Origin: Gammaproteobacteria bacterium
GTDB lineage: Bacteria > Pseudomonadota > Gammaproteobacteria > Steroidobacterales > JABDKV01
Length of the DNA: 63,067 bases
Assembly (NCBI GenBank): GCA_024638445.1
Contig: JAHEKH010000004.1
Span: 1 to 63,067, forward strand
Direction: 5' to 3'
Below, piece by piece: positions 1 to 63,067 of this stretch. Below the pieces are notes generated by a model. That model made no database searches and had not been told where the DNA came from. It saw nothing but the letters and a program-made list of their open reading frames with translations. Positions within the stretch are counted from its first letter, which is position 1. The number at the start of each line of letters is the position of its first letter. The translations under genes and the position numbers were made by a program.

Positions 1-6
1 TAACTT

Positions 7-145
7 CGGTGCCGGGCACTGACTATTTCTGACTATTTTGATGTTTTACATCCGGCACTACTATAGCCGAACCAGGCATCTTCAGGCGTTGTGCTGCATC
101 CGCTGTGGCCCCAGCGATCGTGAGTTTAGTCAGTGCCCGGCACCG
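7..145. repeat. 139-bp segment bounded by perfect 19-bp inverted repeats (REPIN/MITE-like)
   Basis: cggtgccgggcactgacta (7-25) is the exact reverse complement of tagtcagtgcccggcaccg (127-145). Confidence 0.8.
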
Positions 146-155
146 GAGCGGAGCG

Positions 156-521
156 TCAATTACAGCGTGAAGTCAGTCCGATTGCGCCAACATTCAGTCG
201 CGTTCGCCCGACGTCCCAACTCGGTTGTGGCGCACTGGGCCACGTGTGAAAGACCAGGACCTCTTTGTCGGCCAGCGCCTGGTCGAAATGCTGAAACCCT
301 GACGCATCGCCGCCGAATTCTGCCTTGCAGCGCCGCGCGACCGATTCCACGGTATCGACGACCCAGTTTTTTTCGTTCACCAGGCGGGATGCGGACGCCA
401 GGGCTTCGGCATCGTTAGACGCGTCTATCCAGGCAACGACATAAGCTCCTCCGACCTCAAGATAATCGCGGGAATTCTCACCCGGCCGGGCTGTGAGCAC
501 GATAACGTAGAGTTCTTTCAT
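156..521 (-). CDS. hypothetical protein (121 aa)
   Basis: ATG-started ORF with globular-protein-like composition, lying between repeat clusters; no motif recognised. Confidence 0.55.
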   Translation of the reverse strand: MKELYVIVLTARPGENSRDYLEVGGAYVVAWIDASNDAEALASASRLVNEKNWVVDTVESVARRCKAEFGGDASGFQHFDQALADKEVLVFHTWPSAPQPSWDVGRTRLNVGAIGLTSRCN

Positions 522-696
522 TTTTCAGCCTTGTATTTCAAGGGATTACCTAAAAATCTAGCTGGGATTCGGCAAAGACACCATGGGGAGAACCCTCACT
601 GGGTCCCACAAATTCACCTATGGGCCAGCGGTGTCGGGAATTGATAATTTCTGACTTTTGATCACCGGCATTGCCGGATCAGTCAATATTCAGGCG

Positions 697-924
697 AAAT
701 GCTGCTGCGCAGGGAGCAGGGCGGACATCAGTTTCCAGACCGGGGACAGTCCCGTTAGTCAGTGCCCGGCACCATGGTCTTTGGTCTTAGTCAGTGCCCG
801 GTACCGTGGTCACGGTTAGTCAGTGCCCGGTACCGTGGTCAAATGCTTCTGCGCAGAGAGCAGAGCGGACATCAGTTTCCAGACCGGGCGACAGTCCCGT
901 TAGTCAGTGCCCGGCACCGTGGTC
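697..924 (+). repeat. composite direct-repeat cluster of a 25-bp unit plus an ~84-bp duplication
   Basis: ttagtcagtgcccggYaccRtggtc at 755-779, 787-811, 816-840 and 900-924; 697-779 is nearly duplicated at 841-924; same core as the 7-145 inverted repeats. Confidence 0.9.
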
Positions 925-2368
925 AGGCTTCCTGCGCGGCGGCGACGAGGTCGCTGCCGACGACGCGGGAAAGGACGCGGTGGTCCATGGTGGAGACCAG
1001 CTTGTCGAGCGTGCCGCCTTCTTCGGCTGCGAGGACCTTGCGGCCGTCGTCCCAGGTGACCCGGAGTTCGCCCTCAGTCGCGGGGATGTGACGCTCGACG
1101 ACCAGCGTGGCGACGCGGGCGTTTTCGCGTCTCCATTCGCGGCTGGGGCCGCCGGCGGCGGGACGCAGTTCGAGACGGGCGGCCTCCAGGTCGTTGGCTG
1201 CGTCGACCAGCGCGAGCCACACCGTGTCAAAGTCCTGGGCGGTTGCCGCGGTGCGGGTAAAGCGGCGGTGGGTGCGGCGCAGGACCATGTTGCGCTCGCG
1301 TGTGCGCTTGATTTTCCGCCGGTCGAAGACGAAGCCGCCGACGCGGTGGATGAAAAGACAGATGGCCAGGATCGCTGCGCCGAAAACAGACGCGCTGAGG
1401 ATGCCGTTGGTCAGCGTTACCGTCATCGCGAACATCGCGCAGGCGGCACAGATCAGGTACAGGAACAAAACCGCCGAGCGATGACTCAGGCCCATGTCGA
1501 GCAGCTTGTGGTGTATATGTTCGCGGTCGCCCTGGAATGGGTGCTGCCCGCGAACCAGCCTGCGACCGAAGGCCAGCAGCGTGTCGAGAATCGGCAGGGC
1601 CAAAGCCAGCACCGGGGTAAGCAACGCCACGGTTGCCGCGCCCTTGGTGCTGGTCTGCAGCGAAGTCGCGGCGATTACGTAGCCGAGGAACAGGCTGCCT
1701 GTGTCACCCATGAAGATGCTGGCCGGGTTGAAGTTGAACACCAGGAAACCGATGAGGGCGCCGGCGAGCGCCGCCATGAACAGCATCATCAGCAGGTTGC
1801 CGTTGGCAAACGCCAGGGCGAACAGCGTTGCGGCAGCGAAGATGCCAACACCGGCGGCGAGACCGTCCAGCCCGTCGATGAGGTTCAGCGCATTGATCAG
1901 TCCGACGATCCACAGCACCGTCAGCGGGAACGCATAGACGCCCAGCGCCAGCTCGGCGCCGAACGGCAGCGAGATCACCTCGACGCGGAAACCGACGCCG
2001 TAAAGCATGATGGCAACCGCAACCTGGATTGCGAATTTCTCCACCGCGCCCACACCGACAAGGTCGTCGTAAATGCCTAGCAGAACGATAGGAATGCCGC
2101 CCAGCAGCAGCCCTGCCGCCATGGCCGGATCACCGGTGAACAGGCCGCCGGTTTCGCTGTCGACCAGGAAAAGGCCAACCAGCGGCAGGTAGAACGCTAT
2201 GACAATCGCGATACCACCGAGCCGGGGTATCGATTCCTTGTGAATCTTGCGGAAACTGGTATTGGGCGCTTCGACCGAACCGAAACGCTTCGCCGTATCG
2301 CGAACGAGCGGGGTTAACGCCAGGGCACAAGCCAGCGCCAGCAGGAAAGCTGTGGGAATGACAATCAT
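923..2368 (-). CDS. wecA: MraY/WecA-family undecaprenyl-phosphate GlcNAc-1-phosphate transferase with C-terminal extension
   Basis: PRLGGIAI, GIYDD, NALNLIDGLDGLA, FNFNPASIFMGDTG and DREHIHH motifs; many TM helices. Confidence 0.88.
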   Translation of the reverse strand: MIVIPTAFLLALACALALTPLVRDTAKRFGSVEAPNTSFRKIHKESIPRLGGIAIVIAFYLPLVGLFLVDSETGGLFTGDPAMAAGLLLGGIPIVLLGIYDDLVGVGAVEKFAIQVAVAIMLYGVGFRVEVISLPFGAELALGVYAFPLTVLWIVGLINALNLIDGLDGLAAGVGIFAAATLFALAFANGNLLMMLFMAALAGALIGFLVFNFNPASIFMGDTGSLFLGYVIAATSLQTSTKGAATVALLTPVLALALPILDTLLAFGRRLVRGQHPFQGDREHIHHKLLDMGLSHRSAVLFLYLICAACAMFAMTVTLTNGILSASVFGAAILAICLFIHRVGGFVFDRRKIKRTRERNMVLRRTHRRFTRTAATAQDFDTVWLALVDAANDLEAARLELRPAAGGPSREWRRENARVATLVVERHIPATEGELRVTWDDGRKVLAAEEGGTLDKLVSTMDHRVLSRVVGSDLVAAAQEA

Positions 2369-3588
2369 GACGCCAAGAGCTGTTTAAATAGTTGGATGTA
2401 ACGTCCTGTAGCCTGGCTGCGGTCGTGCCGGTTGACCGCGGCCTGGCGTGCCTTCTGTCCCATCTGGATGGCACGAGGCCGGTTAAGATACAGTTCGCTT
2501 ACTGCGTCTGCAATCCCTTGAGCCTGTTCAGGTTCTGTCACAAGTCCGGCCTCCTCATTGCGCAAGACACGGGCCACTTCGCCGTCCGTCGGCACCGCGG
2601 CCACCGCGGGACGGCCGCTGGCGAGGATTCCGTAGAGCTTTGACGGCACTACCAGCCCCGTGGCCGACCGCCGCTGCAGGATCAGCGCCACGTCGGCAGC
2701 CGACAGCGACTCGGCCAGGTTCTCCTTGTCCTGATACGGCAGGAAACGCACATTCTTCAGTCCGCGCTGCCGAACCTGCTGTTCCACCTCGCTCCGGGCC
2801 GGTCCCTCGCCGACGATTACCAGCACCAGGTCGTCGAGTCCGGCAAGCCGTGCGGCCACGTCCGGCAGGATTTCAACGCCATGGGCCCGGCCCAGGTTGC
2901 CGGAATACATGACAACGAACCTGCCGTTTAGACCGTGTTCAGTTCGGAAGCGATTCTCGCGTTCCAGGGGCACGATGGCCGACGTATCGGCCCAGTTGCC
3001 GATGACCTCGATATTGTCCAGCGTCGGATCGGACGCCTGCACCCGGCGGCGCATGTCGTCACCGATGACGACCACCCGGTCGGCACGGCGCCGCAGCCCG
3101 CGCTCGATTCGACGGCTGACGGAGGTGACCGGCCCTTCGCCCAGCACACCCAGCGCCTGGCCCAGCTCGGGGTAGACGTCCTGCAGGTTGTAGACGAAGC
3201 GGCGTCCCGGCAGCCACGCCAGCACCCGGGCGAGTACACCGGCCAGCAGGGGCGGCGTGGACTGAGCAAAGACGATATCCACCTTGCGCAGGAACAGCGC
3301 CCGAAAACCCGCCGCCATGAAGTAGCCGGCGAACGGCAGCAGGCGTGACCAGACGCCACGCCGGCCAGTGCGCGGCACACCCAGCCAGTGGATTTCCACG
3401 CCGTTCCGCAGCTCTTTCTGCAGCAGCCGGTAGCCGCCGCCCGCTGACTGGTCGAGATAACTGGGCCGGGAAGCGAGAACCACTGGCTGATAGCCGGCGG
3501 CCGCCAGGTCCTCGGCCAGTTCGGCCACCAGCTGACCGGTGGCCGCCACGTCAGGAGGATAGTGCGGTGACAGGATAAGCACACGCAT
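2365..3588 (-). CDS. glycosyltransferase family 4 (WbuB-like)
   Basis: MRVLILSPHYPPD start, QDVYPE, YSGNLG, PSKLYGILASGRP; ORF is open upstream to 3777, so the start is uncertain; 4-nt overlap with wecA. Confidence 0.88.
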   Translation of the reverse strand: MRVLILSPHYPPDVAATGQLVAELAEDLAAAGYQPVVLASRPSYLDQSAGGGYRLLQKELRNGVEIHWLGVPRTGRRGVWSRLLPFAGYFMAAGFRALFLRKVDIVFAQSTPPLLAGVLARVLAWLPGRRFVYNLQDVYPELGQALGVLGEGPVTSVSRRIERGLRRRADRVVVIGDDMRRRVQASDPTLDNIEVIGNWADTSAIVPLERENRFRTEHGLNGRFVVMYSGNLGRAHGVEILPDVAARLAGLDDLVLVIVGEGPARSEVEQQVRQRGLKNVRFLPYQDKENLAESLSAADVALILQRRSATGLVVPSKLYGILASGRPAVAAVPTDGEVARVLRNEEAGLVTEPEQAQGIADAVSELYLNRPRAIQMGQKARQAAVNRHDRSQATGRYIQLFKQLLAS

Positions 3589-3975
3589 GGATTGCCGGGC
3601 ACTCCTCTGAAGTGTCGGGTTGCCGTCGATGACCTTAAAATCGCGCGTCACTGGCCGCCGTAGCCGGGTGCGGACAGGCGAGTGTAAAGGAATTAACGCC
3701 GCCGGCGGCTGTGGGCCGCGGCCGGACCGTTGCGAACCGGCCTTGACCGGCCGGCCGGGTGCGCCCTGCTCTTGCATTCTGCTGGCTTCTTGTTCCCTGT
3801 CGAAGGGCGTAAGTTAGCCGCCCATCCCCCGTCGAACTGTGACGGGGGTCACAGGCAACGCTTAAATTGCTTGCAGCTCAGGTAGTTGCTCCGCTCCGGG
3901 AGGCTTTCGGGACGAATCCGGGTGCAACGGGTATCATTTGGCGCCCGATTGACCCCCAGCTACAGGAACAACGAT

Positions 3976-5673
3976 ATGCGCTTCGCCCGCTACCTGCCCC
4001 TCGCCCTCGCCTTCCTCATCACTGGCTGCGAACAGGGCAGCGACCCTGCCGAACCGGTGAAGTCCGCGGAAAGCCCTGCCTCTGCGACGGCAACGGCCGG
4101 AACCGGCATGGATGCCATCGACGCCGAATCGTATCGCCCGCGGGTCAAAACACTCGCCTCGGACGAGTTCGAGGGACGCGCGCCGTTCACCGAGGGCGAG
4201 AAGAAGACCATCGAATTTCTCCGCGAGGAGTTTGCCGGGGCAGGTTTGCAGCCCGGTAACGGCGACAGCTGGTACCAGGAGGTTCCGCTGGTCGAAATTA
4301 CGGCGACTGAAACGAGCGCCGTTTTCGAATCCGACGTCGAACGGCCACTGGAACTGGGCGAGGATTCGGTTATCTGGACCAAGCGGGTCACCGATGAAGT
4401 CGAGCTCAGCGACAGCGAAGTGGTCTTCGTCGGCTATGGCATCGTCGCGCCGGAGTACGACTGGAACGACTACGAGGGTCTCGACGTCGCCGGCAAAACG
4501 GTCGTCATGCTGGTGAACGATCCCGGCTATGCGACCCAGGATGCAAAGCTGTTTAACGGCAACGCAATGACGTATTATGGCCGCTGGACCTACAAGTACG
4601 AAGAAGCCGCGCGCCAGGGCGCCGCCGGCGCAATCGTTATCCATGAAACCGGCCCGGCCGGTTATCCGTTCGAAGTCGTTACCGGCGGCTGGACCGGGCC
4701 GCAGTTCGACCTGGTCGCACCCGACAAGAACTTCTCCCGCCCGGTGATCGAGGGCTGGATCAACAGCAAGCTGGCCGAGGAGATCTTTGCCTCGGCGGCG
4801 ATAACGCTGAACGATGCACGGCGCGAGGCGCTGCACGCCGATTTTCAGCCACGTGCGCTGCCGCTTACGCTCTCGGCGCGCATCACCAACACCTATCGCA
4901 CCTCCACCTCGAACAACGTCGTTGGCCTGCTGCCGGGCACAGATGCTGCCGACGAATACGTGATCTACATGGCGCACTGGGACCACATGGGCCGCGATCC
5001 GTCACTCGAAGGCGACCAGATCTTCAACGGCGCCGTGGACAACGCGACCGGCACCGCGGCTCTCATCGAGATTGCGGAAGCCTTTGCCACGATGGACCCG
5101 CCGCCCCGCCGGTCCATCGTGTTTGCCGCGGTAACGGCCGAGGAATCCGGATTGCTGGGCTCACGTCACTACGGCACCAATCCGATTTATCCGCTGCAGC
5201 AGACTGTCGCAGGGATCAACATGGACGGCCTAAACGTGCATGGCCGCACCCGTGATGTCGCCGTGGTCGGGATGGGGCACTCCGAGCTGGAGCATTACCT
5301 GGAACGCGCGGCGCGCAGGCAGGACCGGACGATCGTCGCGGAGCCGACCCCGGAGAAAGGCTTCTTCTATCGCTCCGATCATTTCAATCTCGCCAAGCAG
5401 GGCGTGCCGGTGCTGTACGCCGAGAGCGGCTTCGACTATCGCGACGGCGGCGCCGCCCGTGGCGCGGAACTGGCGAAAGACTGGATTGCTAACCGCTATC
5501 ACAAGGTCGGCGACGAGTATCGCGAGGACTGGGATTTTTCCGGCGCGATCGAGGATATCCAGCTCTACTACATGATCGGGCGCGAGCTGGCCGCCGGTGA
5601 CGACTGGCCCGAGTGGTTTGCCAGCAGCGAGTTTCGCGCAATTCGCGAAGCCAGCCTGGGCGCTACACGCTGA
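3976..5673 (+). CDS. M28 family aminopeptidase with PA domain, lipoprotein
   Basis: lipobox LITGC; AHWDHMG, GAVDNATG, AEESGLLGS, NMD, RSDH and YH metal-ligand motifs; AGGA RBS before ATG 3976. Confidence 0.93.
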   Translation: MRFARYLPLALAFLITGCEQGSDPAEPVKSAESPASATATAGTGMDAIDAESYRPRVKTLASDEFEGRAPFTEGEKKTIEFLREEFAGAGLQPGNGDSWYQEVPLVEITATETSAVFESDVERPLELGEDSVIWTKRVTDEVELSDSEVVFVGYGIVAPEYDWNDYEGLDVAGKTVVMLVNDPGYATQDAKLFNGNAMTYYGRWTYKYEEAARQGAAGAIVIHETGPAGYPFEVVTGGWTGPQFDLVAPDKNFSRPVIEGWINSKLAEEIFASAAITLNDARREALHADFQPRALPLTLSARITNTYRTSTSNNVVGLLPGTDAADEYVIYMAHWDHMGRDPSLEGDQIFNGAVDNATGTAALIEIAEAFATMDPPPRRSIVFAAVTAEESGLLGSRHYGTNPIYPLQQTVAGINMDGLNVHGRTRDVAVVGMGHSELEHYLERAARRQDRTIVAEPTPEKGFFYRSDHFNLAKQGVPVLYAESGFDYRDGGAARGAELAKDWIANRYHKVGDEYREDWDFSGAIEDIQLYYMIGRELAAGDDWPEWFASSEFRAIREASLGATR

Positions 5674-5674
5674 C

Positions 5675-6412
5675 GTGGGCCGGCCGCTCGTCCAGCGGGT
5701 CTATCCGGAACACCGTTTTGGCGGTTTCACCCGCCACGACGGTACCGTGCAGTTCTACACCCGCGTCCAGTCGCTGCTGGCCGTTGGCCAGACAGTGCTG
5801 GATGTCGGCTGTGGGCGCGGCGAGTACCAGGACGATACCAGCGCCTACCGTCGCGGCCTGCGCATCCTGAAGCGCGACGGCCTGAAGGTGATCGGCATCG
5901 ATGTCGACGACGCGGCTTCGGCGAACCCTTATCTCGACGAGTTCAGGCTGATCGAGGATCTCGACACCTGGCCCGTGGAAGACGAATCGGTCGATGTGGT
6001 CGTGTCCGACTACGTGCTGGAGCACGTGGCCAATCCTGACCGGTTTTTTTCAGAGCTGACCCGGGTACTGAAACCCGGCGGGATATTTTGTGCGCGCACG
6101 CCTAACGCGTGGAGCTATGTCGGAATACTCGCGCGCCTCATTCCCAACCGACTGCATGCAAAAGTCACCGGGTTCGCCCAGGAGGGCCGCAAGTCGATCG
6201 ATGTCTTCCCGACGGTTTATGCCTGCAACACCCGGCGCAGCGTGAGCCGCTACCTGCGCGCCAGCGGTCTGGAGCCGGTGGTCTACCGGTTCGAGCCCGA
6301 ACCCACCTATGCGTCGTTTTCCCCGGTGGTTTACCGGCTGACCGCCTGGCTGCACCGCCTGCTGCCGCCACCGTTGCAGTCGCAGCTGATGATTTTTGCC
6401 TCCCGCGCGTGA
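5675..6412 (+). CDS. class I SAM-dependent methyltransferase
   Basis: VLDVGCGRG motif I; VLEHV...RVLKPGG; GTG start just after the upstream stop. Confidence 0.88.
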   Translation: MGRPLVQRVYPEHRFGGFTRHDGTVQFYTRVQSLLAVGQTVLDVGCGRGEYQDDTSAYRRGLRILKRDGLKVIGIDVDDAASANPYLDEFRLIEDLDTWPVEDESVDVVVSDYVLEHVANPDRFFSELTRVLKPGGIFCARTPNAWSYVGILARLIPNRLHAKVTGFAQEGRKSIDVFPTVYACNTRRSVSRYLRASGLEPVVYRFEPEPTYASFSPVVYRLTAWLHRLLPPPLQSQLMIFASRA

Positions 6413-6467
6413 ACCCGCGGCAACTCTGCCGGTCTGAATTTATGCGACATTGCCCGGTGAAAAAACG

Positions 6468-7148
6468 ATGAAAAGCCTCTACTTCCTGCTGCTGGCGGTA
6501 CTGCTGCCGGCAACAGCCCCCGCCGAGGAGTTGGGCGAATGGGCCCGCTTCGTACCCGCCGACCGCCAGGTCACCGCCGAGGTCATGGTCTTCGACGTGC
6601 CTCAGGACATCACGGAAATCTCGATGCGGATCCAGCGGGCTGCGGAAGCCAGGCCGGAATGGTTTCGTGAGTACTCGAAACAGGCAAGACCCGGCCAGGC
6701 GCTTCCCTGGCACGAGAACATGGGTATTACCGAGGCCGAGTACCGGCGGCTGCTGACGGGCGCCCACGAACTCGTGCTGACCAAGGCCGGCGACGTGGAC
6801 ATCGTGTTTACCGTCACGGATGACGCCGTCACGCTGTCGGGGCTGCCGATGGCGCCGCCCCACGACACGCTAACCTATACGCCGCGTGACAATGCCGTGC
6901 GCACGGCTTACGGGGTGCTGACCGACAGCCGGCCCATGGAGGCGAACCAGGGCCTGCCCGAGGGCCAGTGGGAAGGCCTGCAGTGGCGCATGGTGCGTAC
7001 GACCGGACCGCGGGGACCGGCCAACGTGAAGCTGGCGATAGGACAACAGGCGGGCAAAAAGCTGCGGATGATCTACCTCGATGTGAACATCCAGCAGGAC
7101 GGCATTCCCGACCGGTTCAACTACGTGCTGCTCTACGAGGGCGACTGA
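6468..7148 (+). CDS. exported hypothetical protein
   Basis: signal peptide MKSLYFLLLAVLLPATAPA; operon-like spacing. Confidence 0.7.
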   Translation: MKSLYFLLLAVLLPATAPAEELGEWARFVPADRQVTAEVMVFDVPQDITEISMRIQRAAEARPEWFREYSKQARPGQALPWHENMGITEAEYRRLLTGAHELVLTKAGDVDIVFTVTDDAVTLSGLPMAPPHDTLTYTPRDNAVRTAYGVLTDSRPMEANQGLPEGQWEGLQWRMVRTTGPRGPANVKLAIGQQAGKKLRMIYLDVNIQQDGIPDRFNYVLLYEGD

Positions 7149-7663
7149 TGCCCCGGTGGATTGCCGCCATGGTGTTCGTCCTGGCTGCCGGCGTCACGGC
7201 TGCGGATGATCCGGGTTTCGACTGCGAGATCATGACCACGGCCTACGAGAACCTGGAGCGGGGCTGTTTCACTGCGCAACGTGAACTGCGAATCACGCTG
7301 AACGACAAGCTGCGGGTGCACGAGTTTGCCCGGATCGATTACCGGGCCGGGAAGCTCGAAGTGGATATTCTCGAACGGCCCGTAGACGACAAGAACATGG
7401 GTGCGGAAGGAGACAGCGACATGGCCCTGTCGATTCCCTTCAGCTGCGCGACCCTGGCAAAGACGGATGACCATACCTTCGAACTGACCGGCACCGGGGA
7501 CCCGGAACGGGTCACCTTCGACTATCGTCCGGAGACCCTGGTGCTCATGCCCCGGCGCTGGTTTTTCGAAACTACAGAGCGCTTCCTGTTCAGGAAATTC
7601 CGCATTCATGCCGAAGCCGTATACAGCGACGTCGAATACACCGGCTGCGTGACCAGCCCCTAG
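7148..7663 (+). CDS. exported hypothetical protein
   Basis: TGATG stop/start coupling at 7146-7150; signal peptide MPRWIAAMVFVLAAGVTA. Confidence 0.7.
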   Translation: MPRWIAAMVFVLAAGVTAADDPGFDCEIMTTAYENLERGCFTAQRELRITLNDKLRVHEFARIDYRAGKLEVDILERPVDDKNMGAEGDSDMALSIPFSCATLAKTDDHTFELTGTGDPERVTFDYRPETLVLMPRRWFFETTERFLFRKFRIHAEAVYSDVEYTGCVTSP

Positions 7664-7751
7664 ACCCCGCCGGCCGCACCCGGTGACGCTGCCGGCGCGC
7701 AGCGAAACCGTTATATTGTGTCGGCCCACCACCCGGGACGGAGTAACCGAC

Positions 7752-8603
7752 TTGGATAACCTTTTTCTCGACAGCCTGCGGGAGAGTTGGCAGCAGTTCG
7801 TCGTTGCAGCACCGCGTTTCGCGCTGGCCCTGGCGGTCCTGGCCGCTTTCTGGATTTTCGGGCGACTGATGGCACGCGGATTGAGGGCGCTGCTGGACCG
7901 CAGCGATCTCGCCGAAGCTCACCTCGGGTTTTTTCGCCGGCTGGTAACCTGGATTTTTGTGCTGATTGGCGCCGCCGTGGCGCTGGACATCATTGGACTC
8001 AGCGGCGCGGCCAGTGGTCTGCTTGCCGGCGGTGGTATTACCGCCGTGGTGCTGGGTTTTGCGTTTCGCGAAATCGGCGAGAATTTCCTGGCCGGATTTT
8101 TCCTGGCTTTTAGCCGCCCCTTCAACCTCGGTGACCTGATCGAGTCGAATGGTCTGCAGGGTGTCGTCAGGGAAATCTCGCTACGATCGACGCACATTCG
8201 GTCGGCGGACGGTCGCGATATCTACATTCCCAGCAGCAAGATATTCAAAGAACCCCTGATCAACTTCACCCGCGACGGGTTGCGACGCCATAATTTTTCG
8301 ATTGGTGTTGCCTATTCCGAAGACATCGACAGAGTATGTGGCCTGCTGCTGCGCACCGTCATCGAAAGCGGTTACGTGCTGGAAAAGCCCGGGCCTTTTG
8401 CCGGGATTACCAACTTCCAGACCGCATTTGTGGAAGTGACGGTGCGAGTCTGGGTCGATGCGTTCAATCCGCCCCCGGACGTGTCCGATTCGCGATCGGC
8501 CATCATGTCGCTGTGTCGCCGGGCACTGGTCGAGGCGGGCTATACGCTGAGTTCCGACGTCAGCCAGGCGATCGAGCTGGTCAACAAGCCGCCGGCGAGC
8601 TAG
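7752..8603 (+). CDS. small-conductance mechanosensitive channel (MscS family)
   Basis: TM helices then LGFAFREIGENFLAG, RPFNLGDLIE, GVVREISLRSTHIR; GGAG RBS before TTG 7752. Confidence 0.9.
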   Translation: MDNLFLDSLRESWQQFVVAAPRFALALAVLAAFWIFGRLMARGLRALLDRSDLAEAHLGFFRRLVTWIFVLIGAAVALDIIGLSGAASGLLAGGGITAVVLGFAFREIGENFLAGFFLAFSRPFNLGDLIESNGLQGVVREISLRSTHIRSADGRDIYIPSSKIFKEPLINFTRDGLRRHNFSIGVAYSEDIDRVCGLLLRTVIESGYVLEKPGPFAGITNFQTAFVEVTVRVWVDAFNPPPDVSDSRSAIMSLCRRALVEAGYTLSSDVSQAIELVNKPPAS

Positions 8604-9310
8604 TCGCCAGCACCACCGGTACGCACGTAGAAACCCTCGAACCAGGGATTCCAGGTATCTTTCGCCGCGTCATGCTGCTCGAAGAACTGACGCACGCGGC
8701 CGTCTTCCAGCGGCGTCCAGGTGCCCCGGAATCCGGCTTCCTGCCCGGTTCCCGGGTAAAACACCCGCCCTGCCATGACCATGGAGCCGTCGATCAGCCC
8801 GCCCTCGATGTCGATGATCAGGCCGGTGGCGCTGACCCAGTGCTGGCGCCACTTGTCCTTGCTCGCATCGTAATAATTCAGGCTGCGCCCGGTGATGCCG
8901 CTGGAGCCGGTCCACAGTTCCTCCAGCACGCAGCCGTTTTCTCTCACCGTAATGGAGTTGCTGCCGGCCTTCTGGCCATCGCCGGTAAACACATCCCACT
9001 GGCCGGCCCAGAAATCGAAATCACCGTAATGCCTGCCTTCCTCGCAGGGAAACACGTTGTTTCGCACGCGCGCGAGCACTTTGGCGAAACGCGGGTCTTC
9101 CCGCAGTGCCTCGAATTCATTGGCGCCACGAATCTGCTGCAGACCGCGAAATCCGGCGGCAGCGGCCTTTTCGAGCGCCGCCAGCGCCGCATCGTTGTCG
9201 CCGGCTGTCGCCAGCGTTTTGGCTTCACCGAAGAGCCCGGCCGGCGGCGTCTGGGCAACGGCTGTGGCCAGCGCGAGCAGCAGTGCAAACGCAATCAGGC
9301 ATGATTTCAC
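8600..9310 (-). CDS. exported protein with TPR-like N-terminus and DUF1579-like C-terminal domain
   Basis: signal peptide after GTG 9310; ALAALEKA..AGF..LREDPRF helix motif; FDFWAGQWDV...W.Q.W; the upstream ORF extension is an antisense shadow of the next gene. Confidence 0.7.
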   Translation of the reverse strand: MKSCLIAFALLLALATAVAQTPPAGLFGEAKTLATAGDNDAALAALEKAAAAGFRGLQQIRGANEFEALREDPRFAKVLARVRNNVFPCEEGRHYGDFDFWAGQWDVFTGDGQKAGSNSITVRENGCVLEELWTGSSGITGRSLNYYDASKDKWRQHWVSATGLIIDIEGGLIDGSMVMAGRVFYPGTGQEAGFRGTWTPLEDGRVRQFFEQHDAAKDTWNPWFEGFYVRTGGAGD

Positions 9311-9478
9311 GGCTTTTTCCCTTTTTCGGCTACTGCGGTTGGAGGCAGGCGGGCCGGAAAAGTTCGGGTATCCGGCCTGTCCGGAGTCTCGCACGACCGG
9401 GCCGGCGGCGGCAAAATCGACTCGATCCGGAGTGTCCGGGCAGGGCACAATCGGGCGTGGCATCACGCGGTAGGACCG

Positions 9479-10612
9479 ATGGACAAGCACAAGACCGAAA
9501 CCCTCGCCATTCATGCCGGCCGCCAGGTTGACCCGGAGACCGGGGCAGTTTCGCCACCGCTCTACCTGAGCACGACCTTTGAGCGCGATGCCGACGGCGG
9601 TTATTCGACCGGCTACGAGTACATTCGCGACCGCCATCCGAACCGCGACATGCTCGAGCGCACCGTGACGGCCCTCGAATACGGCACCGGTGCCGTGGCA
9701 TTTTCCTCCGGCACCGCCGCAACGCTGGCGGTATTCCACGCGGTCGGCAGGGGCCACATCGTCGCGACCCACGACGCTTACCACGGCACGCTGCACCAGC
9801 TCAAAGAGCTGGTCACCGGCTGGGGCAGCGAGATCAGTTTTGTCGCCACGAGTTCGATCGATGCCGTCGCGGCGGCGCTGCGTGACGATACCCGGCTCTT
9901 GTGGCTCGAAACGCCTTCGAATCCACTGCTGCGCATCAGCGACATCGCCGCGCTGCGGGAACTTACCGCCTCACGGAATATCGTGCTGGCAGTCGACAAC
10001 ACCGTCGCCAGCCCGATACATCAGCAACCGCTGAACCATGGTGCAGACGTGGTCATGCACAGCTCCACCAAGTACCTCGGTGGTCACAGCGATGTTGCCG
10101 GCGGCATTGTCGTCGCGCGCGACCAGGCGCTGCTCGACGCGGTGGGACACTACCTGGTGCGGGCCGGTGCCGTGCCGTCTGCCTTCGACTGCTGGCTGCT
10201 GCAGCGTAGTATCGCCACGCTGCCGCTGAGGGCACGGCTACACGCCAGCAATGCGCTGGCTGTTGCGCGGTTTCTCGAGCAGCACGCGGCAGTAGAGGCG
10301 GTTGACTACCCGGGCCTGTCCTCACACCCGGATCACGCGACGGCGATGAAACAGATGAGTGCCTGTGGCGGCGTGCTGTCGTTCCGGGTCAATGGCGGCA
10401 AGGAAGCGGCTATGCAGGCTGCCGCGCGACTCAGGTTGTTTATTCGTGCGACCAGCCTGGGTGGAGTGGAGAGTCTCGTCGAGCACCGGGCATCCATCGA
10501 AGGTCCCGACTCCCATGCGCCACAAAACCTGTTGCGCCTGTCAGTCGGTCTCGAGCACATCGACGACCTGCTCGCCGATCTCGACCAGGCGCTGCACGCC
10601 ACCGCGCGTTGA
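9479..10612 (+). CDS. metB: cystathionine gamma-synthase/lyase (Cys/Met PLP enzyme)
   Basis: PLYLSTTF, ETPSNP, VDNT, HSSTKYLGGHSD (PLP lysine), SLGGVESL, LLRLSVGLE; exact specificity (MetB/CGL/MGL) uncertain. Confidence 0.88.
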   Translation: MDKHKTETLAIHAGRQVDPETGAVSPPLYLSTTFERDADGGYSTGYEYIRDRHPNRDMLERTVTALEYGTGAVAFSSGTAATLAVFHAVGRGHIVATHDAYHGTLHQLKELVTGWGSEISFVATSSIDAVAAALRDDTRLLWLETPSNPLLRISDIAALRELTASRNIVLAVDNTVASPIHQQPLNHGADVVMHSSTKYLGGHSDVAGGIVVARDQALLDAVGHYLVRAGAVPSAFDCWLLQRSIATLPLRARLHASNALAVARFLEQHAAVEAVDYPGLSSHPDHATAMKQMSACGGVLSFRVNGGKEAAMQAAARLRLFIRATSLGGVESLVEHRASIEGPDSHAPQNLLRLSVGLEHIDDLLADLDQALHATAR

Positions 10613-11841
10613 CCTGGGACCTGCCGCCAGACGATGACCCCGAACCGGGCACCGGGGCGGTTGCCTGCCGCCTGTTTCCCGCCGGGCCCGCGACGGGCAC
10701 GGTACTCATCGGCAGAACCGCCGAGTACCGGCGGCTGAGAGAAGACCTGTTTGCCGGCCGCAATTCCTGGTTCGACAGCGCGCCGGGATTTGGCGTTACC
10801 AGCCTGGTTACACAGGCACGAATTGAGTTCAAACGCTGGCAGGACCCGCGCTTCGCCTGGGCACACTGCCGTCTCCTGGCGGTGCACGACACGCATTCGG
10901 TCGCGGTAGCGCTGCTCGAAGCGCTGGGCCAGCTCGCCTCACAGGCCATTCGCCGCAGCAATGTTTTTCCGGAAACGGTCGACAAGCTGTTTAGCGGCGT
11001 ACGCAAGACGATTTACACCGACGACAAGCACCTGCAGACGATCCGCCTGCATCCGGGTGACGATCCGCTGCAAACGGTACGCGCCGTAGCACCCGAAGTT
11101 AACGCACTGGCGGTCGAACGGAAATGCCGGCCGGTGTTGATCGGCGACAACCTGCAGCAGCTCCTTGCGTTGCGCGAACACGAGGCGGTATTACAAACGC
11201 TGCGCGAAGCGATTGGCGACACCGCCGAGGTGTCGTGGCTGCTATACGGCGCTAACCGTGCCGCGATGCGCCGGCTGTTTCTCGACGACGGCCCGCTGGC
11301 CGGCACCTGCAGCCGTTTCCGTTTGCGACGGATCCACCGTGACGTTTATGCGCAATACCTGGCAGACGCGGCCCAGGCGCAATGGAAATGCTTCATCGGC
11401 CGCAAGGCCACGAGGATGATTCTCGGGCTGTCCGGGCGGCATCCGCGCTGGTTCAACGAGCTGTGCCGGCGACTGTGGTGCAGCGACCTGCCGCCGGTCA
11501 TCCAGGACGTCGTTGACGAGTGGACGCGGGTTGTGGCCGACCATCGCCAGCTGGCGGCGCGGGAGTTCGAGCGGCTGTCCCCCAACCAGCGCTCCGTGCT
11601 GGCCTGCCTCGCCAGCACTCCGACAGACCAGCCCCGGGCACGCCAGTTCGTGCGCCGCACCCGGGTTTCCAGCGCCAGCGTCGGCCAGGCCATTCGCATT
11701 CTCGCGGAACAGGGACTGATAGATGCAGACGTCGACGGCTGCTGGACGGTGTCCGACCCGGTCCTGCAGTGGTCGCTTCATCCACTGCGCGACCTGGTCG
11801 AGGAGATTTACGACATCGATCCGAGATTCGGTCTCGACTGA
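10609..11841 (+). CDS. AAA/STAND-like ATPase with C-terminal winged helix; degenerate Walker motifs
   Basis: LIGRTAE; SAPGFGVTSL (Walker A lacks Lys); LIGDNLQQL (Walker B-like); SGRHPRW; LSPNQRSVL...SVGQAIRILAEQGLI...VSDP. Confidence 0.7.
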   Translation: MTWDLPPDDDPEPGTGAVACRLFPAGPATGTVLIGRTAEYRRLREDLFAGRNSWFDSAPGFGVTSLVTQARIEFKRWQDPRFAWAHCRLLAVHDTHSVAVALLEALGQLASQAIRRSNVFPETVDKLFSGVRKTIYTDDKHLQTIRLHPGDDPLQTVRAVAPEVNALAVERKCRPVLIGDNLQQLLALREHEAVLQTLREAIGDTAEVSWLLYGANRAAMRRLFLDDGPLAGTCSRFRLRRIHRDVYAQYLADAAQAQWKCFIGRKATRMILGLSGRHPRWFNELCRRLWCSDLPPVIQDVVDEWTRVVADHRQLAAREFERLSPNQRSVLACLASTPTDQPRARQFVRRTRVSSASVGQAIRILAEQGLIDADVDGCWTVSDPVLQWSLHPLRDLVEEIYDIDPRFGLD

Positions 11842-11851
11842 CCGGGACGGC

Positions 11852-12355
11852 TCAGTCCGAGAACTCGAAATCGTCGCCGACCCGGCGGTTGACGTAGCGC
11901 GTGCCCGTTTTGACAGAGCGGTAGGCAAAAGTGGTCGCATCCAGCTGGTCGATGCGGTAGGCATCCGAGTAATAGGCCTGGCTGGCATCGGAAGGCCTGA
12001 ACTCGCCGTCCACCATCCAGCCGCGCATCAGCGTGAAGTAGGTCGGGCCCGCAATCCCCCACAGACCGACTTCGACCGATTCTTCGTAGGAAGCGCCGTC
12101 GTACATGCGGAAGGTGATTCGATAGGTGCCGTTGTTGTTGCGTTCGGCCAGCGCAACCCGGCTGCGGCCACCGTCCATCGGTGCCTCGCCCAGCCACTTG
12201 CCGACCATGAGGTCACGGCGCTCCTGCTCGCTGGCCGATGGCTTCGCGTGAGCATCGATGACATCTCCCGGCTCGGTCGCGGTTGTTGCCATCGTGCAGC
12301 CGGCCATGACGACGACCGCGGACAGGAGGGCACTTCGTCTCAGGCAGGCGTTCAT
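11852..12355 (-). CDS. hypothetical lipoprotein
   Basis: MNACLRRSALLSAVVVMAGC lipobox; LMVGKW lipocalin-like strand; start overlaps the SRAP stop. Confidence 0.7.
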   Translation of the reverse strand: MNACLRRSALLSAVVVMAGCTMATTATEPGDVIDAHAKPSASEQERRDLMVGKWLGEAPMDGGRSRVALAERNNNGTYRITFRMYDGASYEESVEVGLWGIAGPTYFTLMRGWMVDGEFRPSDASQAYYSDAYRIDQLDATTFAYRSVKTGTRYVNRRVGDDFEFSD

Positions 12356-13035
12356 ATCAGCGAGTCGGACTCGACCAGCGACGGTTCGTCGTTTTTCGGA
12401 TCGTTCACGCGCCGGGAAACGGGCCACACCGTAATTTCGTCAGCCGGGCACGGGCCCAGCAGGGTCTGCAGCGCAGCGGTGTCTTCGTTCTCCGGCGCGA
12501 GCCAGGCGTCGAACTGTTCCGGCGGCAGGATAGCCGGCATCCGGTCGTGCAGCGGCTCCACCGCGCTGTTGGGTTCGGTGGTGACGATCGTGAAAGTTTC
12601 CAGCCGCTCGTCGCCGTTCTTTTCCCGGTCGCGCCAGCGGGCCCACAGCCCGGCCATGCCAAAGGGCTCGTCACCACCCAGGGCGATGAAATACGGTTGC
12701 TTCACGCTGCCCTGCTTGCGCCACTCGAAAAAACCGTTCGCCGGCACGATACACCGCCGCTTGCGAAACGAGTCGCGAAAGGCGGGTTTTTCGGCCAGGG
12801 TTTCGGCGCGCGCATTGATCATGCGGTTACCGATCGACCTGTCTTTGGCCCAGAACGGCACCAGGCCCCAGCGCAGCATGGCGACGCTGCGGACACCGTC
12901 GTCGTCGCTGCGAACGACCGGCACGAACTGTGTCGGCGCGATGTTGAACCGTGGCTCGATCGCGGGCGGGTCTTCTACGCCAAAAACCCGGGTAACGGCT
13001 TCGGCGGGCGAGTAGAAGGCAAACCGGCCGCACAT
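12352..13035 (-). CDS. SOS response-associated peptidase (SRAP/YedK/HMCES family)
   Basis: MCGRF N-terminus, RFNIAPT, MINARAET, GFFEW, HDRMP. Confidence 0.95.
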   Translation of the reverse strand: MCGRFAFYSPAEAVTRVFGVEDPPAIEPRFNIAPTQFVPVVRSDDDGVRSVAMLRWGLVPFWAKDRSIGNRMINARAETLAEKPAFRDSFRKRRCIVPANGFFEWRKQGSVKQPYFIALGGDEPFGMAGLWARWRDREKNGDERLETFTIVTTEPNSAVEPLHDRMPAILPPEQFDAWLAPENEDTAALQTLLGPCPADEITVWPVSRRVNDPKNDEPSLVESDSLI

Positions 13036-13808
13036 CAGGGCCGCAACCCGACACCCCGCCGCAGCAGGTAGAGGTTGAACACGAACAGCAGCACCACGAA
13101 ACCGGAAATGATCAGGTAGGCCGTGCCGATGCTGATATCGGAAACCCCCAGTATGCCGTAGCGAAACGCGTTGACCATGTACAGGATCGGGTTGGCGCGG
13201 GAGACCGCCTGCCAGAAATCGGGCAGCAACGAGATCGAATAGAACACGCCGCCGAGGTACGTGAGCGGCGTCAGCACGAAGGTCGGGATTATCGAGATGC
13301 CGTCGAAGTTCCTGGCGTAGATCGCGTTGACGAAGCCGGCCAGCGAGAAGACCATCGAGGTGAGCAGGACGATGCTGAGCGTAACCCACGGGTGCTCCAT
13401 CCGCAGGTCGGTGAAAAACAACGCGATCAGCGTCACAAGGACACCCACGCAGAGTCCGCGGATCAGCCCGCCCGCCATGTAGCCCAGCAGCATGATGTAG
13501 TTCGGCATTGGCGAGACGAGCATTTCTTCGACGTACTTGCCGAAACGGGAACCAAAAAACGACGACACCACGTTGCCGTAGGAATTACTGATGATCGACA
13601 TCATGATCAGTCCGGGAGCGATGAACTGCATGTAGGTGAAGCCGCCCATCTCACCGATCCGGCTGCCGATCAGGTTGCCGAAGATAATGAAATACAGCGT
13701 CATCGTGATGGCCGGCGGCACGATGGTCTGGATCCATATCCGCCGCACGCGCCGGAACTCGCGCCCTACCACGGTCGCCAGTGCAACGAAATGACGCCGG
13801 TTAGGCAC
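13035..13808 (-). CDS. yadH: ABC-2 transporter permease
   Basis: RIWIQTIVPPAITMTLYFIIFG, YMQFIAPGLIMM, YLGGVFYS. Confidence 0.92.
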   Translation of the reverse strand: MPNRRHFVALATVVGREFRRVRRIWIQTIVPPAITMTLYFIIFGNLIGSRIGEMGGFTYMQFIAPGLIMMSIISNSYGNVVSSFFGSRFGKYVEEMLVSPMPNYIMLLGYMAGGLIRGLCVGVLVTLIALFFTDLRMEHPWVTLSIVLLTSMVFSLAGFVNAIYARNFDGISIIPTFVLTPLTYLGGVFYSISLLPDFWQAVSRANPILYMVNAFRYGILGVSDISIGTAYLIISGFVVLLFVFNLYLLRRGVGLRP

Positions 13809-14727
13809 TGCCGTTCTCCCGGTTTTCGACCATCCGCAGGAACAACTCTTCCAGGCGATTGGACTTGTTGCGCATGCTGCCGACCCGAATGCCGCGCTCC
13901 GTCAGCGCCGCGAATACGTCGTTGATGCTGCGGTCCTGGGGCTTGTCCACCTCCAGCGTGTGATCGTCGACCCGGCGAATGGTGTACCCATTGAGATCGA
14001 GCGTCTCGGGCAGCGGCTCATCGACATCGAGAACGAAAGTCTCGAGATTGAGCTTGCGCAGCACGCGGCTCATGCGGTCGTTTTCCACAATCGTACCGGC
14101 ATCGATAATGGCGATATTGCGGCACAGGCTCTCAGCCTCTTCGAGATAGTGCGTGGTCAGGATGATGGTCGTTCCGGCGGCGTTGATGTCCTTCATGAAC
14201 TCCCACATCGAGCGGCGGATCTCGATATCCACGCCGGCGGTGGGTTCGTCGAGAATCAGCAGCGGCGGCTCGTGCACGAGCGCACGCGCGATCATCAGCC
14301 GGCGTTTCATGCCGCCGGAGAGGTGACGGGCAATCTCGTTACGCTTGTCCCACAGCTTCAGTTCGCGCAGGTGTTTCTCCGCACGCTCCTCCGCAAGCGG
14401 GCGGGGCAGCCCGTAGAAGCCCGCCTGGTTGGTCAGTATTTCGTAGACTTTTTCGAACTGGTTGAAATTGACTTCCTGGGGCACCAGGCCGATACAGGTC
14501 TTGGCGCCCTCCCGGTCACTGTCGAGATCGTGACCGAAAACGGAAACGCTGCCCGCGGTCTTGTTGACCAGGGACGTGACGATCCCGATCGCCGTCGTCT
14601 TGCCGGCACCGTTTGGCCCGAGCAGTGCAAAAAAATCACCCTCGTCGACGTCGAGATCGATACCCGTCAGGGCCTCGACACCATTGTCGTAGGTCTTTTT
14701 CAGGCCACGTAAGGAAAGTGCTTTCAT
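13801..14727 (-). CDS. yadG: ABC transporter ATP-binding protein
   Basis: GPNGAGKTT, LSGGMKRR, LILDEPTAGVD, NRLEELF. Confidence 0.92.
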   Translation of the reverse strand: MKALSLRGLKKTYDNGVEALTGIDLDVDEGDFFALLGPNGAGKTTAIGIVTSLVNKTAGSVSVFGHDLDSDREGAKTCIGLVPQEVNFNQFEKVYEILTNQAGFYGLPRPLAEERAEKHLRELKLWDKRNEIARHLSGGMKRRLMIARALVHEPPLLILDEPTAGVDIEIRRSMWEFMKDINAAGTTIILTTHYLEEAESLCRNIAIIDAGTIVENDRMSRVLRKLNLETFVLDVDEPLPETLDLNGYTIRRVDDHTLEVDKPQDRSINDVFAALTERGIRVGSMRNKSNRLEELFLRMVENRENGSA

Positions 14728-14942
14728 ATCAATTATTTACGAAGAAAAAATGCCCGGGACGCGTCGGCAGCGGCCCGGGGCACTGGCCCGCGATCATAAC
14801 ACCCGCCCCACGATCGGCAAAAAACTGTCAAGAACTCCCAATTTATTTGATATTTCCGATACTTGCGTCAATAATCCCGCCAGCCTTAAGGTGATCGATT
14901 TGGCCGCCGCTCTGACGGCAGGCCATCAAAGGGGAGATTCCT

Positions 14943-15377
14943 ATGCTTAAAGAGTTCAAAGATTTTGCGATGCGCGGCAACGTGGTGGACATGGCCGTCG
15001 GCATCGTCATTGGCGGTGCGTTTGGCAAGATTGTCAGCTCGTTCGTCAAAGACATCCTGATGCCGCCAATCGGCAAGCTGCTCGGCGGCGTCGACTTCGG
15101 CCAGCTCTACGTCAACCTGACCGACACAGCCTACGAAAACCTGGCCGCGGCCGAAGAAGCCGGTGCAGCGGTTATCAAGTACGGCGCCTTCATCAATGTC
15201 GTCATTGATTTCATCATCATCGCATTTGCCATCTTCATGGTGGTCAAGGCCATGAACTCGATGAAGAAAAAGGAAGAGAAGCCCGCAGAAGAGCCGACCG
15301 TCAAGAAATGCCCGCGCTGCCGGATGGAAATCCCGATCGACGCGACGCGCTGCGCACACTGCACTACTGACGTCTGA
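14943..15377 (+). CDS. mscL: large-conductance mechanosensitive channel with C-terminal Zn-ribbon-like tail
   Basis: [27 protein letters not shown]; CPRC...CAHC tail; GGAG RBS. Confidence 0.97.
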
Positions 15378-15395
15378 TCGCGGTCGTCACACCCC

Positions 15396-15427
15396 AAAAA
15401 AGGCCCGCCACCCGGCGGGCCTTTTTT
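15396..15427. terminator. intrinsic terminator (bidirectional type) after mscL
   Basis: aaaaaaggcccgcc-acc-cggcgggcctttttt. Confidence 0.88.
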
Positions 15428-15494
15428 GTTTCACCGCACCCGGCATGGCAGTAGAATCGCGGGGCACCCGCCAGCGACCAAGGTTCACGATGTA

Positions 15495-16445
15495 ATGGCT
15501 GATCGCGTCAACGTATTTGCCGGCTCGCATTTCGACCGTCTCGGGCATCGCCGCCGGGACCGAGACTGGCTCGACGAGGCGCTGCAAAACGGGCGGGCGG
15601 CCTTTATCCCGGTCTACAACGACCGGAGCCTGGTGCTGACCGATCCCGGTCCGAGCGCCGTCATGCTCGAACCCGGTGAGCTTGCGAGCGAGCTGCACGA
15701 CGGCGCGATCCTGCTGGGCGAATTCGGAGACCGCATCTGTTTTGCGGTGGACGTGGGTGAAGGCGAGCCCGGCCAGGCGCCCGCTTTTTCCAGCGGTTCT
15801 TTTCGCGGCCTGCGTACTGTCGGGCTGACTTTTCCACAGGACCAGGCCGCGCTGCTCGCCTATGCCCAGGCGATGGTGCTGTGGCACCGGCGACACCGCT
15901 ACTGCGGCCGCTGCGGCGCGCCGAGCCAGGGCAATGACTGTGGGCACGCCCTGCACTGCACCGAGCCCGGCTGCGGGCAGGTGATTTTTCCGCGTATCGA
16001 TCCCGCGATCATCGTCCTCGTCGAGCACGACGGCCGGGCACTGCTCGGCCGGCAGCCGTCCTGGCCCGAGGGCGTCTATTCGACCGTCGCCGGTTTTGTC
16101 GAACCCGGCGAGAGCCTGGAAGACGCCGTTCGGCGGGAAGTTGCCGAGGAAACCGGGGTGACGGTGGGCGGCGTCAGCTATCACAGCTCGCAGCCCTGGC
16201 CATTCCCCTCGTCGCTGATGCTCGGTTTTCGCGCCGTCGCCACCGAGCCGTCAATTTCGCTCAACGATAACGAGCTCGAAGACGCGCAGTGGTTCAGCCG
16301 CGAGGACCTCGCGTCCAGCCTGCAGAACGGCAGATTGCGAGTCCCACCGCAGCTGTCGATTTCCAGCCGCCTCATCGCCCACTGGTACGACGACGGCGTC
16401 ACCGGCCGCCTGGCGGCGGTCATCGATGCACTGACGCGAGGCTGA
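15495..16445 (+). CDS. nudC: NAD(+)/NADH diphosphatase
   Basis: Zn finger YCGRCG...C..C; FPRIDPA; Nudix box GFVEPGESLEDAVRREVAEETG; SQPWPFPSSLM. Confidence 0.95.
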   Translation: MADRVNVFAGSHFDRLGHRRRDRDWLDEALQNGRAAFIPVYNDRSLVLTDPGPSAVMLEPGELASELHDGAILLGEFGDRICFAVDVGEGEPGQAPAFSSGSFRGLRTVGLTFPQDQAALLAYAQAMVLWHRRHRYCGRCGAPSQGNDCGHALHCTEPGCGQVIFPRIDPAIIVLVEHDGRALLGRQPSWPEGVYSTVAGFVEPGESLEDAVRREVAEETGVTVGGVSYHSSQPWPFPSSLMLGFRAVATEPSISLNDNELEDAQWFSREDLASSLQNGRLRVPPQLSISSRLIAHWYDDGVTGRLAAVIDALTRG

Positions 16446-17314
16446 TGGACACCACGCTGGTCTGTGCCGACGGCACCCGGCTGGCCGCCACGGTACTGCC
16501 CGGCGACAACGGTGGCTGCATCGTGATCAACCCGGCGATGGGCGTGCGGCGGCAGTTTTACGCGCCGCTTGCCGAGGCTTTGAACGGAGCCGGCTACAGC
16601 ACGATCACCTTTGATTACCGCGGCGTTGCCGGTTCGGCGCCGGTCGATTTGCGCCGATGTCGCGCGCGGCTTTACGAATGGGGCGAGTGCGATATCGAGG
16701 CGGCACTGCGCCATGCGCGCGATGAACGCCATGAGAAAACTGGCGTCATCGGACACAGCGTCGGTAGCCAGCTGCTGGGAATGGCGGAGTCGTCCGCCGC
16801 CATCGATGCGATCGTCATGGTGGCATCATCGAGCGCTTACTGGGGCCACTGGCATGGGCTGCCGCGTATCGGTCTGCTCGCGGTCTGGTATGGGGTCATC
16901 CCGGTCGTCACCCGGCTCTTCGGCCGTTTCCCCGCGGCGCTGGCCGGCGGCAACGTCGATCTTCCGCCGCTGATCGCGCGCGACTGGGCCCGCTGTGGGC
17001 GCGACCCGGACTATGTCCGTGGCCGCTATGCCCGCGCTTCTGATCGCAACTACGCCCGGGTGCGGGCACCGATACTCGCAGTTTCAGTGAGCGACGATGG
17101 TTATGCGCCACGCGCGGCAACCGAGGCGCTGCTGCAGTGGTATGCCGCGGCGGCCGAGCGCACGCTGATCGATCTGACGCCCGCCTCGCTCGGCGTAGAC
17201 CGGGTCGGACACTTCGGCTGGTTTCGTTCGCCGATCGGCCAGAGCGTGTGGCCGGAAACGATTGCCTGGCTGGACGAGAAGCTGGCTATTCGCCGCGAAC
17301 CGACTCCGCAGTGA
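16445..17314 (+). CDS. alpha/beta hydrolase
   Basis: FDYRG, GHSVG nucleophile elbow, DD and GH catalytic residues; TGATG coupling to nudC. Confidence 0.87.
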
Positions 17315-18287
17315 TCTCGTTGCCGGATTCACGGCCAGCAGCAAAGGCATCGAGGTTAGCCATTGTGGTGCGTGCGATAGCGGTCATGGCCTCATCAGTA
17401 AAAAATGCCTGGTGCCCGGTGATCAGGACATTAGGAAACGTCAGCAGCCTGGCAAATACATCGTCGGCGATGATCCGGTTCGAGAGATCCTCGAAAAACA
17501 GGTCACCCTCTTCCTCGTAGACATCCAGGCCGAGATAACCGATTCGGCCGGTTTTCAGCGCAGCAATCACCGCGCGCGTGTCAACCAGCCCGCCGCGGCT
17601 GGTGTTAATCAGCATGACGCCCGGTTTCATCTGCGCCAGCGCCGAGGCGTCGATGATGTGATGGGTCTGGGGCGTCAGCGGGCAGTGCAGGCTGACGATG
17701 TCGGCTTCCGCCAGCAGGGTTTCGCTGTCGACCAGCTCGAGCGGCAGCTCTTCGGGCACCTGTGCATACGGATCGGAGGCGAGCACCCGGCAACCGAAAC
17801 CGGACAGGATCCGCGCCACCAGCAGACCGATCCGGCCGATACCTATCAGTCCGGCGGTCTTGCCGTGCAAATCGAAGCCCATCAGCCCATCGAGGGAAAA
17901 ATTACCCTCACGCACACGCGCACGCGCGCGGGGCAGCTGGCGATTCAGCGCCAGGATCAGGCCGACGGTGTGTTCGGCCACGGCGTGGGGCGAATACGCC
18001 GGGACCCGGGCAACGGCAATTCCGGCGCGGGCCGCCGCGTCGAGATCGACATGATTGAAACCGGCGCTGCGCAACACGATAAAACGCGTGCCGCCCGCGG
18101 CCAGCGCCGCAACAACGTCTTTGTCGACCGAATCGTTGACAAACACGCAGACGGCCGGGAAGCCGTCGGCCAGGCGCACGGTGCGGGTGTCGAGATGCGT
18201 GTCGAAGAACACCAGCTCGTGTTTGCCCTGCTCGCGGCCGAGATATTCGCGATCGTAGCTGCGTGCGCTGAAGACGGCCGTTTTCAA
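17286..18287 (-). CDS. ldhA: D-lactate dehydrogenase (2-hydroxyacid dehydrogenase)
   Basis: [51 protein letters not shown]. Confidence 0.93.
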
Positions 18288-18357
18288 GAGTTGCTCCGGA
18301 GGTTCGTTTCACCGGAGTGTAGCTGCCGCCGGTGGGCGGCAGTATCAGTATTATTCA

Positions 18358-19266
18358 CTAGTGCGCCCGGCCGACGACCTTGAGTATTGCCTCGGCGAGC
18401 TCCATCGGCACCTCTTCCTGCAGGAAGTGCCCGGCACCGGTCTCGGCAACCGGCGCGTCGGGAAAAACTTCGCGCATCTTTTTCAGCGAAGGACCGAGTA
18501 TCGGGTCTTTCATGCCCCACACCAGCCGTACCGGCCCGGTAAAACCACGCGCCCAGGCATCGACTTCACCGAGCATCGGCACGGTGGGATGATCCAGGTC
18601 GAGCGGCACCATGCGGGCAAGGGCCAGCGGCGCCGTGCGATCGGCATAGCGCCGCAGCGGGTACCGGTAGGCCCGCTTCTGTGCCCGGCCGATGCTGGCA
18701 CGATCGCCCTGCACCTTGTGCAGGACCGGAATGGGGAAAAGAAAGCGGCGAAAGGCGAGATCGCTGATTAACGGCATGTTGGCAAACCGGTGAAACGGTG
18801 TGACCCGCGGCGGCTTGCGGGGCTGCACCACGGTGGTGTTGGCAAACACCGCGCCGGCCACCCACTCGGGATGCCGCGCCGCGAGCAGCCCGACGATCGG
18901 ACCGCCCCAGTCCTGGCCGACGATGGTTATCGACTTCAGCTGCAGCGCGGCGACGAGCGCGCTCAGCTGGTTGGCATGAAATTCCAGCGTGTGGGTTGCC
19001 AGGTCGGTTGGCTTGCTGCTCAAACCCAGGCCGATGAGGTCGGGCGCGATGACCCGGACCCCGCCGGGGATCAGCCGGGCGATGACCCGCCGCCACAGGT
19101 AAGACCACATCGGGTTGCCGTGCTGCAGCAGCACCACCGGGCCACTGCCCTCGTCGACAAAATGCATCGAGTGCTGCCCGTTGCGGAACACGCGGCGGGC
19201 GTAGGGAAACTGCGCGGTAATCCAGTCGGGCAGCGCAGGAGCAGATTCAAAAACGGTGTCGGGCAT
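18358..19266 (-). CDS. haloalkane dehalogenase-like alpha/beta hydrolase
   Basis: HGNPMWSYLWR, APDLIGLG, GQDWGG (Asp nucleophile), AGHFLQEE. Confidence 0.88.
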   Translation of the reverse strand: MPDTVFESAPALPDWITAQFPYARRVFRNGQHSMHFVDEGSGPVVLLQHGNPMWSYLWRRVIARLIPGGVRVIAPDLIGLGLSSKPTDLATHTLEFHANQLSALVAALQLKSITIVGQDWGGPIVGLLAARHPEWVAGAVFANTTVVQPRKPPRVTPFHRFANMPLISDLAFRRFLFPIPVLHKVQGDRASIGRAQKRAYRYPLRRYADRTAPLALARMVPLDLDHPTVPMLGEVDAWARGFTGPVRLVWGMKDPILGPSLKKMREVFPDAPVAETGAGHFLQEEVPMELAEAILKVVGRAH

Positions 19267-19306
19267 AGGCGCGCCAGTGTAGCACCCCGCAGGTTAAACT
19301 CGGGCG

Positions 19307-20053
19307 ATGTGTCTGCTGGTATTCGCCTGGGATTGCCACCCCGCCTACCGGTTCGTTTTCGCCGGCAATCGTGACGAGTTTCACGAACGCCCGGCGCGTC
19401 CGGCTGACTGGTGGGCGGATGGATCGACCCTGGCCGGCCGCGACGAGCTGGCGGGCGGCACCTGGCTGGGCGTCAATCGGCAGGGCCGTTTTGGCGTCGT
19501 TACCAACTACCGTGAACCTGGCGTCCGCAATCCGGAGGCACTGTCGCGGGGCGAGCTCGTAACCGGCTATCTCGACGCCGGCCAGTCCCTGCTGCGCCAC
19601 ATCGATACGAATCGCTACAACGGGTTCAATCTCATCGCCGGCCGGCTGGACCGGGAACTGCATTACCTCAGCAACCGCGGCGAGGGCGGACCGATAACAC
19701 CGGGGCTGCACGGGTTGAGCAATCGCCGGCTAGACACTGCCTGGCCGAAGGTGCGTCGTGGCATCGCGAGACTCGAACGGTTGCTCGACAACGATGTCGT
19801 CACGCCCCATAGCCTGCTGGACCTGCTGGGCGACCGGGTGCAGGCAGATGACGCGGAGCTGCCCGACACCGGGCTCGAAGCAGGACTGGAACGCCTGCTG
19901 TCATCGATCTTCATTGCCAGCCCCGACTACGGGACACGTTGCTCCACCACGGTACTGCTGGACCGTGCGGGCCGGCTGCAGTTTGCCGAGCGCCGTTACG
20001 ATGCCAACGGTGAGACTACCGGCGAAAGCCGGTTCGAGTTTCGTCTCGGCTAA
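19307..20053 (+). CDS. NRDE/TANGO2 family protein
   Basis: MCL start, NRDEFHERP, GGTWLG, SRGELV, YGTR. Confidence 0.93.
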   Translation: MCLLVFAWDCHPAYRFVFAGNRDEFHERPARPADWWADGSTLAGRDELAGGTWLGVNRQGRFGVVTNYREPGVRNPEALSRGELVTGYLDAGQSLLRHIDTNRYNGFNLIAGRLDRELHYLSNRGEGGPITPGLHGLSNRRLDTAWPKVRRGIARLERLLDNDVVTPHSLLDLLGDRVQADDAELPDTGLEAGLERLLSSIFIASPDYGTRCSTTVLLDRAGRLQFAERRYDANGETTGESRFEFRLG

Positions 20054-20118
20054 CCTGTCTCGATCTTGCACTGAATCCCTGTCATCATTCGTTTTTTCCG
20101 GTTCACACGGTTTTCGCC

Positions 20119-21330
20119 ATGCCAATTCGCCTCGCAGTCCTGCTCACCGTAGTCCTGGCCGCCACCGCCTGTGGGCCACGCGATACTGCGCCTTATCCGA
20201 AATACCAGGAAGAGGCGCAACGGCTGGCACAGCGGCTGCTGATCGTCGATACCCATATCGACGTGCCGTACCGGCTGCAGGAGAAATTCGAAGACATTTC
20301 CGGCGAAACCGACGGCGGCGACTTCGATTACCCACGGGCGATGCGCGGCGGCCTTAACCTGCCTTTCATGTCGATTTATATCCCGGCCAGCTATGAACGG
20401 GACGGCGGCGCCAAAGAGCTGGCCGACGAGTTGATCGACATGATGGAGGACCTGGAGCGCCGTGCGCCGGCCAGGTTTACGGTCGTAACCGATACACTCG
20501 AAGCCGAAACGCTGCTCACCGAGGGCAAGATCGGTCTGGCTTTCGGCATGGAAAACGGCGCACCGATAGAGGGCAACCTCGACAACCTCGGCCACTTTTA
20601 CCGTCGCGGTATCCGCTACATCACGCTGACCCATTCGAAGGCCAACCACATCAGCGATTCGTCATACGACGAAGAGCGGCCATGGGGTGGTCTGAGCCCG
20701 TTCGGCCGCACCCTGGTCAAGGCGATGAACGAGATGGGCGTCATGGTGGACGTCTCTCACGTGTCGGATGAGGCGTTTTACGACATCATTGGGGTTACCG
20801 CCGTGCCGGTTATTGCCAGTCACTCCTCGGTGCGCAAGTTCACACCCGGCTGGGAGCGCAACATGGACGACGACATGATCGTGGCGCTGGCCGATAACGG
20901 CGGCGTGATCCAGATCAATTTCGGATCGTCATTTATCAACAAGCGTTCGCACGCGTGGCTGATCGAGCGCGGCAAAAAGCGCGACGCGTATCTCGACGAG
21001 CATAACTTTTTGCCCGACGGCGACGAGGCCAGCGCCTTCAACGACCAGTACCTTGAAGACAATCCCTACCCATTCGCCCATCTCGACGATGTTCTGGACA
21101 ACATCGACCACGTCGTCGACCTGGTCGGCGTCGAGCACGTCGGGATTGGATCAGACTATGACGGTGTCGGCGACAGCCTGCCGGTCGGGTTGAAAGACGT
21201 TGCCGCCTATCCCAACCTGATCGCGGGACTGCTCGACCGTGGATACAGCGAAGAAGATATCGAAAAAATTCTTTCCGGCAATCTCATGCGCGTATGGCGC
21301 ACCGTCGAGGCTTACGCCGCCACGCACTGA
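20119..21330 (+). CDS. membrane dipeptidase (M19), lipoprotein
   Basis: ATAC lipobox; DTHID, GMEN, TLTH, DVSH, SHS, GSDYDG. Confidence 0.92.
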   Translation: MPIRLAVLLTVVLAATACGPRDTAPYPKYQEEAQRLAQRLLIVDTHIDVPYRLQEKFEDISGETDGGDFDYPRAMRGGLNLPFMSIYIPASYERDGGAKELADELIDMMEDLERRAPARFTVVTDTLEAETLLTEGKIGLAFGMENGAPIEGNLDNLGHFYRRGIRYITLTHSKANHISDSSYDEERPWGGLSPFGRTLVKAMNEMGVMVDVSHVSDEAFYDIIGVTAVPVIASHSSVRKFTPGWERNMDDDMIVALADNGGVIQINFGSSFINKRSHAWLIERGKKRDAYLDEHNFLPDGDEASAFNDQYLEDNPYPFAHLDDVLDNIDHVVDLVGVEHVGIGSDYDGVGDSLPVGLKDVAAYPNLIAGLLDRGYSEEDIEKILSGNLMRVWRTVEAYAATH

Positions 21331-21977
21331 GCCGGCAGCACGCCGCGAAGGAATGCGGCGATATCGTGAATCTCCTCCGGGCAAACCGCGTGCTCCATGG
21401 GATAGCTGTGCCACGTGACGTCATGACCTTTTTCCCGCAACAGGTCACGGGTACGTTCGCCACCCTCATGCGGAACGACCGGATCGCTCGAGCCGTGCGC
21501 CATGAAAACCGGCGTCTCGCGATTGGCCGGGGACTCGATATCCCGAAACGGCAGCCAGCAGGACAGGCCGATGAGACCGGCAAGGCGCTGGGGGTACGGC
21601 ACGCCGGTCAATAGCGCCATCGCACCACCCTGGGAGAAACCCGCAAGAACGATTGCGGACGAGTCGATACCGCGGGCGTTCTCGCGTTCGACCAGGGCGG
21701 TGACGGCACGGCTGCTTTCCGCCATGCCCTCGCGGTCGGGTGGCGTCTCGCGGGTGAGATCCAGGATGTCGAACCAGGCGCGCATCGGGAATCCGCCGTT
21801 CAACGTCACCGGGCGAACCAGGGCATGCGGAAAGACAAAACGGACGTCTTTGATACCGAGTTCCGGAACGATCGGGACAAAATCATTGCCATCCGCCCCG
21901 AGCCCGTGGAGCCAGATTACAGAGGCTGCAGGCTTCTCGCCGGTTGCGATTTCGACAGTTTCCAGTTCGACCGGCAT
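21312..21977 (-). CDS. carboxylesterase / phospholipase (abhydrolase_2)
   Basis: WLHGLGADG, MRAWFDI, GFSQGG, HGSSD, MEH. Confidence 0.93.
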   Translation of the reverse strand: MPVELETVEIATGEKPAASVIWLHGLGADGNDFVPIVPELGIKDVRFVFPHALVRPVTLNGGFPMRAWFDILDLTRETPPDREGMAESSRAVTALVERENARGIDSSAIVLAGFSQGGAMALLTGVPYPQRLAGLIGLSCWLPFRDIESPANRETPVFMAHGSSDPVVPHEGGERTRDLLREKGHDVTWHSYPMEHAVCPEEIHDIAAFLRGVLPAQCVAA

Positions 21978-22112
21978 ATGAATTCACCCGCTCCAAAGGC
22001 GCGCGATTGTAGCATCTCGTCACACATCCTTCGTTTGCTGGCCCCGGCGTCGCCACTCCCCTACAATCTGCGACCCGGCAAGCCGTGCGCGGGCCAACAC
22101 GGACAAACTGGC

Positions 22113-23108
22113 ATGAAGTATTTTCTCGATCTCGCCGGATTCAACGAACGGCAAATTTCCAACATCCTCGCGCTGGCTGGCCAGCTCGAAAACCAGCCCG
22201 ACCCGACGGCGCTGGCTGGTCGCATTGCTACCCTGTTGCTGATGGACCGGTCTTTTCACACGGTAGCGAGTTTCCAGGCGGCCATGAGCCGGCTCGGCGG
22301 CGAGTGCATCGTGCTGGAACCCGACCAGGGGCTGGAGACCGATCCCGAGACTCCAATGACCGGGACCCGCCACCACGCAATCGAGGTTCTCGACACCCTG
22401 GGCAGCTATTCCGACGTGATCGGCATACGTGCCCACGGCCCCTGCAACGATCTCGCGGCCGACCTGCGCGAAGAGTTGTTTCGTAAATTTGCAAAAGCCT
22501 GCCCGAAGCCGCTGATCAACCTCGGCTCGGCAATACATCATCCCTGCCAGGGACTGGCCGACCGCAAGACCCTCGATGACCTGTCGATCCCGGCACGCGG
22601 CGGACGCTTCGTGCTCAGCTGGGTGTACGACACGGAACCCCGGCCGCTCGCCGCCGCGGCTACCGCGCTGCACGTAGCGGCTTCGCGGGGCATGCGAGTC
22701 TCCATCCATTCGCCGCCCGGGTTCGAGCTGCCCGCGCCACTGGTGCAAAAGGCGCGCAATGTCGCGACCGAAGCCGGTGGTTCGGTGATCGAAACGCGCG
22801 ATCGCGACGCGGCGATGGATGCGGCCAACGTGGTTTACGGGGCGTCCTGGGGTGCAACCGGCAGCTATGGCGATAGCGATAAAGATGCGGAGCTGCGTTC
22901 ACGACTGAGCGACTGGTGTGTTGACGAACGGTGGTTTTCTCGGGCGACGGAGACCTGCGCCTACATGCAGACGCTGCCGCTGCGCCGTGAGATCTCGGTT
23001 ACCGCCGACGTGCTGGAAGGCCCGCGCGGCGTCGTGACCCGTCAGGCGGCCAACCGCGTGCCGATCCAGATGGCCATACTTCACCGAATGATTCACGGCC
23101 GCACGTGA
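22113..23108 (+). CDS. N-acetylornithine carbamoyltransferase (ArgF')-like protein with degenerate active site
   Basis: overall ATCase/OTCase layout; HPCQ retained; FVLSW and LPLRR like ArgF'; SxRT reads SFHT and HCLP reads QTLP. Confidence 0.75.
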   Translation: MKYFLDLAGFNERQISNILALAGQLENQPDPTALAGRIATLLLMDRSFHTVASFQAAMSRLGGECIVLEPDQGLETDPETPMTGTRHHAIEVLDTLGSYSDVIGIRAHGPCNDLAADLREELFRKFAKACPKPLINLGSAIHHPCQGLADRKTLDDLSIPARGGRFVLSWVYDTEPRPLAAAATALHVAASRGMRVSIHSPPGFELPAPLVQKARNVATEAGGSVIETRDRDAAMDAANVVYGASWGATGSYGDSDKDAELRSRLSDWCVDERWFSRATETCAYMQTLPLRREISVTADVLEGPRGVVTRQAANRVPIQMAILHRMIHGRT

Positions 23109-23545
23109 GCACCTGGTACGGCACACCCGATCTCGAAGAGATCCGGCAACAGGCAGGCGACACGCTGGTGCGCCACCTCGGCATCGAGATCATCGAGATC
23201 GGCGACGACTACCTGCGTGGCACGATGCCGGTCGATCATCGCACCCGCCAGCCCGTCGGCCTGCTGCATGGCGGCGCGTCGGTGGCGCTGGCCGAGACCC
23301 TCGGCAGCATCGGCGCCAATCTCACCCTCGACAACTCGCGACAGTATGCCGTGGGACTGGAAATCAACGCCAACCACCTGCGCGCCGTGCGTGACGGCGA
23401 GGTGACCGGCACGGCACGGCCGCTGCACCGCGGTCGCAGCACCCAGGTGTGGCAAATCGAGATCGACGACCCGGCCGGGCGCCCGGTTTGCGTCTCCCGG
23501 ATCACCCTCGCGGTGCTGGATCGTGCCGATCAGCCCGCGTGCTAA
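23105..23545 (+). CDS. hotdog-fold (PaaI/MenI-like) acyl-CoA thioesterase
   Basis: QPVGLLHGGASVALAETLGS, VGLEINANH. Confidence 0.92.
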   Translation: MSTWYGTPDLEEIRQQAGDTLVRHLGIEIIEIGDDYLRGTMPVDHRTRQPVGLLHGGASVALAETLGSIGANLTLDNSRQYAVGLEINANHLRAVRDGEVTGTARPLHRGRSTQVWQIEIDDPAGRPVCVSRITLAVLDRADQPAC

Positions 23546-23573
23546 GCTGCCGTTCCGGCAGGGGGATCATCAG

Positions 23574-23714
23574 TTGAATCGTTACTTTATTGCCATCGTT
23601 CTGGCAGCACTCCTCGGGCTGCAGGGTTGCGGACAGACCGGCGATCTTTATTGGCCGGAAGACGAACAGACTGAGGTCGATGACGAGAACAAGGACAAAA
23701 AGCCGCAAACCTGA
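23574..23714 (+). CDS. lptM: small lipoprotein LptM/YifL (LppL) family
   Basis: LQGCGQTGDLYWP matches the CGxKGxLYxP motif; canonical position before lysA. Confidence 0.8.
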   Translation: MNRYFIAIVLAALLGLQGCGQTGDLYWPEDEQTEVDDENKDKKPQT

Positions 23715-24975
23715 ACCCGTCTTTGGCTATCTTGATGGCGTCCTGTCGGCGGGCAGGTTCGCTCTGCCCGGTCTCGCCCGGGACTTTGGTACCCCGGCCT
23801 ATATCTATCTCGAAGACTCCCTGGTAGCGCATTACCGGGAATACGATCGCGCCTTCGGCAACCGGCCACACCTGGTGTGTTACGCGGTAAAGGCCAATCC
23901 GGCGCGGTCGGTGCTGGCCCCGCTGGCTGCAGCCGGCGCCGGTTTCGATATCGTGTCCGCCGGTGAGCTGGCCCAGGTACTCGCCGCCGGCGGGCAACCG
24001 GGCCGCATCGTGTTTTCCGGTGTCGGCAAGCGTGACGACGAGATCGAGGCCGCGCTCGATGCAAAGATACGCTGCTTCAACGTCGAGTCCGCTGCCGAGC
24101 TTCGCCAGGTCGACCGGCTCGCCCGGCGCCGGAATTGCGTCGCCCCGGTGGCTTTGCGGGTCAACCCGGACATTACCGCACAAACGCATCGGCACATCGC
24201 GACCGGCGGCGACAACCACAAGTTCGGCATTCCGCAGGGTCAGGTTCCCGGCCTGGCAACCGCGGCGACCGCGATGCACGGCATCTCGCTGGATGGCCTG
24301 GCCATGCACATCGGATCACAGATCACCGATCTCGGCCCGTTGATCGCCGCGGCCGGACGGTTGCGGCAGCTCGCGGCCGACCTGGCTACGATCGCCACGA
24401 TCCGGCACATCGACCTTGGCGGCGGCCTGGGGATCGGCCCGCGGGCGCCGGACCGCACGACCTACGTGAACGCGTTATGCGAGGTCTTTGCCGATACTGG
24501 TTTCGAACTGGCCATCGAGCCGGGTCGCTCGATCGTGGGCCCGGCAGGCGTGCTGCTCACCCGCGTAACGCGAATCAAGCATGGCTACGGACGCAGCTTC
24601 GCGATCTGCGATGCCGGCATGAACGATCTCCTGCGACCCGCGCTTTACGATGCCTATCATCAGATCCTGGTCGTCGACCAGACCAACCGGGCACCGTCCG
24701 CGACCTACGAGGTGGCCGGGCCGGTTTGCGAGACCGGCGATACGCTGGGCTCACGACGCCGTCTCGCGATCCGCGAGGGCAGCCTGCTGGCGATCATGGA
24801 TGCCGGCGCCTACGGCGCGACGATGAGCTCCCACTACAACAGCCGCCCGCGCTGCTGTGAGATAACGGTTGACGGCGAAGGTGCACGGCTGACGCGCCAG
24901 CGGGAGACCGTCGCAGAGCTCGGCCGCAACGAAGTCTTTATGAACCTGGAATCCCATGGCCAAGAAAAAAGCTGA
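23680..24975 (+). CDS. lysA: diaminopimelate decarboxylase
   Basis: YAVKAN, FDIVSAGE, HIGSQ, IEPGR, GPVCETGD, GAYG..MSSHYNSRP; start uncertain. Confidence 0.95.
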   Translation: MTRTRTKSRKPEPVFGYLDGVLSAGRFALPGLARDFGTPAYIYLEDSLVAHYREYDRAFGNRPHLVCYAVKANPARSVLAPLAAAGAGFDIVSAGELAQVLAAGGQPGRIVFSGVGKRDDEIEAALDAKIRCFNVESAAELRQVDRLARRRNCVAPVALRVNPDITAQTHRHIATGGDNHKFGIPQGQVPGLATAATAMHGISLDGLAMHIGSQITDLGPLIAAAGRLRQLAADLATIATIRHIDLGGGLGIGPRAPDRTTYVNALCEVFADTGFELAIEPGRSIVGPAGVLLTRVTRIKHGYGRSFAICDAGMNDLLRPALYDAYHQILVVDQTNRAPSATYEVAGPVCETGDTLGSRRRLAIREGSLLAIMDAGAYGATMSSHYNSRPRCCEITVDGEGARLTRQRETVAELGRNEVFMNLESHGQEKS

Positions 24976-27682
24976 TCAGCGTCCCTTTGTGCTCGTCGAC
25001 GGTTCGTCGTACCTGTACCGCGCGTTTCATGCGCTTCCGCCGCTGACCAGCGCGGCGGGCGAGCCGACCGGGGCGATACTCGGCGTGACCAACATGCTGC
25101 TCAAGCTGTTGCGCGAGTACGACCCCGAGTACGTCGCCGTGGTATTTGACGCCAAGGGCAAGACATTCCGCGACGAGCTGTATGCGGAATACAAGGCACA
25201 CCGTCCGCCCATGCCGGATGAACTGCGCCAGCAGCTCGAGCCACTCAAAGACATCGTGGAGGCGCTGGGGCTGCCGCTGGTGCAGATCAGCGGCGTCGAG
25301 GCTGACGACGTCATCGGCACGCTGGCCATCCAGGCGAAAGAATCCGGGATGGACACATTTGTTTCGACAATCGACAAGGACATGGCGCAGTTCGTAGCCC
25401 GCGGCATCACGCTGGTCGACACGATGTTCGACCGGGTGATGGACCGCGAAAAGGTGCGCGACAAGTTCGGTGTCGATCCCGAGCAGATCATCGACTACCT
25501 CGCGCTGGTCGGCGACAAGTCCGACAACATTCCCGGCGTGCCCGGGGTTGGTCCGAAAACCGCGTCCGGGCTGCTCAACCACTTTCGCGGCATCGACGAT
25601 ATCTATGCCGACCTCGACGAGGTGGCCAACGTCAAGGTGCGTGGCGCCGGCAAGCTTGGCGCAAAACTGGACAAGCACCGCGACGACGTCGCGTTGTCGC
25701 GCAAGCTGGCAACCATCGTCACTGACGTGGAACTGGAGCTCAAACCCAAAGAACTGGTGCGAAAACCGGCCGACGAAGACCGTCTGCGTGAAATCTACGA
25801 CCGGCTCGACCTGAACTCGCTGCTGCGGCAGCTGCCGAAGGCTGAAGACACTCCGCCGCCCTCCGAGTCAGTTGAAGGCAATTACGAGACAGTGCTGACC
25901 AGGGCCGTATTGAAGAAGATGCTCGCGGCCCTGAAGAAGGCAAAGCTGGTGGTCCTCGATACCGAGACCACCAGCCTCAACTACATGGATGCCCGGATTG
26001 TCGGTCTCAGCTTCAGCATCGCCAAAGGCGAAGCGTGGTATGTGCCCGTTGCGCATGACTATCCCGGCGCACCCAGACAGCTGGACCGTGACGACGTCCT
26101 GGAAGCCTTGCGCGATTTTCTCGAGGACGAGTCCATCGACAAGGCCGGGCATCACCTGAAGTACGACGCCCACGTGCTGATGAACCACGGGATTACGCTG
26201 GGCGGGATGCGTTACGACACCATGCTCGAGTCCTACGTGCTCAACAGCACGGCCGGCCGCCACGACATGGACTCGCTGGCCGCACGCTACCTCGAGCGTA
26301 AGACCATCAAGTACGAAGACGTTGCCGGCAAGGGCGCCAAACAGCTGAGCTTCAACCAGGTCGCGCTGGAGGAGGCCGCCCCCTATGCGGCCGAGGATGC
26401 CGACATCACTTTCCAGCTGCATCGAAAACTGTGGCCGCGACTCAAAGCCTTGCCGGCACTGTCGAAGCTTTACACGACGATCGAGCAGCCGCTGGTGCAT
26501 GTCCTGCAGGAGATGGAATACCGCGGCGTGCTGCTGGATACCGGCATGCTGGCGGAGATGAGCGAGGAATTTCGCGAGCGCATGGCCGACATCGAGCAAA
26601 GCGCTCACAAGGAGGCCGGCGCACCGTTCAACCTGGAATCGCCCAAGCAGCTCCAGGAAATCCTGTTCGAACGCCTGGGCCTGCCGGTTCTGCGGCGGAC
26701 GCCGAAACGCCAGCCGTCGACCGCCGAGGACGTCCTGCAGGAACTGGCGGCCGACTACCCCCTGCCCGGGCTGATTCTCCAGTACCGCAGCCTCAGCAAG
26801 CTGCGCTCGACCTACACCGAAAAGCTGCCGCTGCAGGTCAACGAGAAGACCGGGCGCGTGCACACCTCGTATCACCAGGCGGTAGCCGCGACAGGACGCC
26901 TGTCGTCGGCCGACCCCAATCTGCAGAACATCCCGATCCGCACCGAGGAAGGCCGGCGCATTCGCCAGGCCTTCGTGCCGCCGCGTGGCAGCATCCTGCT
27001 GGCCGCCGATTATTCGCAGATCGAGCTGCGCATCATGGCGCACCTGTCCGGCGATCCCGGTCTGGTCGACGCCTTCGAGCAGGACCGCGACGTTCACCAG
27101 GCGACCGCCGCGGAAGTCTTCGGAACGCCGCTCGACAAGGTCGACCCCGAACAGCGGCGTGCAGCGAAGGCGATCAATTTCGGGCTGATCTATGGCATGT
27201 CGGCTTTCGGTCTCGCGCGTCAGCTCGGGATTGGCCGGCGTGAAGCGCAGGAGTACGTTGACCTGTATTTCGAACGCTATCCCGGCGTGCGCCAGTACAT
27301 GGACGACACCCGCAGCCGTGCGCGTGAGCAGGGTTACGTCGAAACGGTGTTCGGCCGGCGGCTTTATCTCAACGACATCCAGTCACGCAACGCGCCCCGG
27401 CGCCAGTACGCCGAGCGCAGCGCCATCAATGCACCCATGCAGGGCACCGCCGCCGACATCATCAAGCGCGCGATGCTGACGGTGCACCGCTGGCTGGAAG
27501 ATTCCGGGTCCGGCGCCCGGCTGATCATGCAGGTCCACGATGAGCTGGTGCTCGAAGTGCCACGCAAGGCCGCCGGCGAGGTTCGCGACAACGTCGTCGA
27601 GCTGATGGCCGGCGCGGCAGAGCTCAAGGTTCCGCTCAAGGTCGACACCGGCACCGGCAAGAACTGGGACGAAGCTCACTAA
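24956..27682 (+). CDS. polA: DNA polymerase I
   Basis: LVDGSSYLYRAFHA 5'-exonuclease, DTETT 3'-5' exonuclease, ADYSQIELR, KAINFGLIYG, QVHDE. Confidence 0.99.
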   Translation: MAKKKADQRPFVLVDGSSYLYRAFHALPPLTSAAGEPTGAILGVTNMLLKLLREYDPEYVAVVFDAKGKTFRDELYAEYKAHRPPMPDELRQQLEPLKDIVEALGLPLVQISGVEADDVIGTLAIQAKESGMDTFVSTIDKDMAQFVARGITLVDTMFDRVMDREKVRDKFGVDPEQIIDYLALVGDKSDNIPGVPGVGPKTASGLLNHFRGIDDIYADLDEVANVKVRGAGKLGAKLDKHRDDVALSRKLATIVTDVELELKPKELVRKPADEDRLREIYDRLDLNSLLRQLPKAEDTPPPSESVEGNYETVLTRAVLKKMLAALKKAKLVVLDTETTSLNYMDARIVGLSFSIAKGEAWYVPVAHDYPGAPRQLDRDDVLEALRDFLEDESIDKAGHHLKYDAHVLMNHGITLGGMRYDTMLESYVLNSTAGRHDMDSLAARYLERKTIKYEDVAGKGAKQLSFNQVALEEAAPYAAEDADITFQLHRKLWPRLKALPALSKLYTTIEQPLVHVLQEMEYRGVLLDTGMLAEMSEEFRERMADIEQSAHKEAGAPFNLESPKQLQEILFERLGLPVLRRTPKRQPSTAEDVLQELAADYPLPGLILQYRSLSKLRSTYTEKLPLQVNEKTGRVHTSYHQAVAATGRLSSADPNLQNIPIRTEEGRRIRQAFVPPRGSILLAADYSQIELRIMAHLSGDPGLVDAFEQDRDVHQATAAEVFGTPLDKVDPEQRRAAKAINFGLIYGMSAFGLARQLGIGRREAQEYVDLYFERYPGVRQYMDDTRSRAREQGYVETVFGRRLYLNDIQSRNAPRRQYAERSAINAPMQGTAADIIKRAMLTVHRWLEDSGSGARLIMQVHDELVLEVPRKAAGEVRDNVVELMAGAAELKVPLKVDTGTGKNWDEAH

Positions 27683-27852
27683 CCCCCGGGGCTTCGATCC
27701 CGATCCCGGCCCCTCGCCAGGCCAGCCCGATTCACCCCAAAAAACCGCCTTTCAGATGGCGAATTCCGTAGAGAAATTCTGAATTATTAGCAAAAACAAT
27801 CGCTTATGTCTTCGTTGCGATGCGGAACTTCGCCCACAAGACAGCATCCAAC

Positions 27853-27858
27853 TATAAC
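27853..27858 (+). promoter_or_regulatory. candidate -10 element (TATAAC) for the post-polA sRNA
   Basis: TATAAC about 7 nt before the predicted 5' end of a structured RNA; -35 match is weak. Confidence 0.4.
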
Positions 27859-27864
27859 GAGCGC

Positions 27865-27982
27865 CATCAACGACGCTCGCCCGCTACCCTCCCTGAGCGG
27901 GCAAGCGCCCGGCCACCCCATGCCGGGCAACAAGCTGCCCCGGTGCTATCCCCTACGTTTAAGGCACCGGGGCTCTTTTTTT
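27865..27982 (+). ncRNA. sX13-like small RNA candidate (three stem-loops with C-rich loops, ends in intrinsic terminator)
   Basis: stems 27874-27907 (loop ACCCTCCCTG), 27907-27928 (loop CACCCCAT) and 27937-27973 (loop contains TCCCC), then TCTTTTTTT; lies downstream of polA, as do Spot 42, ErsA and sX13. Confidence 0.75.
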
Positions 27983-28105
27983 CCTGGTCCGCCGGGCACC
28001 CACCGCTGTTTCTTCAGCCGCTCTGGACCGCGTCCAGTCTCCGTCGACGAGCCGCATCGTCGTCTATGCTTTTTTGCAGGACGAGCCGATTGCAGGGAGG
28101 TCGAC

Positions 28106-31100
28106 ATGACACGCTCCGCACTGCCAGGGATAGTTGCGTTGGTTCTGCTTGGCACAGCCGCGCACGCCGATCACCCCAGTCCGTATCCGTGGACACTGTC
28201 TACCTCGGATTTCGATTACGACATTTTTTTTGATGCATCGAACCCCTACGATTGCTCCTCCGGGGACGATGTGCCGTCTAATGCCGACGGCAATTTCATT
28301 TCCGTCGCCACCGCACAATGGATGGCCAACGCGCTGGACCGTCAGGGCAATGCCGTGCCGGGCTTCCCCGACGGCTATCACCCCGGCTATGTGAATCTCG
28401 GCTTTAAGGCACCGGACTTCAACGGCGAGGATGACGAGGTGCTCGTGTACGACTGCGCGCCGCGCGAGGACGGGCCGCATGAAGACGACGACTGCGACAG
28501 CGGCCGTGCCACTTTTACGCGCATCATCATGCCGTCGACGCTTTTTTGCTCCTCGTCGGAGCGCAACGTGCGCCGGGTCATGGGCCACGAGCTGTGGCAC
28601 CACGTCGAGCAGGCCTACTCGGACAAGTTCGGCGAATGGGGGAAAGTGGCCTGGGAAGGTACCGCCCGCATGATGGAAGACCAGGTGTACGACGATATTG
28701 ACGGCGATGACACGCTGAGATTCGACAACGAGGTAAACGGCTACCTGGGTAATCCCAACCAGGAGTTCTGGCGCAGCTCTTATCGCTCCGCGCTGGGGTG
28801 GAAATACATGGCCGAGCAGTACGGCACGGTCACCACCGAGCCCCAGGTCGGCGTCGATTTCATCCGCCAGTTCTGGGAGAACGTCGAGGCAAACGACGAC
28901 ACACCGGATCTGCCGGGCACGATCGAGCAGACCATTCAGGACTTCTCACCCAACACCAGTCTGCGTGAGTGGTTTCACGATTTCACGACCGCCAATCTTG
29001 CCCAGCAGTATGATGCCAGCGGTCTGCCGGACGCCGACAAGTTCACCTATATCGACAACAACGACGGAAACGGCACTGCTTTCGCGCCGGTCGGCCGCAC
29101 GTGGACGGGCAGCATTTTCTCCGCCGACTCTGCCGTCTCGGCGGTCGTGCGTTGGGGAGCGTCTTACTATGAAGCCGAAGGGACGTGTATTCCCGGCTGG
29201 TTCATGGGCTACCGGGCGCGCAATGCTGACGACGCACGGCACGCGCTTGCCGCGGTAACGCTATCCGATGAGGTCGGGCGGCTGATACGGGGTGGTGGCG
29301 AGGAGTTTGCGGTCGCCTTCCTGCAGCCGGACCCACCACTGTACAACCGCCTGGTGGCCGGCATCACGGCAGGCGACGACCAGATCGCCTTCAGCTACGA
29401 GTTCGACTGCGGCCCGGGCAGCATCGATATCGCGCTGCCCACCAGCCTCTATCCGACCTTTGTCGGCCCGCCCGATGATCCCCGTAACCTGATCGTGCGG
29501 CTGCGGGTCAACGGCCCGGACGGGCTGGGCGGGGCCTCGGTCGTCGGCCTGCAGAAAGAGGACTTCCAGGTCTATGTCGGCACGCTCGGCAACCCGGCCG
29601 ATGAGGCACAGGTGGTCGGTGGACGCGACGTGCTCGGCGAGTACTGGATCACGGTCAAGCCACCGGCAAAGGGCAACACCAATACCTACGACTTGCACGT
29701 TTCCATGGGTGGCGGCGTGCTGAGCATCGACGACTCCAGCGCGAACTCGGTCAGCTATGAAGAGAAATTGCTGGACCAGGTACTGGTAATCGACCGCTCG
29801 GGCAGCATGATCGTGCCCGTCGATGCGACGAAGCTGGAGGCCGCACAGAATGCCGCCAGCCTGTTTGTCGATATCAGCGCGGAAACCGACCGCATCGGGC
29901 TGGTCAGCTTCAGCAGCAACGCGGTAACTGATGCCACCCTGTCCGACGCGACCGGCACGCACAAGGACACCGTCAAGACCAAGCTCGCGGCGCTTACCGC
30001 GGCCGGTGGCACGTCGATCGGTGACGGTCTGGACGAGGGTGCCGACCAGCTGTTCCTCAACGGCGTTGGCGCAGGCGAAGACTGGCTGGTGCTGCTGAGC
30101 GACGGCGTCGAAACCGACCAGCTGTTCTGGGACAACGTCCAGGCCGGCATCGTCGCCCAGGGCGTGCGGATCAACACGATCGCGCTCGGCGCCGATGCCG
30201 ACCAGGTCCTGCTGCAGGATATCGCCAACACCACCGGCGGACAGTTTTACTTCGTCGACGCCAACAGCTTCCGCGGCGGTAGCGCCAGCGTTGCCAACGA
30301 ACTGGCCGACGTCTATGCCTCGAACCTTGAGGCCATGCGCGGTCATGAACGGCTGTGGGAAGTCTCCGGCCACCTGTTGACGGAAACCTCATTCGACATC
30401 GAGATCGAGGGCGACGGTCTCTCCGACATCAACCTGTTTTTCAACTGGGAGGATGCCGACGACACGCTCGACGTGGAAATCCTGCGCCCCGACGGCACGC
30501 CGGTCACTGACGGATCGAATGGCGCGAGCGTGGTCCACGAGGCCACCCACGTGGTGACGCAGCTGCCGGTGATGACCGCCGGCACCTGGACCGTAAATCT
30601 CACCGCCGATACCGGCTCGCCGCGCTACATAGGCATTCTCTCCGGTCGCGACACCCAGGGGCCGGAGCTCACCGTCCAGTTTGCACAGAACGATGATGAC
30701 GTGTTCTCCGAGATCGTCGGCGGCTACTACCTGCGTGGATTGCCGCAGCCGATCACTGCCACCCTGATCGATGACACCGGGGCGGTGACCGGCGCGCGGG
30801 TGCTCGCCTCCATAGAGCACCCCGATGGCACCGTCATCGACCTGCGGCTGTCGGACGACGGACTGCATGGCGATGGCGCGGCCAACGACGGGATCTATGC
30901 CAACCGTTATACCCGCACGACGGCATTCAGCTTGCCCGATCAGCCCGATGCACCGGGCAGCGGCTCACGCGGCAGCTACAACGTCAGCGTGACCGCCGGT
31001 GGCACGGACAACAACCAGAACGTGTTCAACCGGATTCGCAAAGGCACTTTCCAGGTGCTCGAGCTCGACGGCCTGAAGCCGGGAGCCGACCCGTCGGACG

Positions 31101-32527
31101 GCGACATGGACGGCATGCCGGATCGCTACGAGGTGCTGCACGACTGCCTCGACCCGGTCGTCGACGACGCCGCCGCGGATGAAGACCAGAACGGCATAAC
31201 CAACCTCGACGAGTACGAGGCGGGATTCGATCCCTGCCACCCCGACACGGACCGCGGCGGGGAATCCGACGTCTCGGAGCGAACGCGGGGCGCCAACCCG
31301 TTCGACCCGATCGATGACTTTCTGCCGCGGCTGATCGACGTCGAAATCGTGGACTACGTCTCCGAGCACCTCGACTTTCCGCGTGCCGATGACCTGCAGC
31401 CGAACTCGCTGCTGATCCGTTACCAGCTCAAACCCCAGTATCACCAGATGCGCCTGCTGCGCCGGTCGTTCGGTCCCACTTTTACCGAGGTGGCGGTATT
31501 CGACCCCCATGCCGAGGGCGGTCTGTATCGCGACACCGGGCTGATCAACAATATTCTTTACGAGTACCGGTTACAGCCGATCGATATCAACGGTTTCGAG
31601 GGAACGCCGAGCCACATCATCTCTGGCGTACCAAAGCTCGACCCGGTACCGCCGATCGGCAGCGTGCTGATCAACCACGGTCAACAGACGACTACCGGCA
31701 CACTCGTCAACCTGTCCCTGTCGGCATCGGCCGGAACTACCGAAGTCAAGATTTCCAACGACCCGAACCTCGACGATGACACCTGGGACGTCTTCGATAG
31801 CCCCTTTATCTCCTGGGGTGTCGATCCCGATCCCGTCAGCGGCGAGGCAACCGTCTACGTGCAATACCGCGACGGCGCCGGCAACGTTTCGCCCAGCGTC
31901 TACGAAGATTCGATAACCGTGGTGGACGGTAACGCCGTTGGCACGATAACCGGCAATGTCTATCTGGGTGCCGCCCGGGGCGGCCCGGTCCCCGCCGAGG
32001 GCATCACCCTCGTGCCGGATGGCCCCGGCGACAACTGGCCCGAGTTCACGCGCTCAAACGGCTTCTACGTGATTCGCAACCTCGAGCCCGGCACGTATGA
32101 CCTCACCGCGCACTACCCGAACTACGAGTCAGAGACCCTATCCGGCGTGGTGGTCGTGCAAAACGGTACAACCAGCTTGCGTGACATCATTCTCGGCGCG
32201 GCCGATACCGATGGCGACGGCGTCGCCGACATCGCAGATAACTGCAGCCTGGAGGCAAATAACCGCCAGCACGACACCGACGCCGACGGCTTTGGCAACG
32301 CCTGCGATCTCGACCTGAACAACGACTGCACCGTCAATTTCCTCGATCTCTCCATGTTCGAGACAGTGTTCTTCACCAGCGATCCCGATGCCGACACAAA
32401 CCAGGACGGCACGGTGAACTTCCTCGACCTGATCGTCATGGAGCAATTGTTCTTTGGCCCACCCGGCCCGAGCGGGATTCCGACCGTCTGCGATCAAGCG
32501 GGGCACGCCGACCGACCGCACCACTAG
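28106..32527 (+). CDS. large secreted multidomain protein: HExxH metallopeptidase, VWA, choice-of-anchor-X-like, Ca-binding repeats, FN3-like, carboxypeptidase-regulatory-like, TSP3/dockerin-like tail
   Basis: GGGAGG RBS and signal peptide at ATG 28106; GHELWHHVE plus WEGTA; VIDRSGSM MIDAS with LLSDG; DDGLHGDGAANDGIY; DGDMDGMPD; DLNNDCTVNFLDL...DTNQDGTVNFLDL. Confidence 0.88.
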   Translation: MTRSALPGIVALVLLGTAAHADHPSPYPWTLSTSDFDYDIFFDASNPYDCSSGDDVPSNADGNFISVATAQWMANALDRQGNAVPGFPDGYHPGYVNLGFKAPDFNGEDDEVLVYDCAPREDGPHEDDDCDSGRATFTRIIMPSTLFCSSSERNVRRVMGHELWHHVEQAYSDKFGEWGKVAWEGTARMMEDQVYDDIDGDDTLRFDNEVNGYLGNPNQEFWRSSYRSALGWKYMAEQYGTVTTEPQVGVDFIRQFWENVEANDDTPDLPGTIEQTIQDFSPNTSLREWFHDFTTANLAQQYDASGLPDADKFTYIDNNDGNGTAFAPVGRTWTGSIFSADSAVSAVVRWGASYYEAEGTCIPGWFMGYRARNADDARHALAAVTLSDEVGRLIRGGGEEFAVAFLQPDPPLYNRLVAGITAGDDQIAFSYEFDCGPGSIDIALPTSLYPTFVGPPDDPRNLIVRLRVNGPDGLGGASVVGLQKEDFQVYVGTLGNPADEAQVVGGRDVLGEYWITVKPPAKGNTNTYDLHVSMGGGVLSIDDSSANSVSYEEKLLDQVLVIDRSGSMIVPVDATKLEAAQNAASLFVDISAETDRIGLVSFSSNAVTDATLSDATGTHKDTVKTKLAALTAAGGTSIGDGLDEGADQLFLNGVGAGEDWLVLLSDGVETDQLFWDNVQAGIVAQGVRINTIALGADADQVLLQDIANTTGGQFYFVDANSFRGGSASVANELADVYASNLEAMRGHERLWEVSGHLLTETSFDIEIEGDGLSDINLFFNWEDADDTLDVEILRPDGTPVTDGSNGASVVHEATHVVTQLPVMTAGTWTVNLTADTGSPRYIGILSGRDTQGPELTVQFAQNDDDVFSEIVGGYYLRGLPQPITATLIDDTGAVTGARVLASIEHPDGTVIDLRLSDDGLHGDGAANDGIYANRYTRTTAFSLPDQPDAPGSGSRGSYNVSVTAGGTDNNQNVFNRIRKGTFQVLELDGLKPGADPSDGDMDGMPDRYEVLHDCLDPVVDDAAADEDQNGITNLDEYEAGFDPCHPDTDRGGESDVSERTRGANPFDPIDDFLPRLIDVEIVDYVSEHLDFPRADDLQPNSLLIRYQLKPQYHQMRLLRRSFGPTFTEVAVFDPHAEGGLYRDTGLINNILYEYRLQPIDINGFEGTPSHIISGVPKLDPVPPIGSVLINHGQQTTTGTLVNLSLSASAGTTEVKISNDPNLDDDTWDVFDSPFISWGVDPDPVSGEATVYVQYRDGAGNVSPSVYEDSITVVDGNAVGTITGNVYLGAARGGPVPAEGITLVPDGPGDNWPEFTRSNGFYVIRNLEPGTYDLTAHYPNYESETLSGVVVVQNGTTSLRDIILGAADTDGDGVADIADNCSLEANNRQHDTDADGFGNACDLDLNNDCTVNFLDLSMFETVFFTSDPDADTNQDGTVNFLDLIVMEQLFFGPPGPSGIPTVCDQAGHADRPHH

Positions 32528-32538
32528 GGGAAACAAAG

Positions 32539-33481
32539 ATCGCGGCTGGAAGCCGCTGCTACGGCCTTATTCGCCAAAGCCTAAGCGAGAGAGCTGCCGG
32601 TGCCTTTCTTTGATGACGTCAGATCCTCGGCACCAAAGAGAGGTGCCGGCAGATCGCTCGCGCAATCTCGCAATCAATGAACACTGTGCGGACTTCACCC
32701 CAGCGGCGAAACCGGGGAATCGCGGCTGGAAGCCGCTGCTACGGCCTTATTCGCCAAAGCCTAAGCGAGAGAGCTGCCGGTGCCTTTCTTTGGTGACGTC
32801 AGATCCTCGGCACCAAAGAGAGGTGCCGGCAGATCGCTCGCGCAATCTCGCAATCAATGAACACTGTGCGGACTTCACCCCAGCGGCGAAACCGGGGAAT
32901 CGCGGCTGGAAGCCGCTGCTACGGCCTTATTCGCCAAAGCCTAAGCGAGAGAGCTGCCGGTGCCTTTCTTTGATGACGTCAGATCCTCGGCAGCAATGAA
33001 AGGTACCGGCAGATCGCTCGCGCAATCTCGGAACAAATCCTAAGGGATCGCGGCTGATAGCCGCTCCTGCGCCGGTCGTAATCGCGATGACCTCAGCGAG
33101 AGAGCTGTCGGTGCCTTTTCTTGATGACGTCAGATCCTCGGCAGCAAGAAAAGGTGCCGGCAGATCGCTCGCGCAATCTCGGAACAAATCCTAAGGGATC
33201 GCGGCTGATAGCCGCTCCTGCGCCGGTCGTAATCGCGATGACCTCAGCGAGAGAGCTGTCGGTGCCTTTTCTTGATGACGTCAGATCCTCGGCAGCAAGA
33301 AAAGGTGCCGGCAGATCACTCGCGCAATCTCGGAACAAAGCCCAAGGGATCGCGGCTGCCAGCCACTCCCGCGCCGGTCGTAATCACGATGGCCTCAGCG
33401 AGAGAGCTGCCGGTGCCTTTCTTTGATGACGTCAGATCCTCGGCACCAAAGAGAGGTGCCGGCAGATCGCTCGCGCAATCT
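32539..33481 (+). repeat. six-unit tandem array (periods 180,180,148,151,151 bp) of a REP-like palindrome plus a 77-nt hairpin
   Basis: units start at 32539, 32719, 32899, 33047, 33198 and 33349; hairpins start at 32585, 32765, 32945, 33096, 33247 and 33398. Confidence 0.95.
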
Positions 33482-33508
33482 AGCAAAAGGAGAACCGCGG
33501 AAGCCGGG

Positions 33509-34096
33509 TCAGAGCCCCATCATGCGGGCGAGGGTGGCGCGGGCCTCACCGACGCCCTGCTTCGAGTGTGCCGAAAAGAGCTGCGCGGTGACGGTGTCGC
33601 CCAACTCGCGGCGCACGCCGAGCAGCGTGCTGGCGGCCTTGCCCCGGCTGAGCTTGTCCGCCTTCGTCAGCAACGCGTGCACCGGGCAGTCATAGGCCAA
33701 CGCCCAGTCCAGCATCCGCTCGTCGAATTCCGTCAGCGGCCGCCGCACGTCCATCACCAGGAACAACCCCTCGAGGCTGCGCCGCCGGCTGAAATAGGCC
33801 TCCATGAGCACCCGCCAGTGCCGCCGCATCTTTTCCGGCACCTTGGCATAGCCATAGCCCGGCAGGTCCACCAGCCGGTGCGACCCGTCAATCTCGAAAA
33901 AGTTGATCAGCTGCGTGCGGCCTGGCGTCTTGCTGATCCGGGCCAGCTGCTTCTGCCCCGCAATGACGTTGATCGCGCTGGATTTCCCGGCATTCGAGCG
34001 GCCGGCGAAGGCCACCTCCAGACCCTTGTCGGGCAGGAAATCGCCCGGTTGCCAGGCACTCTGCAGAAAACGGGCTTTCTGGAAGGGATTCGACAT
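33509..34096 (-). CDS. engB: ribosome biogenesis GTPase YihA/YsxC
   Basis: [28 protein letters not shown]. Confidence 0.97.
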
Positions 34097-34211
34097 ATCG
34101 GCTTCAGTTCCGGTCCCGGGGCGCGATAAACCGCCTCGATAGTGTAAAATCTCGCGGCCCGCGGCGGGGCGGCAGTCTATCGCCTCCATGCCGCATTGGA
34201 AAGGAGCTCGC

Positions 34212-34814
34212 ATGATCAGGACTGCTGCAGTAATTGGATTGACGTTTTGCCTCACCGCCACCGGCTGGGCCGAGGGCGACCCCGAGGCTGGTCAGGCCAA
34301 GGCAACGCCCTGTGCGGCCTGCCATGGTGCCGACGGTAACAGCGTCAATCCCGAGTGGCCGAGCATCGCCGGTCAGCACGCGGGCTATATCGTCAAGCAG
34401 CTGGAAGCGTACAAGAACGGCGACCGGGTCAACGCCCTGATGACCGCGATGGCCATGCCGCTGGACGACCAGGACCGCGCCGACCTCGCGGCCTATTATT
34501 CCAGCCAGTCGTTGACCCCGAAGACCGCGGACCCCGAGCTGGCGGAAGCCGGCGAGAAGCTGTACCGCGGCGGCAACCCGGCAACTGGCGTCGCCGCCTG
34601 CACCGCCTGTCACGGACCCACCGGGCGCGGCGTCCCCGGCGCGATGATGCCCCGCATTGCCGGCCAGCACGCAGCCTACAGCGCCATGCAGCTGAAACTC
34701 TATGCTGCCGGCGAGCGAAGCACCGACAAGGACCAGATGATGCGAAACGTCGCGTCGGCTATGAGCGAAGCCGAGATCGCGGCAGTTTCGGCCTATATTC
34801 AGGGACTTCGCTAA
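34212..34814 (+). CDS. cytochrome c4 (dihaem)
   Basis: signal peptide, CAACH and CTACH; AAGGAG RBS; divergent from engB as in many Gammaproteobacteria. Confidence 0.93.
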
Positions 34815-34904
34815 ATTTTTGTCACGACCGGATACCGGGCGTTGAACTCGCCGGCCGGTCGCTTTACTAATATCACTCGACGAATCGAAAAAACCGGAGC
34901 CGAT

Positions 34905-35699
34905 ATGAAAAGTCTACCTGGCCTGCTGCTCGCGCTGTGCATTGCCCTGCCCGCCTGCAGCGCTGAGAATTCCAGCACGGCAGCCCCCGCTGCGACCGAC
35001 ACACCTGCCACGACGCAGGACACCCGGCCGCCGGAACCTGCCGCCGATACGCCGGTGCTGGCACAGGTTAACGAGACGGCCCCGGCAGAGAGCCCGGCTC
35101 CCGTCACGCCGGTCGCCGCTCCCGCCGAGCGCGCCGATATCGTCGCCGGCCGCCACTACCGGGTGCTGACCCCGGCACAGGCCACCAGCAGCCCGCCCGA
35201 CCGGGTCGAGGTCGCCGAAGTCTTCATGTACAGCTGCCCGCACTGCATGAGCCTGGAGCCTTTTATTAATAACTACCTGGCTGAAAAACCCGGCTACGTG
35301 AATTTCGTCAGGATTCCGGCGGTCTTCCACCAAATGGCCATGGTTCATGCCAAGGGGTTCTATTCCGCAGAGAGCCTGGGCATCCTGGAAGACGTTCATG
35401 AAGACTTTTTCCGCAAGATTCACGTCGAACGCAACCGGTTGACCACCGAGGACGCAGTTGTCGAGTTCTTTGTCGGCCACGGTGTGGATGAAGACAAGGC
35501 CACCGCGGCGTTCAACTCGTTTGCCGTCGACACCAAGGTTCGGCGCGCGAGCGACCTGGGCCGACGCTATGGGATCGACAGCGTTCCCACGCTGGTCATC
35601 AACGGCAAGTACGTCACGTCAGGCACCATGACCGGAAGCATGAGCAAGCTGCGTGAAGTCGTGGATTACCTGGCGGCGAAGGAAGCGGCGCAGCTCTAG
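34905..35699 (+). CDS. dsbA: thiol:disulfide oxidoreductase DsbA, predicted lipoprotein with Pro/Ala/Thr linker
   Basis: LPAC lipobox, CPHC active site, SVPTLVINGKY. Confidence 0.92.
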   Translation: MKSLPGLLLALCIALPACSAENSSTAAPAATDTPATTQDTRPPEPAADTPVLAQVNETAPAESPAPVTPVAAPAERADIVAGRHYRVLTPAQATSSPPDRVEVAEVFMYSCPHCMSLEPFINNYLAEKPGYVNFVRIPAVFHQMAMVHAKGFYSAESLGILEDVHEDFFRKIHVERNRLTTEDAVVEFFVGHGVDEDKATAAFNSFAVDTKVRRASDLGRRYGIDSVPTLVINGKYVTSGTMTGSMSKLREVVDYLAAKEAAQL

Positions 35700-36976
35700 A
35701 TATTTTCTTCGGAGATGATGCGCCAGCGGCCATCGTCTTCGCGCTGCCAGTACTGGCGCTTCCGCGCCTCGCTGCTGAAGGTGTCGCTGTTGTAGCTCTG
35801 GTGGAATGACACCACCAGCATGTCGCTCTCGTGCGGGTGACGGAATACGCTCAGGTCGTCGAGGCCGACTTCAATAAAGCGCTTGTTGCGGGTGACGTTG
35901 GTCTTGTAGGTATCCCACTGGCGCTTATCCATTCCCCGGCCTCGGAAGACCGTCGAGTAGTGCGCGAGGTAGCGATCGACCGCACCGCTCTCCCAGTCCT
36001 GTCGCCAGGTTTCTATGGAGTCGAGAATCTCGCGTTGCTGCTGCTCGATCTCGTTAACCGAGAGCCAGCGGACCTCTTCGGCGATCAACACCGGCGTCGT
36101 GCCGGCTTCCAGGAGGGGTGCGACCTCTTCGAGCTCTGCGTTGCTCAGGGCGACGCAACCATCGCTGTCGAGCGGCGGACGGCTATACGTGCTGCTGGCC
36201 ACGCCATGCAGCCAGATGCCGCCCCCGGTGCGCCCGTGACGCACGTCCCACTCGTTGGGGTAGTCAACCGGGAACGCGACCGGCCCGTATTTGTCAGGCA
36301 ACGTTTCACCCGGCAGACGATCGACTACGAAGTAGACCCCGACGGGTGTCTTGCGATCACCCTGGCGTTGCTTGTGCGCACCGTTCTTGCCGCCGGAGAC
36401 GTAATAGTCGCCGAGCAGCGCCGGTTTGCCGTCGCGGTTTTCAAACAGGAACAGGCGCGACTCGGCCAGATCGACCACCACCGCATTCTTCTGCGATTCG
36501 CTCATCTGCACGAGCGGTGAGGGCAGACGGTCGCCGCGCTTGGCGGTGCGATAGTGTTTCCAGCGCTGCCGGGCTTCATCCATCAGCAGGCCAACCGCAT
36601 CGCTGGACATCGCTTCTGACTGGAACGACATCGGAGCGCCAGTCCGGCTGGCGAGAAGGTCGCCGTAAACCAGATGCGCCAGGCGGAAGTTGGGTTTCTC
36701 CTCGATCAGGTCGCGGACTTCCGATAGCGCAGAATCGATCTCGCCGCGCCTGAAGGTTTCGATGACATTGATCAGCCGGATTTCCGTTTCGGGGTGAGGC
36801 ACCTCAGCGGATATCGCCGGGGTCAGTGTCGCCGCCGTTGCAATGGCTGCACCGGTACTGGCCACCTTGATCGGTTCATCGTCGGCGTCGGCGGTCGGCG
36901 CATGCGCCGTTGCCGCAACCAGGATGGCCGACAGTGCCAAAACCGCAGGCAGGAATGCTCGGTGACTACGGATCAT
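35696..36976 (-). CDS. L,D-transpeptidase (YkuD) with C-terminal NTF2-like domain
   Basis: GDRKTPVGVY, YPN, GGGIWLHG...SDGCV; C-terminal W..DW...YLAHYS..F...W.IISE. Confidence 0.9.
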   Translation of the reverse strand: MIRSHRAFLPAVLALSAILVAATAHAPTADADDEPIKVASTGAAIATAATLTPAISAEVPHPETEIRLINVIETFRRGEIDSALSEVRDLIEEKPNFRLAHLVYGDLLASRTGAPMSFQSEAMSSDAVGLLMDEARQRWKHYRTAKRGDRLPSPLVQMSESQKNAVVVDLAESRLFLFENRDGKPALLGDYYVSGGKNGAHKQRQGDRKTPVGVYFVVDRLPGETLPDKYGPVAFPVDYPNEWDVRHGRTGGGIWLHGVASSTYSRPPLDSDGCVALSNAELEEVAPLLEAGTTPVLIAEEVRWLSVNEIEQQQREILDSIETWRQDWESGAVDRYLAHYSTVFRGRGMDKRQWDTYKTNVTRNKRFIEVGLDDLSVFRHPHESDMLVVSFHQSYNSDTFSSEARKRQYWQREDDGRWRIISEENI

Positions 36977-36977
36977 C

Positions 36978-38069
36978 CTAGATTGCCTCGGAAACCTCAC
37001 TGACGATCTGCCAGCCGGACGTGGTCCGGCGCATCGTCATCGTCTTGATCACCTGGTCCTGGTAGGTATTCGAGCGGTAGCCCTGCACGAAGGTGGCCCG
37101 GGCACGGTCGGCCCCCAGCATCTCGATCTCTATGTCACCCACGTCGACCTGGATAAAGCTCGGCGCCGCCAGCCGGTCTCGGCGATAGGCGACCCAGGTC
37201 GCCCGCGGCGCTCCGTTGGACGGACGAAAATCGGATGCATAAGCATCGATGTAGCCATCGACATCCTGGTTCGACCAGGCGCCCGCCCAGTCACGAATGG
37301 CGTCGCGTATCGCATCCTGTGCCGACGATGCCGGCACCGGGGCGGGAGTCGCCGGTGCCTGCGGCTCCGGGTCGACCATCGCCACCGTCGTGGGCTCGGG
37401 CTCCGGCTCGGCGACGACCGGCTCAGGCTCCGGCGTGGTTTGTGCCACCGCCGGAACGGTTACCGGGAGCGGTTCGCTCTCGATAATTTCGGGTTCTGTT
37501 GCAGCTGCGACCGGCTGTGCCGGCGGCTGCTGTTGCGCGACCTGGGTTGCCGCCGGTGTATCGAAGCTGCCGGGTGCGGGAAACAATCCGTTGACTGCGG
37601 ACAGCTTGAGTCGTGCCGACTCGTTCGACCGGTCTTCCTCGAGCGCGCGATCGTAAGCGATGCCCGCCATCTTCGCGTAAAGATCGCCGAGGTTTTCGTG
37701 TGCCGTGGAATAACTTGGGTGCGTCTGGATCGCCGCCATCAGCGAATCGCGAGCCTTCTCGAACTCACCCTGTTCGGCAAACAACACCGCCAGGTTGTTA
37801 TAAGGCTCGGGCAACTCCGGGTAGTCGTGCGTCAGGCCGGCAAACACCTCAATGGCCTGCTGGCTGCGGCCCTGGTCGGCATAGATGATGCCCTGGAGAA
37901 ACCGGGTCGCCGCATCGTCCGGCGAATTCGCCAGGAGACGTTCGACTTCCGCCAGCGCTTCGCTGGCGCGCCCCTGTTCGAACAAGGTCTGGGCGCGGGC
38001 CAGGTCGGCATGGGCTGACGGCATTGCAAACAGCAATGCCGTGAGCAGAAAAAGGGTATACATACGCAT
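36978..38069 (-). CDS. TPR protein with Pro-rich linker and C-terminal NTF2-like domain
   Basis: signal peptide; YPELPEPYNNLAVL and AHENLGDLY TPR motifs; C-terminal domain similar to that of the adjacent transpeptidase. Confidence 0.87.
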   Translation of the reverse strand: MRMYTLFLLTALLFAMPSAHADLARAQTLFEQGRASEALAEVERLLANSPDDAATRFLQGIIYADQGRSQQAIEVFAGLTHDYPELPEPYNNLAVLFAEQGEFEKARDSLMAAIQTHPSYSTAHENLGDLYAKMAGIAYDRALEEDRSNESARLKLSAVNGLFPAPGSFDTPAATQVAQQQPPAQPVAAATEPEIIESEPLPVTVPAVAQTTPEPEPVVAEPEPEPTTVAMVDPEPQAPATPAPVPASSAQDAIRDAIRDWAGAWSNQDVDGYIDAYASDFRPSNGAPRATWVAYRRDRLAAPSFIQVDVGDIEIEMLGADRARATFVQGYRSNTYQDQVIKTMTMRRTTSGWQIVSEVSEAI

Positions 38070-38176
38070 AGAAGCAAATTCTCAGACGGTTTCTGGGAAC
38101 ACAGGCTTAAGCTCCAATAGCTTATCAGGAAAGCAGGCGTGATGGGACTTCCCGCACGGCTTCCCCAAGCCCCATA

Positions 38177-38740
38177 ATGCGGCCTGTGTCTCGTTTTCGC
38201 ACTCTCGCCGGTCTGGTCATTATCCTGTGGTTGGTCGAACTACTCAACGCCCTCCTGGGACACCGGCTGAACGCTTTCGGGCTGGTGCCGCGTGACCTCG
38301 CCGGACTGCCCGGAATTTTCCTTGCGCCACTGCTGCACGCCGGGTTTTCCCACGCCGCTTCGAACACGGCAGGCCTGTTGGCACTCGGGGGCCTGGTGGC
38401 CCTGCGCGGAGAGCGTCATTTTGTTGTCACGACGCTCGCGATTGTCCTGGTCAGCGGTGGCCTGGTCTGGCTGCTCGGCCGCAATGCGCTGCACGTCGGT
38501 GCCTCCGGACTGGTTTTTGGCTACTTCGGCCTCCTGGTTGGCCGGGCGTGGTACCGCCGGACGACAGACAGTGTGCTGGTCGCCGCCGGGGTGATGGTGG
38601 TCTATGGCGGCCTGCTGTGGGGCGTGCTGCCGGTCAGGTCCTATATTTCATGGGAGGGCCACCTCGCGGGACTGGTCGCGGGGATCCTGGTAGCGCGCTG
38701 GCGGGCCGGCAGCGAGACACCGGTTAGACACTCCGGCTGA
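38177..38740 (+). CDS. rhomboid family intramembrane serine protease
   Basis: APLLH..H..SN, GASG, SWEGHLAG. Confidence 0.92.
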   Translation: MRPVSRFRTLAGLVIILWLVELLNALLGHRLNAFGLVPRDLAGLPGIFLAPLLHAGFSHAASNTAGLLALGGLVALRGERHFVVTTLAIVLVSGGLVWLLGRNALHVGASGLVFGYFGLLVGRAWYRRTTDSVLVAAGVMVVYGGLLWGVLPVRSYISWEGHLAGLVAGILVARWRAGSETPVRHSG

Positions 38741-38784
38741 CGCTTGACTACTATATCTGCCCCGGACATTGCCCCGAGACACTC

Positions 38785-40566
38785 ATGCCGACCTATCACG
38801 CCCCCACCCGCGACATGCTCTTTTGCACCGTAGAACTCGCCGACCTGCAGGGCGTCGCCGGGCTTCCCGGAATGGAAGCCGCCGAAGCCGACGTCGTGCA
38901 CGCGGTGCTGGAGGAAGCCGGCCGCCTCGCTTCCGAGGTGCTGGCTCCGCTCAACCGGGAAGGGGATCGCAATGGCGCGCGAATCGAGGGCGATGATGTC
39001 TTCGAGACACCGGGGTTCGGCGAAGCCTACCGTCAGTTTGCGGAGGGCGGCTGGAACAGCCTGCCGTTCGACAGCGCACACGGCGGTGGCGGTCTGCCGG
39101 CCGTGGTGTCTTTCCCGGTGGCAGAGATCTGGCAAGGGGCCAACATGGCTTTCTCGCTATGCCCGATGCTGACCCAGGCAGCCGTCGATGCGCTCGTGGC
39201 GCATGGCAGCCCCGAGCTGCAGGAGCGCTACCTCTCCAGGCTGGTATCCGGAGAATGGACGGGTGCGATGGACCTCACCGAACCGCAGGCCGGTTCCGAT
39301 CTCGCCGCCGTGGCCTGCAAGGCGGTGCCGGAGGGCGACCACTACCGTCTGACCGGACAGAAAATTTACATCACCTGGGGCGACCACCAGATGACCGATA
39401 ACATCGTTCACATGGTGCTGGCCCGGCTGCCCGATGCGCCGGCGGGGGTAAAAGGCATATCGTTGTTTCTGGTTCCCAAATTCCTGGTCAATGACGACGG
39501 CAGCCCGGGCGAACGCAACGACATGCGCCCGGTGTCGATCGAGCACAAGCTCGGTATCCATGGCAGCCCCACCTGTGTCATGAGCTTTGGCGACAACGAG
39601 GGTGCGATCGGTTACCTGGTGGGCGAACAGCATAATGGCCTGGCCTGCATGTTCACGATGATGAACCTGGCGCGGCTGCATGTCGGCATCGAGGGTGTCG
39701 GGATTTCCGAACGCGCCTACCAGCGGGCCGCGCATTACGCCCGTGAGCGGGTGCAGGGAACGAGCCCGGGTGCCAACGGTCGCGTCGCCATCGTCGAACA
39801 CCCCGACGTGCGCCGCATGCTGATGACCATGCGGTCGCTGATCGAAGGAATGCGCGCGCTCTGCACGATTGCAGGCGAGGCGCTGGACTTTGCCAATCAT
39901 GCCGGGGACCCGGAACGGAAAAAGGCCAGCAAGGCGCGACTCGATCTGCTGGTGCCTGCAGTGAAAGGCTGGTGCACCGAGGAAGCCCAGCGGGTTACGT
40001 CGCTCGGCGTGCAGATCCACGGCGGGATGGGCTTCGTGGAAGAAACCGGCGCCGCACAACATTTCCGGGATGCCCGCATCGCCACGATTTACGAAGGCAC
40101 GACCGGCATCCAGGCACAGGACCTGGTCGGCCGCAAGATCCTGCGCGACGGTGGCCGGGAAATGACCGCATTGATTGCCGATATCCGGTCGACCGTCAAC
40201 GAGCTGGCGGACATCGGCGATTTTGCCGACCTCGAGCGCAACCTCCGCGTCGCCGTAGACGCCCTGGAGGAAGCCACGGCCTTTCTCCTCGACCAGCAGC
40301 AGAACGACATCAATACCGCGGGCGCCGTTTCATACAACCTGCTGATGCTGACCGGCCTGGTTACCGCAGGCTGGCAAATGGGGCGCGCCGCGCTGATCGC
40401 GCGTGAAAAACTCGATGGCGAAGGTGGCGACCGGCGGTTCTACGAAGACAAGATCGTGACGGCGCGATTTTTTGCCCAGCACCTGTTGCCACAGGCGCGC
40501 GCGTACAACGATGCTGTACTGGCCGGCAGCGAATCGGTCATGGCGCTGGCACCCGACCGCTTCTGA
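38785..40566 (+). CDS. acyl-CoA dehydrogenase (long DmdC/FadE-type)
   Basis: LTEPQAGSDL, GQKIYITWG, EHKLGIHGSPT, QIHGGMG, IYEGTTGIQ. Confidence 0.95.
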   Translation: MPTYHAPTRDMLFCTVELADLQGVAGLPGMEAAEADVVHAVLEEAGRLASEVLAPLNREGDRNGARIEGDDVFETPGFGEAYRQFAEGGWNSLPFDSAHGGGGLPAVVSFPVAEIWQGANMAFSLCPMLTQAAVDALVAHGSPELQERYLSRLVSGEWTGAMDLTEPQAGSDLAAVACKAVPEGDHYRLTGQKIYITWGDHQMTDNIVHMVLARLPDAPAGVKGISLFLVPKFLVNDDGSPGERNDMRPVSIEHKLGIHGSPTCVMSFGDNEGAIGYLVGEQHNGLACMFTMMNLARLHVGIEGVGISERAYQRAAHYARERVQGTSPGANGRVAIVEHPDVRRMLMTMRSLIEGMRALCTIAGEALDFANHAGDPERKKASKARLDLLVPAVKGWCTEEAQRVTSLGVQIHGGMGFVEETGAAQHFRDARIATIYEGTTGIQAQDLVGRKILRDGGREMTALIADIRSTVNELADIGDFADLERNLRVAVDALEEATAFLLDQQQNDINTAGAVSYNLLMLTGLVTAGWQMGRAALIAREKLDGEGGDRRFYEDKIVTARFFAQHLLPQARAYNDAVLAGSESVMALAPDRF

Positions 40567-40576
40567 TAGTAGAAGA

Positions 40577-40600
40577 CCCCGTTCCCTTGCAGGAACGGGG
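40577..40600. terminator. hairpin between convergent genes
   Basis: ccccgttcc-cttgca-ggaacgggg; U-tract weak. Confidence 0.55.
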
Positions 40601-40654
40601 CCCCTCCCCAACTCGCGGTATTCTTGTTGTTGTTATCGAAAGAGCGCGACAGGG

Positions 40655-41341
40655 TTAAACGGCGGACCGGCGGCGGACCAGTCCGAAACTCAGCAGGGCG
40701 GTAATAAACAGCGGCAAGGCGGCCGGCACGGGCACCACGCGGGCTTCGAAATCGATATTGTCGATGGCTCCGGATCCACCCATGTTGACGACGATGCGTT
40801 TGACGTCGACTACGTTGAACACCACCTGGCCCCACATGTTGTCGCCGCCGGTATCCGGCACGAAAAACGGAATCGGAATCAGGTTGTTTTCGTCGTCGTA
40901 CAACTCGATCGCATAACCCGGATCGGCTTCGACACCCTCGACATCGAAGAAATCGATGCTCCGCAACAGCACGCCCTCAACGAAGCTGATGATGAACTGC
41001 CCGGAGGGGCGCGACCCTTCATCGTCGGGATTGTCGCAGGACAAAGCATCGCAGGTATGGTTTTCCTGCAGGATGAGCAGGTTGCCCGGTGAGGCGGCGC
41101 CCAGTACGGGGTTGTCGAAAGGCGAAGCCAGGTCGGTGTCGCCACCGGTCGGGTTACGGGAATCGAACACTACCGCCACGTCCGGACCGGCACCGAAATT
41201 GATTGCCTGGATACTCACGCCCAGCGTCGAGTACTCATTATCGATGATAGTCCCGGCGTCGAAAGTCTCGAAATCGAGCACAGTTGCGTTGGCGGTTACT
41301 GCCGCAAGACCCAGCACAGCAGCAAGCAGAATTCTTTTCAT
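40655..41341 (-). CDS. PEP-CTERM/VPLPA-CTERM-type exosortase substrate
   Basis: signal peptide; C-terminal VPVPAALPLF, TM helix, RRR. Confidence 0.88.
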   Translation of the reverse strand: MKRILLAAVLGLAAVTANATVLDFETFDAGTIIDNEYSTLGVSIQAINFGAGPDVAVVFDSRNPTGGDTDLASPFDNPVLGAASPGNLLILQENHTCDALSCDNPDDEGSRPSGQFIISFVEGVLLRSIDFFDVEGVEADPGYAIELYDDENNLIPIPFFVPDTGGDNMWGQVVFNVVDVKRIVVNMGGSGAIDNIDFEARVVPVPAALPLFITALLSFGLVRRRSAV

Positions 41342-41398
41342 TTTTGAATAACCTTTATGTCAACAATGAAGTCATGGCAACAGCCGTCTGTCTAACCC

Positions 41399-41414
41399 AG
41401 CAAGAATCGCGCCA
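41399..41414 (-). promoter_or_regulatory. sigma54 (-24/-12) promoter of the PEP-CTERM-type gene
   Basis: minus strand reads TGGCGCGATTCTTGCT, i.e. GG-N10-GC close to the TGGCACG-N4-TTGCW consensus; about 60 bp upstream of the ATG. Confidence 0.75.
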
Positions 41415-41536
41415 TTACGGAATGAAAGAGGACGATCAAGGGTTTAGAAAATATCGTATGACTTGACAGTAAATTACCCCGACACCCGCGCTGGTCTATA
41501 CTCCTGCGACTTGTCATAAAAAAACGGAACACGACA

Positions 41537-42232
41537 GTGGCAAATATTGTGATTACCGGCGCAAACCGCGGCATCGGCCTGGAACTGGCGCGAAGCTATC
41601 TGCGCGAAGACAACCGGGTGTTTGCGGCATGCCGCCAGCCGGAGAAAGCGGGCGACCTGGCAAAGCTCGCCGAGAGTTCCGATGGACAGCTCAGCATTCA
41701 CCCGCTCGATGTAACCAGTTCAGAGCAGCGCGAAGCCATGACAGCGATGCTGGGCGACACCGCGGTAGACATCCTGGTAAACAACGCGGGCGTCTACCCG
41801 CACAAGGGGCTCGGGTTCGGCGAACTGGATGAAGATGACTGGTTACGCGGCCTGCACGTCAATACGGTAGCGCCGATGATGATGACGCAGGCCTTGCTCG
41901 ACAATATCCTGGCAGGTGACCGGCGGCTCGTGGCTTCCGTGACCTCCAAGATGGGCAGCATTGCCGACAACACGTCGGGCGGGTCGTATGCCTACCGCGC
42001 CTCCAAATCGGCACTGAACTCGGCGATGAGATCGCTCGCCATCGACCTCGAAAAACGCGGCGTCACGGTAATACTGCTGCATCCCGGCTGGGTGCGCACC
42101 GACATGGGCGGCGAAGGCGGCCTGATATCGACCGAAGAATCCGTGTCGTGCTTACGCGGCGTGCTCGATCGCGCCGGCCCCGGCGAAACCGGATCCTTTT
42201 TCGACCGCGATGGGTCGATTATTCCCTGGTAA
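41537..42232 (+). CDS. short-chain dehydrogenase (C-factor/CsgA-like)
   Basis: TGANRGIG, NNAG, SKMGS, YRASK, HPGWVRTDMGG. Confidence 0.93.
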   Translation: MANIVITGANRGIGLELARSYLREDNRVFAACRQPEKAGDLAKLAESSDGQLSIHPLDVTSSEQREAMTAMLGDTAVDILVNNAGVYPHKGLGFGELDEDDWLRGLHVNTVAPMMMTQALLDNILAGDRRLVASVTSKMGSIADNTSGGSYAYRASKSALNSAMRSLAIDLEKRGVTVILLHPGWVRTDMGGEGGLISTEESVSCLRGVLDRAGPGETGSFFDRDGSIIPW

Positions 42233-42235
42233 CGG

Positions 42236-42937
42236 CTAGGGCAGATCGAACAGCAGGAACTCGGCGCCGTCGGCGGACTTGAGCCGCAGCGTGCAATCCT
42301 CACTGCCGCAGACTGCTGCGGCGTCGCCCGGCGCCAGCACGATGTCGTTAACCGAAAGGGCGCCACGCGCGTTCTGGATCCAGACATTTCGCCTTGGCTG
42401 GCGGTTGAAAACCACGGGTTCGGGGCGGAGAAGCACCGCTGCGTAGGCGTCGGCGTCCTGCGAAACAACCAGCGACCCGTTGCGGCCATCGCGCGAGGCA
42501 ATCAGGCATAGCTGGTCACGCTTGGCGTCATCGGGAAAATAGCGCTGCTCGTAATGACCCATGCCACTGTCCGCCGGACGTATCCATGCCTGGACGACGT
42601 GCAGCGGCTCGGCGTGCGAGGCGTTACTCTCGCTATGGGTGATACCGGCACCTGCGCCCACGACCTGCACCTCACCACCCATCAACAGCCGCCGCTGACC
42701 GTTATCGTCGCGATAGTCCAGGATTCCGTTGACGATATAGGTGATGATTTCGACAGAACGGTGAGAATGCCGGTCGAATACGATGCCCGGGTCGATGGAA
42801 CGCTCGTCAATGCCCTGCATGCATGAGAAACCGTCCTGCTGGGTCGACTCCTTTTCCTGGATGCAAAAGCCGCTCGACATTCCGTGAGCCAGCCTCAAAG
42901 ACCGCTCCCGCTCGCTGCGAATATGGACGGTTATCAT
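42236..42937 (-). CDS. pirin family protein
   Basis: HSH..VEIITY, GAGITHSE, FLLFDLP. Confidence 0.85.
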   Translation of the reverse strand: MITVHIRSERERSLRLAHGMSSGFCIQEKESTQQDGFSCMQGIDERSIDPGIVFDRHSHRSVEIITYIVNGILDYRDDNGQRRLLMGGEVQVVGAGAGITHSESNASHAEPLHVVQAWIRPADSGMGHYEQRYFPDDAKRDQLCLIASRDGRNGSLVVSQDADAYAAVLLRPEPVVFNRQPRRNVWIQNARGALSVNDIVLAPGDAAAVCGSEDCTLRLKSADGAEFLLFDLP

Positions 42938-42953
42938 TTCCAGATTCTAGACC

Positions 42954-44468
42954 ATGCCGCTCCATACGGCCTCCCGGAAACGGCCCGCGGTGGCAGGAAA
43001 CAGGGGGATTGCTCATACTGACGAGACGGCCGACAGGAACCCACGCTTGAATTCAGACGACTCATTCCAGCGCGGCGAAGCGCTGCTGCGTAAAGGCAGG
43101 ACAACCGAAGCTGCCGCCTGTTACCGGCAGGCACTGGCTGATAATGCTGCCGATCATCGCGCGTTACACCGTCTCGGGGCCCTGGCGCTGCAGGGAGGAG
43201 ACCTGCGGGCAGGCGAATCGTTGCTGCGTTCGGCTGTCGACCTGGCGCCAGCGGCACCGGAATACCGGCTCAGCCTCGGCACCCTGCTGCAGCGTAGCGG
43301 CCGGCCACGAAAAGCGCTGGCAGAATTTCGCGCGGCGACCGAGGCCGATCCCGAGTTTTTTCCAGCGCATTTCCGCCTGGCGGTATTCTTTCACCGGGTG
43401 GGTGAAACGGACGAAGCGCTCCGGCATTACCAAACGGCGCATACGCTCAACCCAAAAGACATTTCCCTGCTGATCAATTACGGAGCTCTGCTCAACCTCG
43501 TCGGGCGCAGCGCCGATGCCGTCCCGCTGTACGAGGAAGCCATCGAACTGGACGCTTCGGTACCGGCCGCGCACGGCAACCTGGGTAACGCGCTGGCGTC
43601 GCTGAACCGGCACGAGGAGGCCATCGCGGCTTTCCAGCGCAGCATTACGCTGCAGCCCGATCAGCCGCAGATGTATGCCAACCTGGGAAGCTGCCTGCTT
43701 CTGGACCGCCGGAATACCGAGGCGCGTCACGCTTTCGAGAACTGCCTGCGCCGTGCACCGGGGGATATCACCGCGCTGGCCATGCTCGCGGCCCTGCACA
43801 GCGCAGCGGGCGATGCAGTCGGCGCTGCGCTGCTCGATTACGACCGCCTGCTCGATATCGGCCCGGTACCGCCTCCGGCAGACACATCACTCGACGAATA
43901 CCTGGCGGCGTTAAAACGCTTCGTTCTCGAGCACCCCACGCTGCAGGCCGATCCCGACAGCCATACCACCCGCGACGGCCAGCAGACCGGCGCCCTGCTG
44001 CCCACCCGGAACCCGGCGATGAATCATTTCGTTGCGGTGCTGCGCCAGCGCGTCGGCGATTACATCGCGCGACGCGCCGCGATCGACTGGAAGCCCATAC
44101 CCGGGTTTGGCCCCCTGTGGCCGCCGCCACGGGGATGGCGGCTGGATATGTGGGCCACGGTGCTGCGCAGCGGCGGGCACCAGCTGTCGCACCTGCACCC
44201 GTCGGGCTGGCTCAGCGGCGTTTTCTATGTGGAGTGCCCGATGGATCCGGACGATACGTCGCAGGAAGGCTGGATAGAATTCGGCCAGCCACCACCGGGT
44301 ATCACGCTCGAACGACAGCCCGCCGTGCACCGGCACCAGCCGGTCAACGGCGAACTGGTCCTATTCCCCTCGTATTTCTCCCACCGCACCTTGCCGCTCG
44401 GGCGCGACCGCCCGCGGATCAGTATTGCCTTCGATGTCATTCCGCGACGTGAGCGAAACGCGGGCTGA
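42954..44468 (+). CDS. TPR-repeat protein with C-terminal putative 2OG-Fe(II) oxygenase (TIGR02466-like)
   Basis: multiple TPRs; W..V..GGHQ..HLHP.GWLSGVFY, LFPSY..HRT, RISIAFD; start uncertain. Confidence 0.87.
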   Translation: MPLHTASRKRPAVAGNRGIAHTDETADRNPRLNSDDSFQRGEALLRKGRTTEAAACYRQALADNAADHRALHRLGALALQGGDLRAGESLLRSAVDLAPAAPEYRLSLGTLLQRSGRPRKALAEFRAATEADPEFFPAHFRLAVFFHRVGETDEALRHYQTAHTLNPKDISLLINYGALLNLVGRSADAVPLYEEAIELDASVPAAHGNLGNALASLNRHEEAIAAFQRSITLQPDQPQMYANLGSCLLLDRRNTEARHAFENCLRRAPGDITALAMLAALHSAAGDAVGAALLDYDRLLDIGPVPPPADTSLDEYLAALKRFVLEHPTLQADPDSHTTRDGQQTGALLPTRNPAMNHFVAVLRQRVGDYIARRAAIDWKPIPGFGPLWPPPRGWRLDMWATVLRSGGHQLSHLHPSGWLSGVFYVECPMDPDDTSQEGWIEFGQPPPGITLERQPAVHRHQPVNGELVLFPSYFSHRTLPLGRDRPRISIAFDVIPRRERNAG

Positions 44469-44528
44469 CCACTGACACAGCTGTCATCGCACAGAAGACA
44501 GCCTGGTAGTGGTCGCAGAGGACGAGCT

Positions 44529-44927
44529 CTAGCTACATCCCGCCTGGGCGCCACCCGCTAACGGCTGGACTGCTGCGCAGCCGTTACCGTTTCCCAGCCA
44601 GCGCGCTGCCGTGGGGATATCGTTATAGATACTGACATTCAGTCCGCGATTGCGCGCACAGGTGGCGAAGAATGCGCTGCCGCTGTTGGGATCGAGAGTG
44701 ACCAGGGCCAGCTTGTGCCTCTGCAGGCGTTCGAGTTGGTCGATTTCCAGCGTTACGAGATAAGCGTCGATTTCCGACATGACGTGTTCGTCGCCATCGC
44801 GCAGGTCGACCAGCGCCGGACGGTCCAGCCGGTCGAGTTCCAGGAGCAGGCGGCTCCAGAAAACCATGTCGCAGGCTTCCTTGCCGACCGACACCAGTGA
44901 AAAACCAGGTTCGTGATGTATTCGCAC
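44529..44927 (-). CDS. STAS/SpoIIAA-like small protein
   Basis: LVDLR...KLALV...FFATCARNRGLNVSIYNDI..A..WL pattern. Confidence 0.6.
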   Translation of the reverse strand: MRIHHEPGFSLVSVGKEACDMVFWSRLLLELDRLDRPALVDLRDGDEHVMSEIDAYLVTLEIDQLERLQRHKLALVTLDPNSGSAFFATCARNRGLNVSIYNDIPTAARWLGNGNGCAAVQPLAGGAQAGCS

Positions 44928-45063
44928 TGAAATAATCCCTTGTTGTCGCGCAGGGAGAGGGATGGCCCGGCATCCCTGCCGGAACCCGGAACCCCGCGCC
45001 CAAAATCCTTCTTGGCCGGGCTACATGACGCCACATGAGCCGCGCCAATCCAATTCGTGTGGC

Positions 45064-45087
45064 TGCCTAGGCAGATTTACCTAGGGC
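45064..45087. promoter_or_regulatory. palindromic operator candidate (CCTAGG-N8-CCTAGG)
   Basis: tgcctaggcagatttacctagggc lies between the FixJ-like gene and the STAS-like gene. Confidence 0.4.
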
Positions 45088-45112
45088 AACACAGCACGAT
45101 AAATCAACTATT

Positions 45113-45739
45113 TCAGGAGCCTAGCCCAATGGACCTGGCGAGCCGGGCGAGGTCCGCAACGGAGCGCGCGGCGGTCTTTTCCATAATCCTGGCCCTGTGG
45201 TGGTCCACGGTGCGATGGCTGATACCCAGTTCGCGGGCAATCTCCTTGCTGGACATGGCTCCGGCGCCGGAAATCACCAGGCGCATGACCTCGAGTTCGC
45301 GCCCGGTCAACCGCTCGAATCGCAGCCTCACCGCTTCCTGCCGGCCGCGTTCATCGCGGACCTGGCTGTCGATCGCAAATGCCTCCCTGACGCGCTCGAG
45401 CAATATCTCGAGCTTGAAGGGTTTCTCGAGAAAATCGACGGCCCCGGCCTTGATCGCCTGGACAGACTGTGGAATGTCGCCCTGCCCGGTAATGAAAATG
45501 ATCGGAATTTCGATTCCTGCCTCGCCAAGTGCCTGCTGGAGTTCGAGTCCGGTCATCCCGGGCATACTCAGGTCAAGCAGCAAACAACCCGGCCGCTCAA
45601 TGTCATAAGCTTCGAGAAATTGTCCGGCAGATTCAAAAGTGGTCACCGAATAACCACGCTTGCCGAGGGCGCTGGACAGGGAACGCCGGACCGCGGGATC
45701 GTCATCGACCAGGAAAATCGTCTGCTCGTGTTCGGTCAC
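45113..45739 (-). CDS. FixJ/LuxR-family response regulator
   Basis: VDDD, LLDLSMPG, FITG, DFLEKP; LT.RE...SKEIARELGISHRTV HTH. Confidence 0.93.
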   Translation of the reverse strand: MTEHEQTIFLVDDDPAVRRSLSSALGKRGYSVTTFESAGQFLEAYDIERPGCLLLDLSMPGMTGLELQQALGEAGIEIPIIFITGQGDIPQSVQAIKAGAVDFLEKPFKLEILLERVREAFAIDSQVRDERGRQEAVRLRFERLTGRELEVMRLVISGAGAMSSKEIARELGISHRTVDHHRARIMEKTAARSVADLARLARSIGLGS

Positions 45740-46866
45740 GATGGGTCTCCCGCCGCTGCCGGCAGCGACACCCGGAACCCGCCGGCAGCGCGGGTGCTCA
45801 GGTTGCCGTTATGAGCAGCGATAATCCGCCGGCACACTGCGTAATCGAGACCCGCCCAGCCTGCCGCGCCACCCGCCAGCGGCTGAAAGGTTGGATCGGT
45901 CTGTTCGAAGCGGATGGCCGGGGCGATAACATCGATTGACACCTGGCCCTCATCGTAACGGGTCCGCAGCACAACAAGCCCGTAGCTCTTATCATCGGTT
46001 ACAGCATCCTTCGCGAGGTTAATCAACCCGACCAGCGCATGCAGCATCAGCGTGCGCGCCAGTGCCACGAGCGGCAGCTCGTCACTCAGGTTCATTTCTA
46101 TCCCCGCGCCGACCGACGGAGTATCGGGGGCGGCGTTTTGTGCTGCCTCGATCACCAGGCGATTAACATCGGTGGCCTCCCGTTCAGCGATGCTGTCCCT
46201 GTAGTCCTGGCGAAAACGGCTGATGATGCTGCTTGCCCGGAATGCCTGTTGACTGGCCTCCTCCAGGTCAGCGAGCAAATCCTGGTGATCACCCGGAATG
46301 ATGCCGGCGGTCGATGCGGCTGCATCGCAGTGAAGCGTCACTGCTGTTAGCGGTTGGTTCATTTCGTGCGCGAGGCGATTACCGATCTCCGCCAGCGCCA
46401 GCTGGCGCCAGGCCGGAAACCCGTCACGGGTCGCTCCAGGCACAGCACCATTCGCAGGATTGACGATGACAAGGGTCCACGTGCCATCGTCGCGCTCGAT
46501 GTGCTGCAGCGAAACGCTGGTAACCAGCAGACGACCCGACGAGGTCTTCATGAGATGACTTCGACAGGCGTCAACCTGTTCGCTGACCACTGAGGGAAGC
46601 AACTCATCCAGGGTGCGTTCCAGGAATTCGCTTTCCGCATAGTCGAACGCGGCCAGCGCAGCTTCGTTGTTATAGACCACGTGACCGTCCGGTGCACACA
46701 CGAAAACGGCTGCGCGTGACGCGCCCAGCAATCCTTGCAGGATCCCCGGCCCGGATTGGCCCGTCACAGACCATTCTCCGTGTGGCAATGGGACGAACAG
46801 GAGCTGCCTGGCCCGGTTAATGGGTTGAGGTACGAAGTCAAACTGCAAAGCACGTCGCGAATCCAT
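45736..46866 (-). CDS. PAS-HisKA protein with degenerate HATPase domain
   Basis: PAS-like N-terminus; H-box AHEMNQPL intact; N-box NLAKDA; no DxGxG; G2 box decayed; start uncertain. Confidence 0.75.
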   Translation of the reverse strand: MDSRRALQFDFVPQPINRARQLLFVPLPHGEWSVTGQSGPGILQGLLGASRAAVFVCAPDGHVVYNNEAALAAFDYAESEFLERTLDELLPSVVSEQVDACRSHLMKTSSGRLLVTSVSLQHIERDDGTWTLVIVNPANGAVPGATRDGFPAWRQLALAEIGNRLAHEMNQPLTAVTLHCDAAASTAGIIPGDHQDLLADLEEASQQAFRASSIISRFRQDYRDSIAEREATDVNRLVIEAAQNAAPDTPSVGAGIEMNLSDELPLVALARTLMLHALVGLINLAKDAVTDDKSYGLVVLRTRYDEGQVSIDVIAPAIRFEQTDPTFQPLAGGAAGWAGLDYAVCRRIIAAHNGNLSTRAAGGFRVSLPAAAGDPS

Positions 46867-46925
46867 CGCTGCTGTCGCGGTTCTTATTATGCATGCTGCG
46901 TGGCAAACCCGTCATACCCGGCGGC

Positions 46926-49900
46926 TCAGGCCGACTGACGCCGTTTTTTCCGGGGATCGAGCTGACGCCGCACGACGCTCAGAAGGTCAGAGGGTTTGAA
47001 CGGCTTGGCAAGAAATACCGCGTCGGCCGGGAGATCCTTTCCAACTGACCCGTCGCGATGCCCCGAAATAAATAACAGGCAGGCAGTGGGGCATCGCTGG
47101 AGCACTCGGCGAGCAAGCTGCATGCCGCTCATTCCAGGCAGAACCATGTCAGTCACCAGCAGGTCGACGGGACGGCCATGGGCCGTCAACGCGAGCGCTT
47201 CGCCGGGAGTTGCGGTTGCAGACACCTCGTAACCATGGCTACGCAACGTACTGACGATGGCTGCACGGCTGGCGTCGTCGTCTTCACACAGCAGAACGTG
47301 TTCCGTCCCGTTGAGGTTGGTTGTCGGGGTCGGGACCGGCTCGATATTTACCGGCCGGGCGGCCGGGACACTGAGCTGGACCGGGAGCATCACGGTAAAT
47401 GTAGTGCCGCTCTGCGGCCGGCTTTCTACCTCGATGTGACCACCGGACTGCACGACAATGCCATGGACGGATGCCAGCCCCAGCCCGGTGCCCTTACCTT
47501 TGGTCTTGGTCGTAAAGAACGGATCGAATACCCGCGCAAGCACTTCGGGGTCCATACCCACGCCATTGTCGCGCACCGTAATTTCGACGTACTCGCCGGG
47601 GCCCGGCTGCAACATTTCGTCCGTCACGTTCCTGCACGAGACGCCGAGGACTATTTCGCCGCCGTCGGGCAGGGCGTCGCGGGCGTTCAGCACCAGGTTC
47701 ATAACGACCTGCTCGAGCTGACTCGGGTCCACGCGAACTTGCGGCAGCTGCAGCGGCGGTGTCCAGGTCAGCTCGATACTTTCGGGTAAGAGCTGTTTCA
47801 GCATTGGTAGCAGGTCACCAATAATGCTGCGCATATCGACAAGTCGAGGCATCAGCACCTGGCGGCGGCTGAACGCCAGTAACTGCCGGGTCAATGCCGC
47901 TGCCCGCTCGCTGCACTCGATAATACCCTCGAGGTGCGCGTCCGAATCCGCGTCACCCTCACGCAGCTTGTTCTGCGCCTGCTCGGCATGACCCAGCACT
48001 GCGGTCAGGACATTGTTGAAGTCATGCGCTATCCCACCGGCGAGACGGCCAACCGCTTCGAGGCGCGATGACTCCATCAGGCTGCGCTCCATCAGGGCAC
48101 GCTCGCGTTCTGCCTTTTTGCGGTTTTCGATCTCCGCGCGCAGGGCGCGTGCGTTGCGCTCCAAGGACGCCAGGCGCAGCCGATGAAGGGCAAAAAACAG
48201 CAACAGAAGCAACAACGCAGCGACGATGCGGAACCAGGTCGTCTGGTAAAACTTCGCTGCAACCTCAAACCGGATCGGCTGGTCCAGCTGACGCGATATC
48301 CCGTCACCGTTCACCGCAGCAAGCTGGAAATCGTAGGTACCTGGCGGAACCTTGGTGAAAAATGCCGTTCGCCGGTTACCGGCATCGACCCACTCATCCT
48401 GGTAGCCGGCCAGCCGGTAGCGGAACTGGACTCGCTCGGGTTCACGCAGGGAGATACCGGTGTACTCGACCGTAATGTCCTGGATACCGGAGGGCACGTG
48501 CAGCGGCGAAACCACCTGCAGCGGATGATTGTCGAGTATCACCTGCTCAACATGTACGGTCGGTGGTAACGACTCGGGGCCCAGTTCGCGCGGATCGGCA
48601 ACAACGAGCCCCCGCACCGTGGGAAACCACATTTTCCCCCGGTCATCGACTGCGGCACCGGGCCCGTTTGTTTCCGGGCTACCGAGAAACCGTGGCACCA
48701 TTTCGTCGCGCCCGGCCACCGCGTTATTGGCGATACGGACCGGAATGACCATCACGCCGCGATTCGAATTTATCCAGAGACGGCCGGCATCGTCTTCCAG
48801 AATACCGCCGAGGGAAAGCTCGCTCAGTCCCTCGCTGCGACCGATACGCGCCAGTACCCCGTCGCGGATACGAACCAGGCCCTTGCCATAAGTCGAGAGC
48901 CACAGGGTTCCGGATGCGTCCTGGTACAGGGACCGTAGCTCGCTGTCGAGCCATGGGTTGTCTTCACCGATCAGCTCGAATCCGGTTTCGCCAGCCGTGC
49001 TGAATACCCGACCGACCAGGCCCGTACCGGTAAACCAGATTGACCCATCGATAGCCTGCAGCCTGGGATGAAGCCTGCCTTCGACTCCCGACAACGGTCG
49101 GGGCTCGAAACGGTTACCGTCGAATACCTGCAGCCCGGCATCGCCACCGAACCACAGCCGGCCATCCGCAGCCTCCACCACGCCGCCGGACGCGCCGACC
49201 TCAAAGACGTCTGCGTTGAAACCGTCATCCACCGAGCCTTGCAGCCGATAGGTGCTACCGGCATCAGCGAACCAGGCCGCTCCACCGGCGACGCCCAGCA
49301 GCGTCGCGCTGGCCGGAACCGACAACTGCGATGGCGCATCGAGGCGGGCAAAGGAACCATCCTTTGCATATACGAACCAGCCGTCCTGGCCCTGGAGCCA
49401 GACCCCTCCCTGTTTATCCGCCGCCAGGTGCAGCACGCTGCCGTACTGGAGTCCGCGCGGGTCTTCGAACTGGGAGAACGGCACCCGTGAAATACGGATC
49501 AGGCCAAAAGTATTGGTGCCAACCCACAGCTCACCTGCGCGATCCAGCCGTAGCGCGGTAACTCCGCTGCCCAGGGATTCATCGTCATGCGGCAGGTGTA
49601 TCCGCTCCGGCGCCGCGGTTGGGTTTGCAGTATCGAACCCATACAGGCCCGAAACTGCACCGACAAAGAGGGTTCCATTCGCATCCATGACCGCCGAGTA
49701 AACCGTCTCTCTCAATGCATGCACCGGGTTCACGCGCCTGCCGTCGAAATACCCCAGCCCATGATGCGCTGCCAGCCACAAGCGCCCCGTGTCGTCGAGG
49801 GCCAGTCCACGCGCATCCCGCGCAGCCGGGCCACCGTCGACCAGTTCGAACCCCTCGCCGCTGTTGCGCAGCAGACCACGCTCGGTCGCGGCCCACAGGA

Positions 49901-50450
49901 CTCCGTCAGGCGTCGCCAGCAAATCGCCGACGCGTGCTTCCGGCAACCACTCCGGACTCGTTTCCCGTTCCCATACCGGCTGCCCGTCGCGACTGACCAG
50001 TTTCGAGATACCGCCGCCGGCGGCCCACAACACGCCACCGGTCTGCTCGAAGTCCTGCACATCGCCATCCGGCGTGCCGGTATCGAAATGTGTAAAGCCA
50101 CGCTGATCTGCGCGCACGATGCCGCCATCGACGGTGCCGATCCAGAGTTGTTCCTGGTCGTCCTCAAATAGCGACACGAGCTTGTTGGTGCCCAGCTGCG
50201 GTGTATCGTCGACTTCGTAGTTACTGAAGCGAACGCCGTCAAAACGGGTCAGACCGCCATAGGTCGTCACCCACAGGTAGCCATCCCGGGCCTCGATGAC
50301 ATCAGTAACGGTCTGCTGCAACAGGCCATCACGAACGGTCCATCGCTGGTGATTGATGAATTCCGACGCCGCGGGCACCAGGCCGGCGGAGCTGTCGGCC
50401 GAGGCGATAACCCCGAGCGCCAGGACCAGGAAATGAAGCGATTTATCCAT
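46926..50450 (-). CDS. hybrid sensor kinase: periplasmic beta-propeller/Y_Y_Y, TM, HisKA, HATPase, REC
   Basis: Reg_prop repeats (D..G.LW); FRYRLAG/FTKVPPGTYDF; AHDFNN, NARDA, DNGVG, FFTTK..GTGLGL; receiver TDMVLP. Confidence 0.93.
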   Translation of the reverse strand: MDKSLHFLVLALGVIASADSSAGLVPAASEFINHQRWTVRDGLLQQTVTDVIEARDGYLWVTTYGGLTRFDGVRFSNYEVDDTPQLGTNKLVSLFEDDQEQLWIGTVDGGIVRADQRGFTHFDTGTPDGDVQDFEQTGGVLWAAGGGISKLVSRDGQPVWERETSPEWLPEARVGDLLATPDGVLWAATERGLLRNSGEGFELVDGGPAARDARGLALDDTGRLWLAAHHGLGYFDGRRVNPVHALRETVYSAVMDANGTLFVGAVSGLYGFDTANPTAAPERIHLPHDDESLGSGVTALRLDRAGELWVGTNTFGLIRISRVPFSQFEDPRGLQYGSVLHLAADKQGGVWLQGQDGWFVYAKDGSFARLDAPSQLSVPASATLLGVAGGAAWFADAGSTYRLQGSVDDGFNADVFEVGASGGVVEAADGRLWFGGDAGLQVFDGNRFEPRPLSGVEGRLHPRLQAIDGSIWFTGTGLVGRVFSTAGETGFELIGEDNPWLDSELRSLYQDASGTLWLSTYGKGLVRIRDGVLARIGRSEGLSELSLGGILEDDAGRLWINSNRGVMVIPVRIANNAVAGRDEMVPRFLGSPETNGPGAAVDDRGKMWFPTVRGLVVADPRELGPESLPPTVHVEQVILDNHPLQVVSPLHVPSGIQDITVEYTGISLREPERVQFRYRLAGYQDEWVDAGNRRTAFFTKVPPGTYDFQLAAVNGDGISRQLDQPIRFEVAAKFYQTTWFRIVAALLLLLLFFALHRLRLASLERNARALRAEIENRKKAERERALMERSLMESSRLEAVGRLAGGIAHDFNNVLTAVLGHAEQAQNKLREGDADSDAHLEGIIECSERAAALTRQLLAFSRRQVLMPRLVDMRSIIGDLLPMLKQLLPESIELTWTPPLQLPQVRVDPSQLEQVVMNLVLNARDALPDGGEIVLGVSCRNVTDEMLQPGPGEYVEITVRDNGVGMDPEVLARVFDPFFTTKTKGKGTGLGLASVHGIVVQSGGHIEVESRPQSGTTFTVMLPVQLSVPAARPVNIEPVPTPTTNLNGTEHVLLCEDDDASRAAIVSTLRSHGYEVSATATPGEALALTAHGRPVDLLVTDMVLPGMSGMQLARRVLQRCPTACLLFISGHRDGSVGKDLPADAVFLAKPFKPSDLLSVVRRQLDPRKKRRQSA

Positions 50451-50535
50451 GCGCGGCAGTATTTCTCTTTTGCATGCGCAGAATGCCACAGCGATGGCCC
50501 GGGAACACGCCGCTCCACTCAACGCGGCCCGCCAG

Positions 50536-50910
50536 CTAGTCACCCCAGCCACCCAGGTCGAGAAAGGGCCAGGTCGATACGTACAGGATAAACAGGGCGA
50601 AACCGATAAAAACGATGAACCGGACCGGGTACTGCCGGAACGAATCCAGCAGTGTGGCTTTTCCACCCGACTGTTCCACCTGTTGCCGCAATGCTTTGGC
50701 TTCCCTCTCGCGGATCTGCTGGTAATCGGCGATCAACTGCCGGGCCAACTCGAGCTGCGATTCATCGCGCAACCACAGCGCGCCGGCCGAAATACCCCAG
50801 TTGCCCGGTGGGGTGGCATAAAAATCAACGCCGGCATCGGTCAACACCTGCTGCAGGTCTTCGGCCTCATCGTCAGGAACGTTTCTCAGGCTGTAGAGGT
50901 GACGCGCCAA
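50536..50910 (-). CDS. DUF6164-like membrane protein
   Basis: LRNVPDDEA, FYATPPGNWGIS..ALW, C-terminal TM helix. Confidence 0.75.
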   Translation of the reverse strand: MARHLYSLRNVPDDEAEDLQQVLTDAGVDFYATPPGNWGISAGALWLRDESQLELARQLIADYQQIREREAKALRQQVEQSGGKATLLDSFRQYPVRFIVFIGFALFILYVSTWPFLDLGGWGD

Positions 50911-51052
50911 GTCAGACTCGCAATGGACTTTGATCCAACTAGTATAAAAGAGTCCCCGGCGAGGCGACCGGGCAAAGACGAACGCGGCGTAGTATGCACA
51001 GACCCGCCGCTATATACTTGATTCAAAAGCCCTTGCCGGAGAATACAGCGCT

Positions 51053-51235
51053 ATGGGGGTGTGGCTGGAATTCAAGCGACGCAATGTCGTTCGGTTCGGG
51101 GCAGCTTAGGTTGTGGTCGCCTCGATCATCGCCCAGGTGGCGGAACTGGCGGTGGACAGCTTCAACGCCCCCGACCGGGTCATCCGGACCGTGCTGCCGG
51201 AGCCGGATCCGCGCTGGGATATGTTTGCTCAATGA
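51053..51235 (+). pseudogene. remnant N-terminus of an 'ELKRRNV'-type membrane-anchored TolB-like/TPR protein
   Basis: reads MGVWLEFKRRNVVRFGAA*VVVASIIAQVAELAVDSFNAPDRVIR; in-frame TAG at 51107, then truncation. Confidence 0.6.
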
Positions 51236-51286
51236 AGTGCGTTTCCAGGCGTTTATCGATACAACGCTACGGGGTTGAACGACACG

Positions 51287-51685
51287 ATGAACAGGTCCTC
51301 GCCCGAATCCATGCGCTGTCCCAAGTGCCGGGCCGACATGGAGCAGATCGAGCACGATGGCATCGAGGTCGATCGCTGCGTCCTGTGCAAGGGCCTGTGG
51401 TTCGATGCCAGCGAAGTCGAGGCGCTGCGCGGCCGCAGGGCCGCCGCGGTGCTGGACACCGGCGATGCCTCGCTGGGGGAACGGACCAATGCCATTGACC
51501 GGTATTGCTGTCCACGCTGCAGCGGTGCAATGGTGAAAATGGTGCACCCGAAACAGAGCCATATCTGGTACGAACGCTGCAGCGCCTGTCATGGCTCGTT
51601 CTTCGATGCCGGCGAGTTTCGCGACCTGTCCCGTTTCACGATCTCGGACCTGTTCAAGTGGCTCCGGGTGCCGGACCGCAGCTAA
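51287..51685 (+). CDS. double zf-TFIIB zinc-ribbon protein
   Basis: CPKC..DRCVLCKGLWFD.E and CPRC..ERCSACHGSFFDAGE. Confidence 0.85.
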   Translation: MNRSSPESMRCPKCRADMEQIEHDGIEVDRCVLCKGLWFDASEVEALRGRRAAAVLDTGDASLGERTNAIDRYCCPRCSGAMVKMVHPKQSHIWYERCSACHGSFFDAGEFRDLSRFTISDLFKWLRVPDRS

Positions 51686-51712
51686 GGACAAGACTGTAGG
51701 ATCAAGCCTGTC

Positions 51713-51910
51713 GTGAAACCCGGGATTCTGGCCATTATCGGTATCTTCGTGATCTTCGCGGCGCTGGAAGCGCTGCGGACGGGACTGCTGCGCAAGCCCG
51801 GTCAGCGGCGCCGGGACGGCTGGGTGGAAATCGTCAGCTCCCTGTCGCTGGTGCTGTTGACTCAGCCGCTGGTGCACATCCCGCGCTTCGCCAACCGGGC
51901 AAAGCCTTAG
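51713..51910 (+). pseudogene. truncated membrane-protein fragment (sterol desaturase-like N-terminus)
   Basis: two hydrophobic segments (F..LE...D) ending abruptly at the kef stop; no His boxes present. Confidence 0.35.
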
Positions 51911-53688
51911 TCGACTTTCGCCTTGGCGTCATAATCGAAGACCCGGCGCAGCTGCGCAGCTGCCTCCTGTGCCGAGAGAATCAGTGCTTCCTCGTCGTGA
52001 TGGATTGCGTGCTGGCGTTGCAGGGTTTTCTCGTCGTGCTCGCGAAACAGCGCAGCGGCCTGATCGGCTTCCTCGATGCTGCTGCCGAGAGCCACGAGAA
52101 TATCCCTGCTGAGCTCGATGCTGGACAACAGCGTGTCACGAATCAGCCCGTCGACCCCGAGATCCATCAGCGCAAACGCATGCTGGCGGTTGCGGGCCCT
52201 CGCATAAATCTTGACGTTGGGAAAATGATGCCGGACCGCGCTGGCGATACGCATCGAATTCTCGATATCTTCAACCGCCAGCACGAAGACCCTTGCCTTG
52301 TCGACCCTGGCCGAGCGAAGCAACTCCAGGTTGGAAGCGTCGCCATAGTAAATCTTGTTACCGAAACGGCGCACAAAATCCACCTGCTCAGAGCTGTTTT
52401 CCAGGGCGGTAAAAGGAATGTTTTTCATCGTCAGTATGCGGGCGACGATCTGTCCGAAACGTCCGAAACCGGCAATGATGACCTGGTGATCGGTCTCCTC
52501 GATGTCGTCAAACGGCCGCTCCAGCTCCCGATCCAGCTGGGCCGACAGCCGATGACTGGCAATGTAGAGCAGCGGCGTCAGGGCCATCGACAAAGTAACG
52601 GCCAACACCAGCCGGCCGGCCACTTCCGGCGCGAGCACGCCGTTGGCCACGCCGAGGGTGAACAGCACGAAGGCAAACTCGCCGCCCTGGGCCAGGTTTG
52701 CCGCAAGACGAATCGAATCGCGCCCGGAGTAACCGAACAGGCGGCCGATCGGCACCAGCACCGCCAGTTTGACCACAATCAGCACCGCGGTGAGCCCGAG
52801 GATCAGCAGCGGCTCACTCAGCAGCAGCGTGAGATCGACGGCCATGCCAACGGCCACGAAAAACAGTCCCAGCAGCAGACCCTTGAACGGCTCGATATCG
52901 GACTCGAGCTGGTAGCTGTACTCCGAGTCCGCCACCAGGACGCCGGCGAGGAATGCGCCGAGCCCCATCGACAGGCCGAGCGAGTACATCAGCAACGCCG
53001 AGCCGAGCACCAGCAGCAGCGCCGCCGCGGTAAAAATCTCGTGAACCTGGCTGGATGCCACCAGCCGAAGCAGCGGCCGCAGCAGGTACCGGCCGCCCAT
53101 GATAAACGCGGCCACCACGGCGACTGCGAGCGCCAGCTGTTGCAGCGGTGAGCTTTCCGGCGAGCCGTCGCCGGCCGTCACGGCCAGGTAGGGAACCAGC
53201 GCGATCAGCGGGATCACCGCCAGGTCCTGGAACAGCAAAACGCCAAACGAAGCCCGGCCCGATGGTGAACGCAGGTCTTTTTTCTCGGCCAGCATCTGCA
53301 GCACAAATGCGGTACTCGACAGCGAGAGGCCAAAGCCGACGAGCACCGCAGCCGGCAGGTCGCCGAGCCAGTAGTTCGCGAGCGCGGTCAAAAGCAGACC
53401 CGTGACCATCACCTGCGACAGGCCGATGCCGAAGACCAGCCGGCGCAGTAGCTTCAGGCGCGCGGGCTGCAGCTCGAGGCCGATAACGAACAGCAGCATG
53501 ACCACGCCGATCTCGGCGAAATGCAGCACCGAATCGACGTCGGATACCACGCCAATACCGTAGGGGCCGAGCAGCAGCCCGGCGGCGAGGTAGCCGATGA
53601 CCGACCCGAAACCGAGACGCCGGATCAGCGGGACAACAAATGTGGCGGCAGCGAGGAAAACCACTGCCTGGGCCAGCAAAGACGACAT
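51907..53688 (-). CDS. kefC: glutathione-regulated K+ efflux antiporter KefB/KefC
   Basis: CPA2 TM domain (SLSSTA, LLFQD, QGGEFAFV) plus KTN domain GFGRFGQ, YYGDA, ARARNR. Confidence 0.92.
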   Translation of the reverse strand: MSSLLAQAVVFLAAATFVVPLIRRLGFGSVIGYLAAGLLLGPYGIGVVSDVDSVLHFAEIGVVMLLFVIGLELQPARLKLLRRLVFGIGLSQVMVTGLLLTALANYWLGDLPAAVLVGFGLSLSSTAFVLQMLAEKKDLRSPSGRASFGVLLFQDLAVIPLIALVPYLAVTAGDGSPESSPLQQLALAVAVVAAFIMGGRYLLRPLLRLVASSQVHEIFTAAALLLVLGSALLMYSLGLSMGLGAFLAGVLVADSEYSYQLESDIEPFKGLLLGLFFVAVGMAVDLTLLLSEPLLILGLTAVLIVVKLAVLVPIGRLFGYSGRDSIRLAANLAQGGEFAFVLFTLGVANGVLAPEVAGRLVLAVTLSMALTPLLYIASHRLSAQLDRELERPFDDIEETDHQVIIAGFGRFGQIVARILTMKNIPFTALENSSEQVDFVRRFGNKIYYGDASNLELLRSARVDKARVFVLAVEDIENSMRIASAVRHHFPNVKIYARARNRQHAFALMDLGVDGLIRDTLLSSIELSRDILVALGSSIEEADQAAALFREHDEKTLQRQHAIHHDEEALILSAQEAAAQLRRVFDYDAKAKVD

Positions 53689-53872
53689 GGCAACCTCTTT
53701 GTGATCGTTCAGACGCCCGGGAAAACCGGGCTATCCCATTCTGGGGGCCGGTCGAGCGAAAAACCAGTACCGGCCAGCGGGGTCATCATCGCGAAAAGTA
53801 GCTGAAACCATACCCGACCGGGGTTATCATCCCGCCGCCCGCCAATGCGCGGGCTGACAACGGAGAAATCAC

Positions 53873-55324
53873 ATGTCGATGCGCACGGTCCTGGCAGCCC
53901 TGTTCAGCCTGCTGCCGATGCTGGCCCTGGCCAGCCAGGATGAAATACGCGAACTGTTATTCGAGGACGCGATGGCGGCGCGCGGCGCTGCCGACGCGGT
54001 GGCGGCCAAGACCTATTCACCCCGCAGCTACGAGCGTGGCGCAGAAACGCTGGCCGATGCCGAACGCGATTTCCGTATCAACCGGCCACTGGAACGCATT
54101 CGCCAGGGTGCCGCCGAGGCGGCGGTACACTTTCGCAGCGCCGCGGAAACCGCGCGCGCCGCGCAGGAAAGCCTCTCGGGGCTCATCAAGCTGCGTGAGG
54201 CGGCGTTGAGCGTCGACGGCGGCCTGGCTGACGAAGACAGCTGGCTGGCCGGTGAACGGCGCTTCCGCGAAGCCATCATCGAGTTTGAACGCGGCGACAA
54301 GAAGCTCGCGGCACGAAGGGCCGGCGAAGCCGAGGCACCTTACCGGCAGGCCGAGCTCGCCGGCATCAAGGCCCGCTACCTGAACGAGGCGCGCCGGGTG
54401 CTGGCGCAGGCGGAGGAGGCACGCGCCGAACGCTATGCGCCGACGACCTACGCCCGCGCAAAACAGCTGCTGGCGGTCGCGTCGAAAGAGCTGACGGAAG
54501 ACCGCTACGACATCGACCGGCCCCGCGATCTTGCCCGCCAGGCCGAGGTCGAGGCCCGTCACGCCCTTTACCTGGCCGACTACGTGCGGCGGGCACGCAA
54601 GGAGAAAATCGATGCCGAAGCGCTGATCCTGGCCGGCGAAGTGCCGCTGCGGCAGATCGCCGGGGCCGCCGACCTGTCGGTCAACTTCCACCAGGGCTAT
54701 GAGCTGGCCACCGTGGCCATCATGGACTACATCGAGGCACTGCAGGACGACCTGCGCAACACCCGGCAGGACCTCTACGAGCGCAACGCCCAGGTCGATG
54801 CACTGGAAACGCAGCTGGATTCGCTGGAATCCCGTCTCGGCGGAATCAGCGAGGAGCGCAAGGCGCTGGAGGCCGAACTGGCCCGCCAGGAGCGCGAGCG
54901 TGAGCAGTTCGCCCGCATTGAAACCATGTTCACAGACGACCAGGCCGATGTCTTGCGCGACGGTGGCGAAGTCATTATCCGCCTCGTTGGCACCAGCTTT
55001 CCCTCGGGGCAGGCGGCGATCGAACCGACCGCCTACGAGCTGCTGGGCACCCTGATCCGGGCCGTCGACATATTCCCGAATTCACAGGTCCGTATCGAGG
55101 GCCACACCGATGCCTACGGCAGTGACTCGTTCAACATGGAGCTGTCGCAGAAGCGCGCCGATGCGGTGCTGAACTACGTGCTGGAAAACTCCGACATCGA
55201 GGCGTTCCGGCTCAGCGCCACCGGCTATGGCGAAACCCGGCCAATTGCCAACAACGAGACCGAGGAAGGCCGGGCCCGCAACCGGCGCACCGATGTGGTG
55301 ATCCGCCCCCGCGCAACTCGCTGA
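53873..55324 (+). CDS. OmpA-family protein with helical/coiled-coil N-terminus
   Basis: signal peptide; IEGHTD, LSQKRADAV, GYGE..P, NRR. Confidence 0.88.
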   Translation: MSMRTVLAALFSLLPMLALASQDEIRELLFEDAMAARGAADAVAAKTYSPRSYERGAETLADAERDFRINRPLERIRQGAAEAAVHFRSAAETARAAQESLSGLIKLREAALSVDGGLADEDSWLAGERRFREAIIEFERGDKKLAARRAGEAEAPYRQAELAGIKARYLNEARRVLAQAEEARAERYAPTTYARAKQLLAVASKELTEDRYDIDRPRDLARQAEVEARHALYLADYVRRARKEKIDAEALILAGEVPLRQIAGAADLSVNFHQGYELATVAIMDYIEALQDDLRNTRQDLYERNAQVDALETQLDSLESRLGGISEERKALEAELARQEREREQFARIETMFTDDQADVLRDGGEVIIRLVGTSFPSGQAAIEPTAYELLGTLIRAVDIFPNSQVRIEGHTDAYGSDSFNMELSQKRADAVLNYVLENSDIEAFRLSATGYGETRPIANNETEEGRARNRRTDVVIRPRATR

Positions 55325-55331
55325 GTCAGAC

Positions 55332-55366
55332 GCCGGCACGCGGGCGTCACCGTCCGCGTGCCCGGC
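55332..55366. terminator. GC-rich hairpin between convergent genes
   Basis: gcacgcgggcg-tcac-cgtccgcgtgc; no U-tract. Confidence 0.45.
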
Positions 55367-56665
55367 TCAGGCTTCGCGCAGGTAGCCCCACGCGTGGAGC
55401 TTGTCGTGATCCTCGAACCAGCGGTCACCGATGTCCTTGCGGTAGTACATGTTCGGAATGAGGATGTTCTGGATCCGGTTGTAGGCCTGCGACTGGGCCT
55501 GCTTTACCGAGAGACCCGTACCCGTCACGATGAGAACGACGCCCGAGCTTCCGGTAATCAGCCACTCACCGTTGACCTCGCGGATGTCCTCAATGTGAAT
55601 TCCTTCGCGGTTCGGCTTGCGAAAAATGACCACGCGGTCGCGTGAATTGACGTCGAAAGTCTTTTCGTCGTTGTAGGGAAACGGCGGCACGACGATACGC
55701 ACACCCACCTGGAAACCACGCTTGCAGCGGAAGTTGTCCAGCGTGCCGCGCGCCATTCCGGCAAAAAAGTCGCCCAGCGGCATCGCCAGCCCGTCGCTCT
55801 GGATGCTGATCGTCGGGTAGCCGAACCGGGCGGTAAACTCCAGCGGGTAAATGCCCTTGCCGTTGACGATGCAATTGACGTCGATATAGCCCACGTAGCC
55901 TTCTTCGGCCAGGCGCTGCTCCAGTTTTCCGAGTGTCGCGGCAAAGATCCGGTTCGGTTCGCTCCAGTACATGCAGGTGCCCATTTCCCCGGTGGACGGC
56001 CCGATGTCGCCCGGGAACAACAGCTTGTGCTCGAAGTTGACGTTGATCGGGTGCATGAAGCGCTTGCCGTTGAAAAACGCGCCGACGGCAACCTCGACAC
56101 CGCGCACTCGTTTCTGCAGCTGGAATACCTTGACCGTATCGGCATAGGCGGCCTTGTACGACTGCAGCACGTGAACGACGTCTTTGCCGTCGTCCTCGCG
56201 GCCCACGAACAACAGGCGCTTGATGTTCTGCGCCTCGCCGCTGGGCTTGATGACATAGGCGGAGGGATGTTTCTCCACAAAAGCGATGGCTGAATCGAAA
56301 TCGCTGAAGTCCTGGAACGGAATGATCGATACACCGTGGCGGCGCAGCTCCTCCTGGCCAAAGCTGCGATCGTCTTCGAGCTTGTCGGTGTAGGCGGTGC
56401 CACCTACGACGTGGTGACCCTCGGCCCGCAGTTTCTCCGCTTTTGCGCCCTGCCCCAGGACATCGTCGAAGATGATGACATCGGCCCAATCGACATGGGG
56501 CTCCCACTGATCGACCTTGGGCACCAGGCCGTCGGCGATGGAACGCTCGCTCTCGGCCTCGATGAAATAACGCACCTCGTGGCCCTCGCGCACCAGCTGC
56601 CATGCGATATCGCTGATCAGCGCATCGATCGATACGAGCAGGAACTTGTAGCGTGTGTCCGGCAT
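55367..56665 (-). CDS. divergent phosphoribosylamine-glycine ligase (PurD)-like ATP-grasp enzyme
   Basis: YVIKPSG, EHKLLFPGDIGPSTGEMG, LEFTARFGYP, YYRKDIG; lacks the N-terminal GSGGREHA. Confidence 0.8.
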   Translation of the reverse strand: MPDTRYKFLLVSIDALISDIAWQLVREGHEVRYFIEAESERSIADGLVPKVDQWEPHVDWADVIIFDDVLGQGAKAEKLRAEGHHVVGGTAYTDKLEDDRSFGQEELRRHGVSIIPFQDFSDFDSAIAFVEKHPSAYVIKPSGEAQNIKRLLFVGREDDGKDVVHVLQSYKAAYADTVKVFQLQKRVRGVEVAVGAFFNGKRFMHPINVNFEHKLLFPGDIGPSTGEMGTCMYWSEPNRIFAATLGKLEQRLAEEGYVGYIDVNCIVNGKGIYPLEFTARFGYPTISIQSDGLAMPLGDFFAGMARGTLDNFRCKRGFQVGVRIVVPPFPYNDEKTFDVNSRDRVVIFRKPNREGIHIEDIREVNGEWLITGSSGVVLIVTGTGLSVKQAQSQAYNRIQNILIPNMYYRKDIGDRWFEDHDKLHAWGYLREA

Positions 56666-56737
56666 CTGCCGTTACCTCCGCGAAACGTTGCCGGCAGACG
56701 GGCCCGGATTGCGCGAATGATACGCCTGGCCGCGGAC

Positions 56738-59700
56738 TTAGGGGAGATATCCGAGCAGGAGCAGGCGCACGCTGTCGCCCGGGTTGATTGTCAGGCCGTC
56801 GGTGCGACAGTCCCAGGGATCGAGGCCGCTGCGGGGCGACAGGACCACCTGGCCGGTCGTGACATTCTCGCAGCGCGTCAGCATCGGCCGGCCGGCGAGG
56901 CCGATCGCCTTGCCGCCGACCTGGGCGCTACCGGTTGCCGTTCCCTCGAACAACATCACCACCCTTTCGCCGGGCGCGTACTCGAGACCCTTCCAGCCGC
57001 AGTCCCAGGCGCTCTTCGCGGACGCAAAAATCACGTTCGATGGCCGGTCGAGGTTCAGACAAATAACCCGGGTTCCGGCAACGTTGGTCAACGTCGCCCC
57101 AGGTCCGGGTGGCCGGCCGTAAACGACGTAACTGGCGCCTGCCTCCGAACGGCCGCCGGGGTCCGCCGCGTAGGCGCCGATGAGCAAATCACCGATCCCG
57201 TCGCTGTTCAGGTCGCCGGCACCACTCACCCATCGCCCCGCGCGATCACCGGGGGCAATGCCATTGAGAACGAGGCCATTCGTACCGTCGAGGCTCCCCA
57301 GCTCGAAGCTCCCGGCGCTGCCCAGCCCAGGCTCACCATAGATCACGTAAGCTGCGCCGGCATCGGAAGTGCCGTTGGGGTCAGCCCACTTCGCTCCGAT
57401 GAGCAGATCGTCGATACCGTCACCGCTGACATCCCCCGGCCCGCTCACCGAAAGCCCGGAGAGGTCGCCTGCGGCAACGCCGTTGATCACAAAGCCGTTG
57501 GGCCCGTTCAGCGAAGCCAGCTCCAGCGTGCCGCTGCTGCCGACACCCGGCGCGCCAAATACCACGTAGCTGGCTCCGGAGCGTGGACCAGTGGCGCTCG
57601 CCCGGTAAGCACCGATCAACAGGTCGTCGAGACCGTCCTGGTTGACGTCGCCGACGCCGCTCACTGAAAGGCCGGAGCGATCGTCGGCAGCGGCTCCATT
57701 GATCGTGAATCCGTTGCTACCGTCGAGGCTGGCGAGTTCCAGTGCTCCACCGGAACCCAGCAACGGCGCACCGAAGACGACGTAGCTCGTCCCCGCCAGC
57801 GACAGCCCGTTGGGATCGGCGAGAGCCGCGCCTATGACAATGTCGTCGACCCCGTCTCCGTTGATGTCGCCTGCCCCGCCCACGGCAAAACCCGCACGAT
57901 CCCCGGGTTGAATTCCGTTCAGGATGAATCCATTGCTGCCATCGAAATCCCCGGCCTCAATCGTTCCCCCGCTGCCGACAAAGGGCCCTCCAAAAACCAC
58001 GTAGCTCGAACCAGCATCCCAGATTCCGTCGGGTACGGCTCGCGGGTCGCCAACGATTGCATCGTCGAAGCCATCAGCGTTGACATCCCCAAGCGCACTC
58101 ACTGCGATACCGCGAGGATGCCGCTCTTCGAGCGAAAGTTCGCCGTTGAGAACCAGGCCGCTGCTGCCATCGAGTGCAGCGAGCTCAACTGCGCCACTGC
58201 TGCCCAGTCCGACGCTACCGAACACTACATAGGCAGCTCCGGAGTCTTCCCCGTTGGGTTCGGCGCCCGATGCACCTATGACCAGGTCGTCGATTCCATC
58301 GCCATTGAGATCCCGTGCGGTACTCACCGACGTGCCGGAATCGTCTCCGCTCTGGACACCGTTCACTACAAAACCCTCTGAACCGTCCAGGAGGGCAAGT
58401 TCGATCAGTCCGCCGGCCCCTACACCAGACCCGCCAAACACGACGTAACTCGCACCTGAGCCGTCTCCATTCGGATCGGCGCCGATGGCGCCCACCACGA
58501 GATCGCCAATGCCGTCACCGTTGACATCCCCGGCTGAATTCGCCGAGCAGCCCGTACGATCGCCTGCCGCAGCGCCATTGAGAGCAAAACCATTGGTGCC
58601 GTCGAGAGCCGACACGTTGAGCTCGCCTTTGTTTCCGGCGCCACCGAACACGACGTATGCCGCCCCGGCATCGGTGCCGTTCGGGTCCGCCCCGAACGCG
58701 CCGATTACAATGTCACTGATCGCGTCCCCATTCAGATCGCCCGCGCTGCCTACCGAGATTCCCGTGCTATCGCCATTGGCGTCACCCAGCACCGTCAGTC
58801 CATCGGTGTCCCCGAGAGTCGATAAACGCAGGAGACCGCTGCTGCCAATGTCGTTACGCCCGAAAACGACGTATCCGGCGCCCGATTCCGCGCCATGAGC
58901 GTCAGCCAGGTAGGCACCAACCAGCAAATCGTCTGTTCCGTCGTCATTGAAGTCGCCTGCGCTGCTCACCGCCACGCCCGCCAAGTCATTAGGTGTCGCG
59001 CCCGCTACGATGAAGCCGTTACTGCCGTCCAGCGTCCATAGACCGAGACTGCCGCTTTCCGCAACGCCAGCGCCACCGAACACTACGAAAGCCGCACCTG
59101 AGTTCAGACCGGCAGGATCGGCGCGGTGGGCGCCTAGCACGAGATCCGAGAATCCGTCGTTATTGATGTCACCAGCTCCGGCCGCGGAGTAACCGGTGAG
59201 AAAATCGACGCCGGCACCCATCAGGACAAACCCATTAGTGCCATCCAGCGATGACAACTCTAGGACACCGCTGCCGCCAACCCCGGTACCGCCGTACAGG
59301 ACGTAAGCCGCGCCCGCATAGCGGATACCGGCAGGCTCGGCAAAAGGTGCACCGATCACGAGGTCGTCGATACCGTCGCCGTTGAAATCACCCAGCGAAG
59401 CTACCGCAACGCCCGACCGGTTGTCCGGTCCCTCGCCATTCACAACGAAACCGTCCGTGCCGTCGAGCGCAGACAGCTCAAGCGTGCCCGGTCCGGCGAG
59501 ATGGGGGCCGCCGAAGACGATGTAGCTCGCTCCCGACTCATCATCATTCGGGTCAGCGTGCAGTGCACCGATGATCAGGTCGTCATTGCCGTCGCCATTG
59601 ACGTCGCCAGCCGAGGAAACCGAGATTCCCGTCGCGGTTTCCTGGGTCCGCCCTGAGGCGCCGTTTACGATAAACCCGTTTGAACCATCGACTGTCGACA

Positions 59701-60250
59701 GCTCTACGGCACCGCTGCTGCCCAACCCGGCGCCGCCGAACAGGACATAGCTCGCGCCCGCGTAGAAATCCGTGCCGGCGTTCTCCGCCGCAATGATCAG
59801 GTCATCGATACCGTCGCCATTCAGGTCGCCGGCATTGCTGACCGCGCCGCCGGCCTCGTCATCGGCGGTCACACCGTTGACGACGTAACCGTTGCTGCCG
59901 TCGAGGCTCGAGAGTTCGAGCAATGCGCTGGTTGGTCCGGCCGTGCCAAAAACCACGTAGCTGGCGCCGGAGTTCTTGCCGTTGGGATCGGCATGGAACG
60001 CACCGACGACCAGGTCGTCGATACCGTCGTCGTTGACGTCGCCGGCGCCGCTGATGGGATAACCGGATTCGTCACCCGGGTTGACGCCATGGAGGACGTA
60101 ACCATTGATTCCGTCGAGATCTGCAAGCTCGAGCTCGAGACGACCCGCCCCGGACTGGTCCGGAGCCAGGCACACGCTTACGCACAGCAAACCGCTGAGG
60201 AACCAGGCCCTTTCCGGCAGCCTGTCTGGACAAATTCCCTCTTGCTTCAT
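56738..60250 (-). CDS. secreted integrin-alpha-like FG-GAP protein (14 repeats) with duplicated Cys/Trp C-terminal module
   Basis: 14 copies of GDxNxDGxxD-L-x-I/V-GA...G.sYVVFG; N-terminal hydrophobic signal. Confidence 0.92.
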   Translation of the reverse strand: MKQEGICPDRLPERAWFLSGLLCVSVCLAPDQSGAGRLELELADLDGINGYVLHGVNPGDESGYPISGAGDVNDDGIDDLVVGAFHADPNGKNSGASYVVFGTAGPTSALLELSSLDGSNGYVVNGVTADDEAGGAVSNAGDLNGDGIDDLIIAAENAGTDFYAGASYVLFGGAGLGSSGAVELSTVDGSNGFIVNGASGRTQETATGISVSSAGDVNGDGNDDLIIGALHADPNDDESGASYIVFGGPHLAGPGTLELSALDGTDGFVVNGEGPDNRSGVAVASLGDFNGDGIDDLVIGAPFAEPAGIRYAGAAYVLYGGTGVGGSGVLELSSLDGTNGFVLMGAGVDFLTGYSAAGAGDINNDGFSDLVLGAHRADPAGLNSGAAFVVFGGAGVAESGSLGLWTLDGSNGFIVAGATPNDLAGVAVSSAGDFNDDGTDDLLVGAYLADAHGAESGAGYVVFGRNDIGSSGLLRLSTLGDTDGLTVLGDANGDSTGISVGSAGDLNGDAISDIVIGAFGADPNGTDAGAAYVVFGGAGNKGELNVSALDGTNGFALNGAAAGDRTGCSANSAGDVNGDGIGDLVVGAIGADPNGDGSGASYVVFGGSGVGAGGLIELALLDGSEGFVVNGVQSGDDSGTSVSTARDLNGDGIDDLVIGASGAEPNGEDSGAAYVVFGSVGLGSSGAVELAALDGSSGLVLNGELSLEERHPRGIAVSALGDVNADGFDDAIVGDPRAVPDGIWDAGSSYVVFGGPFVGSGGTIEAGDFDGSNGFILNGIQPGDRAGFAVGGAGDINGDGVDDIVIGAALADPNGLSLAGTSYVVFGAPLLGSGGALELASLDGSNGFTINGAAADDRSGLSVSGVGDVNQDGLDDLLIGAYRASATGPRSGASYVVFGAPGVGSSGTLELASLNGPNGFVINGVAAGDLSGLSVSGPGDVSGDGIDDLLIGAKWADPNGTSDAGAAYVIYGEPGLGSAGSFELGSLDGTNGLVLNGIAPGDRAGRWVSGAGDLNSDGIGDLLIGAYAADPGGRSEAGASYVVYGRPPGPGATLTNVAGTRVICLNLDRPSNVIFASAKSAWDCGWKGLEYAPGERVVMLFEGTATGSAQVGGKAIGLAGRPMLTRCENVTTGQVVLSPRSGLDPWDCRTDGLTINPGDSVRLLLLGYLP

Positions 60251-60268
60251 CCTTTAGTCACGCAGGCG

Positions 60269-61918
60269 TCAGGGTATCGACAGGGATTCGAGGAACCGGC
60301 ACTGGATACCGGCACAGGATTGGAGCAGCCCCAGCAGTGTACCGAAAGGCGCGCCCGGTGGCGGCACTAGCGACTGCATCTGGTACGGGTCTGTCAGCAG
60401 ATCGTAGAACTCGACATGAGTGGGCGCCTGCGTATTGCTCAGGTTTGCAAACGTGGTCGAGAATACCAGGTCTCTCGACGTGTCGCGGTAGCGCAGGGCC
60501 GCGTACTTGGCATAGCCGCTGTCCGGCACATAATAGTGTTCGACGAGGAATACTTTACGGTGCCACAAATGGTTGACGGGGTCAGCCAGCAACGAAACCA
60601 GGCTCGTCCCGTCGAGCTGATAGGGCGGCACCACATCCGCATAGTCGACCAGCGTCGCCGCCAGGTCATTGTTGATCACGGTCTGGCTCGCGACCACGCC
60701 AGCGGGTATTCCCGGTCCACGGATCAGCAGCGGCACGCGGATCGACTCTTCGTAAACGACCTCTTTGCCGGAGGCGCGGTGCTCGCCGTACATCCAGCCA
60801 TTGTCCGAGGTGAAAATCACCACCGTATCGTTGTCGACGCCGTTGGCAATGAGCCGGTCCATCACGGTGCCGACCAGGTCGTCGACTGCCATCATCGAGG
60901 CCATCATCGACTTGTACTGGTCGATCATCATCACGGCTTCGTCGGGGATGACCATCGGCGGGATATCGGCCGGGCACTGGTGAGTAGCCGCCGGCGGCGA
61001 CATCGGCAGGCAGGTGGGCTTGTCCGACATGTCCGGCTCGTTGAACGAGGGCTTGATCAACGGGCCGGGAAGCTCGCCGTTGGCCAGATCCCCATCGACC
61101 AGGTAGGCGTGACGCGGAGCCGGCCGGATCACCGGCTCGAAGCGGCTCATCAGCAGGTCATCGGGAATCGGCTCGACATGCGGCGCAAAGGTGTCGACGA
61201 ACAGCAGGAACGGCGTGCCGCCGGCAACGCTGTCATCGATGAAACCGGCGGCACGGTCCGCCAGCACATCGGTCTGGTATTCCGCCTCGGCATTGCCGAA
61301 CGCGATCAGGGTGCCGTTGTAATTCAGCTCATAGTCGAACACTTTGAAAGTGCCCGGGTCCACGAGTCCGTGCCACTCGTCATAGCCCGCGGGCACGTGC
61401 AGCCTGGGGTCAGGTTGACCCGGCTCCAGCTCGGTGCCCAGCAGACACACGCCGTCAGGACCACAGACCCCGTAACCGTTGAGGTACCGCCCGACGTGAC
61501 CGGTGCGGTAGCCCGACGCCTGCAGCCACGTCGCCACGGTCGATGACTCGCGGCCGGGGTCGGCGCCGTTGGGCAACCAGCCCTCCCAGGCAATACCCGG
61601 ATAGTTGCCGGCATCGAAACCGGTCCGCCGATTGTGATAAACGCGGTGATTGTGAGTGTACTGTCCGCGCAACAGGGTTACCCGCGACGGGCAGCACAAC
61701 GCGTTGCTGACAAAAGAATTATCGAACTTCACGCCGCCGTTGACGAGATATTGCTGGATATTGGGCGCCAGGCCCAGGTCCAGCGTTGCCGCAAGCAGGT
61801 CTTCGGACAAATCGTCGGAGAGCACCACCACGAGATTGGGGCGCTCCTGTGCGCCGGCAACGGACGCAGCGAGCATGGCCAGTGACAGGAAAGCCGTAGC
61901 GATTGCGGTTTTTTTCAT
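60269..61918 (-). CDS. secreted sulfatase (N-acetylglucosamine-6-sulfatase-like)
   Basis: signal peptide; PNLVVVLSDD, CCPSR formylglycine motif, FTSDNG...GEH, YEESIRVP. Confidence 0.93.
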   Translation of the reverse strand: MKKTAIATAFLSLAMLAASVAGAQERPNLVVVLSDDLSEDLLAATLDLGLAPNIQQYLVNGGVKFDNSFVSNALCCPSRVTLLRGQYTHNHRVYHNRRTGFDAGNYPGIAWEGWLPNGADPGRESSTVATWLQASGYRTGHVGRYLNGYGVCGPDGVCLLGTELEPGQPDPRLHVPAGYDEWHGLVDPGTFKVFDYELNYNGTLIAFGNAEAEYQTDVLADRAAGFIDDSVAGGTPFLLFVDTFAPHVEPIPDDLLMSRFEPVIRPAPRHAYLVDGDLANGELPGPLIKPSFNEPDMSDKPTCLPMSPPAATHQCPADIPPMVIPDEAVMMIDQYKSMMASMMAVDDLVGTVMDRLIANGVDNDTVVIFTSDNGWMYGEHRASGKEVVYEESIRVPLLIRGPGIPAGVVASQTVINNDLAATLVDYADVVPPYQLDGTSLVSLLADPVNHLWHRKVFLVEHYYVPDSGYAKYAALRYRDTSRDLVFSTTFANLSNTQAPTHVEFYDLLTDPYQMQSLVPPPGAPFGTLLGLLQSCAGIQCRFLESLSIP

Positions 61919-61943
61919 TGTTGTAGTCCCCCGGACGAGTTTC

Positions 61944-62975
61944 TTACTTGGCTGTACCGCGCACGAAGACCCTGACAGCATCGCCGGGACTGACGCTGAG
62001 ACCCGCCGTTTCGCAGTTCCATCCCGTACCGCCCGTCCCGGAAACCGACACACTCTGACCGGTCGTTTCGTTGACACAATAGGTCAGCAGCTCACCGGTG
62101 CTGAAGCCAAATGCGGTTCCGGCGAATGGTGCCGTAGCGGTCGCGACACCCTCGAACAGCGTGTCGATCGAATCCAATGAGCTAATCGCCAGGCCTTGAT
62201 CCTCGCAATCCCAGGCGTTGCCGCCCTCCAGGAGAAATGACGCACCCTGGCTGGTTGTCGCGTTGAGGCAGGTTGCGCGCTCACCGAGAACACCAGACAG
62301 CATGACGCCCGGACCCGGGCCGTTGCCGAATACCACGTAGCTCTCACCGGCCCTGCTGCCGGTTGGATCCGCCATCCAGGCACCAATGAGAATATCGTCG
62401 GCGCCGTCGGCGTTGACATCACCGGCGCCACTCACCGACCGCCCCGAGTAATCCGACCTGGCCGCGCCGAGTAGCACCATGCCGCTGCTGTCATCGAGTT
62501 CGGCAAGCTCGACGACACCGCTCGCACCGACATCGGGCCCGCCGTAAACGAGATAGGACACGCCTGACTTGTAGCCGTTGGCGTTCGAACCGTTGGCGCC
62601 GATGAGCAGGTCGTCGAAGCCGTCACGATTGATGTCACCGGCAGCGCTCACCGCGGCACCCACGAAATCGTTCGAACTTTCGCCGTTGAGCCGGAAGCCG
62701 TTGCTGCCGTCGAGCGTCGAGAGTTCGAGGACACCACTGCTGCCGAGTCCCGCGGAACCGAAGACCACGTAGGCGGCACCGGACTCATAGCCGTTGACGT
62801 CGGAGCGGTAGGCACCAACCAGCAGGTCTGCGACGCCGTCGTTGTTCATGTCGCCCGCGCGGCTCGCTGCATTACAGGTGAAATCCTCAAATGCGGGACC
62901 GTTGAGGACAAAACCGTTGGATCCATCGAGAGCGGATAGCTCGAGTACGCCGCTGCTGCCCAGCCCCACACCACC
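61944..62975 (-). CDS. FG-GAP repeat protein, 5'-truncated
   Basis: three FG-GAP repeats plus the same C-terminal module as 56738-60250; no signal peptide; the 5' end joins unrelated sequence. Confidence 0.8.
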
Positions 62976-63067
62976 AGGGCCACCCCGAACTCGCTGGTCA
63001 GGGATTTCATCAGCTCCAGAATCTGAGCCTGAATGGTTACATCGAGAGCGGTAGTAGGCTCGTCGGC
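62969..63067 (-). pseudogene. fragment of an oligopeptide/dipeptide ABC ATPase (OppD/DppD type)
   Basis: minus strand from 63067 reads [33 protein letters not shown], then switches into FG-GAP DNA. Confidence 0.85.

Follow-up and report, generated by a model that had tools for sequence, protein, structure and literature searches.

Between a gene for a large secreted-type protein and engB, the window (the whole stretch of 63,067 nucleotides of DNA that was analysed) carries six tandem copies of a long hairpin that alternate with small palindromes. The question that this locus raises is whether the array encodes locus-specific non-coding RNAs or serves the upstream gene as a 3'-UTR device, as the original prediction had suggested, or is an entity of a different kind. 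As we show here, the array is a local cluster of a composite repeat specific to its genus, which looks like selfish or structural DNA and not like a one-off RNA gene because the hairpin almost always lies the same way relative to replication.

Anatomy of the array and of its hairpin

The six assembled tandem units occupy 32539-33481, as predicted, and each comprises a REP, a linker, a 77-nt hairpin and a tail. Tandem Repeats Finder agrees with this arrangement, reporting within the window a period of 180 (2.7 copies, 98% matches) at 32539-33030 and a period of 151 (3.6 copies, 93% matches) at 32940-33481. All units lie on the plus strand. Unit 1 (180 nt, 32539..32718) consists of a REP at 32539-32563, linker A at 32564-32584, the hairpin at 32585-32661 and a tail at 32662-32718, and unit 2 (180 nt, 32719..32898) repeats this order with its REP at 32719-32743, linker A at 32744-32764, a hairpin 99% identical to the first at 32765-32841 and its tail at 32842-32898. 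Unit 3 (148 nt, 32899..33046) has its REP at 32899-32923, linker A at 32924-32944, the hairpin at 32945-33021 and a short tail at 33022-33046. In unit 4 (151 nt, 33047..33197) the REP at 33047-33071 is followed by linker B (33072-33095), which holds a small GGTCGT/ATGACC hairpin, the long hairpin (33096-33172) and the tail (33173-33197); unit 5 (151 nt, 33198..33348) likewise contains a REP (33198-33222), linker B (33223-33246), hairpin (33247-33323) and tail (33324-33348). Unit 6 (33349..33481), the hairpin of which (33398-33474) is identical to that of unit 1, begins with a REP at 33349-33373 and linker B at 33374-33397, and closes with the start of a tail at 33475-33481. The neighbours that had been named for the array were both confirmed by open reading frames and domains, with ends at 32527 and 33509. 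The product of the upstream open reading frame (27806..32527, plus strand) is of a secreted type and contains VWA, CarboxypepD_reg and TSP_3 domains; translation probably begins further in, since a conserved sRNA-like element overlaps the first ~180 nt of the frame. The convergent gene downstream (33509..34261, minus strand), which encodes the ribosome-biogenesis GTPase YihA/YsxC (EngB), has its stop codon ~30 nt from the array.

It could be argued that the six-fold tandem at this locus is in part an assembly artefact, in which short reads from dispersed copies were mis-joined. Many family members do lie at contig ends and, among the Logan contigs of four sediment-metagenome DNA runs, none spans the array, some bins are without cover, and the depth of the repeat pieces is the sum over many loci. 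One 411-nt Logan contig (32203-32613), however, bridges the left junction, running from unique gene sequence into the first REP and hairpin; a 53-nt tail that occurs nowhere else in the genome is present twice, in units 1 and 2; and similar arrays are found at 22 loci in the same genome and in sister genomes. We regard an artefact as extremely unlikely, and it would affect how many copies there are but not what the element is.

Each hairpin of the window reads GCGAGAGAGCTG(C/T)CGG...CCGGCAGATC(G/A)CTCGC around the apex ACGTCAGATCCTCGG. The apex is identical in 6/6 copies of the window, and to this extent the loop is invariant as claimed; genome-wide, however, it varies, and a second hairpin subfamily has the apex GACTAAGTTCCCCCGGAA. 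Across the family the hairpin is 77-81 nt in length, with a conserved CCGG box and a GGYGAC...CGGARCC apex. The differences between copies on which attention had been drawn are all present: units 1, 2 and 6 have TTCTTTG/CAAAGAG where units 4 and 5 have TTTCTTG/CAAGAAA, unit 3 has U-A in place of U.G pairs, and units 4-6 contain the small GGTCGT...ATG(A/G)CC hairpin. Compared with shuffled sequences the hairpin is a much stronger folder, with energies as RNA of -46.6 kcal/mol for the plus strand (z -6.05) and -40.6 for the minus strand. As DNA the values are -27.8 and -20.8 kcal/mol, respectively, and for a second hairpin fold pair -29.1 and -18.5 kcal/mol, such that the plus strand is better by 7-10 kcal/mol overall; the minus-strand hairpin as DNA nevertheless retains a high stability (z -3.2 to -3.9). 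Of 60 unique copies, 59 fold better on the plus strand. The predicted wobble asymmetry is borne out, with 177 G.U against 15 A.C cells, a ratio that rests largely on four stem positions and becomes 20 G.U against 11 A.C when distinct pair states are counted.

The hairpin is maintained by compensatory change. Of all stem cells 92.6% are paired, and two-sided change affects 86 cells compared with 25.4 in shuffles, a value that 0/500 shuffles reach. Within the genome ten pairs display two-sided changes, exceeding both controls, and across three species covariation extends to 17/21 pairs; in these species neither the CGG/CCG boxes nor the GAC...CGG apex changes, while the stems between them vary. 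The structural constraint originally proposed from covariation is thus upheld. It should be emphasized, however, that covariation together with G.U asymmetry is not in itself proof of an RNA gene, since mobile repeats that form hairpins as single-stranded DNA produce the same signal.

A dispersed family joined to a REP

In the genome from which the window derives (G000), BLAST identified at least 88 copies of the hairpin at 50 loci or arrays, and these family counts are lower bounds for an assembly that is 82% complete. The arrays comprise 28 singles, 11 doubles, eight triples, two of four and one of six, the last being the six-unit array, the largest local cluster of the family. Being so dispersed, the element is neither a non-coding RNA array specific to this locus nor a device in the 3'-UTR of the gene upstream, and this part of the original prediction falls. 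The copies within each of the 22 multi-copy arrays are all direct and co-oriented, and the hairpins have an identity of 0.93 inside an array, compared with 0.85 across arrays. The two subfamilies are interleaved in 3/19 multi-copy arrays, which points to insertion next to existing units. Many copies are decayed, and some truncated ones, such as those on contigs C73, C114 and C201, look like internal hairpin deletions.

Covariance models revealed several copies of the hairpin in each of the other three species of the genus, numbering 45, 21 and 11 at the thresholds used, compared with at least 88 in the window genome; the element has persisted through speciation of the genus, and the same search did not find it outside. 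BLAST with the hairpin gave no match in 60 relatives, a limit of sensitivity in that covariance models later found copies in the genus. A pattern scan of genome contigs returned at least 118 stretches, but among the 80 loci listed only one passed the covariance model; as the hairpin of that locus matches a copy from the sister species G002, the scan is silent on wider distribution. Exact scans of metagenome contigs for the locus-unique tail and the subfamily-I apex gave 0 matches, and blastn of one unit against plasmid and phage collections gave none. The arrays also account for many of the points at which contigs of this genus break off.

The small palindrome is a genuine REP. It combines ATCGCGGCTGGAAGCCGCTCC with a GCGGCT/AGCCGC stem, a 3-nt loop and, on the opposite strand, a G[T/C]AG foot, and with up to four substitutions allowed it occurs 117 times, against once in a shuffled control. 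The foot on the complementary strand is GTAG in 32/117 and GCAG in 40/117 copies (together 72/117); in the window it is GTAG in units 1-3, GCAG in units 4-5 and GCGG in unit 6. Standalone REPs account for 50/117 copies, ten of these 50 being inside called genes, and nine standalone doublets show the geometry of REPINs. A REP stands at both ends of an array, the REPs of arrays point the same way as the hairpin in 66/67 cases, and the order REP, linker, hairpin recurs in the sister species G001 and G002. In the three sister species the REP, at up to three mismatches, has 205, 29 and 6 matches, and it flanks, in inverted orientation, the RAYT genes of G003 (six copies to the left, two to the right) and G002 (four and one), which were called with NCBIfam NF047646 at 127.8 and 124.2 bits, respectively (cut-off 80 bits). 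A foot tetranucleotide, a high and mostly intergenic copy number and inverted copies at a RAYT gene, which characterize RAYT-associated REPs, were all found, the last in G002 and G003. No cognate RAYT was detected in the 82%-complete window genome, where tblastn with the G003 RAYT gave no match. The only Y1 transposase gene of this genome, on C172, was rejected as the direct agent; it scores 66.7 bits, below the cut-off of 80, and is flanked by different repeats. The palindromes described earlier as REP-like are therefore genuine, and what was found is largely the ordinary REP/BIME family that the original prediction had named as speaking against itself, because the dispersed hairpin is joined to a genuine REP, which flanks RAYT genes in sister species.

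Replication polarity and its possible causes

Hairpin orientation follows replication, not transcription. With replication direction inferred from GC skew on unordered contigs and not from a closed genome, the better-folding strand, HP(+), lies on the C-rich strand in 38/39 arrays for which the flank spans 8 kb or more (p 1.5e-10), and in 31/31 arrays where |skew| > 0.02; the sign convention was verified on the rplN operon and dnaN. At third codon positions (GC3 skew) the replication component agrees in 37/42 arrays, the coding-strand balance in 21/39. In G002 orientation follows GC skew at 24/24 loci on 14 contigs, a test that left out weaker opposite-strand matches of the same elements and the weak hits C42:30087 and C25:70170, both of which are oriented like the other copies on their contigs. 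Pooling both species, the polarity holds at 62/63 loci. The G-rich strand, which is the lagging-strand template, carries the G[T/C]AG guide of the REP and the weaker, mismatch-bearing form of the hairpin. Standalone one-way REPs display no polarity (10/18), indicating that REP processing alone does not impose it. Gene context was derived from a custom gene caller, and of 28 open reading frames beside co-directional arrays that were checked against Pfam 23 were confirmed. By this measure 16/32 arrays lie between convergent genes and 2/32 between divergent genes, and in co-directional contexts 9/14 arrays have a plus strand that runs antisense to the two neighbouring genes, or 7/10 when both genes are Pfam-confirmed.

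These data bear on whether the plus hairpin could function as RNA, in the guise of a 3'-UTR stabiliser, a processing site or a multicopy non-coding RNA, with wobbles and covariation reflecting selection on the transcript. The G.U excess, the superior folding of the plus strand, the covariation within and between species and the preference of arrays for gene 3' ends are all consistent with such a role. Indeed, mutation pressure on the C-rich strand (G to A and T to C, as deduced from skew) would be expected to create A.C and not G.U, so the G.U excess looks selected, and there are reports that REP, ERIC and bcr1 repeats fold as RNA or act on it (PMC3184786). An RNA role is, however, difficult to reconcile with a plus strand that is so often antisense to both neighbours and with an orientation that tracks replication and not gene strand. 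There is no promoter-like site, and one terminator-like site compared with 1.5 expected by chance. Rfam 15 gave no gathering-level match at 32000-34000 (best, mir-9, 26.1 against 58.6 bits, E 0.059) or in the whole window, and Rfam no match in the polA-engB spacer of the sister genomes. The asymmetry itself is concentrated at four stem positions, and a conserved tandem wobble is equally a conserved 2x2 mismatch on the other strand, of the kind described as required by TnpA-REP in E. coli REPs (PMC3333891). We therefore consider selection on RNA to be a rather unlikely explanation. It is less likely still, indeed highly doubtful, that the host has domesticated the repeat as a polar DNA site, in which a putative host protein would bind the hairpin, or the CCGG and apex motifs in duplex form, in the service of replication, segregation or topology. 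Near-absolute polarity conserved in two species, boxes and an apex that stay invariant across three species as the stems change, and persistence through speciation of the genus would all fit a site of this type, and IHF, Pol I and gyrase are cited as proteins that bind REPs and BIMEs (PMC6006769). Copy number, however, varies widely between the species, arrays range from one to six units and many copies are decayed, as is typical of selfish repeats, and the element is confined to one genus in our searches. A loose comparison may be drawn with BIME-gyrase and BIME-IHF sites, or with strand-skewed motifs such as KOPS and Chi.

The array is probably a BIME-like, REP/RAYT-linked element that acts on single-stranded DNA at the replication fork. 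TnpA-REP of E. coli is described as needing a 5' GTAG and a stem mismatch, as cutting at C|T in linkers, and, in a model, as excising single-stranded circles from tandem BIMEs on the lagging-strand template (PMC3333891), and IS200/IS605 elements are reported to be replication-biased (PMC3971601). By analogy with these systems, a Y1 (RAYT) transposase would process the units as single-stranded DNA at the fork, where cuts in or beside REPs and linkers could release or insert REP-bounded units. New loci might thereby be seeded beside existing REPs, and arrays such as the six-unit one would then be built by local tandem duplication. The hairpin may be kept because folding in the single-stranded form is needed for propagation or persistence, in which case any effect on neighbouring mRNAs would be a by-product. 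Mobility is what we infer here; target duplication is absent.

Several observations sit uneasily with this fork-based explanation. The better-folding HP(+) is not on the lagging-strand template, the opposite of what would be expected if stability of the active strand mattered; polarity could arise after insertion, by selection; and the window's own 82%-complete genome yielded no cognate RAYT. Polarity might also reflect survivorship, whereby units arise both ways and copies with the stabler hairpin strand on the lagging-strand template are deleted or harmful. Orientation-dependent deletion of asymmetric palindromes on the lagging strand was reportedly observed in E. coli by Trinh and Sinden in 1991. 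In this view the asymmetry between G.T and A.C is what makes the two orientations unequal. The gap of 7-10 kcal/mol between the strands as DNA and the presence of the weaker form on the G-rich strand are in the direction required, the truncated copies resemble internal hairpin deletions, and polarity is lacking in short standalone REPs, which have little to lose. As the minus hairpin is still very stable, however, a modest energy gap would have to yield near-absolute polarity, and both the constant linkage to one REP orientation and the conserved apex are left unexplained; we deem survivorship a possible but improbable cause. It may act together with processing at the fork rather than replace it.

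There is also a small chance that the hairpin is a new replication-fork-dependent module, either a non-autonomous single-stranded DNA element, with REPs as landing pads and the fork as entry, or a polar signal that has been domesticated and is read on one of the template strands. Were this so, the built-in G.T/A.C asymmetry would set which strand may fold, and the polarity, covarying stem and invariant apex together would mark a mechanism undescribed for REP-type repeats. REPs, BIMEs and REPINs are among the commonest bacterial repeats, and their spread is still mostly inferred. A REP permanently coupled to a long maintained hairpin, replication-oriented in two species, is a clean natural system in which to ask whether RAYT-type processing occurs on the lagging-strand template, what role the stem mismatches have and how arrays grow.

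Comparison with known repeats

Several classes that share features with the array were set aside. It is not a CRISPR array, as the segments between hairpins are repeats (REP, linker and tail) shared between loci and not unique spacers. Integron attC sites are also strand-selective single-stranded DNA hairpins in arrays; here the hairpins are not separated by ORF cassettes. As in a MITE, the arms of the hairpin form inverted repeats, but no target-site duplication flanks them, and the flanks of 75 aligned copies are the conserved linker (...CC[TC]CA) and tail (TCTCGC...). Searches of the 82%-complete genome for a MITE parent covered two transposase families, Y1_Tnp (one match, with unrelated flanks) and IS110 DEDD (none). 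ERIC elements are dispersed intergenic imperfect palindromes of ~100-150 nt with compensatory changes, and are discussed as RNA-level structures. The same description is given for bcr1 (PMC3184786). Both differ from the REP-linked tandem arrays described here in being MITE-like single insertions, some with direct-repeat flanks, and the part of that account used here does not report replication polarity (PMC3184786).

The IS200/IS605 elements and their non-autonomous derivatives offer an analogy in their recognition of single-stranded DNA hairpins on one strand and their action on the lagging-strand template, and they likewise have a genome-wide orientation bias relative to GC skew and lack terminal inverted repeats and target duplication, as these sources describe (PMC3971601, PMC6006769). 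Fork-oriented strand specificity of this type was found in the window genome (38/39 arrays) and in G002 (24/24 loci), with the REP guide on the G-rich strand. The unit, however, encodes no transposase, and no IS200/IS605 ends or TnpB/omega-RNA features were identified, and so membership is not claimed. The GI-GIII arrays of Pseudomonas fluorescens SBW25 (Bertels and Rainey 2011) are, similarly, ordered direct REP arrays with a long period of 112 + 72 bp, and their distribution, forward at ~2 Mb and reverse at ~4 Mb, symmetric about the origin, implies replication polarity (PMC3116915). In contrast, they derive from another organism and other sequences, comprise two REP groups and not a REP with a long hairpin, and are compared by description (PMC3116915).

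A close likeness in organization is that to E. coli BIMEs, in particular BIME-2, which are described as extragenic tandem mosaics of REPs and conserved linkers that vary in copy number per locus while copies at one locus are well conserved, in which the gene for a Y1 transposase is flanked by a REP with a 5' tetranucleotide foot (as it is here in G002 and G003), and for which array variation is modelled as cutting and rejoining of single-stranded DNA (PMC3333891). Tandem units, conserved linkers and variable copy number are all found in the present family. Alternation of REP and inverted REP, as in E. coli, is not, array REPs being direct in 66/67 cases, and near-absolute replication polarity is not reported in the portion of the BIME literature considered (PMC3333891). 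The linker, moreover, holds in this genus a 77-81-nt hairpin with its own conserved apex and a covarying stem, which distinguishes the composite repeat from the E. coli elements that it otherwise resembles.

The engB-proximal array and its locus

The six-unit array predicted at window positions 32539-33481 is present in the sequence. Tandem Repeats Finder detects there first a period of 180 nt (2.7 copies, 98% matches) and then one of 151 nt (3.6 copies, 93%). Each unit consists of four parts: a small palindrome (ATCGCGGCTGGAAGCCGC...), a linker, a 77-nt hairpin and a tail. The linker is of type A in units 1-3 and of type B, which contains a small GGTCGT/ATGACC hairpin, in units 4-6, while units 1-2 have in common a 53-nt tail that occurs nowhere else in the genome. 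As originally described, the array lies between a large secreted-type gene, here a long plus-strand ORF with VWA, CarboxypepD_reg and TSP_3 domains, and engB, the minus-strand gene encoding the YihA/YsxC GTPase; the two genes thus converge on the array. The array, originally proposed as a possible multicopy non-coding RNA, matched no Rfam family at threshold; the best score was that of mir-9 (26.1 bits; gathering score 58.6), and the whole window was likewise without a match at gathering score. Promoter-like sites were not found at the array, which contains one terminator-like site against 1.5 expected by chance, and no Logan contig spans it.

In two other species of the genus (G002 and G003) polA and engB are direct neighbours; the species studied here thus appears to have gained the large VWA/metalloprotease-like gene and the array by insertion. 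The VWA-gene ORF (27806-32527, plus strand, 1573 aa) was called from an ATG within a conserved sRNA-like element, and so its true start is probably after ~27985. This element of ~190 nt (27790-27985, plus strand) is located immediately 3' of polA, ends in a GCACCGGGGCTC-TTTTTTT terminator and shows strong conservation in the spacer between polA and engB of G002 and G003. Neither the window nor the sister-genome spacers gave an Rfam match to it at gathering score. The element looks like an undescribed sRNA gene, in the position occupied by Spot 42 in E. coli.

A structurally constrained hairpin in a dispersed, REP-linked family

On either strand the hairpin is far more stable than shuffled sequence, and the plus strand is the better folder, whether treated as RNA (-46.6 and -43.8 kcal/mol, versus -40.6 and -33.0 for the minus strand) or as DNA (-27.8 and -29.1 versus -20.8 and -18.5 kcal/mol). 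The window's own genome (G000) contains 78 full-length copies, 60 of them unique, in two subfamilies of 64 and 14 copies that differ in the apex. In an alignment of 53 unique copies over a 32-pair stem, 92.6% of stem cells were paired and 10 pairs had changed on both sides. Two-sided change occupied 86 cells compared with 25.4 in shuffles, a value reached by none of 500 shuffles, and the covariation score of 0.194 exceeded both the 0.114 of shuffles and the maximum of 0.110 for slid partners. Searching the sister species with a model trained on this set identified diverged homologues, which stand behind the same REP and linker. They retain the GCGAG base, CCGG box and GGYGAC...CGGARCC apex, but their stems differ in sequence yet still pair. 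When 29 sequences were aligned across species, two-sided change preserved pairing at 17 of the 21 predicted pairs. The hairpin is structurally constrained.

The strand-specific wobbles are also real, with 177 G.U against 15 A.C among non-Watson-Crick cells on the plus strand, although the contrast weakens to 20 versus 11 when distinct pair states are counted. The plus strand is the better folder in 59 of the 60 unique copies (mean -50.4 versus -41.0 kcal/mol). This signal largely reflects stem positions 17-18, where a tandem U.G/G.U is conserved, together with two polymorphic positions; read from the other strand, this tandem wobble becomes a 2x2 A.C/C.A mismatch. The TnpA-REP enzyme of E. coli is described as needing a stem mismatch in its REP (PMC3333891). 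Thus, the asymmetry is not by itself a sign of RNA.

A BLAST census of G000 (3.04 Mb, 208 contigs, 82% complete, 62.9% G+C) placed 81 hairpin loci on 43 contigs when alignment of 60 or more of the 81 nt was required, or 88 copies in 50 arrays when partial copies are included; the census misses more diverged copies, such as two on contig C143. There are 28 singles, 11 doubles, 8 triples, 2 arrays of four and the one of six in the window; many lie at contig ends, and copies inside any one array are all co-oriented. Truncated copies (C73:6333-6359, C114:23452-23541, C201:3759-3797 and C20:569-602) comprise the 3' arm alone, or the 5' arm and the linker joined at a common CCGG(T) motif, and look like internal palindrome deletions. 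Hairpin identity is 0.932 within arrays (54 pairs) versus 0.854 between arrays (2949 pairs), in several arrays all units are identical, and the locus-unique tail occurs twice in the window, which argues for local tandem duplication as the main route of growth. The two subfamilies are interleaved, at 71-77% identity, in 3 of 19 multi-copy arrays, pointing to separate insertions next to existing units. With a broader model (E ≤ 0.001), G001, G002 and G003, the other species of the genus, yielded 21, 45 and 11 matches, respectively, and the sister genus G004 none. Under strict filters, with 30 candidates per genome scored, the hairpin was not found in those searched, namely 150 genomes representing one per family across the class and, with the first model, 146 genomes of the order's other families. 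Broader scans of public contigs added nothing usable.

The small palindrome is a true REP, and its 21-nt core, allowing up to 4 substitutions, occurs 117 times in G000 against once in shuffled sequence. Of these copies, 67 have a hairpin array no more than 250 nt away, 66 of them in the same orientation as the hairpin, and 50 are standalone, including 9 inverted doublets of REPIN geometry; the foot on the complementary strand is GTAG or GCAG in 72 of the 117. The other three species contain 205, 29 and 6 core matches at up to 3 mismatches. In G003 the same REP is often in direct tandem arrays with periods of 36-68 nt (for example C31:24351-24575, C19:17354-17446 and C92:10033-10407), with no long hairpin between the listed copies. 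Many contigs from four sediment metagenomes carry the core (window 32539-32562 and 32899-32925) and then diverge into unrelated sequence; the REP thus has a wide distribution in these sediments, at other loci or in other organisms.

Inverted REPs flank RayT-model genes in G003 and G002 (127.8 and 124.2 bits; NCBIfam cut-off 80). An orthologue of this gene was not found by tblastn in the 82% complete G000, nor was an IS110-type gene found there. The sole Y1 transposase gene of G000 (C172:19291-19938, locus L031 1462-2109; 215 aa) was set aside as the cognate RAYT on its RayT score of 66.7 bits, below the cut-off, and its unrelated flanking repeats. It sits in an AT-richer patch between direct repeats of ~50-90 nt and is flanked by inverted GGGGTCGGACC/GGTCCGACCCC motifs; gene and repeats may represent a second, unrelated REP-like system. 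The data largely fit an ordinary REP/BIME family, the alternative against which the original prediction was framed: the hairpin is dispersed and joined to a REP that flanks a RAYT gene in G002 and G003.

Hairpin orientation follows replication, not transcription

Genes were called with a home-made program (2392 genes, 88% coding), which provided both neighbours for 32 arrays. Of these arrays, 16 lie between convergent, 14 between co-directional and 2 between divergent genes, and thus arrays favour the 3' ends of genes. In the co-directional arrays the plus strand was antisense to both genes in 9 cases and sense in 5, which argues against a 3'-UTR device of the upstream gene. Pfam supported 23 of the 28 flanking ORFs, and where both were confirmed the balance was 7 antisense to 3 sense.

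Replication polarity was assessed through GC skew, whose use as a proxy for fork direction has been published (PMC3971601), with flanks of up to 15 kb per side and a minimum total of 8 kb. In 38 of 39 G000 arrays the hairpin plus strand coincided with the C-rich strand (binomial p 1.5e-10), as it did in 31 of 31 where |skew| exceeded 0.02. When gene-strand effects were split off via third-codon-position skew, taken separately for the genes of each strand, the component due to replication agreed with hairpin orientation in 37 of 42 arrays; the two-strand balance of coding length matched it in 21 of 39. Standalone REPs in G000 showed no orientation bias (20/41 overall, 10/18 one-way loci). As a check of sign, the coding strand was G-rich on the rplN operon contig (+0.028) and weakly so at dnaN (+0.008). 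G002 is an independent replicate: each of its 9 contigs with at least two hairpin loci is uniform in orientation, and the plus strand was on the C-rich side at 24 of 24 loci on 14 contigs (p 1.2e-7; flanks 7.6-36 kb, two loci sharing one flank, and C1 and C2 counted as one locus).

Possible origins of the polarity and related systems

Both the G[T/C]AG foot of the REP and the hairpin in its weaker form, the one with mismatches, lie on the G-rich strand, which is the parental strand serving as lagging-strand template. The active strand of IS200/IS605 elements is likewise on the lagging-strand template (PMC3333891, PMC6006769), and in the model of Ton-Hoang and co-workers single-stranded DNA circles leave tandem BIMEs via C|T cuts in inverted REPs and linkers (PMC3333891). 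By analogy with these systems, we infer that the units may be REP-bounded modules that a RAYT-type enzyme processes at the fork while they are single-stranded DNA, the hairpin being retained because folding would be needed in that state. Two observations count against this reading: no RAYT-type enzyme was found in G000, and it is the poorer-folding strand that serves as lagging-strand template. A survivorship model, based on E. coli work with asymmetric palindromes, would explain the polarity as well: copies whose stable hairpin strand is the lagging-strand template would be lost.

A non-exhaustive literature search returned no account of a covarying hairpin that is linked to a REP and almost absolutely polar with respect to replication. 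The closest described systems are the BIMEs of E. coli and the GI-GIII REP arrays of P. fluorescens SBW25. The BIMEs display the same logic, but their REPs alternate, whereas those of the genus arrays are direct, and they lack the long hairpin found in each unit here. The SBW25 arrays are described as direct, with a 184-bp period, and as running forward on one side of the chromosome and in reverse on the other (PMC3116915).
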